From Deltaproteobacteria bacterium (GTDB lineage: Bacteria; Desulfobacterota; Desulfomonilia; UBA1062), in NCBI GenBank assembly GCA_018434685.1, contig JAHDOV010000004.1, forward strand, positions 348,808 to 412,807: a stretch of 64,000 nt of DNA. Reading direction: 5' to 3'. Each line of letters starts with the position of its first letter. Position 1 is the first letter of the stretch. The notes below the pieces were generated by a model, which saw only the letters and a list, made by a program, of their open reading frames with translations, made no database searches and was not told the origin of the DNA. Of the stretch, positions 1 to 64,000 are shown piece by piece. Position numbers and translations under genes: made by a program.

Positions 1-886
1 AATTGGTGCACAGGGCAGCATCGACGGCGGCGAGGAAGTGGGGCGGGGCAAGGGAGACGCGTCCTCCATAACGGTTGATGGCCTTCATATAGTGGCAGCA
101 GCAGTCACAGCACGTGCAGATGGCATTGGGGCTCGACGGGGTGACGTTGGCGGACATGAAGACCAGGTTTCTTTCCCACCTTTGACGGACGATATCGTGC
201 ATCTCCTCCCTGCTCACGAGGCGGCCGCTGCCGCGCTCCACCGAAGATTGGGCGAAACTGCCGAATACGAGGCAGCCGTCTTGAGGGCCGGATCGCTCAC
301 ACTCGTGCCCGGCAAACAGGTGTGATTGCCTGCACTGGCAGACGTTGAGGACCCCGAGCTTGTCATGGGAGGCAATCATCTCGGAGATGAGATCGGAATC
401 GACAACCCGGCTCGTGTGCTCGACGGCGCTCTGGACCGGGATATTGCGGATGACGGGTGAAGGGGTGGTGCTGTAGCGGCGGGTATACCCGGTGTCAAAG
501 AGCGAGGTGATGAGCTGGCCGTACCTCCTGTGCCACGGGGAGTCGCTGCCGTCCATGAGCAGGTATTCGAACATGCCCGGAATGATCGGCAGCAGGCTGT
601 ATCTCTTCTCCGAGCAGAAGATGACCCGTCTTCGTGCCATGATATCGAGGAGATCTTGTATGTCTTGAATGTTCCGGCGTGCCCTGCGCGCGATCTTTTC
701 AAGGGAGCCGGGCAGATAGAAGGGCAGGTGCCGTGCCAGATCCGCCTCTTCCGGGCTGAAGAGGTGGCAGACCAGCTCTATGAGCTCTTCGCTCATGGGA
801 GGACCGAAGAGCCGCACAGAGGTAAAGATCCGTGCCAGTTCAATCTGTGCAGGATGTGCCTGCGTCATACTGCCGGGATTGTTCAC
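1..886 (-). CDS. Fe-S cluster-binding protein, N-terminal part (gene runs off window start; absent from ORF track because it has no in-window stop)
   Basis: Minus-strand frame open from 886 down to 1 (checked at 841-900 and 301-360). GTG start at 884-886 preceded by AAAGGAGG 6 nt upstream. Translation MNNPGSMTQAHPAQIELARIFTSVRLFGPPMSEELIELVCHLF... carries Cys clusters (NVCQCRQSHLFAGHECE; ICTCCDCCCHY). The ORFs listed at 38-325, 376-702 and 530-946 are in other frames and look spurious. Confidence 0.5.
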   Translation of the reverse strand, partial: MNNPGSMTQAHPAQIELARIFTSVRLFGPPMSEELIELVCHLFSPEEADLARHLPFYLPGSLEKIARRARRNIQDIQDLLDIMARRRVIFCSEKRYSLLPIIPGMFEYLLMDGSDSPWHRRYGQLITSLFDTGYTRRYSTTPSPVIRNIPVQSAVEHTSRVVDSDLISEMIASHDKLGVLNVCQCRQSHLFAGHECERSGPQDGCLVFGSFAQSSVERGSGRLVSREEMHDIVRQRWERNLVFMSANVTPSSPNAICTCCDCCCHYMKAINRYGGRVSLAPPHFLAAVDAALCTN

Positions 887-1036
887 GTGAGACCTCCTTT
901 TGCAGCCGATACACAAACGGTATTTATAGCAAATAATCTATTTTAAGCCTATTTTTTTCGGGAATCCGCGATTCACAGGGCACCCCTGCCATGACCCGAC
1001 ATGGTTATGGCACCCCCGCAGGTCTAACGAGTTGTG

Positions 1037-2101
1037 CTACGGTACCTCGAGGATGATCTTGACCTCCTTTGAGCTGCCGGAAGCGAGGAGTTCAAAGGAT
1101 GCCTGTACGTCCGTAAGCGGTATGGTCCTGCCGGCAAGATATCCAACGCTCAGGGTTTTGTCTGCAATACTCTTCATGGCCTGATCGAATTCCTCTATGG
1201 TATACCCCAGACCTGCCTTCAGTTCGATCTCCTTGATAATGAGCAGCAGGGTAATAATTGACTGGGGATGAAAGTTGATCCCGGCCAGGACCAGCCTACC
1301 CCGGGTTTTCAGAGCTGCCAGCGCGGTGTTGATGCCGGCATCCGAGGCAGAGGTCTCTATGGCGATATCGAAACTGCCCTGGGTGGCCTTCTTCATCTTT
1401 GAGATGAGATGGGGATCGCCTGCATCGAAGAGGGCATCTGTATTTAGGAACTCGCCGGCAAATGTCCTGCGGTGTGGATTGCTCTCGCTCAACACTATGG
1501 ATGAAGCGCCCTGTATTTTCGCCCACGCAGCACAGAGAAGGCCGATCGTCCCTGCTCCTATGACGAGGACGCGGTCTCCGGGCTTTACGCCTGCCTGGTG
1601 CGCGACATGGAGCGCGACAGAGGATGGTTCGATCAAACAGGCCTCAATGTCATCGATAGTATCCGGGAGCCTTCTCACCATGTCAGGACGTAATCTCAGA
1701 TACTGTGCAAATGCCCCGGGGCTGTTGTTGCCCGGAATGGCGCGCGTCAACCCCCGTGAACACAGATTCGGATGACCGGTGGTGCAGGGCGTGCACTCGC
1801 CGCAGGGGTCGAGAGGAAGGGCTGTCACGCGATCTCCGGGACAGAGGTCGTTCCTGCTTCCCGGGTCTACTACCCGGCCGCAGAATTCGTGACCGAGAAT
1901 AAGACCCTGTTTCCCGCACATGTCAAGACCGGTTTTCCAGTAATGCAGATCCGATCCACAGATCCCGCAGGCGCTCACGGAGATGATGACGCCGTGCCCG
2001 TCACGAGCCGGGGTATCTGTGTCCATGAGCTCCAGATGCCTTGCTGCGGTGAGTTTCACGGCACGCATCAAAAGCTCTGTTCTTCCTGTTCTTTTGAGCA
2101 T
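1037..2101 (-). CDS. Zn-dependent alcohol dehydrogenase (MDR superfamily; threonine/sorbitol dehydrogenase-like)
   Basis: 354 aa with a GHEFCG catalytic-Zn motif, a structural-Zn Cys cluster CGECTPCTTGHPNLC and a Rossmann motif VLVIGAGTIG. Confidence 0.8.
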   Translation of the reverse strand: MLKRTGRTELLMRAVKLTAARHLELMDTDTPARDGHGVIISVSACGICGSDLHYWKTGLDMCGKQGLILGHEFCGRVVDPGSRNDLCPGDRVTALPLDPCGECTPCTTGHPNLCSRGLTRAIPGNNSPGAFAQYLRLRPDMVRRLPDTIDDIEACLIEPSSVALHVAHQAGVKPGDRVLVIGAGTIGLLCAAWAKIQGASSIVLSESNPHRRTFAGEFLNTDALFDAGDPHLISKMKKATQGSFDIAIETSASDAGINTALAALKTRGRLVLAGINFHPQSIITLLLIIKEIELKAGLGYTIEEFDQAMKSIADKTLSVGYLAGRTIPLTDVQASFELLASGSSKEVKIILEVP

Positions 2102-2105
2102 GGGA

Positions 2106-4202
2106 TCAATCCTTCGCGAATTTTTCGATCCGGCACAACAGGGCTTTTATGGGCACGGAGCCGGTCACCGGGCACAAAGGCTCGTCGTTGGTGATCATGT
2201 TGATGTTGAGTCTCTGCCAGCCATCTTTCACACCGTACCAGTACCCGTGCGGGGCGTGTACCACCCCGGGATTGATATCACTGAAATACCGGGCCCTGAT
2301 CTCCACCCGGCCCCGGGGCGAGGAGAGGTATACCCATTCCCCGTCTTTGACGCCGAGAGATCTGGCGGTTTGCGGGTGGATCTGGAGTTCCGGGTCCGGG
2401 GATCGTTTCTTTAAAGAGGCAATGTTGCGGTGAGACGAATGGTAGTACACGATGTTTCTGCCGCCGGTGGTCAGAATCAGGGGATATTCCTTGAAGAGTT
2501 CCGGACTGCTTGCCGGTCCCTCGTCCGGCTCCCTGAACTCGGGCAGTGCCGGTATGCCGAGCATGGCGAGGTATTCGGCGCAGAGCTCCACCTTGCCGGA
2601 CGGGGTGCGGAATTTGCCGTATTTCTCATACCCCCTGTAGGTAAGGGGCGCAGCGGAATGACCTATTTGCTTCAACTCTTCAAAGGTCATGCCGAGGGGT
2701 TCGAGCCGGTAGTCCAGGGTTTCACGAACCGAGCCCCAGTAGCCCTCCAGCCCCATTTTCCTGGCAAGATCGCAGATGATCTGTTTCTCGTCCCTGCAGA
2801 CAGGCACCGGATCGAGGGCCTTTACCTGAGCGAACACGTGGTTCCTCATGAGCAGGTCTTCGATCTCATCACGCTCGGTCCAGTGCGCGGGCGGCAGGAT
2901 GACATCTGCAAGCTCCGTGGTGGGCGTGTGGTAGTAGTCCACGGCAAAGAGAAAATCGAGCTTGCTCAGCACTGTTCTCACCCTGGCGGAGTTCGGGTAT
3001 GCGCACACGCTGTTGTTGGCAAAGAGGCCGACAGCCTTGACCGGGTAGGGTGTGCCCGTTTCTATTGCAGGCCAGACCACTTGGGGCGGGCAGGGGATGG
3101 GGATGTGGCCGAAGAGCGGAAAGCGCTCGAGCCCCAGCATCTTGCCGGCCTGCTCTCTCGGCAGGTTGAGGTAGGCACTGTAGTCCGGGCCGTAGCACGA
3201 TCGCTTCTTTGTCGGAGGCACACAGTTGAGGTTGCCCCCCCTGGCCTCGAGATTGCCGGTAATGGCCGAGAGGATGGTGAGCCCCCTGGTGAGGTCAAAG
3301 GCATCGTTTGCCTGGCACACGCCCCCCATACCGGGACCGATGCTCGCAGGGCTGCTTCCGGCAAAGGCAATGGCTGCAGACTCGATGTCATCGGCACTCA
3401 GCCAGGTGATCTCGGCACAGCGTTTCGGGGTGTAGGAGGAGACGTGCTCTTTGAGCTTGTCAAATCCGGTGGTCCAGTTTTCCACAAACTCGTGATCGTA
3501 GAGATTGTTTTGGATGATCACATTGATAAAGCACAGCAGCAGGGCCACGTCGGTCCCCGGTCTGATCTTCAGCCAGTGGTCGGCCTTCTTTGCCAGAGGT
3601 GTACCCCGGGGATCCACGACGATGAGTTTTGCCCCGGCTTTCAGGCCCTCTTTGAGGTCATGCAGGTACAGGCCCGGCCAGGACGCCTCGGGATTGTGCG
3701 CCCACAGGAGGATGCACGTGCTGTTGGCAAAATCCGGATCCACAAGGCCGAACCCGCAGGTGGCAGCGCTTCCCAGGACGATGGGCCCGCCGCTCATGTT
3801 TGACGGGGCCATGAAGTTGGGCGACCCGAAGAGCGTCAGGAACCGGTTGAGGTAGGGGGCCATGCCCCTGGTTGTCCCGGTGCCGAATACCACGGACTCG
3901 GCGCCCCATTTCTCCCTGCTGTCAAGCAAACGCTCGGCAATGATATCCAGGGCATTGTCCCACGAGGTCGCGTCAAACCGTGCACCCCCCTTGCCCCCCA
4001 CCTTTACCAGCGGCGTGGTGATCCTGTCCGGGTGGTAGATCATCTCGGCTGCTGCCCTGCCTTTCGGGCAGGTATAGCCATGGCTGTGGGGGTGGTCCGG
4101 GTCACCCTTGACCGTGGTGAGCCTCCCGTCGTTGACCTCGAGAATGACGCCGCACCGGCTGTGACATTCAAAACAGATGCTCCTGGTTCTGGTTGAGCTC
4201 AT
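2106..4202 (-). CDS. molybdopterin-dependent oxidoreductase, DMSO reductase (MopB) family, cytoplasmic (no Tat signal)
   Basis: 698 aa. N-terminal 4Fe-4S motif C-x2-C-x3-C...C (SICFECHSRCGV...GYTCPKG) and length/domain order typical of MopB catalytic subunits. No twin-arginine signal. Confidence 0.8.
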   Translation of the reverse strand: MSSTRTRSICFECHSRCGVILEVNDGRLTTVKGDPDHPHSHGYTCPKGRAAAEMIYHPDRITTPLVKVGGKGGARFDATSWDNALDIIAERLLDSREKWGAESVVFGTGTTRGMAPYLNRFLTLFGSPNFMAPSNMSGGPIVLGSAATCGFGLVDPDFANSTCILLWAHNPEASWPGLYLHDLKEGLKAGAKLIVVDPRGTPLAKKADHWLKIRPGTDVALLLCFINVIIQNNLYDHEFVENWTTGFDKLKEHVSSYTPKRCAEITWLSADDIESAAIAFAGSSPASIGPGMGGVCQANDAFDLTRGLTILSAITGNLEARGGNLNCVPPTKKRSCYGPDYSAYLNLPREQAGKMLGLERFPLFGHIPIPCPPQVVWPAIETGTPYPVKAVGLFANNSVCAYPNSARVRTVLSKLDFLFAVDYYHTPTTELADVILPPAHWTERDEIEDLLMRNHVFAQVKALDPVPVCRDEKQIICDLARKMGLEGYWGSVRETLDYRLEPLGMTFEELKQIGHSAAPLTYRGYEKYGKFRTPSGKVELCAEYLAMLGIPALPEFREPDEGPASSPELFKEYPLILTTGGRNIVYYHSSHRNIASLKKRSPDPELQIHPQTARSLGVKDGEWVYLSSPRGRVEIRARYFSDINPGVVHAPHGYWYGVKDGWQRLNINMITNDEPLCPVTGSVPIKALLCRIEKFAKD

Positions 4203-4313
4203 AGTGTACCCTCCGTGAAACTGTTACAATGTTCAGCGGCCATAGTGAGGCACGCAAACTATCCAAGGATGTATTGCATACTGAAATCTAATACAACCGG
4301 GTGCTCTCGGGGT

Positions 4314-5123
4314 TCATTGTCCCTGGCCTTTTCCGGGTTCCCTGCGGCGGTTCGGGTTTGCAGGCAGAAGGGATATGCGCGCACGGTGTCTGCGCGTCTG
4401 CTCACAGAGGTAGGATCGATAACGCCGGGCAAGGTCCTCCGGGGTGACCCGTCCGGCCATGACGTCCTGGAGCAGGGTTCGCTGGGTGATGACATGTTCA
4501 TGCACAGCGATGGTGTTGAAGAAGGCTGCGCTGAACATCACGCGAAACCGCCGCATCGAGTTGGCGAACAACCGCAGGATCGTGCTGCCGGCAAGCTTCA
4601 CGATCTCGTCCTGGATCTGCACCTCGATCCCTGCCAGTTCCTGGTTGCTTGCACCCTGGTTCAGCAGATCGAGCTGCCGTACAAAAAGCCGGTCGATGGC
4701 GGCAAGGTCTGAGGGTGTGGAGCGGATGAGTGCCCCCTTCACGATGGCAGGCATGACGTCAATCCAGTGATCGAGGAGCTCGAGATTGAAGGCGCTGCCG
4801 AGATCGATTTCCGGCATGTCGAAGACGGCATCGAGAAAATCAAGGCCGGCATGTTCCCGGTAGTCGAGAACAACGACGCCTGATCCCCGAACGGCACGGA
4901 CGATATTCCTGCCTGCCAGTTCACCCAGGGCCGATCTGAGAGACGTCCGGTCCACACCGAGCTGCGCCGCAAGGACCCGGTCCGGGGGGAGCCGGTCGCC
5001 TGGGTTGAGTTCCCCGAGGAAGATGCGGGCCATGAGGGTCCGGGCAATCCGCCTGGGAAGAGGCATCTCGCCTTGTGTTGGGGCGGTGCTCACAGAGGTG
5101 TCTTGGTGGATAGCTTTAACCAT
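4314..5123 (-). CDS. GntR/FadR-family transcriptional regulator (true start probably the internal ATG near 5066)
   Basis: wHTH RIARTLMARIFLGELNPGDRLPPDRVLAAQLGVDRTSLRSAL followed by an FCD-like helical domain. The ORF tail reads into intergenic sequence. Confidence 0.65.
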   Translation of the reverse strand: MVKAIHQDTSVSTAPTQGEMPLPRRIARTLMARIFLGELNPGDRLPPDRVLAAQLGVDRTSLRSALGELAGRNIVRAVRGSGVVVLDYREHAGLDFLDAVFDMPEIDLGSAFNLELLDHWIDVMPAIVKGALIRSTPSDLAAIDRLFVRQLDLLNQGASNQELAGIEVQIQDEIVKLAGSTILRLFANSMRRFRVMFSAAFFNTIAVHEHVITQRTLLQDVMAGRVTPEDLARRYRSYLCEQTRRHRARISLLPANPNRRREPGKGQGQ

Positions 5124-5200
5124 ATAATTGGATAGTCCAATAAATGCAGGGACGTGTCAAGCAATAACTGCAGGGTCTGATCCCTGAGAGATTGTATCGA

Positions 5201-5767
5201 TCAGAGATCGAATCCCAGGCGGACCATCATGGTGATCATGTCGCCGTCGAGCACCTCATCCTCAAACACATGGTGGTAGCGTACATCGATTCCCAGGTAC
5301 ATGTTGTCTCTCAGGAGGAAGTTCATCCCGGCGCAGCCATAGATGCCCGATTCCCCGTCTGCCTCATCTCTCGGCGTGCCGGGCTGTGCCTCGGGTTCGT
5401 ACTTGAGATCGATAGAATAGATGCCGAACCCCCCTCCGGCGTAGAGTTCGACATTTTTTCCCACCGCGGTGGAGAATTGAGGGCCGAACGTGAATGAGAG
5501 GATCTTGATGGTATAGTCGCCGGGGTCTTCGACCTCGTCATCATGGCTGGAGTAGAAGAGGGCGGCATCCAGGCGCACAGTACTGTTTACCCGGTATCCT
5601 CCGAACAAACCCCAGGATATGCCGTCATCAACTTTGTCTGCGGAATCACCGGTCAGCAGGGCCTGGCCGAGCTGGGCACCGATATACCAGTTCTGTGCCG
5701 CCGCGATTGCAGGCGAACCCGGCAAAAGCAAGGCACCTACGAGGAGCACCATCACTGCCTTCATCAT
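5201..5767 (-). CDS. outer-membrane beta-barrel protein (OmpW/OmpA-like small barrel)
   Basis: Start MMKAVMVLLVGALLLPGSPAIAAAQ is a signal peptide with AAGGGGGATAAC-ATG RBS. Alternating beta-strand pattern and C-terminal MVRLGFDL. Confidence 0.6.
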   Translation of the reverse strand: MMKAVMVLLVGALLLPGSPAIAAAQNWYIGAQLGQALLTGDSADKVDDGISWGLFGGYRVNSTVRLDAALFYSSHDDEVEDPGDYTIKILSFTFGPQFSTAVGKNVELYAGGGFGIYSIDLKYEPEAQPGTPRDEADGESGIYGCAGMNFLLRDNMYLGIDVRYHHVFEDEVLDGDMITMMVRLGFDL

Positions 5768-5862
5768 GTTATCCCCCCTTTGCCTGAAAGAAAAACGGGC
5801 TGTGCCACAGGGGATCATAGGGTACCCGGTTCTCGAAGCAGGCAGGACCCGGTCGATGCGAA

Positions 5863-7488
5863 TCAGTTGCTCTGCAAAGGTTTATCATCTTCGGGTCCCG
5901 GTTCGAACACAGCCAGGTATGCCTTCTTACTCCCCACCGTCTCCTCCAGCCGGATATCTAGACGGCCCTTGCTCCGCAGCTCTGCTATTCCACGCCCCTT
6001 TCGTGTATCGATCCATGCGTACAGTCCCGGTGCGAGTTCCCGGTCTGCCCTTGTTACGGTATAGCGTTTCCCCGATACCATGGGGAAGAGGCCTTCGAGG
6101 ATCTCGTCTTCTCCCAGGTAAATAATAATGTCATCTCCCCTGGCAGAAGCAAGGGCTTCATGGGTATAGGCGAGGTAGTCCTCTTTGGGCTTCATGTAGC
6201 TGAAGTACACGCTCATCGTTGTGGAAAGCCCGATGCATATCAAGAGGACAAGGGGGAGCATGGAGCTTGCCTGGAAGATTACTGTGCGTCTCCAGACAAC
6301 GAGGAGAAAGGCTGTGGACAGGGCACCCATGATAAGTCCGAGCGTTGTCCTGTCCAGGAATATCCCGGCGAACGGGGCGAAACACCCGGCTACGGCAAGT
6401 GCCCAGGTAGCCTTGAAAAGGATCAGTTCCCAGGTCTTTTTTGCTCCGGCCTGCATCCAGTGGGCGATCATGCAGGCCATGACCGGATACAGGGGGGCGA
6501 GATATACCGAACGTTTTGTCGAGGAGATGCTCAGGAGGATAAGCGGTGCCATGAACAGGATGGCATACGGGTCTGTCCGGATGTTTTTCACTGAAAAGAC
6601 AAAAGCAGGGATAAAGACGAGCGTCCAGGGGATGAGGTTCCTGGGCAGGCTCTGCAGGTAATAGAAAAACCCGTGCTGGTGTCCCAGTGCGGCACCCTCG
6701 GGGGAACCGAGAAAGCGCATGAGATTGTTTACGACCAGGACCTCCCTCACAAAGGGCCACCCGCCCTGGAAATAGAGTGCAGCAGTCCAGGGGAGCATGG
6801 CCAGGCAGAAGAACAATACGATGGTGGCGGGGTTCAGCCCCCGGAGCAGAGTATAATCGCGCCTCAACAGCATGTCTCCTGCGATCATCGCAGCGAGGAT
6901 GGCCGGCCCGACAAAACCCTTGGCCATGAAGGAAAGCCCGATGGCAGAGCCGAGGATGAGCGCATCCAGGGATGAACCGCTCTGTTTGAGCCTCAGGTAA
7001 GCATAGAGGGAAAAAGTCACGGCAAAGGTCAGCGCGCTGTCCACCTGTATCCATCTGGACACCATGAAGAACTGCCAGGAGCTCGCCAGGACCCCCGCAG
7101 CAATGAGGCCAGCCATGATGCCGGACCTCCTCCTGACTATGGCAAAGGTGGTACACAGGGTGAGCAGTCCGAATACGACCGATACCAGGCGGTATGAGGC
7201 CTCATTCTCCGGGCCGATCACCATGCCGGAAAGCGCACCCGCGGCATAGTAGAGCGGGGGTTTTTCGAGGAACGGCTCCCCGTTGAGACGAGGGACGACA
7301 AAGTCCTTCGTGCGTGACATCTCTGCGCTGATGCCTGCCACAAGGGGCTCATCCGGCTTCCAGATGCCGTGGTTGAAGCCGGGCAGCAACGTTAGAGCGA
7401 TCACGACCACGGTAAGGAATATCCATCCTGAGGGAATGACATATCCGGGCATTTCACCAGTAGTTGATTTCATAGAGAGCCCTCTCAA
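5863..7488 (-). CDS. ArnT/PMT-like polytopic membrane glycosyltransferase (GT83/GT39 family)
   Basis: 541 aa with more than 10 predicted TM helices. Periplasmic loop DEP...ISAEM near the N-terminus and PMT_2-like hydrophobic core. Confidence 0.65.
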   Translation of the reverse strand: MRGLSMKSTTGEMPGYVIPSGWIFLTVVVIALTLLPGFNHGIWKPDEPLVAGISAEMSRTKDFVVPRLNGEPFLEKPPLYYAAGALSGMVIGPENEASYRLVSVVFGLLTLCTTFAIVRRRSGIMAGLIAAGVLASSWQFFMVSRWIQVDSALTFAVTFSLYAYLRLKQSGSSLDALILGSAIGLSFMAKGFVGPAILAAMIAGDMLLRRDYTLLRGLNPATIVLFFCLAMLPWTAALYFQGGWPFVREVLVVNNLMRFLGSPEGAALGHQHGFFYYLQSLPRNLIPWTLVFIPAFVFSVKNIRTDPYAILFMAPLILLSISSTKRSVYLAPLYPVMACMIAHWMQAGAKKTWELILFKATWALAVAGCFAPFAGIFLDRTTLGLIMGALSTAFLLVVWRRTVIFQASSMLPLVLLICIGLSTTMSVYFSYMKPKEDYLAYTHEALASARGDDIIIYLGEDEILEGLFPMVSGKRYTVTRADRELAPGLYAWIDTRKGRGIAELRSKGRLDIRLEETVGSKKAYLAVFEPGPEDDKPLQSN

Positions 7489-7747
7489 TGATTTTATACT
7501 CCTGCTCGGGGAGAGTTATCAATACACAAACCACAGTGTAGTCCATGGTCATTGCCGGTGTCACTGTCGTCCCAGAACCATGAGGACCCACTCCTCATTG
7601 CCTGTTATGGCTGTCGGTACCAGGGAAAATCCGGCAAGGGTTTCTAAGAGCTGCCGAGTATCACTGGCGCTGATCATGAACACCAGGCGGTCTCTGGTAG
7701 TGTCTGCGAGAAACCGCGAAGAGGCAAGGGTCCCCTGCGGGACAGTT

Positions 7748-8080
7748 TCATCGTGGAGCAGGTACTTTATTCAGAGCCCTCAACAAATGGCACAGGGCAA
7801 GGACAGGATGACGGCGAATGATCCGGGGGCCGGAGTATTTCATCACGCATCGTATCTTTTCCCTCATGACGGGGTTATAGCAATGCACCGGGCACCTGGA
7901 GCACACCGGTTTGTTTTTCCACAACGGGCATTTCTCAAGACGGGTGCGCGCATACTCGAGCAGGGTTGTGCACTCCGGGCAGAGCCCGGTTGTGCGGAGG
8001 TGGTTATCATGACAGTACAGGGATAGCATGGCTTCAAGGGTACGCCACTCTCGGTTCATGTTCAAAGACATAAGTGCCAT
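7748..8080 (-). CDS. YgbA-family (nitrous oxide-stimulated promoter family) Cys-rich protein
   Basis: Internal start MALMSLNMNREWRTLEAMLSLYCHDNH...LCPECTTLLEYARTRLEKCPLWKNKPVCSRCPVHCYNPVMREKIRCVMKYSGPRIIRRHPVLALCHL matches the roughly 110-aa YgbA family pattern. The upstream part of the listed 150-aa ORF is probably untranslated. Confidence 0.6.
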   Translation of the reverse strand: MALMSLNMNREWRTLEAMLSLYCHDNHLRTTGLCPECTTLLEYARTRLEKCPLWKNKPVCSRCPVHCYNPVMREKIRCVMKYSGPRIIRRHPVLALCHLLRALNKVPAPR

Positions 8081-8123
8081 TCTACCGTAAGAACATACCA
8101 ATTGGATACTGCCCAATGCGTGA

Positions 8124-9071
8124 TCAGGTTGTCCCCGTGAGGGGAGCATGCGGCATGTGACAGGCGTGCAGCTCTCTGGCAACCTGGTGTTCGATGTCAT
8201 TGATGAATCGATGCAGGCTTTCTATGCCGATGAGCGGCATTTTTGAATACGGGAAATTCAGCATGGGGAACGCTGCATAGGCAGTATCGGTTTGCGGGGA
8301 TGGACACAGGGGCTGCATCTTGTTGTGAACGATACAATGGATGCGGATATCGATGGCACTGAGCTCATCCAGGATGCGCCGGGACTCGGCATGGGACAAC
8401 TGATCGGAATTCATCACCAGGTGTATCCTGGTGCGGGTCCTGTCTTGAAAGATCTCTTTGACCTCCTGGCATTCATCACGCAGTTCATCGATTTTGAGCA
8501 GGATCTTGTCCCGCTCCACCTCTTTGTTCATCATTTTGATCCTGGTGATGAGCTCTTTTTTCCGGATGATTTCCGTGCGGAGGGCCGAGAGCTGCTCTAT
8601 CCAGATCAAAGACAGCGTTGGCAGGGCAAAAAACTTCAAGGCCAGGGCCGTGGGAGGCATATCGAAGATCAGATAATCGACCCCGGAATACTTTTCCTGG
8701 AAATACCTGAAGGCCATGAGCAGGGCATATTCCTCCAGCCCGGGGGAATGACGCAGGACCTTGAAATAGTGGTCCAGATTGAAGGCGCTCAGATACGAGT
8801 ACGTGTTTCTGACCTGGTGCTGGACATCCTTGAGATATGCCCTGATCCACCGGTCCTGGTCGATCTCGAGTGCCTTGAGCCCCGGCAGGATTTTTGTGGG
8901 CCTGTGGGTGAGCTTCATGCCGAAGATGTCGGAGAGATTGTGGGCCGGGTCCAGGGAGACCAGCAGGACATTGCAGGCGTTTTGAGCCAGGAAAACAGCA
9001 TTGAGCGAAGCCGATGTCGATTTTCCAACACCGCCCTTGCCCATGAAGAACAGGTTTGCGGCATGGCCCAT
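8124..9071 (-). CDS. ArsA/GET3-family anion-transporting ATPase, single-domain
   Basis: P-loop FFMGKGGVGKST, ArsA-type DPAHNLSD motif, 315 aa from ATG 9069-9071. The start overlaps the stop of the upstream 98-aa ORF (TAACATGG). Confidence 0.7.
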   Translation of the reverse strand: MGHAANLFFMGKGGVGKSTSASLNAVFLAQNACNVLLVSLDPAHNLSDIFGMKLTHRPTKILPGLKALEIDQDRWIRAYLKDVQHQVRNTYSYLSAFNLDHYFKVLRHSPGLEEYALLMAFRYFQEKYSGVDYLIFDMPPTALALKFFALPTLSLIWIEQLSALRTEIIRKKELITRIKMMNKEVERDKILLKIDELRDECQEVKEIFQDRTRTRIHLVMNSDQLSHAESRRILDELSAIDIRIHCIVHNKMQPLCPSPQTDTAYAAFPMLNFPYSKMPLIGIESLHRFINDIEHQVARELHACHMPHAPLTGTT

Positions 9072-9072
9072 G

Positions 9073-9369
9073 TTATCCGATCTCCAGTGCCGAAAAGAGT
9101 TCTGACAGGGGCTCATGGGCGGTATCAACCTTTTCCATCATGAGGAGAAGTTCTCTTTCCATCACGGGCATCAGGTTCAGCGAGATGTGCACCGGAGGTG
9201 AAGGCATGCCCACAAAGGATCCCAGTACCAGGAGGCCGAAGATATGCTCCAGTTCCTCCAGCTCGATCTCGATGGTCTTGACGGCCCGGCCCCGGAATAC
9301 CTCCGATGTCGTCAGCGCGAATGAAAGCAGTTTTTTTCTCAAGAAATCCGCCATGGATTGAATGCTCAT
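9073..9369 (-). CDS. small hypothetical protein (98 aa), translationally coupled to the ArsA-like ATPase
   Basis: RBS GAGGAAAGG before ATG 9369. Stop TAA lies immediately before the ArsA-like ATG. No Cys, so not ArsD-like. Confidence 0.5.
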   Translation of the reverse strand: MSIQSMADFLRKKLLSFALTTSEVFRGRAVKTIEIELEELEHIFGLLVLGSFVGMPSPPVHISLNLMPVMERELLLMMEKVDTAHEPLSELFSALEIG

Positions 9370-9381
9370 CGTGGCCTTTCC

Positions 9382-9810
9382 TCACCTGACCCTGAAGATG
9401 CGTCGTTCAAAGGCCAGCCTCCTGTTTGAAGGATAGAAATAATAGACAGCGTAGAGGCTCATCAAAACCGACCCCCCGAAGTACAGGTCCGGGAATTCGA
9501 ACCCATATGCCACCAGGCCCAGGTAGGGGGTGATCAATGCGATCCGGATCAGGTTGCGCTCGAAACGGATCAGTTCGGATGGTGTGGTGCTTGTCCTGAT
9601 GCGCAGCCGATAGGCAAAAACCGAGCGGTAAAAGACCGGTGCAGCAAGGGCAAAGAGCACGGATAACATGAAGATGACGGCTGCGAAAAGGGGCGGGTAC
9701 AGGAGGCCCTCCGGGGTGAAAGGTGATAGCTTGCAGGCGGAGATGAGGATGAACAGGATGATGGCCGGGATCAGGAGTAAAAAATAGGTCTTTCTCAGTG
9801 TGCCTGTCAT
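9382..9810 (-). CDS. small integral membrane protein (4 TM), hypothetical
   Basis: Internal start MTGTLRKTYFLLLIPAIILFILISA with four hydrophobic segments. Sits between cstA and the 98-aa gene on the same strand. Confidence 0.45.
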   Translation of the reverse strand: MTGTLRKTYFLLLIPAIILFILISACKLSPFTPEGLLYPPLFAAVIFMLSVLFALAAPVFYRSVFAYRLRIRTSTTPSELIRFERNLIRIALITPYLGLVAYGFEFPDLYFGGSVLMSLYAVYYFYPSNRRLAFERRIFRVR

Positions 9811-9878
9811 AGTCGATCCTTCCCTGAAAGCTCCGGAGGCGGAAGGACCCTGGTTGAAGGATCCTTCCGCCTGGTTTC

Positions 9879-11621
9879 TCAGATGGGTTCGGTAATATCC
9901 TCTGCAGAGAGGTTCCCATTGGTGCTGAAGAACTTGACCAGCCCTTCCACGGCGATCCACAGGGCGATAATCAGGATGATGACGTTGATCACCTGCAGGA
10001 GAACATTATTCTGCGTACCGAACTGGCCCTGGTTCAAGACGAGCGCCCAGATGGTCATGACGATCATGAAGACCGCAGGGGCCCCTGCAATGAGCCACTT
10101 CAGGCCGCCCTTGCTTTTGAGATACAGCGTAATGACAATGAGTGCCAGTCCCGCCAGCGTCTGATTGACGGCCCCGAAAAGGGGCCAGAGTTTCAAGGCA
10201 CCGTTTCCGCTGGCACCGGTTGCAAAGGCCAGGATTAACGCTGTTCCCACGGCAATTGCGGTGGCCACGTAGCGGTTGGTGAGAACATGGAGATGCAGGT
10301 CGCTGCAGAGCTCGGCAACCACATAGCGCTGGATGCGGGTGGCGGTATCAAGGGTGGTCCCGGCGAAAGACGCCACGAACACGCCCATGATCGTCAGCGC
10401 AATTCCCTTTGACAGGCCCAGGGCGGCAATCATATTGGCTGCGCCGTCCACGAAGGCACTGACCTTTGATCCAAGTCCTGCGGCTGCTGCCCAGGATGAG
10501 TAATGGGTGGTCCAGGCGGCCACGCCGGTGAGCACCTCTCCGCTCTTGGTGGTGTAGCCCATCCCGATGCCGGCGGAAACCGCTATGATGACCAGGGTGG
10601 CAAGGGTCCCTTCCAGCAGCATGGAACCATAGCCGACAAAGAGGGCATCCTGCTCGCTGCGAACCTGTTTGGCCGAGGTCCCGGAGGAGACCAGGGCGTG
10701 GAAGCCCGAGATGGCCCCGCAGGCGATGGTGATGAACAGGAACGGCCACATGGTCGGGGCCTGTGCCGGCGCAGACTGTATGGCAGGCGCAACGATTTCA
10801 AGCCCGCCGCTCATGGTGGAAACGATCACCCCCAGAATCAGGAGGGTCATGGCCACGACCAGCTGGTGTGAATTGATGAAATCCCGGGGCTGCAGCAGGG
10901 TGGTCACGGGCAGGGTCGAGGCAATAAAGGCATAGGTCAAAAGGATGATCGACCACACGCCGGTGGGCGGAATCCCGGCGATAGCGGGCATTTTCAGCGG
11001 CACATACGCGCCTATTACCACCGTGATGTACATGACGATGACGGCGATAATCGACCAGAGCATGACGTTGGCGCCTTTTTTATAGATGAGGTAGCCCAGG
11101 TAGACGGCAATGGGGATTTCCAGCCAGATAGGGATCACCGATTGTGGATACATGCTGAATATAATGGCGATGACCAGGCCGAATACGGCGATCACGATCC
11201 ACAGTTCCAGGAACACGATCAGGAAGAAAAAGATCTTGGTGCGGTTGTTGATGTATTTGGCAGTGTATTCCGAGATGGATTTTCCGGAATTGCGCATGGA
11301 GATAATGAGCGCGCCGAAATCATGGACAGCCCCCATGATGACACTGCCGAGGAATACCCAGATCAGTGCCGGGACCCATCCCCAGATGATGGCGATGGCC
11401 GGTCCGACAATCGGCCCTGTGCCGGCTATGGATGTGAAGTGGTGTCCGAAGATGACCTCTTTTTTTGTGGGGACATAATCGATGCCATCCTCAAATTCGT
11501 GGGCCGGGGTCTTGAATGAGGCCGAGAGTTTGAATATCCTGCTGCCGATAAACTCTCCGTAGAACTTATACATGATGATATAGCCGGCGAATGCCAAAAC
11601 CATGATCAGTAAAGCCTGCAT
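9879..11621 (-). CDS. cstA: carbon starvation protein A (peptide/pyruvate transporter family)
   Basis: Start MQALLIMVLAFAGYIIMYKFYGEF with AAGGAGG RBS. CstA N-terminal signature (HHFTSIAGTGPIVGPAIA) and multi-TM body. The listed ORF extends further upstream artefactually. Confidence 0.9.
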   Translation of the reverse strand: MQALLIMVLAFAGYIIMYKFYGEFIGSRIFKLSASFKTPAHEFEDGIDYVPTKKEVIFGHHFTSIAGTGPIVGPAIAIIWGWVPALIWVFLGSVIMGAVHDFGALIISMRNSGKSISEYTAKYINNRTKIFFFLIVFLELWIVIAVFGLVIAIIFSMYPQSVIPIWLEIPIAVYLGYLIYKKGANVMLWSIIAVIVMYITVVIGAYVPLKMPAIAGIPPTGVWSIILLTYAFIASTLPVTTLLQPRDFINSHQLVVAMTLLILGVIVSTMSGGLEIVAPAIQSAPAQAPTMWPFLFITIACGAISGFHALVSSGTSAKQVRSEQDALFVGYGSMLLEGTLATLVIIAVSAGIGMGYTTKSGEVLTGVAAWTTHYSSWAAAAGLGSKVSAFVDGAANMIAALGLSKGIALTIMGVFVASFAGTTLDTATRIQRYVVAELCSDLHLHVLTNRYVATAIAVGTALILAFATGASGNGALKLWPLFGAVNQTLAGLALIVITLYLKSKGGLKWLIAGAPAVFMIVMTIWALVLNQGQFGTQNNVLLQVINVIILIIALWIAVEGLVKFFSTNGNLSAEDITEPI

Positions 11622-12098
11622 ACGTACACCTCCTTGAAATTGAATTGCCTGCCCCTGAAATCTCACATGGTGACAGGTTCCAGCCATGTAAGACCATTGC
11701 AGAATTGATTGGATGTTATTCGAAGGAGTTCCGGCTGTGGTGACACAATTCTGCCCTATACCTGTGGTGCCTTCACAGATGAGGGATGCGGGTGTCCTGA
11801 AGCAATTCCAACACGTACAGAGAAATACGAATCCCCTGGTTGGCGAGAGATCACGATGTTGAACGGTCATCTCGCGCTGACCACGTATGACCAAGTCTGC
11901 CACAGGAAGAGGCAGATGACAAGCATATGTTTGCCTGGAGGGTAGATTATTGTCCAGCCTGTCCGCTTCTTTTGCCAAGGATGAAGTGGTATCTTGATCG
12001 CCTTTTGACAACGACTATATAGTGTGTCATGGGAGTCCTTCTTTGAGGTATTGCATGAAGTTTGCGTTTTAACGGATGCCCGTCAAGGAGATAAAACG

Positions 12099-12551
12099 AT
12101 GTCATTAGGGACAACACAATCACAGAAGCTGTTCAACATGGTGCTGCAGGTCATCATCAATATCCTCGTGGCCTACATCATCATCGTCATGGTCATAGGC
12201 CTTGGGAAGACCCTCTTTGGCATCAGGTCTCTCCTGATATGGGGGCCCATCGGCAGTGCGTTCTCCTCTGTCGTAACAGAGATCCTCACCTTTCTGGTGA
12301 TCATCGAGCTGTTCAGGAGCTTCATCGCGTATTTCAAGGAACACCGGATCAGACTCAACAACATGATGGACCCTGCAATAATCTTTGTCATCAGAGAGCT
12401 CATCGTGAGGCTGTACACGCACGATGAGCTCGAGTGGCAGACCCTCGTGGGGTTCAGTGTCCTCATCCTTTCCCTTGGCACGGTTCGGTCCATGGCCATC
12501 CGGTTCAGTCCGGGCGACAGGGGCGATGACGCGGTACCGGGAAAGGCCTGA
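12099..12551 (+). CDS. psiE: PsiE-family (phosphate-starvation-inducible E) membrane protein
   Basis: RBS AAGGAG 8 nt before ATG 12099. Four-TM layout with IIELFRSFIAYFKEHRIRL and IIFVIRELIVRL segments resembling PsiE. Confidence 0.55.
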   Translation: MSLGTTQSQKLFNMVLQVIINILVAYIIIVMVIGLGKTLFGIRSLLIWGPIGSAFSSVVTEILTFLVIIELFRSFIAYFKEHRIRLNNMMDPAIIFVIRELIVRLYTHDELEWQTLVGFSVLILSLGTVRSMAIRFSPGDRGDDAVPGKA

Positions 12552-12627
12552 TAAGGGACGGTCCCGCCACGACCGGGGGATTGCTGCAGGCACCCTTCTA
12601 TCGGCAGCCTTGTGCTGTCATTGCGGC

Positions 12628-13356
12628 CTAATCCGTGCCGCGAGCAGGGTCCTCGTTGATGGGGCCATCCGGGGTGAAGAGCCAGTGGAAGAATTTCCCC
12701 AGGCCCTTCCTGCCGGCTTTGGGGCTCTTGCCTGGCCCGGCCGGGGGTGGTGAGGCTTCGGCTTCGCCGCTTTTCACGGCTGCCGGTGCCCCGGTGTCAG
12801 CCCCGGTGCCCAGGGCTCTGCTGCCAGGAAGGTCTTCTTCCTGTTCCAGTCCCTTGATCAGATCATCCGCGCTGATGCTCAGCTGCATGTAATTTTTGCT
12901 GAAGGTCACCCTGAGCACCTTTCTGATGCCCGTTTCTTCCCACCGGAACTGATCGGCCCCGAAGGTCTCAAAGGAGTAGGCGAAGGTGGTCTTGCCGAAC
13001 CAATCGTGGCAGAGCTGACGGAAGGTAAGGAAGTTCCCGCTGTCCCGTCCCGGGGAGCGTCCGGCTTCGACCTCCACCGGTGCCTCGATGATGACCTCGA
13101 CAAGGTGGTCCCGGTAAGCCCGGTAGGTGATGGAGGTGAGCTGGGCAGCTCCCATGGTGAGAGCCTCTTTGTCCCGGACATAGGAGCAGGAATCTTCTTT
13201 ACAGGAGGTCTGCCGCATATCCGGGTGGGTGGACAGGGCAGTGCCCCAGGGTATGCCGCGGAATGTCTCGTCGCCGGGTGCCTCTGCGCGGACATCAGGT
13301 GCAGAGATCATTACGAATACAAGGGAAAGGAACACCAGTACGCGTGCACTTCTCAT
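12628..13356 (-). CDS. secreted hypothetical protein with low-complexity Pro/Ala/Gly-rich C-terminus
   Basis: Internal start MRSARVLVFLSLVFVMISAPDVRA is a signal peptide. Confidence 0.45.
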   Translation of the reverse strand: MRSARVLVFLSLVFVMISAPDVRAEAPGDETFRGIPWGTALSTHPDMRQTSCKEDSCSYVRDKEALTMGAAQLTSITYRAYRDHLVEVIIEAPVEVEAGRSPGRDSGNFLTFRQLCHDWFGKTTFAYSFETFGADQFRWEETGIRKVLRVTFSKNYMQLSISADDLIKGLEQEEDLPGSRALGTGADTGAPAAVKSGEAEASPPPAGPGKSPKAGRKGLGKFFHWLFTPDGPINEDPARGTD

Positions 13357-13691
13357 GGTATGTTCTCCTGACTGGATTCTTGAACGTTCCATAGCACACC
13401 CGCAACGTCTGTGCGTAGTCTTTTTTCCGGGCTCCCTTTCCTGCGGGGGTTTTTCTCGATGCTCCTCATCCAAGGCTCTGTTCCTTAAGGGGATTGTCGT
13501 CATGCCGCAAGAATATGCAGCGGGAGACCGCCAGGTTTATCGCTCGGTCTTGAGCGCTGTCGATAGGTGCGCACCAGGGCAAGGTATCGCTTCCCTGGCC
13601 GGACCGGGGCATGCTAAAGCACTGGCTTGAGAATCGGGCACGGGGGTGCGTGGTCAGGTGCCTGATGCGGAAAACGAGGGGAGGATACAAC

Positions 13692-14159
13692 ATGGAAGAA
13701 AGGAACGAAGAGGGGGCCACAGGGCCTCACCTGTTCGCGATGGAGGGCTGGATCAGCACGGCCCCGTTTGAACGGCTTCTCCATATGGAGATTGTCGATG
13801 CAGCCGATGGAAGGGCGGTGCTTACCATGCCTTTTCTCGTCGATCTGGCCCAGGGCGCCGGCATCATGCACGGGGGCGCTCTGCTGAGCCTGGCGGATAC
13901 GGCGGTGGTCATGGCGATAAAAAGCCTCCTGCCGCCCGGGACCCACTTCGGCACCATCTCTGCGGATGCCAGGTTTCTCTATCCGGTCAGGCAGGGCACT
14001 GTCATTGCGAAGGCGCAGGTGACCGGTCAACAGGACCGGACCCTCACGGGAGAGGCAACGGTGTTCAATGAAGAAGGAAGGCCGGTTATGGAATTCCTTG
14101 CCACCTTCAGGATTGCACGGGACAGTGCCATTCGGCAGATCACCTTCCCCGACGAATGA
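13692..14159 (+). CDS. PaaI-family hotdog-fold thioesterase
   Basis: GAGGGGAGGA RBS before ATG 13692. Hotdog signature HGGALLSLADTAVVMA. Confidence 0.7.
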   Translation: MEERNEEGATGPHLFAMEGWISTAPFERLLHMEIVDAADGRAVLTMPFLVDLAQGAGIMHGGALLSLADTAVVMAIKSLLPPGTHFGTISADARFLYPVRQGTVIAKAQVTGQQDRTLTGEATVFNEEGRPVMEFLATFRIARDSAIRQITFPDE

Positions 14160-14294
14160 GGCCTTGATCCGAGGGCTTTTGTTCTTCTTCTCAAGGCCCG
14201 GGACTCAGTGGCGGGAAGCCGCCAGACTCCTGTCGTGCCGCCATGGCTACGAGCTTCTGGGGTGAATCACAGGATAATATAGCATGATAAATTT

Positions 14295-14308
14295 ATAGAT
14301 TGATCTAT
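14295..14308 (+). promoter_or_regulatory. palindrome ATAGAT-TG-ATCTAT in the AT-rich promoter region of the fad operon; candidate regulator site
   Basis: Perfect 6-bp inverted repeat about 80 nt upstream of the fadD start. Confidence 0.3.
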
Positions 14309-14388
14309 CTTTAAGGTTGAAAAACCATGAGAATGCATATAATAGTATTGACATACAATAATACAATTACTGGGGAGGGCTCTTTGTC

Positions 14389-16014
14389 ATGATGGACTAT
14401 GCGTTGCTTCTGCGGACGTTTCTTCTCAGGTCTGCCAAATACTTTGCCAAGAAAGAGATCGTCTCGGTGTATCCCGACAGTGTATTCCGCTACACCTATG
14501 GCGACTACTACAAGCGGGTTTGCCAGCTCGCACACGCGCTGAAATCCCTGGGGATAGGGCGCGGCGACCGGGTGGCCAGCGTGGCGCTCAATGATCACCG
14601 GCACCTGGAGCTGTACTTCGGTGTGCCGTGCTACGGTGCGGTGCTCCATACCGTGAATTTCCGGCTGCCGCAGAACCACCTGGTCTACATCATCAATCAT
14701 GCCGAAGACCAGGTCCTCTTTGTGGACGCAGACCTGCTCATATTCGTGGAGCTGGTGAAAGACCAGCTCAAGACGGTCAAGAAGATCGTTGTGCTTTCCC
14801 AGACCGGCAAGATGCCGGAAACCAGCCTGGAAAATGTGGTGCTCTATGACGATCTGATCAAGGATTTCCCCGAGGAATACGACTTCCCGATCGACCTGGA
14901 TGAGAACGCCCCGGCGGTCATGTGCTATACCTCAGCCACCACCGGTGACCCCAAGGGGGTTATGTATTCCCACCGGGCCATCGTGCTCCACAGCTACGCC
15001 GTGGCTGTCACCCTGGGCGCCAGTGAAGCAGACTGTATTCTGCATATCGTGCCCATGTTCCATGCCAATGCGTGGTGTGCCCCGTTTGCCGCTGTGGGCG
15101 CGGGGTGCAAACAGGTGCTGCCCGGCAGGGAAGTGATCAACATGGAAAAGCTCTGCAGGACGATTGCAGAGGAAAAGGTCACCTTCACGGCAGGTGTGCC
15201 CACGATCTGGATGCTGCTGTACGACTATCTGGAAAAAGGCGGCTGGCACGATTTCTCTTCCTTTAAAACTATTGTCAGCGGCGGAGCGGCCCTGCCGAAG
15301 AAGCTGCTTATTGAATTCAATGAAAAGTACAACTTCCCCATCAAGCAGGCGTACGGTTCCACAGAGACCACCCCGCTTGCAACCGCAGCAATCCCCAAGA
15401 GCTATATGACCGACTGGAGCGACGAGGATCTCTACGATCTGCGTTGCAGTGTCGGCCTGATCGCCCTGGGTCTGGAATTGAAGATCGTCAACGATGCGGG
15501 CAATGAGGTGAAGATGGATGGCAAGGAATGGGGGGAGATTTGGCTGAGGGGGCCGTGGATTGCCAACGAGTATTACAAGGACCCCGAGCGCTCGGCACAG
15601 ACCTTTATTGACGGGTGGTTCCACACCGGCGACGTGGGCACCATCGACGACGAGGGCTATGTCAGGCTCGTGGACAGGACAAAAGATCTGGTCAAGAGCG
15701 CGGGCGAATGGATCTCTTCGGTGGACCTGGAAAACACTATCATGTCGCACCCCAAGGTCATGGAGGCGGCGATCATCGGCGTGCCTCACCCCAAGTGGCA
15801 GGAACGCCCCCTTGCCTGCGTCACAGCCTCGCCTGGCGAGACAGTGAGTGCGGACGAGCTGAAAGCATTCCTGAAAGACAAGGTCCAGGCAGCGTACTGG
15901 ATCCCGGATGATTTTATCTTCCTGCCCGAGATCCCCAAGACGAGTGTGGGCAAGTTCAACAAGCGAGAGCTGCGCAGGCTCTACGCAGAAGGCCAGCTGA
16001 TTTCAAAATCATGA
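14389..16014 (+). CDS. fadD: long-chain/medium-chain fatty acid-CoA ligase (AMP-dependent synthetase)
   Basis: AMP-binding motifs YTSATTGDPKGV, YGSTETT, GWFHTGDVG and C-terminal VGKFNKRELR. Confidence 0.9.
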   Translation: MMDYALLLRTFLLRSAKYFAKKEIVSVYPDSVFRYTYGDYYKRVCQLAHALKSLGIGRGDRVASVALNDHRHLELYFGVPCYGAVLHTVNFRLPQNHLVYIINHAEDQVLFVDADLLIFVELVKDQLKTVKKIVVLSQTGKMPETSLENVVLYDDLIKDFPEEYDFPIDLDENAPAVMCYTSATTGDPKGVMYSHRAIVLHSYAVAVTLGASEADCILHIVPMFHANAWCAPFAAVGAGCKQVLPGREVINMEKLCRTIAEEKVTFTAGVPTIWMLLYDYLEKGGWHDFSSFKTIVSGGAALPKKLLIEFNEKYNFPIKQAYGSTETTPLATAAIPKSYMTDWSDEDLYDLRCSVGLIALGLELKIVNDAGNEVKMDGKEWGEIWLRGPWIANEYYKDPERSAQTFIDGWFHTGDVGTIDDEGYVRLVDRTKDLVKSAGEWISSVDLENTIMSHPKVMEAAIIGVPHPKWQERPLACVTASPGETVSADELKAFLKDKVQAAYWIPDDFIFLPEIPKTSVGKFNKRELRRLYAEGQLISKS

Positions 16015-16066
16015 TAAGCAGATTCCATCGAGATGAAATGATGCGGTAAAACGCCAGGAGGACCAT

Positions 16067-17218
16067 ATGTCGTTATTGGAGAAACATTATACTGATGAGC
16101 ATCGCCTCTTTCGCGATGCGGTGAGAAGATATTTTGCCAAAGAGGTCACCCCCAAGGCGGACCAGTGGGAAAAGGACGGCATAGTCCCCCGCGAGGCCTG
16201 GAAGAAGCTCGGAGAGCAGGGCTTCCTCTGTCCGTGGCTGCCGGAAGAATACGGCGGTGTGGGGGCTGATTTCCTCTACTCGTTCATCCTCACCCAGGAA
16301 CTGGCCAGGACCAACTGCACCGGATTTTTCTTCCCGCTCCACTCCGATATCATCGTGCCGTATCTCTACAGCTTCGGCAACGAGGAGCAGAAGAAACGGT
16401 GGCTTCCGGGGTGCGTAACCGGCGATATCATCACCGCGGTCGCCATGACCGAGCCGGGCACGGGCTCGGATCTGGCCGCCATGCGTACAACAGCTATCAG
16501 GCAGGACGACCACTACATCATCAACGGTCAGAAGACGTTCATATCCAACGGCGTCAGCTGTGACCTGGTAATCGTTGCCGCGGTGACGAACCCGAAGGCC
16601 TCCTCGCCCTATGAGGGGATGTCGTTGATCGTCGTGGAGGATGGCACCCCTGGGTTCGAGAAAGGGAGAAAGCTCGACAAGATCGGCCTTCACTCGCAGG
16701 ATACCGCAGAGATGGCCTTTGTGGACTGCAAGGTCCCGGTGGAAAACCTGCTTGGCCAGGAGGGTCTCGGTTTCTACTACCTCATGGAAAAGCTCCAGCA
16801 GGAACGGCTCGTCTGTGCCATGGGCTCGCAGGTGGGCGCCGAGGAGGCTCTGCGCATAACCATCGAGTACACCAAGACCAGGGAGGCGTTCGGCAGGCCC
16901 ATCAGCCGGTTCCAGTACATCTCGTTCGAGCTCGCAAAGATGGCCACCGAGGTGGAGATCGGCAGGGCCTTTCTCGAGAGCTGCCTGATCGACCACCTGG
17001 ACAAAAAGCTCGACGTGAAGCGGGCCTCCATGGCCAAATACTGGATCTGCGAGATGCTCAACAGGGTGGTCTCTCAGTGTGTCCAGTTCCACGGCGGCTA
17101 CGGCTACATGGAGGAATACCCCATCGCGCGCATGTTCCGCGATGCCCGGGTCCAGACCATCTATGCCGGGACGTCGGAGATCATGCTGCTCATCATCAGC
17201 AGGCAGCTGGGGTTGTAG
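16067..17218 (+). CDS. acyl-CoA dehydrogenase
   Basis: 383 aa with ACAD fold motifs (AMTEPGTGSDLAAMRTTA, FHGGYGYMEEYPIARMFRDARV). Confidence 0.9.
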   Translation: MSLLEKHYTDEHRLFRDAVRRYFAKEVTPKADQWEKDGIVPREAWKKLGEQGFLCPWLPEEYGGVGADFLYSFILTQELARTNCTGFFFPLHSDIIVPYLYSFGNEEQKKRWLPGCVTGDIITAVAMTEPGTGSDLAAMRTTAIRQDDHYIINGQKTFISNGVSCDLVIVAAVTNPKASSPYEGMSLIVVEDGTPGFEKGRKLDKIGLHSQDTAEMAFVDCKVPVENLLGQEGLGFYYLMEKLQQERLVCAMGSQVGAEEALRITIEYTKTREAFGRPISRFQYISFELAKMATEVEIGRAFLESCLIDHLDKKLDVKRASMAKYWICEMLNRVVSQCVQFHGGYGYMEEYPIARMFRDARVQTIYAGTSEIMLLIISRQLGL

Positions 17219-17667
17219 AGAAGCTGCATGAAGTACCATGGGAATCGGTATGCGTCCGGCCCAGCAGCGCCCGGGCGCCGAGATGAAGAGGTCTCTCAGT
17301 GTGGTCAAAGGGGGGGTCCGGGGAGAACGCCGGAAACCCAGGGAGTGTTTCAGCAGGTGCTGGTTGTTATTGTTTCCCCCTGAGGGGATGAGGGTTTCCT
17401 ATGGCCCTTGGCGGTACTACTTGTAATGTGAGTTCGTTGGAATGGGGTAGGGGGGATGCAAGGTGGGCATGCCCCCCGACAGTTTCAGTCTCGATGACAC
17501 GTGAGGAGTAATGAACGGGAGCTGGCGCCCTGAAAGTTGCACAGTGCAGGCGGCAAACCCGGATCAACAGGAAGCGGTATGCATCAAAGACACGACATGA
17601 CATAAAATCTCACCAGACATCTCTGGTACTTTTTACATCTTATAGAACGAAGGAGGGGCTTGATCAG

Positions 17668-18984
17668 ATGGCAAAAAAGGCAGGAGGCAATTCGGTAAGG
17701 GTAGCGGTAATCGAGGGATGCAGGACGCCGTTTCTCCGTTCCGGGACCGGGTATTACGATCTCATGGGATGGGAGATCGGCCGGTATGCCGTGAAGGGGC
17801 TCATGGTGAAGACAGGGTTATCGCCACAGGAGGTGGACCATGTCCTGATGGGGTGTGTGGCAAATGATATCGCCACGACCAATGTGGCCCGGGAGATTTC
17901 GCTTGGGGCAGGGCTGCCCAACGATATTCCGGCACACACCTGTACGGTCGCGTGCATCTCCGCGAACATGGCCGTCACGAACGGGGCCAACCTCATTGCA
18001 ACGGGCAACGCGGACGTGGTGGTCGCCGGCGGGGTCGAGACCTTTTCCGACCCGGCCATCAAGGTGTCGAAGAGATATCGCCGCTTTATCCTGGATATGA
18101 CCATGTACAACCGCCCCAAGACCTTTGCCGGGAAGCTCAACCTGCTCAAGAAGATGAGCCCGCTCGACTTTGTCATGCCGGAACGGCCTGCTATCTCGGA
18201 ATATTCCACCGGGCTTATCATGGGCCAGACCGCTGAGCGCCTGGCAAAACGGCTCGGGATTACCCGGCTCGAACAGGATGAGTATGCCCAGATGTCACAC
18301 CATCGTGCAGCCAGGGCCCTCGAAGAGGGCAGGCTGGCCAAGGAGATCGTCCCGGTCGTCGTACCGGGCAAGGACAGGGCGGTCACCCTGGACAACGGGC
18401 CCCGCAAGGAAACCACCGTGGAGAAGATCGGCAAGCTCAAGGGTGCCTTTGACCGGAAATACGGGACGGTCACCGCGGCAAATTCATCCTTCCTCACCGA
18501 CGGGGGATCTGCCGTGCTTCTCATGAGCGAGGAGAAGGCCCGCAGCCTGGGACTGAAGCCCAAGGCCTTCATCAGGTCCTTTGCCTATACGGCCCAGGAT
18601 CTCTTTGACGAGCTTCTGCTCGGCCCGTGTTTTTCCATCCCCAGGGCCCTGGAAAAGGCGGGACTCAAGTTTTCCGATATCGGGGTGTTCGAGATCCACG
18701 AGGCCTTTTCTGCGCAGATGATCGGGAATCTCAAGTGCCTGAGCTCCAAGACCTTTGCCCAGGAAAGGCTCGGCCTGTCGCAGGCCGTGGGCGAGATCGA
18801 TATGGACAAGCTCAACCGCTACGGCGGATCGCTCTCCCTGGGGCATCCCTTCGGTGCTACCGGCGGCAGGCTGATCACCACCTGCTGCAACAGGCTTATC
18901 GACGAAGGGCAGCAGTTCGGCATCGTTGCAGGGTGCGCAGCCGGTGCCGTGGGCAACACCATTATCTTTGAAAATGCGAACTAA
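17668..18984 (+). CDS. fadI: 3-ketoacyl-CoA thiolase (FadI/FadA-like)
   Basis: Thiolase N-terminus VAVIEGCRTPF, active-site Cys region CTVACISANMA, C-terminal GAAGAVGNTIIFE. Paired with a FadJ-like gene downstream. Confidence 0.85.
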   Translation: MAKKAGGNSVRVAVIEGCRTPFLRSGTGYYDLMGWEIGRYAVKGLMVKTGLSPQEVDHVLMGCVANDIATTNVAREISLGAGLPNDIPAHTCTVACISANMAVTNGANLIATGNADVVVAGGVETFSDPAIKVSKRYRRFILDMTMYNRPKTFAGKLNLLKKMSPLDFVMPERPAISEYSTGLIMGQTAERLAKRLGITRLEQDEYAQMSHHRAARALEEGRLAKEIVPVVVPGKDRAVTLDNGPRKETTVEKIGKLKGAFDRKYGTVTAANSSFLTDGGSAVLLMSEEKARSLGLKPKAFIRSFAYTAQDLFDELLLGPCFSIPRALEKAGLKFSDIGVFEIHEAFSAQMIGNLKCLSSKTFAQERLGLSQAVGEIDMDKLNRYGGSLSLGHPFGATGGRLITTCCNRLIDEGQQFGIVAGCAAGAVGNTIIFENAN

Positions 18985-19005
18985 GACCATACGGAGGCAA
19001 GCGCT

Positions 19006-21177
19006 ATGAAATACATGCAGGTGGAAACAACCGGCGATGGCATAATGGCGGTAACCATAGACTGTCCGAAGTCAAGGGTGAACAAGGTGTCCAGCGGTTT
19101 GCTCGGAGAGATATCGGACCTGCTCGACAAGATAGAAAAGGATGTGACCCTCAAGGGGCTCGTCATTCTCAGTGCCAAGGATGACAACTTCGTGGTGGGG
19201 GCCGATGTGGATGAGCTCAGTGCCATGAAGAAGAAGGAAGAGGTGATCACCTATATTTCCAAGGCGCACGAGGTGCTCGCCCGGATAGAGGCCCTGCCCA
19301 TACCGGTGGTATCCGTGATCCACGGCAACTGCCTGGGAGGAGGGCTCGAGCTGACGCTCGTGACCGACTACCGCATGGCCTCGAACTCGACCAAGACTGT
19401 CATGGGGCTTCCCGAGGTGCAGCTCGGACTCATCCCTGCCGCAGGGGGGACCCAGAGGCTGCCGCGTCTCATCGGGCTGGCCAATGCGTTGCCGCTCATG
19501 CTTACCGGAGGGAACGTGAGGCCGAAAAAGGCCCTCAGGCTGGGACTCATCGATGAGATCGTCATGCCCTTCGGCATGAGGGAGGCAGCGTTGAAGAAGG
19601 CTGCGGAACTGGCGTCGAACATGGGCATGGTCAAGGCGAAAAAACGCTCTCTCAAGGATGCCGTGATCAATACCTTGCTGGAGAAGACGCCGCAGGGGCG
19701 GAATATCGTGTTCTCCAAGGCAAGGGCCCAGGTCATGAGGCAGACACAGGGTCTCTACCCGGCCGCGCTCGCCATCATCTCATCGGTGGAATTCGGACTG
19801 AAGCACGGGGTGGAAAGAGGCCTGAAAAACGACATCAGGATCTTTGCCGACCTGGTCATGGACGGCAAGTCAAAGGCGCTCAGGAGCCTGTTCGAGGGGA
19901 TGACCGCTCTCAAGAAAAACCCACTGGAGAAAAAGGTGAGGCCGGTGGAGAAAATGGCGGTTATCGGGTGCGGACTCATGGGGCACGGCATTGCCTCGGT
20001 GTCCACGTCGCTGTGCGATACGATCCTCATGAAGGATGTCTCCCTCGATGCCGCGGCAGCGGGCATGAAAGAGATCTCCAAGGGGCTCGCAAAGCGGGCG
20101 AAGTCAGGGGCAATAGCGCCGTTCGACGCCGATGCCCAGTACGGAAAGCTCGTCCCCTGCAATGACTACTCCCTGTTTTCGAAGTGCGGGCTCGTCGTCG
20201 AGGCGGTTTTCGAGGATATCGACCTGAAAAGAAAGATCCTCTCCGAGGTGGAGGCGGTCACGGATCAGGACACCATCTTTGCATCGAACACGTCGGCGCT
20301 GCCCATATCGCACATTGCTCTCGGGTGCAAACGGCCGGAGAACGTCATCGGCATGCACTACTTCTCCCCGGTGCCGAAGATGCCGCTGCTCGAGATCATC
20401 ACCACCGAGGCGACCGCTGACTGGGTCGAGGCAACGGCCCTGGAGTTCGGCATCAGGCAGGGGAAGACCTGTATCGTGGTCAAGGACGGGCCCGGATTCT
20501 ACACCACCCGTATCCTCGTCCCGCTGTTGAACGAGTCCATGGCGCTCGTGGAAGAGGGGGCAGATGCCAAGGAGATCGATACGGCCATGAAGCTCTTCGG
20601 GTACCCGGTGGGGCCCATTACCCTCGTGGATGAGCTCGGCATCGATGTGGCGGCGCACGTGGCAAGGGGAGAGATCAAGAAGCTCTTCGAGGCCAGGGGA
20701 CTCAAGGCCTCTGATGGCTACACCAGGCTGTTCGAGCAGGGGTACAAGGGCAGGAAGAATAAAAAGGGATTCTATCTCTACGATGCGCCCAAAAAGAAAG
20801 GGATGTTCTCCTTCGGCAGAAAAAATGGCGGCAGGCCCATAAACACCCATGTCTACGACATCCTCGGCGGTGAGAGAAAATCCTTTGACCGGGGGGAGAT
20901 TCAGGACCGGCTCAGCCTCGCAATGATCAATGAGGCGGTGCTCTGCCTGCAGGAGGGTATCCTCTCCTGTGCCAGAGACGGAGATATCGGCGCGGTGTTC
21001 GGGCTGGGCTTCCCGCCGTTTACCGGGGGTCCGTTCAGGTATGTCGACTCTGTGGGAGCAGCGGCTGTCGTGGACAGGATGAAGCGCCTTGAAGAAACCC
21101 GGGGAGCGCTCTACAGGCCTGCAGAACTCCTGGTGGAGATGGCATCGAAGGGGAAGAAGTTCCGGGAAAAGCTGTAG
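19006..21177 (+). CDS. fadJ: multifunctional fatty acid oxidation complex alpha subunit (enoyl-CoA hydratase / 3-hydroxyacyl-CoA dehydrogenase)
   Basis: 723 aa. N-terminal crotonase domain (IHGNCLGGGLELTL) plus C-terminal NAD-binding 3-HAD domain (MAVIGCGLMGHGIA). Confidence 0.9.
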   Translation: MKYMQVETTGDGIMAVTIDCPKSRVNKVSSGLLGEISDLLDKIEKDVTLKGLVILSAKDDNFVVGADVDELSAMKKKEEVITYISKAHEVLARIEALPIPVVSVIHGNCLGGGLELTLVTDYRMASNSTKTVMGLPEVQLGLIPAAGGTQRLPRLIGLANALPLMLTGGNVRPKKALRLGLIDEIVMPFGMREAALKKAAELASNMGMVKAKKRSLKDAVINTLLEKTPQGRNIVFSKARAQVMRQTQGLYPAALAIISSVEFGLKHGVERGLKNDIRIFADLVMDGKSKALRSLFEGMTALKKNPLEKKVRPVEKMAVIGCGLMGHGIASVSTSLCDTILMKDVSLDAAAAGMKEISKGLAKRAKSGAIAPFDADAQYGKLVPCNDYSLFSKCGLVVEAVFEDIDLKRKILSEVEAVTDQDTIFASNTSALPISHIALGCKRPENVIGMHYFSPVPKMPLLEIITTEATADWVEATALEFGIRQGKTCIVVKDGPGFYTTRILVPLLNESMALVEEGADAKEIDTAMKLFGYPVGPITLVDELGIDVAAHVARGEIKKLFEARGLKASDGYTRLFEQGYKGRKNKKGFYLYDAPKKKGMFSFGRKNGGRPINTHVYDILGGERKSFDRGEIQDRLSLAMINEAVLCLQEGILSCARDGDIGAVFGLGFPPFTGGPFRYVDSVGAAAVVDRMKRLEETRGALYRPAELLVEMASKGKKFREKL

Positions 21178-21268
21178 CTCCCACCGGCAGGGGAATACGG
21201 GGGTCTGAGGAACCGTGGAAAGGCCCCCGTGACCGGGGAGTATGGCCACGGGGAACGCTGCAGAAAGG

Positions 21269-22018
21269 TTACGCCTCTGCCCGTGCGATCGCCTTTTTGA
21301 GTGACTTCTCGATATAATCGATATGGGTTATCGTGGCATCCCGTGCCGCATCAGTGCTCCTGCTGGCGATGGCCTTGTATATGGCAAAGAGCTGCTGAAC
21401 GATCTTCCTCGAACTGCCTTCGATGAGGGAGAGCTTGTCCCTGCTGTACGGGAACGCATCTGCAAAGATGCTGTCTATGGATTTTCGCAGATACCCAAAG
21501 ACCGTATTCTTTGTCGATGCGGCAATGAGGTCGAAGAACTCCGTGTAGAGCCGGGTCCCCTCTCCGGCATTGTGGAGGATATCGTCGACCCCGAGATTCA
21601 GTGCCCTTTCGCAGAGATTCTTCATGGCAGCGAGGTCTTTTTTCGTGGCACGGGTGCATGCACAGGAGGCGGCCTCTGAGTCGAGAAAACGCCTCACGCT
21701 CAAGAGCTCCCAGATCTTCTGGGGGTCGATGGCGATGAGGTTCCCAATGGGTGATTCCGAATTCTCCTGAGGAATGGTGATAAATTTGCCCCTTCGATCG
21801 AGGGACTTGATGAAGCCCCGTGCCTCCAGGAGCTTCATGGCCTCTCTCAGGGAGATCCTGCTGATGCCGAAGAGCTTGGTCATCTTCTGCTCTGAGGGGA
21901 GTTTGTCTCCTGGCCTCAACGCGCCCTGTGTTATGAGATCCATGATCTGTTTGGCTACAAGTGTTGGAATCTTTGGTGCTTTTTCTATCCTCGAAATGAG
22001 AGGGTTCTTCGCATTCAT
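21269..22018 (-). CDS. GntR/FadR-family transcriptional regulator
   Basis: wHTH (KLPSEQKMTKLFGISRISLREAMKLLEARGFI) plus FCD domain. Convergent with the fad operon end. Confidence 0.75.
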   Translation of the reverse strand: MNAKNPLISRIEKAPKIPTLVAKQIMDLITQGALRPGDKLPSEQKMTKLFGISRISLREAMKLLEARGFIKSLDRRGKFITIPQENSESPIGNLIAIDPQKIWELLSVRRFLDSEAASCACTRATKKDLAAMKNLCERALNLGVDDILHNAGEGTRLYTEFFDLIAASTKNTVFGYLRKSIDSIFADAFPYSRDKLSLIEGSSRKIVQQLFAIYKAIASRSTDAARDATITHIDYIEKSLKKAIARAEA

Positions 22019-22296
22019 ATCCGACCTCTCAGTACATTATATGATAAACTTATAGTCATATAACTATATATAATACAAAAATAAAGAGGATTGTCCAGGC
22101 CTGGAGAGGTGATGCATAGTTTTCCGCCGGCACCGGTTCTTCGGGTGAGAGGAACCCCCTGTATGGTTCGAACCTGCCATGTTCCAGGGGAGAAGCGGCA
22201 TGAAACGCTCCTTCAGAGGGAGCGGCTCGCTTGAGGTATTGCAGCGTTGTTCATGTTCGGTTATAGTCAGCTCATGTTCAGGAGAGGCTGCAGGAG

Positions 22297-23337
22297 ATGA
22301 AGGTCTACACGCGTCTGGAGATTGAAGAGCTCCTTGCCCGGGTACAGGAAAACGAGGAGACTGCAGGGAAATTCTTCGAGGTGGAGATGAGTGTGCTCTC
22401 CACGCTCGATTTCCGGGAGTTTTTCGAAGAACTGCTCACCAAGATCAGGGAGAGGTTCAGTGTCCCCTATGTGTGGCTGTCCATGATAGCATCGAGCAAG
22501 GCGACCCGGCTCATCCATTCCTTTGCCGCATCACATGTCCTGGGTGCACAGCTCGGTTTCGTGGAGAAAGAGGTTTTCGGGGAGATCCTCAACGGGAGCA
22601 CAAAGCCCTGCCTGTGCAACGAACATCTTCACCGCTTCAAGCCGCTTCTCCCCGACGCCAGGGGGTATGTGTTCAACTCCATCGCGGTGGTGCCCATCAG
22701 CCTCGATGGAGAACCCATGGGGAGCCTGAATTTTGCGGATATCAGGAGCGAGCGGTTTACCCCGGATATCGATACCAGTCTCCTCGAACAGCTCGGGGTG
22801 GTGGTTTCCATCTGTCTGTCCAATGTTGCGGCCCACGAGGAGCTCCGCGCGCTGGCATTCAAGGACCCCCTGACCGGGCTCCTGAACCGCAGGGCCATGG
22901 AGAGGGCTCTGGAACGGGAGTTCGAACGGGCGAGACGCTACAAGTCGGAGCTGACCCTCGTGTTTGTCGACCTCGACGGGTTCAAGCTCGTAAACGACAG
23001 TTTCGGACACGACAGCGGTGACGACCTGCTCGTCCATGTCGCAACCTCTCTCTCGGGACTCAGCAGGGGCAGCGATATCGTTGCCCGGTTTGCCGGGGAC
23101 GAGTTCATCCTCATCCTCCCCGAGACCGATTGCGGAGAGGCGGAGAGATTCATGAAGCGGATACAGGCATACTTGCTCGAGCATCCTTTTGTGATCCGGG
23201 AGAAGTCTATCGCGGTGCAGCTGAGCTTTGGCATCGCGAGTGCCTCGGACGAGGGGATCGATGACATGGCCGCGTTTCTGAAAAAAGCGGATCAGGCCCT
23301 CTATGAGGACAAGGCACGCAAAAAGTCCTCAAAATGA
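22297..23337 (+). CDS. DUF484/GAF-like sensor - diguanylate cyclase with degenerate A-site (AGDEF instead of GGDEF)
   Basis: C-terminal GGDEF domain (LTGLLNRRAMERAL...RFAGDEFILIL) and N-terminal DUF484-like region. Confidence 0.7.
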   Translation: MKVYTRLEIEELLARVQENEETAGKFFEVEMSVLSTLDFREFFEELLTKIRERFSVPYVWLSMIASSKATRLIHSFAASHVLGAQLGFVEKEVFGEILNGSTKPCLCNEHLHRFKPLLPDARGYVFNSIAVVPISLDGEPMGSLNFADIRSERFTPDIDTSLLEQLGVVVSICLSNVAAHEELRALAFKDPLTGLLNRRAMERALEREFERARRYKSELTLVFVDLDGFKLVNDSFGHDSGDDLLVHVATSLSGLSRGSDIVARFAGDEFILILPETDCGEAERFMKRIQAYLLEHPFVIREKSIAVQLSFGIASASDEGIDDMAAFLKKADQALYEDKARKKSSK

Positions 23338-23563
23338 TCATGGAGGTGCCTTGCGCCAAGGGAGTGTGCCTGCCCCCTCCCCGGAGATTTCCCCGATCCC
23401 CCTGAATCTCCGGAAGAAAGAGTTGGGATTGTCCAACGTGCCTCAATAGTATATAGTGTGACAAAACCTCAGAGGGAAATGGCCTGTTGTTGAAGAACAG
23501 CACAGTTATTCAGATAATTACCTGAAAGACAAAATACTTTTTTACTATTGAGAGAGGGGTTGT

Positions 23564-25084
23564 ATGGGCGAAAAGATCGGATTTGATAACGAGCGCTATA
23601 TCACTGAACAGACCAGCTCCATCCTCGAGCGGGTGAGACGGTTCAACAATAAGCTGTACCTCGAATTCGGCGGGAAGCTCCTGTATGACTATCATGCAGC
23701 CCGCGTTCTGCCCGGGTATGATCCGAACGTGAAGATGAGGCTCTTGAAGGAGCTCAAGGACAAGGCGGACATCCTGCTGTGTATTTACGCAGGCGATATC
23801 GAGAGGAAAAAGATCCGTGCGGATTTCGGCATCACCTATGATTCGGATGCCTTGAAGCTCATCGACGACCTCAAGGGCTGGGACGTCAATGTCCTGGGCG
23901 TTGTCATCACCCGGTTTGAAGGCCAGCCCGCTGCAACGCTGTTCAAGAACAAGCTGGAAAGGAGGGGGATCAAGGTATTCAGACACCGCTATACCAAGGG
24001 CTATCCCACGGATATAGACCTTATTGTCAGCGATGAGGGGTACGGGGCGAACGACTACATAGAAACGAACAAGCCCCTCGTGATCGTTACCGGTCCGGGG
24101 CCGGGCAGCGGCAAACTGGCGACGTGCCTGTCCCAGATGTACCATGACTACAAGCGGGGTATGCAGTCGGGTTATGCCAAGTTCGAGACCTTCCCCATCT
24201 GGAACATCCCTCTCAAGCACCCGGCGAACATTGCCTATGAGGCGGCTACCGCCGATATCAGGGATTTCAACCTCATCGACCCCTTTCATCTCGAGGCCTA
24301 CGGAGAAACTTCCGTCAACTACAACCGCGATGTGGAGGTGTTCCCGGTCCTGCGGAGGATCCTGGAGAAAATCACCCAGACGGATTCCTTCTACAAGTCG
24401 CCAACGGACATGGGGGTGAACCGGGCGGGTTTTGCCATCACCGACGATGAAGTGGTGCGGGAAGCCTCGCGCCAGGAGGTGATCAGGCGTTATTTCCGCT
24501 ACCAGTGTGAATATGCCATGGGGTTTGCCGACAAGGAGACCGTTCAGCGGGTCGAGCTGTTCATCAAGGACTTTAACCTCTCTCCGGAATACCGGCGTGT
24601 CGTTGCCCCCGCCAGACAGGCAGCCGTGGATGCCCAGACCTGTGAGGGCAAGGGCAACGATGGCATCTTCTGCGGTGCGGCAATCGAGCTGAAAGACGGC
24701 TCCGTCATTACCGGCTGCAACTCCCCGCTGATGCATGCCGCATCGAGCGTTATCCTGCACGCCATCAAGCACCTGGCCGAGATACCTGCCAAGATCGAAC
24801 TGCTGCCGCGGACCATCACCGAGTCGGTGAGAAACTTCAAGACCGAGATCCTCAATGAAAAGACGGTGAGTCTCGACCTGGAAGAGGCCCTCGTGGCCCT
24901 GAGCATCAGCGCCACCTCAAACCCTGCGGCACGGCTGGCGATCGAGAAGGTCAAGGACCTTCGAGGGTGCGAAGTGCACATGACCCATATCCCCACACCC
25001 GGTGATGAGGCAGGCCTGAGACGCCTGGGAGTCAATGTGACGAGCGAGCCGAATTTCGCCACGAACAACCTGTATATCTCGTGA
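23564..25084 (+). CDS. DUF1846 (UPF0371) family protein
   Basis: 506 aa, MGEKIGFDNERYITEQTSSILERV...LYLEFGGKLLYDYHAARVLPGYDPN...GPGSGKLATCLSQ pattern recalled for this family. Confidence 0.55.
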   Translation: MGEKIGFDNERYITEQTSSILERVRRFNNKLYLEFGGKLLYDYHAARVLPGYDPNVKMRLLKELKDKADILLCIYAGDIERKKIRADFGITYDSDALKLIDDLKGWDVNVLGVVITRFEGQPAATLFKNKLERRGIKVFRHRYTKGYPTDIDLIVSDEGYGANDYIETNKPLVIVTGPGPGSGKLATCLSQMYHDYKRGMQSGYAKFETFPIWNIPLKHPANIAYEAATADIRDFNLIDPFHLEAYGETSVNYNRDVEVFPVLRRILEKITQTDSFYKSPTDMGVNRAGFAITDDEVVREASRQEVIRRYFRYQCEYAMGFADKETVQRVELFIKDFNLSPEYRRVVAPARQAAVDAQTCEGKGNDGIFCGAAIELKDGSVITGCNSPLMHAASSVILHAIKHLAEIPAKIELLPRTITESVRNFKTEILNEKTVSLDLEEALVALSISATSNPAARLAIEKVKDLRGCEVHMTHIPTPGDEAGLRRLGVNVTSEPNFATNNLYIS

Positions 25085-25241
25085 GGGAGAAGGATTGATT
25101 ACAGAATCCAGAAGAAAAGAATAGAGAATCCACGAGCGATCTTCCCGATAGGGGCGGACCAACTCCTGTTCTCTCCTGGATTCTGAATCCGGTCTTGAGT
25201 ATTTTTTCTTCCGAATACTGAATACTGGATTCCGTCTTTTT

Positions 25242-26702
25242 CTATTTTTTCTTCTTTTTCGTGTTCAGTGCCTGCTGGAGCTTTTCTCCCAGGGTGCTGA
25301 CCGACTCGGTCTTGGCGGTGGAGAACTTCCTCCAGTCATCCTCGTCGCGGGAATCGCCAGGGGCTAGGGTGATCCTGCGCTGATCGGCATCGATCTCTTC
25401 GATGACAACCATGATGCGCTCGCCCACCTGTTTTTTCTCCAGGGATGCGGGGTCATGAAATCTGCTGATCCTGGATTTCGGCAGAAGGCCCGTGATGCCG
25501 GGTTCCAGGGTGATGAAATAGCCGAACTGCTCCTTCTTCTCTATGGCGCCCTCTATGGCCTGATCAACCCGGTATTTTCCCGTAATGTCGATCCAGGGGT
25601 CTCCTTCTGCGTCCTTCATGCTCAGAGAGATCCGTTTCTGATTCGTGTCGATCTCTTTGATCATGACGGAGATGGTTTCGCCGGCCGATACGAGGTCCTG
25701 GGGTTTGAGCACGCGTTCTTTATAGCTCATCTCGGATATGTGCACCAGACCCTCTACACCGGGTTCGATCTCGACGAAGCAGCCGTAGTCCATGCACCGG
25801 GTCACCTTTCCGGTTGTCTTGTCCCCGTACTTAAACCTCTGGGTTACGCTCTCCCACGGGTCGGAACCGACCTGCTTCATGGACAGCGAGAGCTTTTTCT
25901 CCCCCTTTGCAGCGTCCTGCTGGATCCCGATCACCTTCACCCTGATGGTGTCACCGGCATGCAGGATTTCTTCGGGGCTTCCCAGTCGCGACCAGCTCAT
26001 CTCGGATATGTGCACCATGCCTTCCACACCGGGAGACAGCTCGACAAATGCACCATAGGGCATGAGTTTGCTCACCCTGGCCTCGTGGATGTCTCCCACG
26101 GACAGGGTTTCATAAAAGGCAGTCCGTGCTTTGAGCTGTTCCTTCTCCAGGAGAGACCGTCTGGAGATCACGATGTTCTTGCCCCCCTCCTCGAGATCCA
26201 TGAGGAGAAAGTGGAACGTCTGCCCCACGTAGTCCTCGGGGTGTTCCACGTAGACCGTGTCTATCTGGCTTATCGGGCAGAAGGCCCTCCGTTTCATGAC
26301 CTCTACGTTGAAGCCGCCCTTGCAGACCTCGATGACCTTGCCCTCGATGGGGACGGCATGGTCATAGGCCTCCTGGAGCATGTTCAGCCCGCCGATGCCC
26401 GATATGGCACGGGAAAGCTTGATCTCTCCGCCGCGCAGCGACACGACGTATAATTCGACGGTGTCCCCGACGGCATAGGGCAGGGTTCCGTCTTCATCGG
26501 CGAGTTCAGCCGTGTCCACGATGCCGTCGATCTTGCGTCCCGTATCCACGAAGATGCTCTCTCGTCCGATGGAGATGATTGTGCCGGTGATCTTGTCGCC
26601 TACCTGGATCGCATCCCCTGCATCGGGGGCATAGGAATCCAGGAGATCGGCCATAGAGGTTTTTTCTTCTTCAGTGGTCTTATCGTCGGTTGAATCAGAC
26701 AT
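25242..26702 (-). CDS. S1 RNA-binding domain protein (four tandem S1 domains; ribosomal protein S1-like)
   Basis: Repeated S1 motifs (G.V..I...GAFV.L..GVEGL.HISE), acidic N-terminus and Lys-rich C-terminus. Confidence 0.75.
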   Translation of the reverse strand: MSDSTDDKTTEEEKTSMADLLDSYAPDAGDAIQVGDKITGTIISIGRESIFVDTGRKIDGIVDTAELADEDGTLPYAVGDTVELYVVSLRGGEIKLSRAISGIGGLNMLQEAYDHAVPIEGKVIEVCKGGFNVEVMKRRAFCPISQIDTVYVEHPEDYVGQTFHFLLMDLEEGGKNIVISRRSLLEKEQLKARTAFYETLSVGDIHEARVSKLMPYGAFVELSPGVEGMVHISEMSWSRLGSPEEILHAGDTIRVKVIGIQQDAAKGEKKLSLSMKQVGSDPWESVTQRFKYGDKTTGKVTRCMDYGCFVEIEPGVEGLVHISEMSYKERVLKPQDLVSAGETISVMIKEIDTNQKRISLSMKDAEGDPWIDITGKYRVDQAIEGAIEKKEQFGYFITLEPGITGLLPKSRISRFHDPASLEKKQVGERIMVVIEEIDADQRRITLAPGDSRDEDDWRKFSTAKTESVSTLGEKLQQALNTKKKKK

Positions 26703-26821
26703 GGGTCCTTCTCCTCATAGTATGTATAAGGTTAGGGGATGGTATAGAAAAAAATATGTGGAGTAAAGAACAATTATGCAGGGGGCGGACAACGCACGGG
26801 CCAAGGGGTGAAGTCCGGCAG

Positions 26822-26861
26822 AAAAAAAGGCCCGTTGTTATCAACGGGCCCGGCTCTTTTT
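26822..26861 (-). terminator. rho-independent terminator (bidirectional hairpin) after paaK
   Basis: AAAAAAA-GGCCCGTTG-ttat-CAACGGGCC-cggctcTTTTT. Confidence 0.7.
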
Positions 26862-26893
26862 AACCTGATGGTGACTTCAGCTTCGGATGAATC

Positions 26894-28183
26894 CTAAAGT
26901 GTCCGGTTGTCGATGACCCGAACAGCCTTGCCCTGGGCGACCGGAATGCTTCCCGGCTCGCACAGGTCCACTTCCGGGGTGATCAGGATCTCGTCCCTGA
27001 GCTCGCGTACGATCTTCTGCCGCAGAGATTCCAGGGCCTTGTACTCATCGACAAACATGTTCGGATCGAGCTCGACCTTGACGATCATGTGGTCATTGTG
27101 TCCCTTGGTCTCGAGGATGATCTGATAGTTGCGGCCCACGCCCGGAATCCCGATGAGCACGGCTTCTACCTGGATGGGGAAGATGTTTACCCCCTTGAGG
27201 ATCATCATGTCATCGCTGCGGCCGGTGATGCGCTGCAGCCGCTTGTGGGTTCTTCCGCACGGACACGTGCCCGGGAGGATCGAGGTGAGGTCCTTGGTGC
27301 GGTAGCGGATGATGGGCATGGCCTCCCGGTTCAGGGTCGTAATCACGAGCTCTCCCTGCTCGCCGTCGGGCACGGGCTCGAGCGTATCCGGGTTTACGAT
27401 CTCCACGTAGTAGTTGTCTTCCCAGATGTGCGTGCCGTTCTTCTCCGGACATTCAAAGGCAACGCCGGGGCCGTTCATCTCGGAGAGCCCATAGGAGTTG
27501 AAGACATCTATCCCGAAGAAGTCCTCTACCTTTTTCCTCGTCTCCTCGGAGTATGGTTCTGCCCCCATGATGGCAGACTTGAAGTGGGGGAACTCCTTTT
27601 TCGGGTCGATGCCCATTGAATCGAGGGTATCGGCAAGGTGCATGGCATAGCTCGGGATCACGTGGATCACGGTGACGTCGAACTCCTTCATGAACTTGAG
27701 CTGCCGCTTCGTGTTGCCGGGGCCGGAAGGTATGGTGAGGCACCCGAGCCGTTCGGCACCGTAGTGCAGTCCGAGGCCGCCGGTAAACAGGCCGTATCCG
27801 ATCATGTTCAGGAACACGTCGTTCTTGCGTACCCCCATCATGTACATGCACCGGGTAACGAGCTCGGTCCACGTGTCGATATCCTTCTTGCTGTGATATA
27901 CGACCGTCGGTATCCCTGTGGTGCCCGACGATGAGTGGAGCCTGATCACCTCGTCGAGCGATGTGCACACCATGCCGTATGGATAGGCATCGCGGAGATC
28001 CTGTTTTGTGGTCAGCGGCAGCTTCTTGATGTCCGACAGGTCGTCAATGGCATAATCCCCAATGCCACGTGCCTTGTAGAAAGGGGATTGTGCTGCCCTT
28101 CGTAAGGTATCCTGAAGCCGTTGTAGCTGCAGTCCCTGCAAGTGGTCATAGCTGATACATTCGTTGGTTTTGTCCCAGTACAC
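26894..28183 (-). CDS. paaK: phenylacetate-CoA ligase family protein
   Basis: PaaK-type motifs (SSGTTGIPTVVYH, YGLSE, ILKGVNIFPIQVE) and length (429 aa). Confidence 0.85.
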   Translation of the reverse strand: MYWDKTNECISYDHLQGLQLQRLQDTLRRAAQSPFYKARGIGDYAIDDLSDIKKLPLTTKQDLRDAYPYGMVCTSLDEVIRLHSSSGTTGIPTVVYHSKKDIDTWTELVTRCMYMMGVRKNDVFLNMIGYGLFTGGLGLHYGAERLGCLTIPSGPGNTKRQLKFMKEFDVTVIHVIPSYAMHLADTLDSMGIDPKKEFPHFKSAIMGAEPYSEETRKKVEDFFGIDVFNSYGLSEMNGPGVAFECPEKNGTHIWEDNYYVEIVNPDTLEPVPDGEQGELVITTLNREAMPIIRYRTKDLTSILPGTCPCGRTHKRLQRITGRSDDMMILKGVNIFPIQVEAVLIGIPGVGRNYQIILETKGHNDHMIVKVELDPNMFVDEYKALESLRQKIVRELRDEILITPEVDLCEPGSIPVAQGKAVRVIDNRTL

Positions 28184-28458
28184 GGATCGGTCCCCCCTTG
28201 TGTGAAATAACAGTTTCTATAGCCCTATCACGTCGGGCCTATACCTGTCAAACCACAGCATGTCCCGGCTTGCATGTTCTGCGGGCAGGGAACCGGAGGG
28301 TACACAAACGGCAGAAAACAGGGGGAGCCGGTCTCAGAGACCAGGCAGGAAGGACACCAGCACGGGCATACCATGCCCTGCGCTCATGGAGATAGAATTC
28401 TAACCCGGCAGGAGGCACCGGGTGCATGTCTTTAGCAAGAGGCTGCCTTCGCCAGGAA

Positions 28459-28818
28459 TTACTGGGCCTGAGCCGGTGCAGGGGGTGCAGCATTCTGCGG
28501 CGAAACAGGTGCCTGATCTGGAGCGGCAGGCAGGGCCGGGGCAGCAGTCTCGGTCTGCTTCTGGGTATCCATGATACTCCGGGACGGTTTTTCAAAGGTA
28601 AAGTATCCCAGAGTCAGAGAGGTGAGCATGAAGAAGACCACGAGCACGCGGGTTGCCTTGTTGAGAAAATCGGCCGGACCTGCCGAGCCGAACAGGGCTT
28701 GACTCCCCGCCCCTCCGAACACCGCTCCGATATCGGCACCCTTGCCCGACTGCAGGAGTACGGAAATGATCAACAAGACCGATACGATGATATGAACAGC
28801 TAACAGAACTCCATACAT
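28459..28818 (-). CDS. secG: preprotein translocase subunit SecG
   Basis: MYGVLLAVHIIVSVLLIISVLLQSGKGADIGAVFGG signature. Pro/Ala-rich tail. Follows tpiA as in the canonical pgk-tpiA-secG arrangement. Confidence 0.85.
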   Translation of the reverse strand: MYGVLLAVHIIVSVLLIISVLLQSGKGADIGAVFGGAGSQALFGSAGPADFLNKATRVLVVFFMLTSLTLGYFTFEKPSRSIMDTQKQTETAAPALPAAPDQAPVSPQNAAPPAPAQAQ

Positions 28819-28825
28819 TTTCTTC

Positions 28826-29581
28826 TCATCCTTTAAATCGTAGTATTCTCTCGAATGAAGCTGCATCCAGGCTGGCACCGCCGACTAAAGCCCCATCGAT
28901 ATCGGACTGTGCCATGAGCGCATCTATAGTTTCGCCTTTTACACTCCCCCCGTAGAGGATCCGCATTTCAGAGGCTGCCGCAGCCCCGAAAAGCCCGGTC
29001 AGCACGGTCCTGATCCACGCATGGACCTCCTGGGCCATCTGGGGTGTCGCGGTCTTGCCGGTACCGATTGCCCAGACCGGTTCATAGGCGATAACGATCG
29101 TGTCTGCCTCGGCAGCCCCAATACCTGCAAGGCCCCCTCTCAGCTGGGTATCCACCACATCGAAGGTCTTGCCGGCTTCGCGTTCCTCGAGGGTTTCTCC
29201 AACGCAGACGATCGGGATCAATCCACCCCGCAGTGCAGCCAGGAGACGCTTGTTTACCGTTTCATCGGTCTCGCCGAAATACTGCCTGCGCTCGGAATGA
29301 CCGATGAGGGTATAGTCTGCCCCGCAGCTTTTGAGCATCCCTGCGCTGATTTCCCCGGTGTAGGCGCCCTGGTCTTCCCAGAAGACGTTCTGAGCCCCGA
29401 TCATGACAGGGGATCCTTCACACGCCTGGGCGAGTGCCTGGATATAGACAACCGGAGGACATATGAGGATATCCCGGTCCGTGACGTCGGAGACCCTCGG
29501 CACGAAGTCTTCTGCAAAGGAGCCTGCCTCGTCGAGACTTTTGAACATCTTCCAGTTGCCTGCTATGAGCGGTTTTCTCAT
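28826..29581 (-). CDS. tpiA: triosephosphate isomerase
   Basis: LIAGNWKM, AYEPVWAIGTGKTA, GGASL motifs. Confidence 0.95.
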   Translation of the reverse strand: MRKPLIAGNWKMFKSLDEAGSFAEDFVPRVSDVTDRDILICPPVVYIQALAQACEGSPVMIGAQNVFWEDQGAYTGEISAGMLKSCGADYTLIGHSERRQYFGETDETVNKRLLAALRGGLIPIVCVGETLEEREAGKTFDVVDTQLRGGLAGIGAAEADTIVIAYEPVWAIGTGKTATPQMAQEVHAWIRTVLTGLFGAAAASEMRILYGGSVKGETIDALMAQSDIDGALVGGASLDAASFERILRFKG

Positions 29582-29590
29582 GATACGGCC

Positions 29591-30775
29591 CTATTCCTCG
29601 AGGGCTTTCACGCCGGGCAGCACCTTGCCTTCGAGCATCTCCAGGAAGGCCCCGCCTGCGGTGGATACGAAGTCTATCTTATCCTCAGCCCTGGCTTTAT
29701 GTAGTGCAGCATCTGTATCACCCCCACCCACGATGGTCAATGCCTTTGATGCCGCGATGTTCCTCGTGATCTCCATGGTTCCTGCGGCAAAGGCATCGAT
29801 CTCGAACACCCCCATGGGACCGTTCCAGACGATGGTATTGCAGTCGGTAAGTGCCTCGGCGAACAGCATAGCGGATGCAGGACCAATATCGAGCCCCATG
29901 AGGTCGGAGGGGATCTCCTGGATGGTCCTGGTGAATGCCTCCTGTCCCTCTTTGGGTTCTGCGGCGCAGATGCAGTCGACCGGCAGGTAGAACTTCACCC
30001 CCTGAGCCTGAGCCTTTTCCATGATCGTCCTGGCCGTGTCGACGAGGTCATCCTCCACGAGAGATTTCCCGATATTCTGGCCGAGTGCCTTGACAAAGGT
30101 AAAGGCCATGCCGCCGCCGATGATGATCTTGTCCACCTTTTCCACCAGGTTCTCCAGGATTTCGAGCTTTCCCGACACCTTTGCCCCGCCCACGACCGCG
30201 GCAAAGGGCCTGCTCGGGTTCTCGAGGGCCCTTTTGATGTAGTCCACCTCCCGGATCATGAGAAACCCGGCGGCCTTATCGGCGATATAATCACACACGC
30301 CCACGTTTGAGGCATGGGCCCGATGAGCCGTGGCAAAGGCATCATTCACGAAGCAGTCACCGAGTTCGGCAAGCTGCCTGGCAAAATCCGGGTGGTTCTT
30401 CTCTTCTCCGATATGAAATCTGAGATTCTCCAGGAGCAGCACGTCACCGGGGTTCAACTCGTCCACCATGGCCTTAACCTGGTCGCCTATGCAGTCGGGC
30501 GCCATGTTGACGCTCGTGCCGAGGAGCTCCGAGAGCCTCCGTGCTACCGGTACCAGACTTTTACCCTTCAATACCGCCCCCTTGGGCCGTCCCAGGTGGG
30601 ACATGAGGATGACCTTCCCCCCCTGTTCCACGATGTACTGGATGGTCGGCAGGGCAGCCTTTATGCGTGCATCATCGGTAATGGAGAACGTTTCGTCGAG
30701 CGGTACGTTGAAATCTACCCGGATGAGTACCCGTTTCGATCTCAAGTCCAGATCTTTGACGGACTTAATACCCAT
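29591..30775 (-). CDS. pgk: phosphoglycerate kinase
   Basis: RVDFNVP, MSHLGRPKG, GGGDT motifs. 394 aa. Confidence 0.95.
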   Translation of the reverse strand: MGIKSVKDLDLRSKRVLIRVDFNVPLDETFSITDDARIKAALPTIQYIVEQGGKVILMSHLGRPKGAVLKGKSLVPVARRLSELLGTSVNMAPDCIGDQVKAMVDELNPGDVLLLENLRFHIGEEKNHPDFARQLAELGDCFVNDAFATAHRAHASNVGVCDYIADKAAGFLMIREVDYIKRALENPSRPFAAVVGGAKVSGKLEILENLVEKVDKIIIGGGMAFTFVKALGQNIGKSLVEDDLVDTARTIMEKAQAQGVKFYLPVDCICAAEPKEGQEAFTRTIQEIPSDLMGLDIGPASAMLFAEALTDCNTIVWNGPMGVFEIDAFAAGTMEITRNIAASKALTIVGGGDTDAALHKARAEDKIDFVSTAGGAFLEMLEGKVLPGVKALEE

Positions 30776-30961
30776 AGCGTTTCCTCCTTATGTGGTATAT
30801 GTTGTCGGTGATAACACCACGCAGCTGTTCAGAGAAAGAGATCATTTTGGAGGTCAAGCACGCCACCTTAAAAAAACGACCTCTTTACAAAGTGACCTAT
30901 CTCCAAGTAAATATGACTTTGTATATTATCAAGATGTAATATCTGTCAATGGGATTTCGAG

Positions 30962-31642
30962 ATGAACAGGCACAGGCAGCTAGGCCCGAAGGTGATGGAT
31001 ACCCTGGGAGATCAGTTTCGCTCTCTCGTAGCCAATCTGATCAAGGGCAACCGGAAGAGGGCTCATTCCCTTGCAAAGATCGCCCGGGAAGAGATCCCGT
31101 CTGCAGGGCTCAGCATCGCCGCCCAGAACCTCATCGAGGAGATGGCCCAGGCCCAGGCAATCAAGAACTCGCTGATCAATGTCCCTTCCATCGTTCCGGG
31201 CATCGGCACGTTTCTCTCCGTGTGGCTCATCGGGCTCGAAGACTTCTTTCTCCTGGATCAGAGCGTGACGCTCATCCACGCCCTGTGCATACTTCATGGG
31301 GTAGATCAGGACGATTCGCAGGCCATGGAGGATTTTGCCATTCGGATGATCGGGGAGGTGTATGGGATTACCGGTGTGGATAAGGGGGCAAGCCCCGGTG
31401 TCATCAGCAAGGACTTCATGACCAAGATGCTTCCGCAGAAGTATCTCGATATGGGGATGAACAGGGGTTTACATAAGATCGCCGCCAGGATACTGCCGAT
31501 CAAGAGGCGGTCACGACTGCTGCCGATCGGGATCGGCCTTTCGATGTCGGCATACCATGCCTACCATACGATTGTTTCTGTGGGGCAGCTCTCGCTCAAG
31601 CAGATGCCCCAGCTCAAGCTGGCGGTAGCCGGAGACAGTTGA
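30962..31642 (+). CDS. hypothetical protein, possibly EcsC-like
   Basis: 226 aa. Central G..G..DFFLL...L...LHGVDQDD pattern resembles the EcsC family. Divergent from pgk. Confidence 0.35.
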   Translation: MNRHRQLGPKVMDTLGDQFRSLVANLIKGNRKRAHSLAKIAREEIPSAGLSIAAQNLIEEMAQAQAIKNSLINVPSIVPGIGTFLSVWLIGLEDFFLLDQSVTLIHALCILHGVDQDDSQAMEDFAIRMIGEVYGITGVDKGASPGVISKDFMTKMLPQKYLDMGMNRGLHKIAARILPIKRRSRLLPIGIGLSMSAYHAYHTIVSVGQLSLKQMPQLKLAVAGDS

Positions 31643-31672
31643 GAGGGGGGAGGCCTCGGGCAGATACTCCGG

Positions 31673-32101
31673 TTAGAGCCGGTAGATCTCCTTGTCCCAG
31701 ATTTTCACCCAGTTTCTCTTGAGTACCTCGGTTGCTGCCGTGACGTTGTCCACCTCGAGGATAATGATGGGATTGCTTGCCCTGCCAATGTAGGGATACA
31801 TGGTAATGGCATTGATCTTTGCGTCGCGCAGGGGTTTGAGAACAGCGTTCATGCCGCCGGGGTGATCGGGCATCTCGACAGCAAGCACCTCTGTCTCGAG
31901 GTAGCCGATCTCCTCTGAACTCAGGGCGTTCTTCGCCTTCTTGGGATCATCAACGACAATACAGATGGATGATATCTCGGTGGATTCCTGCCCCACAGAG
32001 ATGGCCCGGATATTGACACCGTGTTTTCCCAGGACATCACTTAAATACGAGAGCTTGCCCGACACGTTTGCGGTCTCTAAACGCAGTTGTTTGATAGCCA
32101 T
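31673..32101 (-). CDS. ACT domain-containing protein (two ACT-like halves)
   Basis: 142 aa; immediately downstream of the 2-oxoacid:ferredoxin oxidoreductase genes. Confidence 0.65.
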   Translation of the reverse strand: MAIKQLRLETANVSGKLSYLSDVLGKHGVNIRAISVGQESTEISSICIVVDDPKKAKNALSSEEIGYLETEVLAVEMPDHPGGMNAVLKPLRDAKINAITMYPYIGRASNPIIILEVDNVTAATEVLKRNWVKIWDKEIYRL

Positions 32102-32104
32102 GTC

Positions 32105-32650
32105 CTATGTCTCCTTTGAAAAAAAATCACATCCTACCAGCAAGGCTTCAATGTTCTTCTGCTTGAACTTTGCTTTTGATTTTCCCAGCATCTTCTCCAT
32201 GTTGTCGAGGATGGTGGACAGCTTGACCTGGCGGGTCCTGGTCACAAAGGCACCGAGCATGACCATGTTCGCGTAGCGTTCTCCGACACTGGCCTTTGCG
32301 AGGTCATTGACCGGGATCTCTACCACCTCGATATCACCCCGTACCGGGCGTTCGGTCACGATGGAGGTGTTGATGAAGACCTCACCGCCTGATGCGCTCT
32401 GGTTCTGGAGTCTCCCCAGGGAGAGGTTGTCCATGATTACAAGATAGTCCGGGGACGAGGCCACGGGAGATGCGATCTCTTCATCGGATATGGCGATCGT
32501 GCAGGAGGTGACACCTCCGCGCATTTCCGCACCGTAGGCGGGCAGATAGGTGACATGGTGACCCTCCAGCATCGCCGCCCAGGCAAAGCACTGGCCCGAG
32601 AACAGGATCCCCTGTCCGCCGATGCCGCTCATGACAGTTTTATGGAGCAT
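32105..32650 (-). CDS. 2-oxoacid:ferredoxin oxidoreductase gamma subunit
   Basis: Start MLHKTVMSGIGGQGIL immediately after the beta-subunit stop (TAG 32653-32655). POR/KOR gamma pattern. Confidence 0.75.
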   Translation of the reverse strand: MLHKTVMSGIGGQGILFSGQCFAWAAMLEGHHVTYLPAYGAEMRGGVTSCTIAISDEEIASPVASSPDYLVIMDNLSLGRLQNQSASGGEVFINTSIVTERPVRGDIEVVEIPVNDLAKASVGERYANMVMLGAFVTRTRQVKLSTILDNMEKMLGKSKAKFKQKNIEALLVGCDFFSKET

Positions 32651-32652
32651 AA

Positions 32653-33408
<756 letters not shown>

Positions 33409-34479
33409 CTACAACTCCTTCTGAAGCCAGTACCGTTCGATAATGCGGGCGAGCTCCTGTGGTGCGGGTACGATACCCCCGGGCCGGCCGTAGAATTCAC
33501 ACGGGACTCTTCCCTCCACAGCCAGACGCACGTCATCTATCATCTGCCCGGTACTCATCTCGAATACCAGGAATATCTTGCTTTTTTTCGCCACAGAGAT
33601 GATTGCCTCATCAGGGAACGGCCAGAGGGTTATGGGGCGAAGCAGTCCCACCTTCAATCCCTGGCTCCTGGCACGTTTGACTGCACCCTTGGCAATCCGT
33701 GCCGCGGTTCCATACGCGATGATCGTCATCTTCGCATCGTCCGTCATGAACTCTTCCCACTGGGGCAGCTCCTGTTTCATGAGATCGTACTTGCGCTTGA
33801 GCTTCCAGTTGTGCTCTTCCATCTCCCGGACATCGAGGATCAGGGACTTGATGATCCGCGAGGGTCTCCCCTGAGCCCCGTCGAGGATATAGTCCTTCGG
33901 TGGAAGATCCTCTGCAGGCCTGATGTATTCATGGGCGATAATGGGCTCCACGATCTGTCCGGTCATGCCGTCTCCGAGTATCATCACCGGGGTCCGGTAC
34001 TTGTCGGCCACATCGAATGTCTGCATGGTGATATCGTAGAGTTCCTGGACCGAGGCAGGGGCATAGACGGGCATACGGTAATCTCCGTGGCCTCCTCCCC
34101 TTGTTGCCTGATAGTAGTCGCCCTGACTCGGGGCAATGTTTCCGAGCCCGGGACCGCCCCTGTTGATATTGACGATAACCGCTGGCAGCTCGAGGGCTGC
34201 CATGAACGAGAGCCCTTCCTGCTTGAGGCTGATGCCGGGAGAGGAGGAGCTCGTCATGGCCCGTGCCCCTGTCGCTGCGGCACCGAGCACCATGTTGATG
34301 GAGGCTATCTCGCTCTCGCCCTGGAGGAAGACCCCGCCGACCTCTTCCATTCTCCGGGACATATACTCGGGTATCTCATTCTGCGGGGTGATGGGGTATC
34401 CGAAGTAACATCTGCATCCTGCCTGCACCGCTGCCTCACTGAGGGCATCGGTACCCTTCATGAGCACCTTTTCATCCAC
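33409..34479 (-). CDS. 2-oxoacid:ferredoxin oxidoreductase alpha subunit
   Basis: 356 aa with GNEA-like N-terminus (LMKGTDALSEAAVQAGCRCYFGYPITP) typical of POR/KOR/VOR alpha. Confidence 0.85.
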   Translation of the reverse strand: MDEKVLMKGTDALSEAAVQAGCRCYFGYPITPQNEIPEYMSRRMEEVGGVFLQGESEIASINMVLGAAATGARAMTSSSSPGISLKQEGLSFMAALELPAVIVNINRGGPGLGNIAPSQGDYYQATRGGGHGDYRMPVYAPASVQELYDITMQTFDVADKYRTPVMILGDGMTGQIVEPIIAHEYIRPAEDLPPKDYILDGAQGRPSRIIKSLILDVREMEEHNWKLKRKYDLMKQELPQWEEFMTDDAKMTIIAYGTAARIAKGAVKRARSQGLKVGLLRPITLWPFPDEAIISVAKKSKIFLVFEMSTGQMIDDVRLAVEGRVPCEFYGRPGGIVPAPQELARIIERYWLQKEL

Positions 34480-34684
34480 GGTACACCTCTATCGCAACTT
34501 CAGGACACATCACGGCGCACAGGGCGCAGCCCCTGCAGGGCTCTTTCACATACTCGGCAGGATGATATCCCTTGTCATTCAGGCTGTCGGAAAGGCATAT
34601 TGCCTCATCAGGACAAACAGTGATACACAGTTCACAGGCCTTGCATAATCCTTGATCGATCTTAATCTTTCCCTTGGCTGCCAT
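34472..34684 (-). CDS. 4Fe-4S dicluster ferredoxin (oxidoreductase delta subunit)
   Basis: Two CxxCxxCxxxCP motifs (CKACELCITVCP; CRGCALCAVMCP). Overlaps the alpha-subunit start by 8 nt. Confidence 0.8.
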   Translation of the reverse strand: MAAKGKIKIDQGLCKACELCITVCPDEAICLSDSLNDKGYHPAEYVKEPCRGCALCAVMCPEVAIEVYRG

Positions 34685-34882
34685 TTTTCCCCGGCCACTC
34701 TTTCTTTGATTTGGCTCGTTATGTAACATCAAAACGCATTTCTGTACAGAAAAGATTTCTTAAGGGATTTCAGGAAGATCTCTACAAAGGACGCAATGGT
34801 TAGCCCGGTTTTCACGGAGTTCCCTTCAGGTGGATCTGCCGCTTCGCTCCAGGGGAAGACAGCGATGTTTTTTGAGGTCAAG

Positions 34883-34912
34883 CCCTTGAAATTTCATACA
34901 CATGCCCTATTA
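34883..34912 (+). promoter_or_regulatory. sigma-32 (RpoH)-type heat-shock promoter upstream of the Hsp20 cluster
   Basis: CCCTTGAAA (34883-34891), 13 nt spacer, CCCTATTA (34905-34912). Close to the consensus CTTGAAA-N13-15-CCCCATNT. About 35 nt upstream of the first Hsp20 start. Confidence 0.6.
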
Positions 34913-34947
34913 GAAAAACTGAAATAAAACCCATGGAGGTGAATGAT

Positions 34948-35385
34948 ATGTTGAGAACAATGAGACCCGGACTTCGATGGGATCCGTGGCGAGAGATGGA
35001 AAGGCTGGAGAGCGAAATGGGGAGCCTGTTCTCCGGTCTGAACAGACCCCGGGCTGCGAAATTCCCGCCCATGAACGTCTTTGCCGGCGAAGCAGACGTG
35101 GTCATCACGTCCGAGATACCAGGGATCGATCTGGCAGACATCGACCTGTCCTTAACCGGCGACACCCTGACCATCAAGGGGAGCCGCAAGCCGCAGGAGC
35201 TTGGGGAGGGTCAGGCCTGGCACCGCAGAGAACGGGGTTCCGGCAGTTTTTACCGGACGATACAGCTTCCGTTCACTGTGGACGGCTCCAAGGTCGAGGC
35301 GGATTACACCAAAGGCATCCTCAAGATAAAGCTCCCGCGTGCCGAGGCTGACAAGCCGAGGAAGATCAGCATAAAGACTGCATAA
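34948..35385 (+). CDS. Hsp20/alpha-crystallin small heat shock protein
   Basis: Alpha-crystallin domain with GILKIKLPR C-terminal motif. GGAGGTGA RBS. Downstream of a sigma-32-like promoter. Confidence 0.85.
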   Translation: MLRTMRPGLRWDPWREMERLESEMGSLFSGLNRPRAAKFPPMNVFAGEADVVITSEIPGIDLADIDLSLTGDTLTIKGSRKPQELGEGQAWHRRERGSGSFYRTIQLPFTVDGSKVEADYTKGILKIKLPRAEADKPRKISIKTA

Positions 35386-35404
35386 CCAGGGGGAGGTGAT
35401 TGGT

Positions 35405-35812
35405 ATGACAACCGAAAACAAAGAACTGGAAAGAACGAAAGAGGCAGCTGAGAATGTGGTTACCGAGAGGACAAAGAACACGGTGACCTACATCCCGAAC
35501 GTCGATATTTTAGAGACCGGCGAAGGGCTTGTTATCCTGGCCGACTTGCCGGGTGCCGGGGAGGATGACGTGAACGTCACCCTGGAAAACAACGTGCTCT
35601 CTATCGAGGCCCGGGTTTCTAAGGAGACGATGGAAGGATACAAGCCTGCGCATATGGAGTACGGCATCGGCGACTACAGCCGCGCCTTCACCATCAATGA
35701 GACCATTGACGGAAGCCGGATAGAGGCAAAGATGAAGGACGGCGTATTGCGCATTGTGCTGCCAAAGGCAGAGTCTGCAAAACCCAAAACAATACCTATC
35801 CAGAAGGGATAG
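35405..35812 (+). CDS. Hsp20/alpha-crystallin small heat shock protein
   Basis: GVLRIVLPKAE motif. Second of three tandem sHsp genes. Confidence 0.85.
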   Translation: MTTENKELERTKEAAENVVTERTKNTVTYIPNVDILETGEGLVILADLPGAGEDDVNVTLENNVLSIEARVSKETMEGYKPAHMEYGIGDYSRAFTINETIDGSRIEAKMKDGVLRIVLPKAESAKPKTIPIQKG

Positions 35813-35833
35813 CGCAGAGAAGGAGGTGGGACT

Positions 35834-36343
35834 ATGGCAATGAAATACATGGCTCCATTCGGGTGGGGCAGGAGAGGTGTTCCTGCCGGCCAGGGAACCG
35901 AGGTACATCCCGTTGACCTGTTCCAGAGGGAGATGAACAGGCTGGTCGATGAATTTTTCAAGGGGTTCGGCATGAGGCCGTTTTCCGAAGACCTGGAATC
36001 CCTCGGTTCGTTCAACCCTCAGGTGGACATGTCCGAGGACGACAAAGCTATCCGGGTCACCGCCGAGCTGCCGGGCATGGATGAGAAGGATATCGAGATC
36101 AATCTGAGCAAGGATACCCTGACCATCAAGGGCGAGAAGAAGTCGGAGTCGGAGAAGAAGGACGAGGAGTCCTACTACATGGAACGTTCCTTCGGTTCCT
36201 TTACCAGGGTGCTCCAGATCCCGGCGGAGGTTGATCCGAACAAGGTCGAGGCTGTATTCAAAAAGGGTGTTCTGAATATCACCCTGCCGAAGCTGGAAAA
36301 GGAAAAGAATGCTCAGAAAAAGATCGAGATCAAGAGCGCGTAG
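35834..36343 (+). CDS. Hsp20/alpha-crystallin small heat shock protein
   Basis: GVLNITLPKLEK motif. Third tandem sHsp. Confidence 0.85.
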   Translation: MAMKYMAPFGWGRRGVPAGQGTEVHPVDLFQREMNRLVDEFFKGFGMRPFSEDLESLGSFNPQVDMSEDDKAIRVTAELPGMDEKDIEINLSKDTLTIKGEKKSESEKKDEESYYMERSFGSFTRVLQIPAEVDPNKVEAVFKKGVLNITLPKLEKEKNAQKKIEIKSA

Positions 36344-36369
36344 AAAAACCGCAACCACCGATTGAGAAA

Positions 36370-36398
36370 GGGGGCGCCTCGCCCCCTTTTTTTTGTTT
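36370..36398 (+). terminator. rho-independent terminator after the Hsp20 cluster
   Basis: GGGGGCgcctcGCCCCC followed by TTTTTTTT. Confidence 0.75.
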
Positions 36399-36403
36399 CC
36401 TGA

Positions 36404-36440
36404 CGAACATCCTTGAATTTACCCGGTCTTGTACCTAGAG
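36404..36440 (+). promoter_or_regulatory. possible second heat-shock-type promoter upstream of clpB
   Basis: CCTTGAAtttacccggtcttgtaCCTAGAGAT; the -10-like element is a weaker match. Confidence 0.3.
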
Positions 36441-36480
36441 ATATAGTAGTGGTTGTGAACACAAGGAGGTAGCGTACTAC

Positions 36481-39120
36481 ATGGATATAAACAAGTTCAC
36501 CCAGAAATCACAGGAGGCTCTGCAGGACGCACAGAACATTGCCGTGCGCTTCGGTCATGTGGAGATGGATGTGGAGCACCTGCTCCTGGCAGTGGTGGAG
36601 CAGGCCGACGGCCTGGTGCCGAGACTGTTTGCCAAGATGGATGTCCCTCTGGGGCCGTTCACCGTCGAGGTCCACAAGGAACTGGAGCGAAGGCCCAAGG
36701 TCTCCGGTCCGGGGGCAGAGGCCGGCAAGGTATATGTCACGCAGCGGTTCAACAGGGTGCTGGTCAAGGCCAAGGACGAGGCCTCCCGCCTCAAGGACGA
36801 GTATGTCTCCGTGGAGCACCTGCTCTTTGCCATGATCGACGAGGGCACAGCGAACCCGGCAGGAAAGATCCTGTCGCAGTTCAAGGTTACCAAGGAGCGT
36901 GTTCTCGGGGCCCTGACCTCGATCCGGGGCAATCAGCGGGTTACCAGCGACAATCCCGAGACCGCCTACGAGGCGCTCGAGAAATACGGCATCGATCTCG
37001 TGGCACAGGCCCAGATGGGAAAGCTCGATCCGGTTATCGGGCGGGATGCCGAGATCAGGAGGGTGATACGGATACTTTCCCGGAAGACCAAGAACAATCC
37101 GGTGCTCATCGGAGAACCCGGGGTGGGCAAGACGGCAATCGTCGAAGGGCTGGCCCAGAGGATTGTCCGGGGAGATGTCCCCGAAGGTCTCAAGGACAAG
37201 ACCATCTTTGCCCTCGATATGGGCTCGCTGGTCGCGGGCGCCAAATTCCGGGGAGAGTTCGAGGAGCGGCTCAAGGCGGTCCTCAGTGAGATAAAGGCGA
37301 GCGAGGGGAGAATCCTCCTCTTCATCGACGAACTGCACAACATCGTCGGAGCGGGAAGGGCCGAGGGTTCCATGGATGCCGGCAACATGCTCAAACCCAT
37401 GCTGGCACGGGGCGAGCTCCACTGTCTCGGGGCAACCACCCTCGATGAATACCGGAAGTACCTGGAAAAGGACAAGGCCCTGGAGCGGCGGTTCCAGCCG
37501 GTCATGGTGGATCCGCCCACGGTGGAGGATACCATATCCATCCTGCGGGGCCTCAAGGAGCGTTTCGAGGTGCACCATGGCGTGAAGATTCAGGACAGCT
37601 CGCTGGTGGCCTCGGCCGTGCTGTCCAACCGGTATATCACGGACAGATTCCTGCCGGACAAGGCCATCGACCTCGTGGACGAGGCCTGCGCCATGATCAG
37701 AACCGAGATCGACTCCATGCCTGCCGAACTCGACGAGGTGACGAGAAAGGTGATGCAGCTCGAGATCGAAGAGGCTGCCCTGAAAAAGGAAAAGGACAAG
37801 GCGAGCAAGGTTCGTCTCGACGAGCTCCGCAAGGAGCTTGGGGACCTGAAGGAGCAGGCCGACACCATGCGTGCCCAGTGGGAGGAGGAGAAGGAATCGA
37901 TCCGCGGGCTCAGCACGCTGCGGGAGGAGATCGAAGAGGTCAAGGTGGAGATCCAGAAGGCGGAGCGGGTCTATGACCTGAACCGGGCCGCCGAACTCAG
38001 GCACGGCAGGCTTCCGCACCTCGAGACGCAGCTTCACGATGCCGAACAGGCCGCAGGCAGGCAGGAAAAGCGACTCCTGAGGGAGCAGGTGACCGAGGAA
38101 GTCATTGCGGATATCATCTCGCGGTGGACAGGGATCCCGGTATCACGACTCGTGGAGGGGGAAAAGGAAAAGCTCCTGAAGCTCGACGAGATTCTTCACG
38201 AGAGGGTCATAGGCCAGGACGAGGCGGTTCAGGCCGTTGCCGATGCCGTTATCCGCGCTCGTTCCGGGATCAAGGACCCTGCGCGGCCGATCGGGTCGTT
38301 CATTTTCCTCGGACCCACCGGCGTCGGCAAGACCGAGCTTGCCAAGACCCTGGCACAGGCGCTCTTCGACACGGAAGACAACATGGTCCGCATAGACATG
38401 AGCGAGTATATGGAAAAGCACACGGTGTCCCGTCTCATCGGCTCGCCCCCGGGGTACGTCGGGTATGAGGAGGGCGGCCAGCTTACCGAGGCGGTGCGGC
38501 GAAAACCCTACTCGGTCGTCCTGTTCGACGAGATCGAGAAGGCACACCACGACGTCTTCAATGTGCTCCTCCAGATCCTCGATGACGGGAGGGTGACGGA
38601 CTCCCACGGAAGGACCGTGAACTTCAAGAATACCGTGATCATCATGACCTCGAACATCGGGTCGCAGGATCTCGTCGAAGGGCTCAACGATCAGGGCGAG
38701 ATCACCGTCAGGGCCCGCGATGCCGTGATGGCCGAGATGCGGCTCCACTTCAGGCCCGAGTTCCTCAACAGGGTCGACGAGGTCGTCCTGTTCAAGGCAC
38801 TGACGCTGGGCGAGATAAAACAGATCGTCGGCCTGCTTATCGAGAACCTCAGGAAGCGGCTCGCTGAGCGGGAGATCGGCATTGTGCTGAGCGACGCGGC
38901 TAAGGAGTTCATTGCCCGGGAGGGGTTTGATCCGGTCTATGGTGCGCGTCCGCTGAAGCGGTTCCTGCAGCGGGAACTGGAAACCCGCCTCGGCCGGGCC
39001 CTCATCTCGGGTGAGATCATGGACGGGTCCGAGGTGGTCGTGGATCTGAAAGATTCACACCTGGTCTTCAAGGTAGAGCATCCTGCAGGTGGCGACATGG
39101 CCGCGCAGCAGGGTGGCTGA
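36481..39120 (+). CDS. clpB: ATP-dependent chaperone ClpB
   Basis: 879 aa with two AAA+ modules (GEPGVGKT; [15 protein letters not shown]), a coiled-coil middle domain and Clp_N repeats. Confidence 0.95.
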
Positions 39121-39126
39121 TCCTGA

Positions 39127-39166
39127 TTTTATAGCCGGGGGGATACTCCCCCCGGTATAAAAAACC
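39127..39166. terminator. bidirectional rho-independent terminator between clpB and the convergent hydrolase gene
   Basis: ttttatagCCGGGGGGAtactCCCCCCGGtataaaaaa. Confidence 0.7.
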
Positions 39167-39263
39167 TCCAATTTGAGCCAGCTAACATCCTCACACCGTG
39201 GGATACAATAGATAGGTATCTTAATTAAGGACACAATCGGTTTTGTCAAGAGGGAGGATCTCT

Positions 39264-40031
39264 TTACAGCTTTTCCTCGATAAAAGAGTAGATCTTGTTG
39301 CGGTACCCATGGGCGTGACAGGACAGGAATGCCTCGATATGGCCGACCCCGTCGAGCAGCATGAGCTCTTTGGGTTCTGCTGAAACCTCGTGCATTCTTA
39401 TGGAATGTGAATAGGGAACGACCGCATCGTTGGTGCCGTGAATGAAGAGCTTGGGCACCTGGCTTAAGGGGAGGGTCTCCAGGGCGGAGAATCCCTCGTC
39501 CGGGACCGTGCACTGCAGTTGGGGATACGCCTGGATAAACAGGTCATGGAAGGAGTAGAGGCCGGCCTCGAGGATCGCCCCCCTGAGGGTGGGGAAATCA
39601 GGGAGGATCCTTGCCAGGGTATAGGCCCCCATGGACTGGCCGAATCCGAAGATGGCTTTTCCGTATTTTTCCGGGTTGTCAAAGACGTGAGCGAATACCG
39701 TGCGGGCGTCGTCCTGTATCCCCCTGAGCGTGGGGTTTCCCGCAGACCTTCCATAGCCGCTGTAGTCGAAGGTCAGGAGGCTGTAGCCCATATCGAGCAG
39801 GAAAATGGCGCCGGTGATGTGCGATGTCATGTTCTCTGCATTGCCATGGAGATGGATGATGGTGGCCTGCCTGGCGTTTGGGGTTTTCGGCCGGACGAGC
39901 CAGCAGTTGATCCGGTCGTTCAGGAAGAGGTCTTCCTTGGGATACCCGTGGTCTTGAGGGTCGTAGTACAGGAAATGATCAGGATAGAAGCAGTGTTCTT
40001 CGGTAATGACCATGGGGAAAGTATAGTGCAT
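39264..40031 (-). CDS. alpha/beta-fold hydrolase
   Basis: Nucleophile elbow GQSMGA, Asp and His in the expected order (HGTNDAVVP...GVGHIE). Confidence 0.75.
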   Translation of the reverse strand: MHYTFPMVITEEHCFYPDHFLYYDPQDHGYPKEDLFLNDRINCWLVRPKTPNARQATIIHLHGNAENMTSHITGAIFLLDMGYSLLTFDYSGYGRSAGNPTLRGIQDDARTVFAHVFDNPEKYGKAIFGFGQSMGAYTLARILPDFPTLRGAILEAGLYSFHDLFIQAYPQLQCTVPDEGFSALETLPLSQVPKLFIHGTNDAVVPYSHSIRMHEVSAEPKELMLLDGVGHIEAFLSCHAHGYRNKIYSFIEEKL

Positions 40032-40094
40032 GCGGGGTATTCATGCAAGGGGCGTATTGACCGGTGGTAGGCCTGGTATGCTATAGTAGTCTGC

Positions 40095-40838
40095 GTGACT
40101 GCCGTGGTGACACTACTGTCTGATTTCGGTACGCGCGATGCCTATGTCGCGCAGGTGAAGGCCCGAGTACTGAGCGCCAGACCGGATGTGCAGCTTGTTG
40201 ATATCACGCATGAAGTCCTTTCCTATTCCATGATTGCCGGCGGCTGGCTCGTATATACCTCGTATGCTTATTTCCCTGCGGGGACAATTCACCTGGCCGT
40301 TGTCGATCCCGGCGTCGGGACCGGCCGTGCTGTCATCCTCGTCAGGAAGGCCGGGCATATCTTCATCGGTCCGGACAACGGCCTCTTCTCCTTCCTCTAT
40401 CCGGCAGACGAGGTCCTGGAGGTGGTCTGGAGACCCCCCGGTCCGATCTCCCCCACCTTTCACGGCCGGGATATCTTTGCCCCCGTGGCAGTGCAGGTGC
40501 TCATGAATCCCACGTGCGACGGGCTCGGCACCGTGCTTGAAAATCCCGTGACGATCGAGGTGCACGAGCCCATGGTGGTCCAGATCGACCGCTTCGGGAA
40601 TATTGTGACCAATATCCCGGGGCCCGGCTTGAGCCCGGGCAGTTCGATGCGTATGGGAAAGGCACGCATCGAAGACCGTGCGCAGACCTATGCCGATATA
40701 CCCGGGGGCGGACTCGCCATGGTGCTGGGCAGTGCCGGTACCATCGAGGTGGCGATGAACAGGGCTAGTGCCGCCGAGGTCACCGGTGCGTACGTGGGGA
40801 TGCCGATTCAGCTGGATTTTCCAGGCCCCCATACCTGA
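40095..40838 (+). CDS. SAM hydroxide adenosyltransferase family protein (DUF62; fluorinase/chlorinase-like SAM hydrolase)
   Basis: GTG start. N-terminal VVTLLSDFGTRDAYVAQVKARVL pattern and C-terminal beta-barrel domain typical of PF01887. Confidence 0.65.
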   Translation: MTAVVTLLSDFGTRDAYVAQVKARVLSARPDVQLVDITHEVLSYSMIAGGWLVYTSYAYFPAGTIHLAVVDPGVGTGRAVILVRKAGHIFIGPDNGLFSFLYPADEVLEVVWRPPGPISPTFHGRDIFAPVAVQVLMNPTCDGLGTVLENPVTIEVHEPMVVQIDRFGNIVTNIPGPGLSPGSSMRMGKARIEDRAQTYADIPGGGLAMVLGSAGTIEVAMNRASAAEVTGAYVGMPIQLDFPGPHT

Positions 40839-40880
40839 GAGATCTTCTGTTGGAAAGGGCATGAAAGTGTTACCCATGTC

Positions 40881-40901
40881 CTGAACCTGTTCAGGTTTTT
40901 T
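40881..40901 (+). terminator. rho-independent terminator after the SAM hydroxide adenosyltransferase-family gene
   Basis: CCTGAAC-ctg-TTCAGG followed by TTTTTT. Confidence 0.65.
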
Positions 40902-40945
40902 CCTTACACCTTAAACCCTATACCTCGGGCCTGTTTCATTTCAGA

Positions 40946-41611
40946 TCAGGGATAGATCCTCTCTCCGAAGATCATGGTGCCGATCCGCACCATGGTTGCC
41001 CCCTCTTCGACGGCGATGAGGTAGGAGTCGCTCATTCCCATGGACAGGTGTTTCATGTCGACATGGGGAATTCTCTCAGCCCTGATTCCGTCGAACAGGG
41101 CCTTGGTATTCCTGAAATAGGGCCTGAGGCCCGCGGGGTCGTCCAGGAACGGACCCATGGTCATCAAGCCCTCAATGGCGATGTGCGGCAGCAGGGAGAT
41201 CCTCTCGATGAGGGCCTTCACGTCCCCGGGCATGACGCCTGCCTTCTGCGGCTCTTGACCGCTGTTGACCTCGATGAGGATGGGCATGACCTTGCCGTGT
41301 TTTTCTGCCTGCTTGTCGATGATCTCGGCAAGTTCCACCGAGTCGACGGTCTCGATCATATCGAAGAGCGGGACGACCTGTTTCACCTTGTTTTTCTGTA
41401 TGTGGCCGATGAAGTGCCAGGTGGCCCTGCTGCCAATCTCCTCGATGACCTCCCTCGACTCCTGGAGGTAGTTCTCACCGACAGCGCTGATCCCGGCATC
41501 CAGCGCCTCGAGGATCTCGCCCGCGGTGCGGGTCTTGGCAGCAGCGACGACGAGGACTTCCTCCGGTATCGTGGAGAGAATCCTGCGGACATGGTCTGAG
41601 ATCGTACCCAT
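40946..41611 (-). CDS. yggS: YggS-family pyridoxal phosphate homeostasis protein
   Basis: 221 aa. LVVAAAKTRTAGEILEALDAGISAVGENYLQE and HFIGHIQKNK signatures. Confidence 0.85.
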   Translation of the reverse strand: MGTISDHVRRILSTIPEEVLVVAAAKTRTAGEILEALDAGISAVGENYLQESREVIEEIGSRATWHFIGHIQKNKVKQVVPLFDMIETVDSVELAEIIDKQAEKHGKVMPILIEVNSGQEPQKAGVMPGDVKALIERISLLPHIAIEGLMTMGPFLDDPAGLRPYFRNTKALFDGIRAERIPHVDMKHLSMGMSDSYLIAVEEGATMVRIGTMIFGERIYP

Positions 41612-41776
41612 GGCGTTATTCTTAATATATTGCCTGGTTTGTCAATACACAATCTCACCCAAACCATGCACCCGGAAAGAAGACGAGCAGCGGGAAGAAT
41701 CCGGCTTCGCACCACAGCGTGCGCTGGCCATAAAAAAGGCTCGTCTTGTCGGGAAAAATGTGTATAGGATTGAGCC

Positions 41777-42436
41777 ATGAACAAGGTCCTGGCGATCGTG
41801 TGTGCGTGCGCGGCATTCAGTATCTTTTCTCCTGCCCGGGAGTTCACGGGGCTTCAGCAGTTCGTCGATCCCGGGGAGCTTGTCTCAGGGAAGGTCCAGG
41901 TCTTTGATTATGACGCCGGGAAAAACCGCACATACCGGGTCGGTGCCGTACGGATCGATGCCGCCCCGGCCGTAGTCCGGGGCCTGCTTGAAGACCTGGA
42001 GAACCTGGGCAGATCGTTGCCCCATATCGAGTATTACCTCATCAGGCACCGGGTCACGGGCGCACAGGGCAGTGCGAAGGGGGAGATCCTTGTGGAGGGA
42101 CGGTTTAGCCTGAGCGATTTCCCCGCGCAGTATACCATTGCCCTGGAATCTGATTGGGGGAACCTGTGGAGAAAATGGCGGATCCTGACCCCTGATGAGG
42201 TGGAATCCTACAACAGAAAAGGCATCCATGTCTTGCCCACCAGCGGTCTGATCAGAAACCTGGAGGGATTCGAGTACCTTCAATCCGTTGACGGGGGGGC
42301 AAAGACCGTTTACTACTATGCCCTGAACCTGACGAGCACCATACCGCTGCCGGAATCCGTCACGAGAACCATTGAGCGTGCCGTGTTTGTGGAGCGATTG
42401 TCCCTGATCAAAAAAATGGCGGAATCAGGCCACTGA
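41777..42436 (+). CDS. secreted hypothetical protein
   Basis: Signal peptide MNKVLAIVCACAAFSIFSPA. No recognisable catalytic motif. Confidence 0.45.
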   Translation: MNKVLAIVCACAAFSIFSPAREFTGLQQFVDPGELVSGKVQVFDYDAGKNRTYRVGAVRIDAAPAVVRGLLEDLENLGRSLPHIEYYLIRHRVTGAQGSAKGEILVEGRFSLSDFPAQYTIALESDWGNLWRKWRILTPDEVESYNRKGIHVLPTSGLIRNLEGFEYLQSVDGGAKTVYYYALNLTSTIPLPESVTRTIERAVFVERLSLIKKMAESGH

Positions 42437-42499
42437 AATCCGCTGTGTCCCGGGATCGACCCTGCCGCTCATCAAGGGTCAGGCCCCGGTCATGATCCT

Positions 42500-42516
42500 T
42501 TGCCTACAATAGGCAA
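42500..42516 (+). promoter_or_regulatory. perfect palindrome TTGCCTA-CAA-TAGGCAA upstream of the nrpR-like gene / gdhA operon; candidate operator
   Basis: 7-bp perfect inverted repeat with 3-nt spacer in the 340-bp upstream region. Confidence 0.4.
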
Positions 42517-42780
42517 TGAAAGAGGCAGCTGCCGATTCCCATCCTCATGGCCGGTGAATCGTTCGCATGCAGGCCCGCTGTTTTCCGGTCATTCTGAAGA
42601 ACAAGTTGTGGCAATCGGCACGGCAATTTCCCTATCACCTCCTGATGCCGTAAGGGAAACGGGTGCTGAAAACAGGGCGAAGAGAAGAGGGTGAGCGATA
42701 AATTCTGATTGACAGAAACGTGGCGTCCGTGTATGCAGCTACGGAAAACGGTTGCCGATAACCTTCCTATAAGGGATGCT

Positions 42781-43791
42781 ATGTTTGTATATGAAGAGAT
42801 AGAGAGAAAGAGTATCGTTATCCTGCGGATTCTCAATCAGGCAGGGCAACCCCTGGGAGCCCGCCTGATCGCCCGGAAGATGAAGGACTACGGGGTAAAC
42901 CTCAGTGAGCGGGCTGTGCGCTACCATCTCCAGTTCATGGACCAGAAGGGACTGACGGACCTTGTGGGGAGGAGAGACGGCAGGGTCATCACGGAAAAAG
43001 GCATCGAGGAGCTCAGGAATGCACGGGTGCAGGACAAGGTGGGGTATGCGATCTCCCGTATTGAGATCCTCTCGTACAAGACCACCTTCGACATCACCCG
43101 GAAAACAGGCCAGGTACCGGTCAATGTCTCTCTCTTCCCGGCACGGATCTTCCCCGATGCCCTCTCCGCCATGAAGGATGCCTTTGATGAAGGGTTCTGC
43201 GTGAGCGATCTCTGCTGTGTGGCAAGAGAAGGCAGATTTATCGGCGACATGCCTGTTCCGGCCGGATTCGTCGGGTTCGCAACGGTATGCAGCATCATAT
43301 TCAACGGTGTCCTGCTGAAACGTGGTATACCCATGGATTCTCAGTTCGGCGGCATTGTCCAGATGCAGGAGAAAAAGCCCATACGGTTTATCGAGCTCAT
43401 TCACTATTCCGGCACGTCACTCGATCCATCGGAGGCCTTTATCAGCGCGAAGATGACCGCGGTCAGAGACGTTATTTCCGGGGGTGACGGGAAGATCCTG
43501 GCAAACTTCCGCGAGATTGCAGGCATCTGCCGGGAAAGTGTCGGCGAGATCGTGGAGATGCTCGGCAAGGTAGGGATCCGCGGTGTCCTCTCCATGGGCA
43601 AGATGGGTGAGCCTGCCTGCCAGGTGCCGGTGGATGTTAACAAGGTCGGCATGGTGCTGATGGGCGGGCTCAATCCGGTCGCATCGGCCCGTGAGAAGGG
43701 GATCGAAACCGAGAACTTCGCCATGTCCACGGTGATGGACTACATGGATTTAAAGCCATTCTCTGAGATTTATCGTGAGATGAACGGATGA
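42781..43791 (+). CDS. NrpR-like transcriptional regulator (wHTH + NrpR/DUF128 domain)
   Basis: Internal ATG 42781 (MFVYEEIERKSIVILRILNQAGQPLGARLIARKMKDYGVNLSERAVRYHLQFMDQKGLTDLVGRRDGRVITEKGIEEL) matches the NrpR N-terminal wHTH pattern, followed by a DUF128-like body. Located 38 nt upstream of gdhA. Confidence 0.55.
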   Translation: MFVYEEIERKSIVILRILNQAGQPLGARLIARKMKDYGVNLSERAVRYHLQFMDQKGLTDLVGRRDGRVITEKGIEELRNARVQDKVGYAISRIEILSYKTTFDITRKTGQVPVNVSLFPARIFPDALSAMKDAFDEGFCVSDLCCVAREGRFIGDMPVPAGFVGFATVCSIIFNGVLLKRGIPMDSQFGGIVQMQEKKPIRFIELIHYSGTSLDPSEAFISAKMTAVRDVISGGDGKILANFREIAGICRESVGEIVEMLGKVGIRGVLSMGKMGEPACQVPVDVNKVGMVLMGGLNPVASAREKGIETENFAMSTVMDYMDLKPFSEIYREMNG

Positions 43792-43817
43792 GCACAATAA
43801 CAACGATGATAAACTAG

Positions 43818-45167
<1,350 letters not shown>

Positions 45168-45203
45168 CCCCCTATAGTTCAGGGACGCAACACAACCGAT
45201 ATG

Positions 45204-45240
45204 CCCGGCCCCTCACGGACATCGAGGGGCCGGGTTTTCT
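45204..45240 (+). terminator. rho-independent terminator after gdhA
   Basis: CCCGGCCCCTC-acggacatc-GAGGGGCCGGG followed by TTTTCT. Confidence 0.7.
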
Positions 45241-45364
45241 CCGTCTACTGCGGGGACAGCAGCGAGTCCCACGGCTCCGGGACCCTTGCCGGATACCCTG
45301 CCCCGGTTCATGTGAGACCGCCGATGGCGGCACCGCCGTGTCCTGCCTATAAAGGAAGCCTCGA

Positions 45365-47727
45365 TCAATGATCGAGTTCGATCCTCGTCCTGCTGATGAT
45401 CTCCTGTTTCACCGTATCGGGGAGTTCATCGAAGTACGCACAGTACCCGGCCACCCGCACGACTATGCCGGGGTGCTTCCCGGGGTGCGCCCGTGCGTCG
45501 GCAAGCACCTCCGGATCAACGACATTGAGCTGCATCTCCATACCGCCCGATGCAAAGAACCCCTCGGTGAGCGCGGTCATGATTTGGAGACCCTTGGGCC
45601 CGGCAAGGGTTCCGGCATCGAAACGGAGGTTGAGCGCATACCCGTTGGCTGCCAGGGAGGAGTCCACCCGGGCCACGGAGTTCAGCAGGGCCGTGGGTCC
45701 TTGGCGGTCCACCCCGTTGCAGCACCCGAGCGATGCGGCCAGGGGCTCGTTGCTCCTCCTTCCACTCGGCAATGCCCCGGTGCGTTTGCCGAATCCCACG
45801 TGGGTCGACGATGAGTAGAATCCCGGGATGTAGGGTCCGCCCCTGGTGTTCGTGTACTTTGCCAGGGCGTCATGGAAGATGTGCGCAGTCAGGTCTGCAT
45901 ACCGGTCAGGAAGATCCTGATCATTGCCAAACTTGGGGGCTGCCCTGAGCTCTGCTCTGAGCATGTCCGCCCCGGTAAAGTCGTTCATCATGGCAGCGAT
46001 CACCTCGGGGAGGCTGTAGGACTGTTTTCTGAAGACAACCTCGTCGATGGCGGCAAGGGAATCGGCCACATCGGCCACGCCCACGCCCTGGATGCCGCTC
46101 GAGTTATACTGCGCCCCTCCGGCTGTCACGTCGCGGCCACTTTCCAGGCACCCTTGACCAGCATGGAGGAAAAAGGCGTGGGATGGAAGTCGCGGTTTGC
46201 CTTCTCGATAATCCGGATGTCCGTGATCAGGCGGCTCACCAGGTGATCCACCTGTGCCCTGAAGGCCTCGATGACATCGTCCATGGTCCTCAAGAGAGAC
46301 GGATCAGGGGTTTTGGCCCCGATCCCGAGCCTTTTGCCAGGTCTTCTGCCCCGATTCAGGGCAAGAATCAGGCACATGGGCAGATTGATCAGTGCCGCAT
46401 CGGTGGAGCAGAAGCTTCTGCCCGGCATGGTTGGCTCCACGCACCCCACCACCCCGTAATCGCGGGCCTCTTCGATGGTGTATCCATGGGCCGTGAGCGC
46501 GGCAATGGTGGCCTCATCATTGAACAGTCCCGGCACGGCGTTCCCTTTGCAGGCCACCTCCACGGCGCGCTTCACGTACTGCTCGGGTGAGACGTGGCTG
46601 ATCCGGGCCATGTAGTTGGGGTCGCGCAGGCCTGCCAGCTCCATGACGTCGAGGAACAACCAGGTCAGGTCGTTGACCGCATCGTTGCCCTTGCTGTTCA
46701 CGCCTCCCACCGTGGCTGCCTGGGCTACCAGGTACCCGCCGTGGTACTCGCTTACCCTGCTGGAGAGCAGGAACATGTGCTCGGTGGTCTTGGCTGAGAA
46801 GCACAGGAGCAGCTCCAGTGCCCTGTCCCTGCCAATTCTTCCGGCCTCCATGTCAGCTTTGTAGAAAGGATAGAGGTACTGGTCGATCCTGCCGAAGGAT
46901 ATGGCTGAATTCAGCCCCTCGAGGCAGACCGCCATGTGGGTGAGCCACAGCGACTGAAGGGCCTCCTGCAGTGTTTCTGCAGGTTCCAGGGGAACCTTTG
47001 CGCAGATGCGCGCGATTTCAAGGAGCTCCTGCTTCCGCACCGGGTCGCTCTCGCCGGCGGCGAGCCGACGTGCCTCGCCGGAGAGTCTGCCCGCGTAGGC
47101 GGCAAGGCCCTCGCAGGCGATGAGCGCGGCCGCGTGGAGGTCGCTTCCCTTCTCGTCGATCGTCTCCATGTAACCCTTGATGCCCTGTGTGATCATCCGG
47201 TCGTAGCCGGGCAGGAAGTGGCCGATGCCGCCGCTCTCATTGATGAGGTAGGATGAGGCATCCAGCTGCTTCAGCACGTAGCGGCCCAGCTTCGGGTTGT
47301 ACCATCCGAAGGCCCGGGACACCATGTTCCGGGTGAGCCAGTAGGGCAGCACCTTCACGAGGAGTGTCAGCTTGTCCCGCCAGGGTACGGGGTAGGGGTT
47401 GGTTTTCCTCCTGTCCATCCACAGGAGCTCCTCGCTCATGACCGCGCCGGCGAGTTCGGGCTGGATAATGGCTGACTTTCTCTTGCTTCCGACATTTCCG
47501 ACAATGAGTTCATCATCAAATATGGTAGCGGACTTGTTCTGCAGCAGATAGTTCAGTGCCCTGGCCTTGCGGATCACCATGGGCTCTTTCTTGTTGTCGT
47601 GTTTTTTGAAGAATTCGGTGACGAGTTCTGCCCGCTCGGTGCAGAGCATGACCGGGTTCGACAACAGTTCGTTTTTGATCCGGCTGAACCGTGCAGGTGT
47701 CTCTGACGATACCGCCATGTCTCTCAT
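45365..47727 (-). pseudogene. glycyl radical enzyme, PFL2 family (GRE-2), interrupted by an apparent 1-nt deletion in a G-run near 46150 (possible pseudogene or sequencing error)
   Basis: The N-terminal ORF 46126-47727 ends ...TPFSSMLVKGAWKVAAT*. The alternate frame over the same bases reads GCLESGRDVTAGGAQYN, a conserved GRE motif, and continues into ORF 45365-46129, which carries the glycyl radical motif RVAGY. A Cys-loop GCVE is present. Confidence 0.7.
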
Positions 47728-47749
47728 GGGTTTTTCTCCTGTTTCACCA

Positions 47750-48610
47750 TCATGGCTGCGCCGGGAAATTCACCACGGGCGTCAGGGCCTCTTCGGGGTA
47801 AATCTGGCCGTGCAACGGCGGCATGGAATTGTAGACCCAGTCGATGTCCACCGTGCCCAGAGAGGCACCTCTGCACTTCTCAATCCCGTTAAAGGTCCCG
47901 CGCACCAGGACATCTTCCATGTCCATGGTCAGGCCGAAGACGGCAACCCTGCTTCCGGGAGCGATTCTGAGGAGCTCCTCTTTATAGGCAAGGGGTGAAA
48001 AAGCAAGCCTCCTGCTGTCGGCGGCCTGACACTGAATGAGCGGAATGAGCGCAGGGAATCCGTCATGATCGATATATGAGATGAAGACGATGGCATCGAG
48101 CCTGTTGAACAGGCCCTGTGCCCAGGGTTTCAGGATGCGGTCTTTCACCCCTGTTCTGGCACCTGATTTAACCGCCATAGTAACGAGCGAAGAGAGGATT
48201 ATTCTTGCCAGGGGAAGGGATTCCCTGCCGTAGGTTTCCTTGAGGTCCATATAGTGCACGGTATGGATACCTAGGTAGGCGTTGTAGCGGAACATGGGTT
48301 TGGTATTGAACATCTCATAGTCCGCGCCGTGCTTTACTTCATGTGTCCAGACGGCCTTGCCTCGCCACAGGCTCCTGTCCATGGTCATGATGAGAAATGC
48401 CGTCTTCGGGTTTTTTTTGACATGCTCCTTGCTCTTCCCATTGGAGAACTGACCCCAGATGATCTGTTCCGGTGATTTTGCCTGCAGTGCGGTGATGAGC
48501 GTGACGTGCGGCTGGCCCTCGGGATTGATCGTTGCGATGAGCCCCACCTTTGCCTCGGGCTCGAATTCCGGCATATCCTTTTCATCAAAGGCAGTAAATA
48601 TTTTATTCAT
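47750..48610 (-). CDS. tandem pyridoxamine-5'-phosphate-oxidase-like (FMN-binding split barrel) protein
   Basis: Start MNKIF with GGAGGG RBS. Its ATG overlaps the activase stop (ATGA). Two PNPOx-like halves (KVGLIATINPEGQPHVTLITAL; AIVFISYIDHDGFPALIPLIQ). Confidence 0.55.
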   Translation of the reverse strand: MNKIFTAFDEKDMPEFEPEAKVGLIATINPEGQPHVTLITALQAKSPEQIIWGQFSNGKSKEHVKKNPKTAFLIMTMDRSLWRGKAVWTHEVKHGADYEMFNTKPMFRYNAYLGIHTVHYMDLKETYGRESLPLARIILSSLVTMAVKSGARTGVKDRILKPWAQGLFNRLDAIVFISYIDHDGFPALIPLIQCQAADSRRLAFSPLAYKEELLRIAPGSRVAVFGLTMDMEDVLVRGTFNGIEKCRGASLGTVDIDWVYNSMPPLHGQIYPEEALTPVVNFPAQP

Positions 48611-49665
48611 GAACTTCCCTCCTCTGTACAAACTCCACCATTGACCAGTCCAGCAGATGGCGAACCCTCGTCCTGACCTGCCGGGATCCCCGTAGGACCG
48701 CTTGTCTGAACAATTGACGGGTCAACGCCCGAACCTCTGGCAATATCAGCAAAATATTCCAGCTCCTGCTTGCTCATGAGTTTGAAATCCCTGCATGCCC
48801 AGTGCAGGCCGAGCCCGTCATACTTGTGCGTGCACAGATTGTTGAACGAGCAGAGCTCCCAGTGAGAGACACTATCGCCGAGCTTGTCAGCGATAAACTC
48901 TCCGATACCCAGGATATTGTCTTGTGTCGCGGTATGCCCAGGGATGATGGGGGTGCGGACCCAGAGCTGTGCCGGTCTGGCGCACGTCTTCATTGTCTCT
49001 GCAACAAAGACGAGATTGTTCAGGATCCGCTCATTGGTTGCCCCGGTAAAGCGCCTGTGCCTTTCCGGGTCGATCTCTTTGATATCGTACAGGACCAGAT
49101 CCGCATGTTCGATAACCTTGGCCAGATTCTTCTGCGGGCATTGGCCGCAGGTATCGAGCGCCGTGTGGATTCCTCGCTCCCTGAGTTCTCTGAGGAATGC
49201 AGCGGCAAACGGCGCCTGCATGGTGGGTTCTCCCCCGGAGATCGTGATACCGCCACGGGATTTTTCAAAATAAATCCTGTCCTTGAGCACTTCCGAGACC
49301 AGCTCGTCGAGAGCCCATTCCTGGCCAAGCGCCTCGAGGGCAGTGGAGGGGCAGGCGTTTGTGCACGAAAGACAACCGGTGCAGAGGCTGCGGTCGATCT
49401 GCACGCCGTCGGGCGTGAGGGAAAGCGCTCCCTGTTCACAGGTGTCCAGGCATGTCCTGCAGCCGATGCACCTGCTCTTTACCCAGTGGACCTGCGGGTG
49501 TGGTGATATGCTCTCAGGGTTGTGGCACCAGGTGCACTGTAAGGGACAGCCCTTGAAAAAGACCGTGCTCCTGATCCCGGGACCGTCCTCGGTGGAAAGC
49601 CTCTGAATCCTCAAGATGAGGGCCTTTGCGGCTTCAGCTGTTGTCGAGTCATTCATGAGAGGCAT
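48607..49665 (-). CDS. glycyl-radical enzyme activating protein (radical SAM with extra ferredoxin-like clusters)
   Basis: CxxxCxxC radical-SAM motif (CPLQCTWCHN) plus two additional Cys clusters (CIGCRTCLDTC; CTGCLSCTNACP) typical of PFL2-type activases. Confidence 0.85.
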   Translation of the reverse strand: MPLMNDSTTAEAAKALILRIQRLSTEDGPGIRSTVFFKGCPLQCTWCHNPESISPHPQVHWVKSRCIGCRTCLDTCEQGALSLTPDGVQIDRSLCTGCLSCTNACPSTALEALGQEWALDELVSEVLKDRIYFEKSRGGITISGGEPTMQAPFAAAFLRELRERGIHTALDTCGQCPQKNLAKVIEHADLVLYDIKEIDPERHRRFTGATNERILNNLVFVAETMKTCARPAQLWVRTPIIPGHTATQDNILGIGEFIADKLGDSVSHWELCSFNNLCTHKYDGLGLHWACRDFKLMSKQELEYFADIARGSGVDPSIVQTSGPTGIPAGQDEGSPSAGLVNGGVCTEEGSS

Positions 49666-49668
49666 CCT

Positions 49669-52185
49669 TTAGAGGCCTTCGTGGCTGATCCGGGCAATAA
49701 CCTCGTCCTGGAGTTCCTTGCCGATGCTCGTGAAGTAGGCGTTGTACCCGGTTATCCTCACCAGCAGGGACGGGTAGTTCTCGGGATTCTTCTGTGCGTC
49801 GCGCAGCATGTCGGCGTCGACCATGTTTATCTGGAGCGACGACCCGCCGTTTTCTATGCAGCCCTTTAAGAAGGCCTTGAATTTATCCCGGTGCTTTTCG
49901 TCTCTCAGGAGCGAGGGGCTGATGGTGATGGTGTGGCTCGCACCGTTGGGCAGACAGCTGCAGTACCCGTTCCAGTCGCCGCTTCCGTCTGGCAGCCTTC
50001 CGCCAAAGGCCTTGCCCACTGAATTCATATTCGCCGTGGGGCCGTTGATGTCTGCGCCGTTCGAGGGACAGATGGCATTCGAGAGGAACTGCCCCTTGGG
50101 CCTGCCATTGGGGCTTGCCGGAAGGATAAAGCCGTCGCCCACCCAGTAGTTCCAGCTGAGCATGCCCGGCCTGAACTGGCGCTTGGTGCTGGCGGTTGTA
50201 TGCCTCCAGGTCTCATTGCACCAGAGGTCCATAACTTTTCGGGCCATGTCGTCTGCGACATCATCGTCGCGCCCGTATTTCGGTGCCTTGAACCTGGCCT
50301 TGGCCTGGAGCACCTCGTTGTCCTGCCAGTTTGCCCTGAGTGCATCGATGAGCTCGGCCATGGTGCACTCGTGATTGTCGAAGACCAGGTATTTGATGGA
50401 GAGGAGGGAATCCACGGTAGTGGCAAAGGTGACTGCCTCCAGCGTGGTAAAGTTCAGCTCCGCCCCGCCCTGGGTGATGTCGATCCCCTTTTGAGCACAC
50501 CCCCTGATCAGGCAGGAGAGGTACGGGGTGGGGCAGAACCTGGCACGGATGGACTCTGATTTCTCATAGAGGTCGACGCACCGTTTGATGATGGCCCTGG
50601 TCTGCTGCGCATATGCCTCCCAGAACTCCTGCCAGGCAGCAAACGTTGCCGCATCCCCGGTGTTTGGTCCGTCCTGTTTTATCTTGTCCCTCTTGCCGGT
50701 TATAGGGTCAACGAATTCAAGCAGGTCCCTGCCCCCGGTGAGCGCAAGTTCCACGGCCTTGAACAGGTTGAGGTTGTTGTCCACGGTCCCGGACCTGTCA
50801 TTGCCCACCATGGTGTTCTCCAGGCAGCCCACCGGCGCATAGTCGTGCACGTTGTCCTCGTTGATGAGCTCTTCAACCCCGGCCCTTTTCGCCTCGTGCA
50901 TCATGCCGGCAATGGAGCGTTCGTCAAAGTTCAGGAGGAAGGGTGATCCCTGGCTGGATGAGATCATGTCCACAACCGTATCCAAAAGTTTTTCAGGAGA
51001 ACCCTGGTGAAGCCGGACATTGGGTTTGGGCTCCAGGATGGGCGACATCTCGTCGATCACCTCCAGCATGGCATAGGTCAGCTCGTTTGTCATGTCTTTG
51101 CCGAGGGCACCCAGGCCGGAGAGCGTTATGAGCTGGCCGTAGCCGGCGGTGATTCCCTGGTTGCCGGTACGGATCATGGCATCATAGACCGTGTTCGCAT
51201 GCATCCAGAAACACTTCATGAGCTCCTTGCCGAACTCCCGGTCCATGCCTTGACCCAGGGAATATTCCCAATACGGCAGGAGATACTGGTCTATGCGTCC
51301 GAAAGAAACCCCGGGGCCCGGATAGTTCTCGTCGCTCATGATGAGCATGTGAGTCATCCACAGGGCCTGAAGGGCCTCCCAGAATGTTTGAGCCGGCTCC
51401 CAGGGCACCCGTTTCAGGTTCTGTTCCATCTGCGCAAGTTCGCTCTTACGGGCAGGGTCCTTCTCCTTTGCGGCGAGGTCTGCGCACACATCCGCATACT
51501 TTGCGGCGAGCTCTCCCGGCATGGTGGCGGCAGTCATCATGGCCCTGATCTGTGCGCCTTTTGGCCCCCTCTTATCGGAAGTACTCAGGGTTTCATACCG
51601 GGCCCTGAGGTCTTCATAGATCCCCTTCCATCCGATTTTCAAAGCCCGCTCGTATCCCGGGATGATGTGCCCGCTCGTTGCCCCTGAATTGCCGTAGCCA
51701 TGGTCGTGGAACCACTTCATCGAAGCCCTGGCGCCATCTTTCCCGTAGATGAGCCTGTCCCGGGAGCGTGCCTCCTCCCTGGTCCAGCATTTCGATGTCT
51801 GGAGGTTGAAGCGGGCACCTGCGATGAGATCGCCGGGCAGGATCTCCTGGGGCACATGGTTCACCATGACCTCTTTTACAAACCAGGCCTTTCTCTCAGG
51901 CAGGCTCCTGGACCAGAAGTCGTCCGGCAGGGTGAGAGTGCGGGCCGCCTGGTACATGGAAGACCGGAATGTCTGCATGAAGGCATATGTCTCCGGGACG
52001 ATGTAGAAGGTCATCTCGTCGAAGATGACATCCCACGGCGTACCGGTTGTCCATGCGGTGAACTCATTGTTCCACACCCGCTTCGAGCCCAGGAAGTAGT
52101 AGTCGCGCAGGTACTGTATCCTGGGGGAGAGCCCTCTCGGCTCCTTTACCTGGTAACGGGCCTGTGGCGTTGTTGAAACGCTCAT
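49669..52185 (-). CDS. glycyl radical enzyme, PFL2 family (GRE-1), unknown substrate
   Basis: 838 aa. Cys-loop VGCLENT (GCxE eliminase-type), GRE core motifs (SFGRIDQYL; TPYLSCLIRGCAQKGIDITQGGA) and glycyl radical motif RITGYNAYF. Confidence 0.8.
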   Translation of the reverse strand: MSVSTTPQARYQVKEPRGLSPRIQYLRDYYFLGSKRVWNNEFTAWTTGTPWDVIFDEMTFYIVPETYAFMQTFRSSMYQAARTLTLPDDFWSRSLPERKAWFVKEVMVNHVPQEILPGDLIAGARFNLQTSKCWTREEARSRDRLIYGKDGARASMKWFHDHGYGNSGATSGHIIPGYERALKIGWKGIYEDLRARYETLSTSDKRGPKGAQIRAMMTAATMPGELAAKYADVCADLAAKEKDPARKSELAQMEQNLKRVPWEPAQTFWEALQALWMTHMLIMSDENYPGPGVSFGRIDQYLLPYWEYSLGQGMDREFGKELMKCFWMHANTVYDAMIRTGNQGITAGYGQLITLSGLGALGKDMTNELTYAMLEVIDEMSPILEPKPNVRLHQGSPEKLLDTVVDMISSSQGSPFLLNFDERSIAGMMHEAKRAGVEELINEDNVHDYAPVGCLENTMVGNDRSGTVDNNLNLFKAVELALTGGRDLLEFVDPITGKRDKIKQDGPNTGDAATFAAWQEFWEAYAQQTRAIIKRCVDLYEKSESIRARFCPTPYLSCLIRGCAQKGIDITQGGAELNFTTLEAVTFATTVDSLLSIKYLVFDNHECTMAELIDALRANWQDNEVLQAKARFKAPKYGRDDDVADDMARKVMDLWCNETWRHTTASTKRQFRPGMLSWNYWVGDGFILPASPNGRPKGQFLSNAICPSNGADINGPTANMNSVGKAFGGRLPDGSGDWNGYCSCLPNGASHTITISPSLLRDEKHRDKFKAFLKGCIENGGSSLQINMVDADMLRDAQKNPENYPSLLVRITGYNAYFTSIGKELQDEVIARISHEGL

Positions 52186-52197
52186 GGTAGCCTCCTG

Positions 52198-52923
52198 TCA
52201 TTTGTGCGGGAGAATTGATCTCAGGTGGGTCTCTCCATGGTCGAGGATCTCGCGCATGATTGCTATGGAACGGTCCTGGTCCTTGGCCGAAATGGCCTTC
52301 ACCAGTTTTTTGTGAAAGTCGAAGGTAGCCGGCACCACGCTGGGGTCTGTGAAGAACAGAGAGGTGAAGTTCATATACACCGGCTTGAACGAGTTGATGA
52401 GGAGGGGGTAGATGATGTTTCCCGAGGCAATGCCGATGAGGTGGTGAAATTCGAAGTCTGTCCGGGTAATTTTCTCGAGATCGTCCTTTGAAAGTGCATC
52501 CTCACGGTTCAGGATCTGCCGGAATGCCTCGAGGTGCTCAGGTGTCCTGTGGACGGCTGCGAGCCTGGTGGTCTCGATCTCGATGAGGCTTCGTGTCCGG
52601 ATCAGGCCTTCCAGGATAGCGGGATCGAGCCGCCCTTCCTGATAGTTGATGAGCGAGGTGAGGACGGCGAGAGACCCCTGGGACCTGAAGTCGTTCACCA
52701 CGGTGCCGACCCGGGGCCGCATGGTAACGAGCCCCTTTGCTGCCAGATCCACGAGCCCTTCATGAACGACAGGCCTGCTGACGCCCAGCTGGAGGGCAAG
52801 CTCCCGCTCGGGAGGCAGTTTCTGGCCGATGGCGATCTTTCCGGTGAGGATCAGGTTCTCGAACCGGGAGATGAAGACCTCCTTGAGGCTCTCGGTCTTG
52901 AGCGGTTTGAGCATGTCCCTCAT
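52198..52923 (-). CDS. GntR/FadR-family transcriptional regulator, heads the GRE locus
   Basis: wHTH (IGQKLPPERELALQLGVSRPVVHEGLVDLAAKGLV) plus FCD domain. Confidence 0.75.
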   Translation of the reverse strand: MRDMLKPLKTESLKEVFISRFENLILTGKIAIGQKLPPERELALQLGVSRPVVHEGLVDLAAKGLVTMRPRVGTVVNDFRSQGSLAVLTSLINYQEGRLDPAILEGLIRTRSLIEIETTRLAAVHRTPEHLEAFRQILNREDALSKDDLEKITRTDFEFHHLIGIASGNIIYPLLINSFKPVYMNFTSLFFTDPSVVPATFDFHKKLVKAISAKDQDRSIAIMREILDHGETHLRSILPHK

Positions 52924-53474
52924 GACTCCTCCCTTTGGCAGGTGGTAATACCAGCAGCCACTATACCCCGGGGAGAACCGGCATGCAAGGGAAAAGATGG
53001 CATGCCTGAGAGTCGGTTCGATAAAGGCATGATCCCTCCATTGCGTAACAGGGAGATCACAGCGGATCCACGTTACTATTGCCTTTCACTTTTTATTTAT
53101 AATAGGGTATAGTTACACCTGAGAGTAAATCCGTGAGTGCGTCTTTATGATCGTTTGAGGTTGAACATGGGGAGAAATGGATTTAAGAACCCAATATATG
53201 TGAAATATTATACACATAATTGGCAATATTTTACCCATAAAACCTTTTTTTCTTGCAGGCCGAAGTTGTTTCTGGAAGCCTACTTTGTTGAAATACGTGA
53301 TGAAAACTGAATAATCTCGTATTGCATGGATTTTGCTTTATTTTAAGTGCCATTGTAAAGATGGATAGGGCCTCGATGATATCTCTTTGAAGGGATGATG
53401 CGGGGAGACGGATTGGCAGGGCGTAGTACTCAGACAAACAAAAAAGGATAGCTTCCTGTTCTTTTTGGAATGAG

Positions 53475-54401
53475 ATGTTTATGATGATGAAAAGAGCATT
53501 TGTGATTTCCCTGTTTGCGGCAATTATCGTTGGTGTATCAGGAATCCCTCTGCATGCCGGACAGATAGTGACCGATGATGTGCGTGTGTGGGCCCGCGAG
53601 GCGTTGGCGCAGGAAAAAGGCCTTGAAGCAGAGCCTGCCGGCAACACGCTTGCGGTGCTCTACTTTCACAACAGGTCCGGCAAGGCCTTGCTGAATCCGC
53701 TTCAGAAAGGGCTCGCCTTCATGCTCATGACGGATCTTTCCCAGGTGGACGGGCTCGTTCTCGTGGAGCGGGTGAAGCTGCAGGCATTGACAGAGGAAAT
53801 GGATCTGGGGATCTCCGGACTGGTGGACCCTGAATCGGCGCCGAAGGTAGGGCGGGTGCTGGGTGCCAGATTCCTCGTCGGCGGGGATCTTCAGGGCACG
53901 GCAGCTGAACTGGGCATAGCCTCCGATGTGCTGGAGGTGCCTGGCCAGCGGGTCGCGGGCAGCCCTTCGAGCAAGGGAGATCTTCCCGGGATATTTGCAA
54001 TGGAAAAGGAGCTTCTTTTTGCGATCATCTCCATCCTGAAGATAGAGCTCTCTGAGCAGAAAAAGCTGGAACTGGAAAAACCGTTTACCACGCAGATCGA
54101 TGCACTGTTCAACCTGATGTATGCGATAGACAGCGCTGACCGGGGTGATTATCTCAAGGCCGAGGCATACTATACTGAGGCGCTCCGGAAGGACCCGGGG
54201 CTTAATGCCGCCCAGGACGGACTGCAGGAGCTCAAGGATCTGAATCTGGTCGGATCTCATGACCGGAGCAAGGCCATGGCGGAGTCGTTGGAGGAAAGGA
54301 CGTCACAGACAAGCCGGTTAACCGATGATTATATCTCACGGAGAAACAGAAACCCCGGCGATAATCTGAAAACCGCAGGACGGATACGGGTGCAGTGGTG
54401 A
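53475..54401 (+). CDS. secreted CsgG/LpoB-like domain protein with C-terminal TPR-like region
   Basis: Signal peptide. LAVLYFHNRS...LVERVKLQALTEEMDLGISGLVD pattern shared with the lipoprotein at 63135-63626. C-terminal helical YYTEALRKDPGLNAAQDGL. Confidence 0.5.
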   Translation: MFMMMKRAFVISLFAAIIVGVSGIPLHAGQIVTDDVRVWAREALAQEKGLEAEPAGNTLAVLYFHNRSGKALLNPLQKGLAFMLMTDLSQVDGLVLVERVKLQALTEEMDLGISGLVDPESAPKVGRVLGARFLVGGDLQGTAAELGIASDVLEVPGQRVAGSPSSKGDLPGIFAMEKELLFAIISILKIELSEQKKLELEKPFTTQIDALFNLMYAIDSADRGDYLKAEAYYTEALRKDPGLNAAQDGLQELKDLNLVGSHDRSKAMAESLEERTSQTSRLTDDYISRRNRNPGDNLKTAGRIRVQW

Positions 54402-57400
54402 AAAAAAACAATAAGGCCATTGGTGTACTGTATGCTGTTGTATGTGCAAGCCTGTTCCTGATGTGTTCATGCAGCGGCAGCTCCGGCAGTGCGTCAGAAA
54501 ACGAGGGAACAGGGTCGATCGTATTCTCCCTTCAACTGCCGGCCGAACCTTTTTCCTCAGCAGACGGCAAGGATGTGCAATACAAGGCCGCTTCCATAGA
54601 CTGCGACAGGCTGGGGATCGTGAGCGTCGAGGCCCAAGTCTACGACGAACATGAAGAGCTGATCGCACAGGGCGGTCCGTGGGACTGCAGCCTCGGTGAA
54701 GGGATCATATACGGCATAAAGGCTGGAAACAACAGGACCGTTCTCCTCTTTCTCAGGGATGAAAACCACATAGTGCGCTATACCGGAAACAAGTCGGAAA
54801 TCAGAGTCATTGCAGGGCAGACAACAGATATAGGGACCATCATCGTTATCGAGGGGGAGGAAGAGGACAACCATGCCCCTGTGCTCACTGGCGGCGGCGT
54901 AACCCCTGAGGCAGGAGTTGCACAAGAGACCTTCACCTACTCGGTACATTACCGGGATATAGATGGCCACGCTGCCTCCCAGAGATCCGTCTATATAGAC
55001 GGCGCACCCTATACCATGAGTCTGACCAGCGGTGCCGGGTATGACGGTACGTATACCTACCGGACCACGCTGCCTGTGGACGATCACACCTACTATTTCG
55101 TATTCAACGACGGCTACGGCGGCACCGTCAGGCTGCCCGGTTCCGAGATGTATGCCGGGCCGCGCGTGCGTGCGGTAAACAATGACCCGGTAGCCGGAGA
55201 CGACCAAGCGAGTGCGGTCCGAGGCGGCAGGGTGGCGGATGGCTTGCTCGACAATGATTATGACCCTGACGATGACGATCTCCTGGTCAATACGACACCG
55301 GTAACAGGTCCTGATCACGGCAATGTGGTACTCAACCAGGACGGCACCTTTATCTACACCCATGACGGCAGCGAGACAGCGAGCGACAGCTTCACCTATG
55401 AGGTACGTGACGGCTGGGGCGGTTCGGCAACTGCCGTGGTAAGCATTTCCGTGTCACTGGACCCGCAGGACAACCATGCCCCTGTGCTCACTGGCGGCGG
55501 CGTAACCCCTGAGGCAGGAGCTGCACAAGAGACCTTCACCTACTCGGTACATTACCGGGATATAGATGGCCACGCTGCCTCCCAGAGATCCGTGTATATA
55601 GACGGCGCACCCTATACCATGAGCCTGAGCAGCGGTGCCGGGTATGACGGTACATATACCTACCGGACCACGCTGCCTGTGGACGATCACTCCTACTATT
55701 TCGTATTCAACGACGGCTACGGCGGCACCGTCAGGCTGCCCGGTTCCGAGATGTATGCCGGACCGCGCGTGCGTGCGGTAAACAATGACCCGGTGGCCGG
55801 GGACGACGAAGCGAGTGCAGTCCGCGGCGGCAGGGTGGCGCATCGCGTGCTCGACAATGATTATGACCCTGACGATGACGATCTCCTGGTCAATACGACA
55901 CCGGTAACAGGTCCTGATCACGGCAACCTGGTGCTCAACCAGGACGGGACCTTTGTCTACACCCATGACGGCAGCGAGACAGCGAGCGACAGTTTCACCT
56001 ATGAGGTCGGTGACGGCTGGGGCGGCTCGGCCTTTGCAACGGTGAGCATAACGGTTTCTTTGGACCCGCAGGACAACCATGCCCCGGTGCTCACTGGCGG
56101 GATCGTATCTCCGGGCGCGGGCGAGGTAACAGAGTCGTTCACGTATACGGTTTACTACAGTGATGTTGACGGTCATGCAGCACAGGAGAAATTTCTCTAC
56201 ATAGACGGCACACGCTATGACATGGTGCTGCTCGATGGAACTCCCTATGCCGGGACCTATGCCTATGAGACAGACCTGCCGCTTGGTTCCCATGAATACT
56301 ACTTCACGTTCACAGACGGCTATGGCGGATCGGCCAGCCTGCCCGAGTCAGGGGCATACCAGGGGCCGTGTGTTGTGGCCGTGGCATATTTTGTAGCATC
56401 CTCACGGGGAAGCGATGATTATGTCGGGTCTATTGCGTATCCGTTTGCAACGATCGGGCATGCCATCGATGCGGTACAGGGTAGTGGAGACAGCCCGGTT
56501 ACCATCTTTATCGCTCAGGGCAGCTATGCCGAGAATCTCGTCCTGGATTCCTGGGAATCGCTTTCCGGCGGCTGGCTCGATGATTTCAGCCGGCAGTGGG
56601 ATTTTGCCGGCAACGGGATCACGCCGGCACCTGAATACGAGACCGTCATTGACGGCGGGCAGGTAGGGAGATGTATTACCGCAGTCTCGGCCGAAGGTGT
56701 CAGCCTCAGCGGTGTGACCCTTTTTAACGGCAATGCCGGCGATTATCAAAAAGGCGGCTCTGCACTCTATCTTGGTTCCTGCTCAGCTGATATCGACTTC
56801 TGCACCATAGTGAACAACACCACCGTATCGGACAATGATATCCACGGCGGGGCAGTGTATAACGATGAGAGCAGCCCCACATTCTCCCGGTGTCTGTTTG
56901 CCGATAATGTAGTAACCGGACCACATATCAAACATGGAGGCGCTCTATATAATTACCGATCGTCTCCGCGCATTGTCGGATGTATTTTCAGGGATAACCA
57001 CGCCGGGTGCAACATGGGTGCCGGCGGGGCCATCTATAACCTTGAAAGCGACGCCGAGATCGTAGACTCTGTCTTTGCCGGAAACACCACCGGCGGATGC
57101 TACAGCTACGGGGCGGGGATATATAATGAATCGAGCGATCCCTTAATTACGAACTGCCTGTTCGTGGGGAATACGGCAACGGGCAGTTGTATCGCACGAG
57201 GGGGCGCTGTGTATAATCAATTAAGCAGCCCGAACATGACCAACTGCAGCTTCTCGCTCAATTCGGCATCAAATGCAGACGGGAACAGCAGGGGCGGCGG
57301 CATATACAATGATGCAGCCTCTGCACCGGTGATCACCAACTCTATACTCTGGGGAGACACGGCGCGACTGGGCAAGGAAATCTTCAACGAGGACTCCTCG

Positions 57401-57646
57401 ATATGCCGGGTCACCTACTGCGACATCGATCAGGACCTGACCGAGAGCGATATTGTTCACCACAATATTCGTGAAGCCCCGCTCTTTGTCGATGCCTCAG
57501 GCGGTGATCTGCACCTCGATGGCGAGTCACCCTGCATCGATGCGGGTACGAATGATGCGCCGTGGCTTTTGGAAACGGATTTCGAGGGAGATCCTCGGAT
57601 TGTGAATGAACATATCGATATGGGTGCAGATGAATATGTCGATTGA
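54395..57646 (+). CDS. large surface (lipo)protein: tandem about 201-aa repeats plus C-terminal right-handed beta-helix with Pmp-like GGA[ILV] / FxxN repeats
   Basis: GTG start overlapping the upstream stop. N-terminal signal with Cys cluster LFLMCSCSG. Two near-identical 603-bp repeats plus a divergent third, each with DNHAPVLTGGGVTPEAG and a cadherin/Ig-like segment (NNDPVAGDD...TFTYEV). The C-terminus has repeated GGAVYN/GGAIYN/GGALYN and FADN/FRDN/FAGN/FVGN/FSLN motifs. Confidence 0.7.
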   Translation: MVKKNNKAIGVLYAVVCASLFLMCSCSGSSGSASENEGTGSIVFSLQLPAEPFSSADGKDVQYKAASIDCDRLGIVSVEAQVYDEHEELIAQGGPWDCSLGEGIIYGIKAGNNRTVLLFLRDENHIVRYTGNKSEIRVIAGQTTDIGTIIVIEGEEEDNHAPVLTGGGVTPEAGVAQETFTYSVHYRDIDGHAASQRSVYIDGAPYTMSLTSGAGYDGTYTYRTTLPVDDHTYYFVFNDGYGGTVRLPGSEMYAGPRVRAVNNDPVAGDDQASAVRGGRVADGLLDNDYDPDDDDLLVNTTPVTGPDHGNVVLNQDGTFIYTHDGSETASDSFTYEVRDGWGGSATAVVSISVSLDPQDNHAPVLTGGGVTPEAGAAQETFTYSVHYRDIDGHAASQRSVYIDGAPYTMSLSSGAGYDGTYTYRTTLPVDDHSYYFVFNDGYGGTVRLPGSEMYAGPRVRAVNNDPVAGDDEASAVRGGRVAHRVLDNDYDPDDDDLLVNTTPVTGPDHGNLVLNQDGTFVYTHDGSETASDSFTYEVGDGWGGSAFATVSITVSLDPQDNHAPVLTGGIVSPGAGEVTESFTYTVYYSDVDGHAAQEKFLYIDGTRYDMVLLDGTPYAGTYAYETDLPLGSHEYYFTFTDGYGGSASLPESGAYQGPCVVAVAYFVASSRGSDDYVGSIAYPFATIGHAIDAVQGSGDSPVTIFIAQGSYAENLVLDSWESLSGGWLDDFSRQWDFAGNGITPAPEYETVIDGGQVGRCITAVSAEGVSLSGVTLFNGNAGDYQKGGSALYLGSCSADIDFCTIVNNTTVSDNDIHGGAVYNDESSPTFSRCLFADNVVTGPHIKHGGALYNYRSSPRIVGCIFRDNHAGCNMGAGGAIYNLESDAEIVDSVFAGNTTGGCYSYGAGIYNESSDPLITNCLFVGNTATGSCIARGGAVYNQLSSPNMTNCSFSLNSASNADGNSRGGGIYNDAASAPVITNSILWGDTARLGKEIFNEDSSICRVTYCDIDQDLTESDIVHHNIREAPLFVDASGGDLHLDGESPCIDAGTNDAPWLLETDFEGDPRIVNEHIDMGADEYVD
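54866..56390 (+). repeat. 603-bp tandem repeat (2 near-identical copies plus 1 divergent partial copy) inside the large surface protein gene
   Basis: Copy 1 at 54866-55468 and copy 2 at 55469-56071 differ by only scattered SNPs. Copy 3 from 56072 is diverged. All in frame (201 aa). Confidence 0.85.
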
Positions 57647-57674
57647 AATGAACAGTGAAGGGAACTCATCCATT

Positions 57675-58826
57675 ATGAGCAGATACCAGGGCAGCCCGTG
57701 CAATGTATTAATCAGGCAGATAGCGTTAATCCTGTTTATCGTCTTTTCCGGCGCAGGAGTTGTCTGTGCCTCCGGGAATACCATGTCAAGCGGATTTCAC
57801 TATGACTGGTGGGATAGTGACGAGGGTGATAAAGGGATGCAGTTGTACCTCCCGATACAGGCCGCCTCAGAGTATCGAGGGGTTTCTTTCGAGGTGCTCA
57901 CTGCCTATGCATACACCCGGGTCGATCCTTCCGGCGGCTCGAAGCGGTCTTTGAGCGATTTTGTGGACACAAAGGTGAATTTCGCCTATCCCCTCGAGGG
58001 AAGATACGGCTGTGATATCGTCTTTGGGCTCGGGTTCAATCTGCCCACCGGTCACACGGACCTGAGCACCAGGGATCTGGTGCTTGTTGTCCCTCCTGAT
58101 CTCATGTCCATCAACTCCTTCGGGGAGGGGCTGAACATGAATCCCCGAGTCAGCATCGCCAGGCAGTGGGGAAAGCTCGTGGCAGGGATAGGCCTGGGAT
58201 ATGCCTGGCGCGGTGAATATGACTACAGTGACGGTGTCGAGGATTACGACCCGGGCGAGATATTCACCCTGACCGGTGAGGCTGCCTATGAGTTTTCTCC
58301 CCAGTGGTATGGTAAGGCCTACGGGGAATATGAATCCTTCAGCAAGGACACCGTCGATGGAGATGATTATTACCAGGAAGGCGATGTAACGCTCATGGGC
58401 CTCGGGCTGAGCTATGTCCAGCCTGCATGGGACCTGGGCTTGAGCCTGACCGGCATCTTCAGGGACAAGAGCAAAATACAGCAGGGCACCATCGTGCCCA
58501 CGGAAGCGAAAAACAGCCATGGCGATGAGTGGATAGCAGCAATTGTATACCGGTATTTTCAGGACAAGGACACCACGGTGAGCACGTCACTGGAATATCT
58601 TTCTTTGCAGGAAAACGACTATGATGCGAGCTCCCTGTACTACATCGGCAAGAGGCAGAAGATCACGCTCGGGTGCATGGTAAGCAAGATTTTGAAAAAA
58701 GATCTCGAGGCCTCGGCAGAGATAAAGGGATTCATCATGGATGATGAGAAGAACTGGTATCACCCGGGTGAGGACTATAGCTACAGGGGATTTTCGCTGG
58801 GGGCTTCGGTAACCAAGGGCTTTTAG
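57675..58826 (+). CDS. outer-membrane beta-barrel protein
   Basis: Signal peptide MSRYQGSPCNVLIRQIALILFIVFSGAGVVCASG. Aromatic-rich alternating strands. C-terminal ...GASVTKGF with terminal Phe. Confidence 0.6.
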   Translation: MSRYQGSPCNVLIRQIALILFIVFSGAGVVCASGNTMSSGFHYDWWDSDEGDKGMQLYLPIQAASEYRGVSFEVLTAYAYTRVDPSGGSKRSLSDFVDTKVNFAYPLEGRYGCDIVFGLGFNLPTGHTDLSTRDLVLVVPPDLMSINSFGEGLNMNPRVSIARQWGKLVAGIGLGYAWRGEYDYSDGVEDYDPGEIFTLTGEAAYEFSPQWYGKAYGEYESFSKDTVDGDDYYQEGDVTLMGLGLSYVQPAWDLGLSLTGIFRDKSKIQQGTIVPTEAKNSHGDEWIAAIVYRYFQDKDTTVSTSLEYLSLQENDYDASSLYYIGKRQKITLGCMVSKILKKDLEASAEIKGFIMDDEKNWYHPGEDYSYRGFSLGASVTKGF

Positions 58827-58894
58827 ATTTCGAAGTAATATTCGGATAGGTATTCTAACATTTTTTAGGATAACTACTTCCTAACTTATTCTTT

Positions 58895-59086
58895 TTTTAT
58901 GTTACTTTCTTTGCGTGCACAAGAGAAAGTAACCAAAGAAATGCACCCCGCGAAGCCGCCCTTCGGGTTCGTTCGCTCACTCGGGAAAAATCAGCTCGCA
59001 ATTAAACTCGCTCCATTTCATTACGCTCAGACAGAATTGCTCGTTTTTCTGATTTTTCCCTCCCTCGCTCACCGGCTTCAAGGGGA
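58895..59086 (+). repeat. about 190-bp structured repeat, left copy, inverted relative to 62711-62908
   Basis: About 85-90% identical to the reverse complement of 62711-62908. Contains a terminal 10-bp-stem hairpin (58901-58933), a CCC-UUCG-GGG hairpin and a GGGAAAAATCAG...CTGATTTTTCCC long stem. The listed ORF 58899-59129 is an artefact. Confidence 0.8.
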
Positions 59087-59295
59087 CCCGGGGTTCAGCG
59101 CTGAAATTCACTGTCTGGAAAAGAATTAGCTACCATCAATACCGGTGCACATAACCATGGGAGATATGGATCAGGTCATGTTGCTTAAAAGTAAATAGTC
59201 GTCGCAGATATATGCATTTTGTAACATGTCGATCACCGTGGCTGAAAGCCGTCCGTTGGTTTGCCTTGTTGGATTACAATTTGGCTGTCTTCACC

Positions 59296-61692
59296 TCATG
59301 TTTCAAAGCCTTCTTTATCTCTTTCCGATCTTTTGCTGGTAAGCTTTCTCCTGCGCTTTTTTCTCTCTGCGTCACTCCACTCAGACCACGAAGGGAGGTT
59401 AAGATAGAGTTGTAGAGTGGCGTCGGCAAGCAAATTGAGTTCTCTCAAATCATAATCGCGCTCACTATAGCGATCGTACAAACCACCTTTATCTTTCCAA
59501 GCCTCTCCGATACTATGGGAAAAAAGTTCCATGCCCGTCAACACAATAACATGGCTGCTCACTTTTCTATTCAATCTTTTCCTTCGTTCAGAAAGTGCCA
59601 GATTTCGTATCATCTTTACTTCTGATTCCTCTAATGCATTGTTGAGCGTTGCGAAGACCAGCGCAGCTCCAGGAAAAGCAACGGCCAAGTCCTTCATTCG
59701 GTCTATGTCCTTGCGTTCGAATTTATTGAAACTCTTACACTCTGCATGAACGATGTAGGTCCCCTTCTTGCGCCATGTAGATGGCTTGTATAGGCAGGTG
59801 AAATCTGCCTCTAAACGTTTCCCGTCTTTCTCCGCTATATAACTAAAAAGAGGAGTGACAAAACGATCAAAATCACCACCCAATAGCCTGAGAGTAAGCA
59901 GAACCGTAAAAGCTCCTTGGGCAACGGACCCTGCGAAGGGACCATGAGCCCGGTATGTCCATTGAATATTTTTAGGAGACTTCAGTGGTGGTGAGTAGTC
60001 AGAGAGACAGAAACGACAGCGTAGTTCATAGTCGAGCTCATTTAGTTGATACCAATTGTAGCGCGTACACACAGGACATTGAACTTTAGCCCCTAACCTC
60101 AAGGCGTTTACGGACAGCAATCCTTCCAGAAAGCGTTCAGCATCGTAGAATAGTCCGTCTGACTGGATAACTTGTTTAAGCTTCGCTACGACCGCCTGGT
60201 AAGGTTTTCCAGCTTCTTTCTCCAACTCCCCAAGCAACTCTACAACGCCATAGTGGGCGAGTTGCGAAATGCCGTAAACACCGCCGAGCTGCTTCAAAAG
60301 CTGTTTTGCGATTCTTCCAGGTCCAGATAAGGATACTTTCCAACCTCGTTCTCGAAACCAATGGGTCATGACTTTCTCAGATCGAGGTAGGTCGAGGAAT
60401 ATCAAATCCCTGTAATTGTGTGCTAAAAAAACAGGGCCAAATTTCGAAAATCGCCAATTGAAGTAACCTAGGTTTCCTATTGCTGAGGACAATTCTCGGC
60501 TTCCTTCAGGAAAAACCTCGGCTAGGGGCTCCTTTGATGTGAAAAATCGAAAGCTGAATTCGTTGGCAAATTTAGGTTTGCCTGAGTAATCTTGAAATAC
60601 GTCGATTTCCGGATCTTGCGACCGCAGCTCCAGTCTCTCCTCGCCCTCAGTGATTCTTCGCTCCTCCTCGTAGGCAAAGGGAAAAGCGATGTCCTCGCCG
60701 GGCACGTTGTCGCGCGCCCAGGCATCCCATAAGCGAGGATACCACCACTGAAGTAGGTACTGATCAGGTTTCGGGATATTTAGCGAGTGGCAAAAATCTT
60801 TGACCAAATCCTCTGAAAGCGAACGGGACCTCTGGACTGTGGTGTGGTAAAACATTTCAGGATTGTGCCTATAAGGCTGATAATTTTTTTCGATGAAGTT
60901 CAAGGCAAATGCCTTTACGCTGGCCATGTTCGCGACCTGGATGGGGATCGGAATCACATTGACGCCTGCAGCTCGCAGATTCCAGTAGTCGATTACGTCT
61001 TGGGCACTTGTTGCGTCGCAAACGAACAAAGTGGGGTTGCGAAGAGGTTTTTCCTGTAATGCCCAAGAGCTTAACCTTCGAGGAAATAGGTTAGGTGACT
61101 TCAGAATGTCAAGAAGCTTGCTCAGAGTTACTTGGCTTTTTGAAATGCCCGGATGGGTAAGGAAATGCTCGTCGATGATCTTCTGGGCTGTCTTCGGAAG
61201 CACGCCAAAGACACTTGCTAAGAAGAGACGGTAGGCTCGCGGTAATTCAAGAAAAATGACCTGGAGATCATCATTTCTCTTGTATTTCAGCTCTTTCTTG
61301 ATGAAATCATTCAGTAAATCGATCAACCCGATGCCGTATGTGGGGGTTACTGAGTTTTCTAAAGCTCCAATCAATTCATCAGCGTTAATGATGTCTCGAT
61401 TACCCACCTGAAACACACGATTTGCGCAACTACCAATGGGTACCACCAGATCGGGGTCAAACCCGGTTAAGTATCCTTCAACAATCTCCGAAGGAAGTGG
61501 AAGATGCCGAACACGATGAGCCTCCCATTTGACAGGAGTACGACGGTAAACCGGAATTATTGGATTATAACTTCCACCCCAAAGGAAAGTGCTGAGTTCG
61601 ATAGCGCGGAAAAGCCCCACACGATCTGCGGGATCAACCAGAAATCCCACTCTTAAGGGTCGTACTTTAATGTTTATGTTTCCCGAAGCCAC
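59296..61692 (-). CDS. large uncharacterised protein (798 aa) with zinc ribbon and putative PD-(D/E)xK nuclease-like C-terminal motif; candidate defence/mobile-element protein
   Basis: GTG start at 61690-61692. C-x2-C-x17-C-x2-C (CPVCTRYNWYQLNELDYELRCRFC). D...ExK candidate (EADFTCLYK...TYIVHAECKSF). Lower GC than the flanking genes. No similarity to any family I recognise. Confidence 0.6.
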   Translation of the reverse strand: MASGNINIKVRPLRVGFLVDPADRVGLFRAIELSTFLWGGSYNPIIPVYRRTPVKWEAHRVRHLPLPSEIVEGYLTGFDPDLVVPIGSCANRVFQVGNRDIINADELIGALENSVTPTYGIGLIDLLNDFIKKELKYKRNDDLQVIFLELPRAYRLFLASVFGVLPKTAQKIIDEHFLTHPGISKSQVTLSKLLDILKSPNLFPRRLSSWALQEKPLRNPTLFVCDATSAQDVIDYWNLRAAGVNVIPIPIQVANMASVKAFALNFIEKNYQPYRHNPEMFYHTTVQRSRSLSEDLVKDFCHSLNIPKPDQYLLQWWYPRLWDAWARDNVPGEDIAFPFAYEEERRITEGEERLELRSQDPEIDVFQDYSGKPKFANEFSFRFFTSKEPLAEVFPEGSRELSSAIGNLGYFNWRFSKFGPVFLAHNYRDLIFLDLPRSEKVMTHWFRERGWKVSLSGPGRIAKQLLKQLGGVYGISQLAHYGVVELLGELEKEAGKPYQAVVAKLKQVIQSDGLFYDAERFLEGLLSVNALRLGAKVQCPVCTRYNWYQLNELDYELRCRFCLSDYSPPLKSPKNIQWTYRAHGPFAGSVAQGAFTVLLTLRLLGGDFDRFVTPLFSYIAEKDGKRLEADFTCLYKPSTWRKKGTYIVHAECKSFNKFERKDIDRMKDLAVAFPGAALVFATLNNALEESEVKMIRNLALSERRKRLNRKVSSHVIVLTGMELFSHSIGEAWKDKGGLYDRYSERDYDLRELNLLADATLQLYLNLPSWSEWSDAERKKRRRKLTSKRSERDKEGFET

Positions 61693-61841
61693 ATTCTCTC
61701 ATCTTTCTGATTATTGAAATGCTCATAAAGCCAGGTGGTAATCCTGGACTAACATATTCAAGGACCCGACGTAGGCATAAGCAGCACAAGCGCATCCCGC
61801 GTTGATCTGCTTGCATTTGATCGGCCTTTTAAAAAACCCAT

Positions 61842-61880
61842 TCAGGCGGGGCGAGGGGGGAATCGAACCCCCCGCGCTTA
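61842..61880 (-). other. tRNA 3'-half-like fragment (T-arm GGGGG-TTCGATT-CCCCC plus acceptor 3' strand); no complete cloverleaf
   Basis: Minus-strand sequence gcgcGGGGGGTTCGATTCCCCCCCTCGCCCCgcc. No plausible 5' acceptor partner sits within tRNA distance (nearest is about 117 nt upstream). Confidence 0.4.
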
Positions 61881-62153
61881 CTCCCATATATAAAAGGTGA
61901 AAGTCACAGCAACTCATCCGTTCCCCTGTAGGGTTGTAGATCGCCCCAGCAGCGCTCCCCCCGCCACTACACAAATCAATTTGATAGTTGTTCCCATTTT
62001 GACCTCCATTCTCGTCTTAATCTCAATAGCTAAGCTCCCAACTATTTGGATTAATAACGATAGGCCCAATATGAACCCAACTAGGAACACATATGATTCG
62101 ATGTAACTGACACCTATACATGGGCATCCTTTACATAATTCAGATAAATAACT

Positions 62154-62393
62154 TTATTCTCTTGGGAGTAGATCTTTTGCATTCCGGGATGGAATAGGCA
62201 GCCCTTTTTCTTTCAGGTGATCAATAAGACGCTGCTCATAAGGCGGAGCCCAGCCATCCCAGTTACCCTCATAACAAGACATGCAGACAGAAATGTTATA
62301 ACTCTTAATGTATCTTCCATCATACACATGTGGGCCCATTTGAAATTGCCCATCACAAATAAAACATTTATCCATGAACTTCTTTTCAGACAT
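62154..62393 (-). CDS. small zinc-ribbon protein (79 aa) in a very AT-rich segment
   Basis: Internal start MSEKKFMDKCFICDG...CMSCYEG (two CxxC pairs) with GGAGGA RBS 5 nt upstream. Surrounding 61.98-62.70 kb is conspicuously AT-rich. Confidence 0.5.
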   Translation of the reverse strand: MSEKKFMDKCFICDGQFQMGPHVYDGRYIKSYNISVCMSCYEGNWDGWAPPYEQRLIDHLKEKGLPIPSRNAKDLLPRE

Positions 62394-62710
62394 GTGTCCT
62401 CCAATGCCTAAATGCAGAAAGATACTATGCAGATAAAAAGGTTGCATATGGGCTGTTAGCTAAGCAAATGCAGATATAAAACAACAAGCTCATAACACCT
62501 TTCAATAAATTCAATTAATCTTAATATTATATCATTATCTGCAAATTAATGTCCATATGTTTCCTCAACGGCATAAAGTAGAAGATTATAGATCCCGTGC
62601 CAATATGTTCCATAACCCAAGAATGCACATAATCATTAGAGACCTATTGCCTCTCTTGGTGATATGTTTTGAGAGATCATAGCTGAATAACTCAGCACCA
62701 GAACCAATTC

Positions 62711-62908
62711 CCCCTTGAAGCCGGCGAGGGAGTGCAGGAAAAATCCGAAAGACGAGCAATTTTGTCTGAGCGGAATGAAATGGAGCGAGTTTAATTGCGA
62801 GCGGATTTTTCCTGTGCGAGTGAGCGTACTCCGCTGGAAGCGGAGCGGCTTCGCGGGGGTGCATTTCTTTGGTTACTTTCTTTCGTGCAAGCAAAGAAAG
62901 TAACATAA
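62711..62908 (-). repeat. about 190-bp structured repeat, right copy (inverted)
   Basis: Reverse complement aligns with 58895-59086. The stems are maintained by compensatory changes (CAGGAAAAATCCG...CGGATTTTTCCTG; CTCCGC-ttcca-GCGGAG). The listed ORF 62586-62906 is an artefact. Confidence 0.8.
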
Positions 62909-63011
62909 ATACATATAGATAGAATCAAGCTATCGATTAAATAGGCCCTTTAGTAAAGTGACATAGGTAACACTCTAAAAAAATAGATTTGAAAGAACAC
63001 CCTCCTATGGG

Positions 63012-63047
63012 AAATAAAAAAGGGGACCTTGTTGAAAGGCCCCCTTG
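63012..63047 (-). terminator. probable terminator hairpin downstream of the CsgG-like lipoprotein gene
   Basis: gaaataaaaaa-GGGGACCTTgttgAAAGGCCCCC; on the minus strand the hairpin is followed by TTTTTTATTTC. Confidence 0.45.
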
Positions 63048-63134
63048 TGTTCTTCAAATGCTCTACTAAGGTTTATCTACAAATCTTCTTCTACGAAAGG
63101 CCCCTATGCCTCCATATTAAACAACCCATTGTGT

Positions 63135-63626
63135 TCAGAACAACTCCAGTGCCGCACCCCTGGCCGCATCGAGCCAGGCCGATATCCCGGTCTCCGTTGT
63201 GGTCTTCTGCGCCGCACGCACGATCTTGCCGGTGCTGACATCCACGAGCCGCAGGTCGATGCGCATGGTCTCGCCGAGCACCTGAAAGGCACCGAACACC
63301 ATCTGCTGTGCCCCTGCCATCTTTCCGATTCGGAGCCTGGTGTTCTCGTCTGCAAGGTCCGACGATCCGAGGTTCAGCTCCTCGAGCACGAGGAGCAGTT
63401 GCTGGCGTTCCACCACCTGGTACGATCCTTTGTCACTGATCGTCTCCATCACCCCGGAGGTGAGGATCTGCCCCAGGGCCTCTCGGGAAGAGTCATCGTA
63501 ACTCAGATTCTCCAGATCCCAGACAGCGATGGTAGCCGGGCCGGTCTGCGTCGGGGTTGTTGCACACCCTGAAAACAGGATCAGGAAGACCAAGGAGGTC
63601 CAGAACAAAGCGCGCTTTGAGAGCAT
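63135..63626 (-). CDS. CsgG/LpoB-like lipoprotein
   Basis: Internal start MLSKRALFWTSLVFLILFSGC (lipobox) with AGGGATAAGGG RBS. IAVWDLENLS...VVERQQLLLVLEELNLGSSDL pattern like the 53475 gene. Confidence 0.6.
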   Translation of the reverse strand: MLSKRALFWTSLVFLILFSGCATTPTQTGPATIAVWDLENLSYDDSSREALGQILTSGVMETISDKGSYQVVERQQLLLVLEELNLGSSDLADENTRLRIGKMAGAQQMVFGAFQVLGETMRIDLRLVDVSTGKIVRAAQKTTTETGISAWLDAARGAALELF

Positions 63627-63630
63627 ACCC

Positions 63631-64000
63631 TTATCCCTCAGTGAGCGTCTTGTCGATCTTTTCCACTGCCTTGTCATCACGCTTGAGGGGCCGCTCCTGG
63701 TCGATTATCCTGCAGTAGGAAAGGTCCGGTTCAACGATTGTTACCTCGAGCCCGGCAATGTTCTTCGCTGCCTGCTGAAGTTTCTTTCCCTTGTATTCGA
63801 TGGGCTCCTGTTCTTCGATAACCCCGAATCTGCTGCCCATGACCACCCCCTGGTTTGATCCGAGGTTGATCATGACCTTGTCTCCGGTCACATTCACCAC
63901 ATAGGCCTGCAGGGGGTAGGTCGTCATGACCGTCGTGAGGATTTCCCTGTTGAGCTTGTGAAGATCTTTCTTCAGCGTGGCATCGGTGCTTAATTCCCGG
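63631..64000 (-). CDS. partial CDS (C-terminal part; gene continues beyond window end), hypothetical periplasmic protein
   Basis: Frame open from 64000 to the stop at 63631. The ORF-track start at 63927 is only the first in-window ATG. Ends 4 nt before the lipoprotein start. Confidence 0.5.
   Translation of the reverse strand, partial: RELSTDATLKKDLHKLNREILTTVMTTYPLQAYVVNVTGDKVMINLGSNQGVVMGSRFGVIEEQEPIEYKGKKLQQAAKNIAGLEVTIVEPDLSYCRIIDQERPLKRDDKAVEKIDKTLTEG

Follow-up and report, generated by a model that had tools for sequence, protein, structure and literature searches.

Within the window, i.e., the whole 64,000-nucleotide (64-kb) stretch of DNA that was analysed, a low-G+C block is bounded by two inverted copies of a structured repeat and lies between two host genes. 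The features of this region, with the evidence on which each was assigned, are as follows.

57606-58826, + strand (towards the left arm): left host gene from the ORF list, encoding an outer-membrane-like protein of 406 aa with homologues in Desulfobacterota MAGs, some of them with PF13557.
58894-59109, + strand (hairpin-first): left arm, a complete repeat unit (covariance-model match at 58894-59089, 225 bits; homology to the related locus L078; inverted-repeat partner).
59110-62689, all features on the - strand: cargo between the arms, about 3.6 kb (about 45% G+C, versus 55-60% outside).
59296-61692, - strand: cargo ORF of 798 aa (ORF list).
61848-61947, - strand: pseudo-tRNA in the cargo (weak match to the tRNA-Sec model, 22 bits).
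62154-62447, - strand: cysteine-rich cargo ORF of 97 aa (ORF list).
62555-62526, - strand: promoter-like site, TGGACA-18-TATAAT with an extended TG (promoter scan).
62690-62911, - strand (hairpin-first): right arm, a second complete unit (covariance-model match at 62707-62911, 222 bits).
63046-63020, - strand: terminator of the right host gene (terminator scan).
63135-63680, - strand (towards the right arm, outside it): right host gene, encoding a CsgG/LpoB-like lipoprotein (Pfam CsgG, 6e-16).

The two host genes converge, and each arm lies downstream of one of them and is co-oriented with it. The CsgG/LpoB-like gene was conserved in L078. Elsewhere in the window, an ORF of 1083 aa (54395-57646, + strand) contained blocks of approximately 200 aa that were repeated three times. 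Because its orthologue in L078 has Cadherin-like, Big_9, and beta-helix domains, this ORF probably encodes a surface adhesin; it is part of an operon-like group with CsgG-type genes.

Neither cargo ORF could be assigned to a known family. The 798-aa protein matched no Pfam, NCBIfam, or PADLOC family and no PDB sequence, and the 97-aa protein had no family match. An AlphaFold model of the 798-aa protein (pLDDT 77.8) gave no Foldseek match at E <= 0.001; its closest weak matches were Card1, SfsA, and MspJI, which have nuclease-type folds. The protein has a C-terminal D...ECK motif and a CxxC...CxxC ribbon, as well as more than 300 homologues (53-84% identity) in Desulfobacterota, Gammaproteobacteria, CPR, and an archaeal MAG. 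These homologues adjoin genes for AbiGi/Abi_C, Xre-MbcA/ParS toxin-antitoxin, PLD, and helicase proteins, and the 798-aa protein is a candidate for a new defence-type effector. The idea that the arms travel with this protein was rejected, as nine loci with six different homologues all lacked the arms. Pfam searches of both window cargo ORFs, of six cargo genes of L078, and of both ORFs of a third locus (L011) yielded no transposase or recombinase. In the pseudo-tRNA, the T-arm and the 3' acceptor half were perfect, the remainder was degenerate, and ARAGORN found nothing; an earlier tRNA-targeted integration may have left it behind. The promoter-like site, located upstream of the 97-aa ORF, was the best in the region.

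The preliminary description of this DNA had reported inverted repeats of about 190 bp with 85-90% identity at 58895-59086. The repeats themselves were confirmed, with the two arms being approximately 85-88% identical as reverse complements. The interval agreed with the left arm; however, it did not cover the right arm, and homology of the left arm to the left arm of L078 continued to 59109, approximately 25 nt beyond the helix P1 (see below), which places the end of the arm near 59109. An inverted-repeat search paired 58967-59085 with 62711-62829 (119 nt, 87% complementary) and 58896-58949 with 62856-62909 (54 nt, 94% complementary). In a MAFFT alignment of the left arm with the reverse-complemented right arm, mean column identity was 88%, while blastn between the arms gave 84.7% identity over 202 columns (E = 3e-60) and revealed no third copy in the 64-kb window. 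The right arm, with its hairpin at 62872-62904 and its P1 strand CCCCC at 62710-62714, was orthologous to L078 13486-13686, and its outer flank was homologous to that of L078 too.

Each unit consists, in this order, of a terminal hairpin, a CAAAGAAA linker, bases that pair with the hairpin loop to form a pseudoknot, and a closed domain of five helices with a near-invariant apical loop. In the left arm, read on the + strand, a T-run and TTTATG precede the hairpin, and the elements of the fold, all on the + strand, are as follows.

58901-58933: terminal hairpin H1 of 12 pairs, GTTACTTTCTTT / loop GCGTGCACA / AGAGAAAGTAAC (MFE fold).
58934-58946: linker CAAAGAAA (58934-58941), followed by X', TGCAC (58942-58946), the complement of GTGCA in the loop (58915-58919), with which it would close the pseudoknot.
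58946-59085: closed domain P1-P5 (folds of both arms and pair counts).
58946-58949 / 59082-59085: P1, CCCC / GGGG.
58952-58958 / 59073-59079: P2, GAAGCCG / CGGCTTC.
58959-58967: P3, a small variable hairpin.
58983-58994 / 59049-59060: P4, the long stem.
58998-59003 / 59035-59040: P5.
59004-59034: apical loop AAACTCGC-TCCATTTCATTAC-GCTCAGACAG, near-invariant and mostly unpaired by prediction.

The specific examples given in the preliminary description were borne out. Alignment and folds verified the long-stem replacement of GGGAAAAATCAG/CTGATTTTTCCC by CAGGAAAAATCCG/CGGATTTTTCCTG, the small hairpin CCC-TTC-GGG is indeed replaced by CTCCGC-TTCCA-GCGGAG, and the terminal hairpin GTTACTTTCTTT...AGAAAGTAAC opens both arms (12 pairs, with one G-T pair in the left arm). 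The pseudoknot, the occurrence of the end module in several phyla, and the bracketing of interchangeable cargo by the arms had escaped it.

Pairing between the hairpin loop and its downstream tail was complete (100%) in an alignment of six units, and three of the five pairs had changed on both sides. Among 30 family members, the mean best Watson-Crick run between loop and tail was 3.93, as compared to 2.80 ± 0.14 when tails were permuted among members (0 of 5000 permutations). The resulting H-type geometry, with a first stem of 12-13 bp, a second stem of 4-6 bp, and an A-rich linker of 8 nt, should be workable by the standard of frameshift pseudoknots. Across approximately 30 members the outer stem of H1 covaried; its inner stem TTTCTTTG/CAAAGAAA was constant across the members collected with search patterns that themselves contained it. 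In the apical loop, AAACTCGC ... GCTCA(A/G)ACAG was kept in all 11 units that were compared, and the middle was variable (0-15 nt). A 25-nt middle segment of this loop, (T)CGCTCCATTTCATT(A/C)CGCTCAGA, also occurs alone in unrelated AT-rich intergenic DNA (L010 1913-1939, L012 496-522, L077 7208-7234). Since the right arms of L078 and L011, as well as L088 and L092, lack exactly this insert, it could represent a small module in its own right.

Positions 59060-62739 of the window corresponded to a Logan contig (L004; run SRR13787007) that was identical to the cargo and broke off within each arm at mirror-image positions, just at the 3' strand of P4. The arms have no 31-mer in common, and such a break would need extra copies in the sample or poor coverage of the hairpins; as a sign of inversion or of extra copies it is suggestive only.

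Selection on the secondary structure, which the preliminary description had deduced from the two arms, was strongly supported by two alignments. In the first, six units were aligned with MAFFT and the structure was drawn by hand: 89% of cells were paired and 17 pairs had changed on both sides, as compared to 7.9 ± 1.9 in shuffled alignments (0 of 500) and 1-4 when partner columns were slid. In the second, 11 units, including both window arms, were fitted to a covariance model built from the six; this fitting favours the structure, although the margin was large. Here, 89.6% of cells were paired, 34 of the 49 pairs carried compensatory double changes (18.2 ± 2.4 when shuffled, 0 of 500; 6-16 when slid), and the covariation score was 0.454, against roughly 0.07-0.12. 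The best-supported helices were P1/P2 (97% paired, nine of 11 pairs covarying) and P4 (92% paired, 11 of 12 covarying). Both arms folded more stably than dinucleotide shuffles on the hairpin-first strand (z = -3.0 and -6.1); on the opposite strand, the corresponding values were -2.7 and -5.6.

Wobble statistics favoured neither strand. The helices were almost purely Watson-Crick, with eight G-T versus 11 A-C pairs and no G-U excess on either strand. The G-rich strand folded more stably, which may be an effect of composition, and C-A mismatches in the outer stem of H1 in several members would be G-U pairs on the opposite strand, a weak hint as to the strand.

The units are non-coding. The two ORFs placed over the arms (58899-59129 and 62586-62906), already regarded as artefacts in the preliminary description, both begin at the ATG of the conserved TTTATG and are open by chance in both arms. 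No reading frame was conserved on either strand, the best being open in four of the 11 units. The exact products of the two ORFs were absent from the protein collection, and a six-frame translation of both arms, concatenated, scored nothing against it.

That these two copies belong to a repeat family, as proposed earlier, was established by nine further units, complete or almost so, that exact-pattern scans and context look-ups recovered from other genomes and from metagenomes. Full units were found in a Bacteriovoracaceae MAG (L001), twice in a JGI contig (L011; one copy directly 3' of a tRNA gene, the other inverted at the contig end), twice in L078, and in four IMG/VR contigs (L065, L088, L092, L095).

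The 50-nt end module, comprising the hairpin and its pseudoknot, is distributed more widely: it was found in Fusobacteriota, Burkholderiaceae, a Bdellovibrionota MAG, and the Desulfobacterota-like window itself. In BLAST searches of the left arm against plasmids, the first 60 nt alone matched, at seven places in a plasmid of Ilyobacter polytropus and at two to four in plasmids of Burkholderia/Caballeronia. A gapped pattern scan of viral contigs yielded approximately 20 further members, and performed better than public scans with apical 20-mers, which gave few matches, or with an end-module 20-mer, which returned mostly low-complexity A/G runs. The core of the module consists of an outer stem of 4-6 nt, the inner stem TTTCTTTG/CAAAGAAA, a loop of 7-10 nt, a second CAAAGAAA, and a 4-6-nt complement of the loop; outer-stem covariants included GTTAC/GTAAC, GTGCC/GGCAC, CCCGC/GCGGG, and ATTAC/GTAAT, among others. 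Solitary units were common. No family match was present in E. coli genomes or GenBank phages, and the motif strings had no match in the literature. In a Caballeronia plasmid (L103 8500-8600), a nested GC-rich hairpin of approximately 40 nt was inserted in the loop of one end hairpin.

Many members lie 5-15 nt past the T-run of an intrinsic terminator (L081, L082, L087, L089, L093, L094), and one follows the CCA end of a tRNA (L011). In a rough count that took ORFs as predicted, the module was co-oriented with the nearest outside (upstream) gene in about 18 of 23 loci. No co-oriented gene lies upstream of the left arm of L078.

Inverted, tail-to-tail pairs with their hairpins facing outward enclosed four different contents across loci. 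One of these loci is L078, in which a flanking protein was 90% identical to that of the window and flanking DNA 82% identical. The same intergenic slot is occupied there by facing units at 9724-9919 (+) and 13486-13686 (-), which enclose 3.5 kb of cargo without similarity to the window cargo; among six scanned proteins of this cargo, one was a BrnT toxin, one gave weak sub-cutoff matches, and four gave none. Homology between the two loci stopped within approximately 25 nt of the inner arm ends. The right outer junction was orthologous, whereas the left junction was not, because L078 and a further locus (L101) carry a terminator and a small lipoprotein gene that are missing from the window. In L011, the pair encloses about 1.4 kb beside the tRNA gene, with no significant match for either ORF. 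In L078, the two arms are alike by only about 69%: L078 9724-9919, like L011 80-286, represents a distinct subtype (GTTCATTTCTTTG... hairpin, AAAAATTCGGG stem), and the partner arms resemble those of the window. Such a difference in subtype within one pair is as expected for independent units.

A pair of a different kind was present in IMG/VR contig 3300045051_001524, in which a full unit (2352-2541, +) and an end module (41288-41345, -) face outward around approximately 38.7 kb. The junctions read as those of a Mu-like element with TG...CA ends between two copies of GGGGTC (5-6 bp duplication). Removal of this element in silico restored a complete second unit and, thereby, a 537-nt tail-to-tail doublet with a spacer of approximately 110 nt between convergent host genes. 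Doublets without cargo thus exist, and this doublet indicates that the paired form is the native arrangement. In Burkholderiaceae, forms of approximately 500 nt carry the end module as a terminal inverted repeat. In contig 3300045051_001524 (L095 1170-1627 together with L036 10223-10296), the Mu-like prophage is located exactly between the hairpin-pseudoknot module and P1 of a unit, while in L041 (around 4640-4690) and L079 (around 245-270), prophage ends, read by analogy, lie within approximately 10 nt of this junction. These cases suggest that the module/P1 junction is a preferred Mu-like target, perhaps because the DNA there has a special structure or because the module is AT-rich within GC-rich DNA.

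Among known systems, the closest functional likeness is to REPINs, inverted doublets of REP sequences that fold as a single strand and depend on RAYT (PMC3337134, PMC3116915). Like these, the units are extragenic and non-coding, have a predicted fold as single-stranded DNA or RNA, occur as singlets and as inverted doublets with a variable spacer, and have no transposase of their own; moreover, the inverted copies in the window, L078, L011, and the reconstructed 537-nt doublet can each fold into one long hairpin. The family is nevertheless not filed as REPIN, because a REP measures about 20-40 nt and a REPIN about 90 nt, whereas the unit described here, with its pseudoknot and its five helices, measures about 200 nt, and only its 33-nt end hairpin is of REP size. 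A REPIN family typically numbers tens to hundreds of copies per genome and includes a single-copy RAYT (HUH/Y1) gene with repeats on its flanks; the present family was seen twice in the 64-kb window and at two to seven places per plasmid record, and no such gene was found beside any unit examined. The units further differ from REPINs in a spacer that can be as short as 110 nt or comprise several kb of genes and in an end module common to several phyla.

The arms resemble MITEs and mobile insertion cassettes, to which the preliminary description had compared them, in that terminal inverted repeats surround a non-autonomous interior, and in that gene-less forms of approximately 500 nt exist alongside forms with passenger genes. 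They differ in that their long repeats are under structural, covarying selection, unlike ordinary transposase-binding repeats, and in the lack of a target-site duplication: no direct repeat flanked the units of the window, L078, or L001, or the doublet, and the sole candidate, the palindromic TA of the conserved TTTATG, was absent in L011. The comparison with a non-autonomous, MITE-like repeat is supported by the existence of cargo-less inverted doublets of approximately 500 nt; transposase, target duplication, and empty site were not found. No related autonomous element with the same ends was seen among roughly 100 loci.

ERIC/IRU, BIMEs, Correia, and Bacillus bcr1 elements are genus-specific families of imperfect intergenic palindromes of 100-200 nt, many of which are transcribed and lie in 3' regions. 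No sequence kinship between any of these and the unit is known, and none of them is known to have been described with such a hairpin-pseudoknot module. They share with the unit its intergenic palindromic form, its 3' position, and its relation to insertion hot spots; REPs have likewise been described as targets of insertion sequences and as insertion hot spots (PMC1525189).

In contrast, the preliminary comparison with IS200/IS605 ends was not upheld. These elements also have subterminal hairpins that are read on single-stranded DNA, and they generate no target duplication. However, they insert 3' of a fixed tetra- or pentanucleotide, and both of their hairpins are on the same strand, so that their ends are not inverted repeats, whereas the end modules described here are true inverted copies, i.e., reverse complements. 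Neither a Y1 gene nor TnpA or TnpB was found in cargo. Resemblances of TTATGTTA to the XerD arm of dif and of ACGCTCAG and AAACTCAC to the Tn3 inverted repeat were set aside as probable chance. A retron msr/msd layout was set aside since there is no reverse transcriptase, and an intrinsic terminator since the T-run precedes the hairpin rather than following it.

We consider, with moderate confidence, that the locus is best explained as a REPIN/MITE-like doublet of structured extragenic repeats with foreign DNA in its spacer. Each arm would then be one non-coding copy of approximately 200 nt, the two copies would be arranged tail to tail as an inverted doublet whose hairpin modules point outward, as is native to the family and much as in a REPIN or a foldback MITE, and the 3.6-kb low-G+C cassette would be foreign DNA that had entered the spacer. 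Selection would preserve the single-strand fold, either of DNA at the replication fork or during mobilisation, or of a transcript. A protein would probably recognise the unit by its constant TTTCTTTG/CAAAGAAA...CAAAGAAA hairpin-pseudoknot module and its near-invariant apical loop, and the units may be copied by an enzyme encoded elsewhere, perhaps, by analogy with REPIN/RAYT and IS200/IS605, an HUH/tyrosine-type transposase. We infer mobility, rather than observe it, because transposase, target duplication, and empty site were all not found: relatives of the left flanking gene offered no clean empty site, and no cognate transposase was seen. Against the doublet interpretation also stand the presence of only two copies in the window itself and the normally lineage-specific distribution of REP/REPIN families, for which a near-identical 50-nt module across phyla would be unusual. 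The placement of modules after terminators and tRNA ends is explained at least equally well by a role at the RNA level or by insertion directed to terminators.

Such an RNA-level role is the most serious alternative, although we regard it as unlikely. Transcription of the unit together with the upstream gene, or directly after it, would yield a cis-acting or small structured RNA that serves as a 3'-end element for stability, insulation against read-through, or protein sequestration, and the inverted pair would arise from two convergent genes that each have one unit. The strong covariation, including an H-type pseudoknot of sterically workable geometry, and the near-invariant unpaired loops are consistent with an RNA, as are the co-orientation with the upstream gene in about 18 of 23 loci by the rough count, often directly past its terminator or tRNA, and the position of both window arms downstream of convergent host genes. 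However, little transcription is expected past a terminator, the promoter scan revealed no promoter-like site ahead of either arm, and the left arm of L078 has no co-oriented gene upstream. An Rfam search, which had been proposed as a check, found no family at its gathering score over the window and, for both arms, chance-level matches alone at E <= 10. The nearly complete Watson-Crick pairing, with a G-U excess on neither strand, further argues against an RNA, and the forms of approximately 500 nt with terminal inverted repeats resemble mobile DNA.

It is improbable that arms and cargo together make up a single non-autonomous transposon of the mobile-insertion-cassette type, with the arms as its terminal inverted repeats, that would move as one 4-kb piece with a transposase supplied in trans. 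The hairpins are at the outermost tips, the arms exactly bound the low-G+C block, and at three loci pairs surround 1.4-3.6 kb of cargo in which no mobility gene was found, all as such an element would have it. However, no target duplication was found, and the relative with 82% flank identity has an orthologous right junction and entirely different cargo, which argues against independent insertions of whole elements. Moreover, arms of one pair can be as little as approximately 69% alike, solitary units are common, and a cargo-less doublet exists.

A further view, to which we give little credence, is that the units are folded sites for landing or exchange and mark a slot in the chromosome for foreign DNA, with a putative, widely distributed enzyme capturing or swapping gene cassettes between facing units. 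This enzyme could recognise the constant hairpin-pseudoknot module and the apical loop, and the cassette system would be distinct from integrons and Xer/pdif. The transposable phages at the junction between module and domain, one of them reconstructed and two read by analogy, are in keeping with such sites.

Least probable is a cassette-exchange system in which the arms are folded recombination sites with an attC- or pdif-like function and a putative recombinase swaps the DNA between them. As in attC and pdif systems, folded or short sites bracket interchangeable accessory genes, including toxin-antitoxin genes, and, as in attC, structure outweighs sequence, with the stems being conserved in structure rather than in sequence. 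The same locus carries the same arms around unrelated cargo in two related genomes, homology is lost within about 25 nt of the inner arm ends, and the cargo is accessory (a BrnT toxin in L078; in the window, an orphan with homologues near abortive-infection and toxin-antitoxin genes). However, attC sites are direct repeats with R/L core boxes (GTTRRRY) that need IntI, whereas the units are inverted, GTTACTT does not fit GTTRRRY, and no integrase was found in scanned cargo; the core-box resemblance was set aside as probable chance. The 28-bp XerC/D signature of pdif and its enzyme are likewise missing, and none of the three loci has a recombinase. In addition, the comparison involves two genomes, between which the left junction is non-orthologous, so that ordinary deletion or insertion can explain the cargo swap.

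The family is undescribed and stands out for a structure of unusual size and support, for an end module found across phyla, and for the slot of interchangeable accessory genes that it delimits. If the fold is read by a protein, that protein would recognise a large and well-defined structure (pseudoknot, five helices, near-invariant loop) with strong covariation and no Rfam entry, and the end module common to distant phyla would offer a ready target for finding the partner enzyme. For annotation, the ORF calls over the units (58899-59129 and 62586-62906) should be dropped. The locus is a concrete example of a slot that is set off by paired structured repeats and filled with different accessory genes in two related genomes, while in another lineage a transposable prophage has inserted into one unit of such a doublet. 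This example is relevant to the placement and exchange of accessory-gene and defence-type islands.
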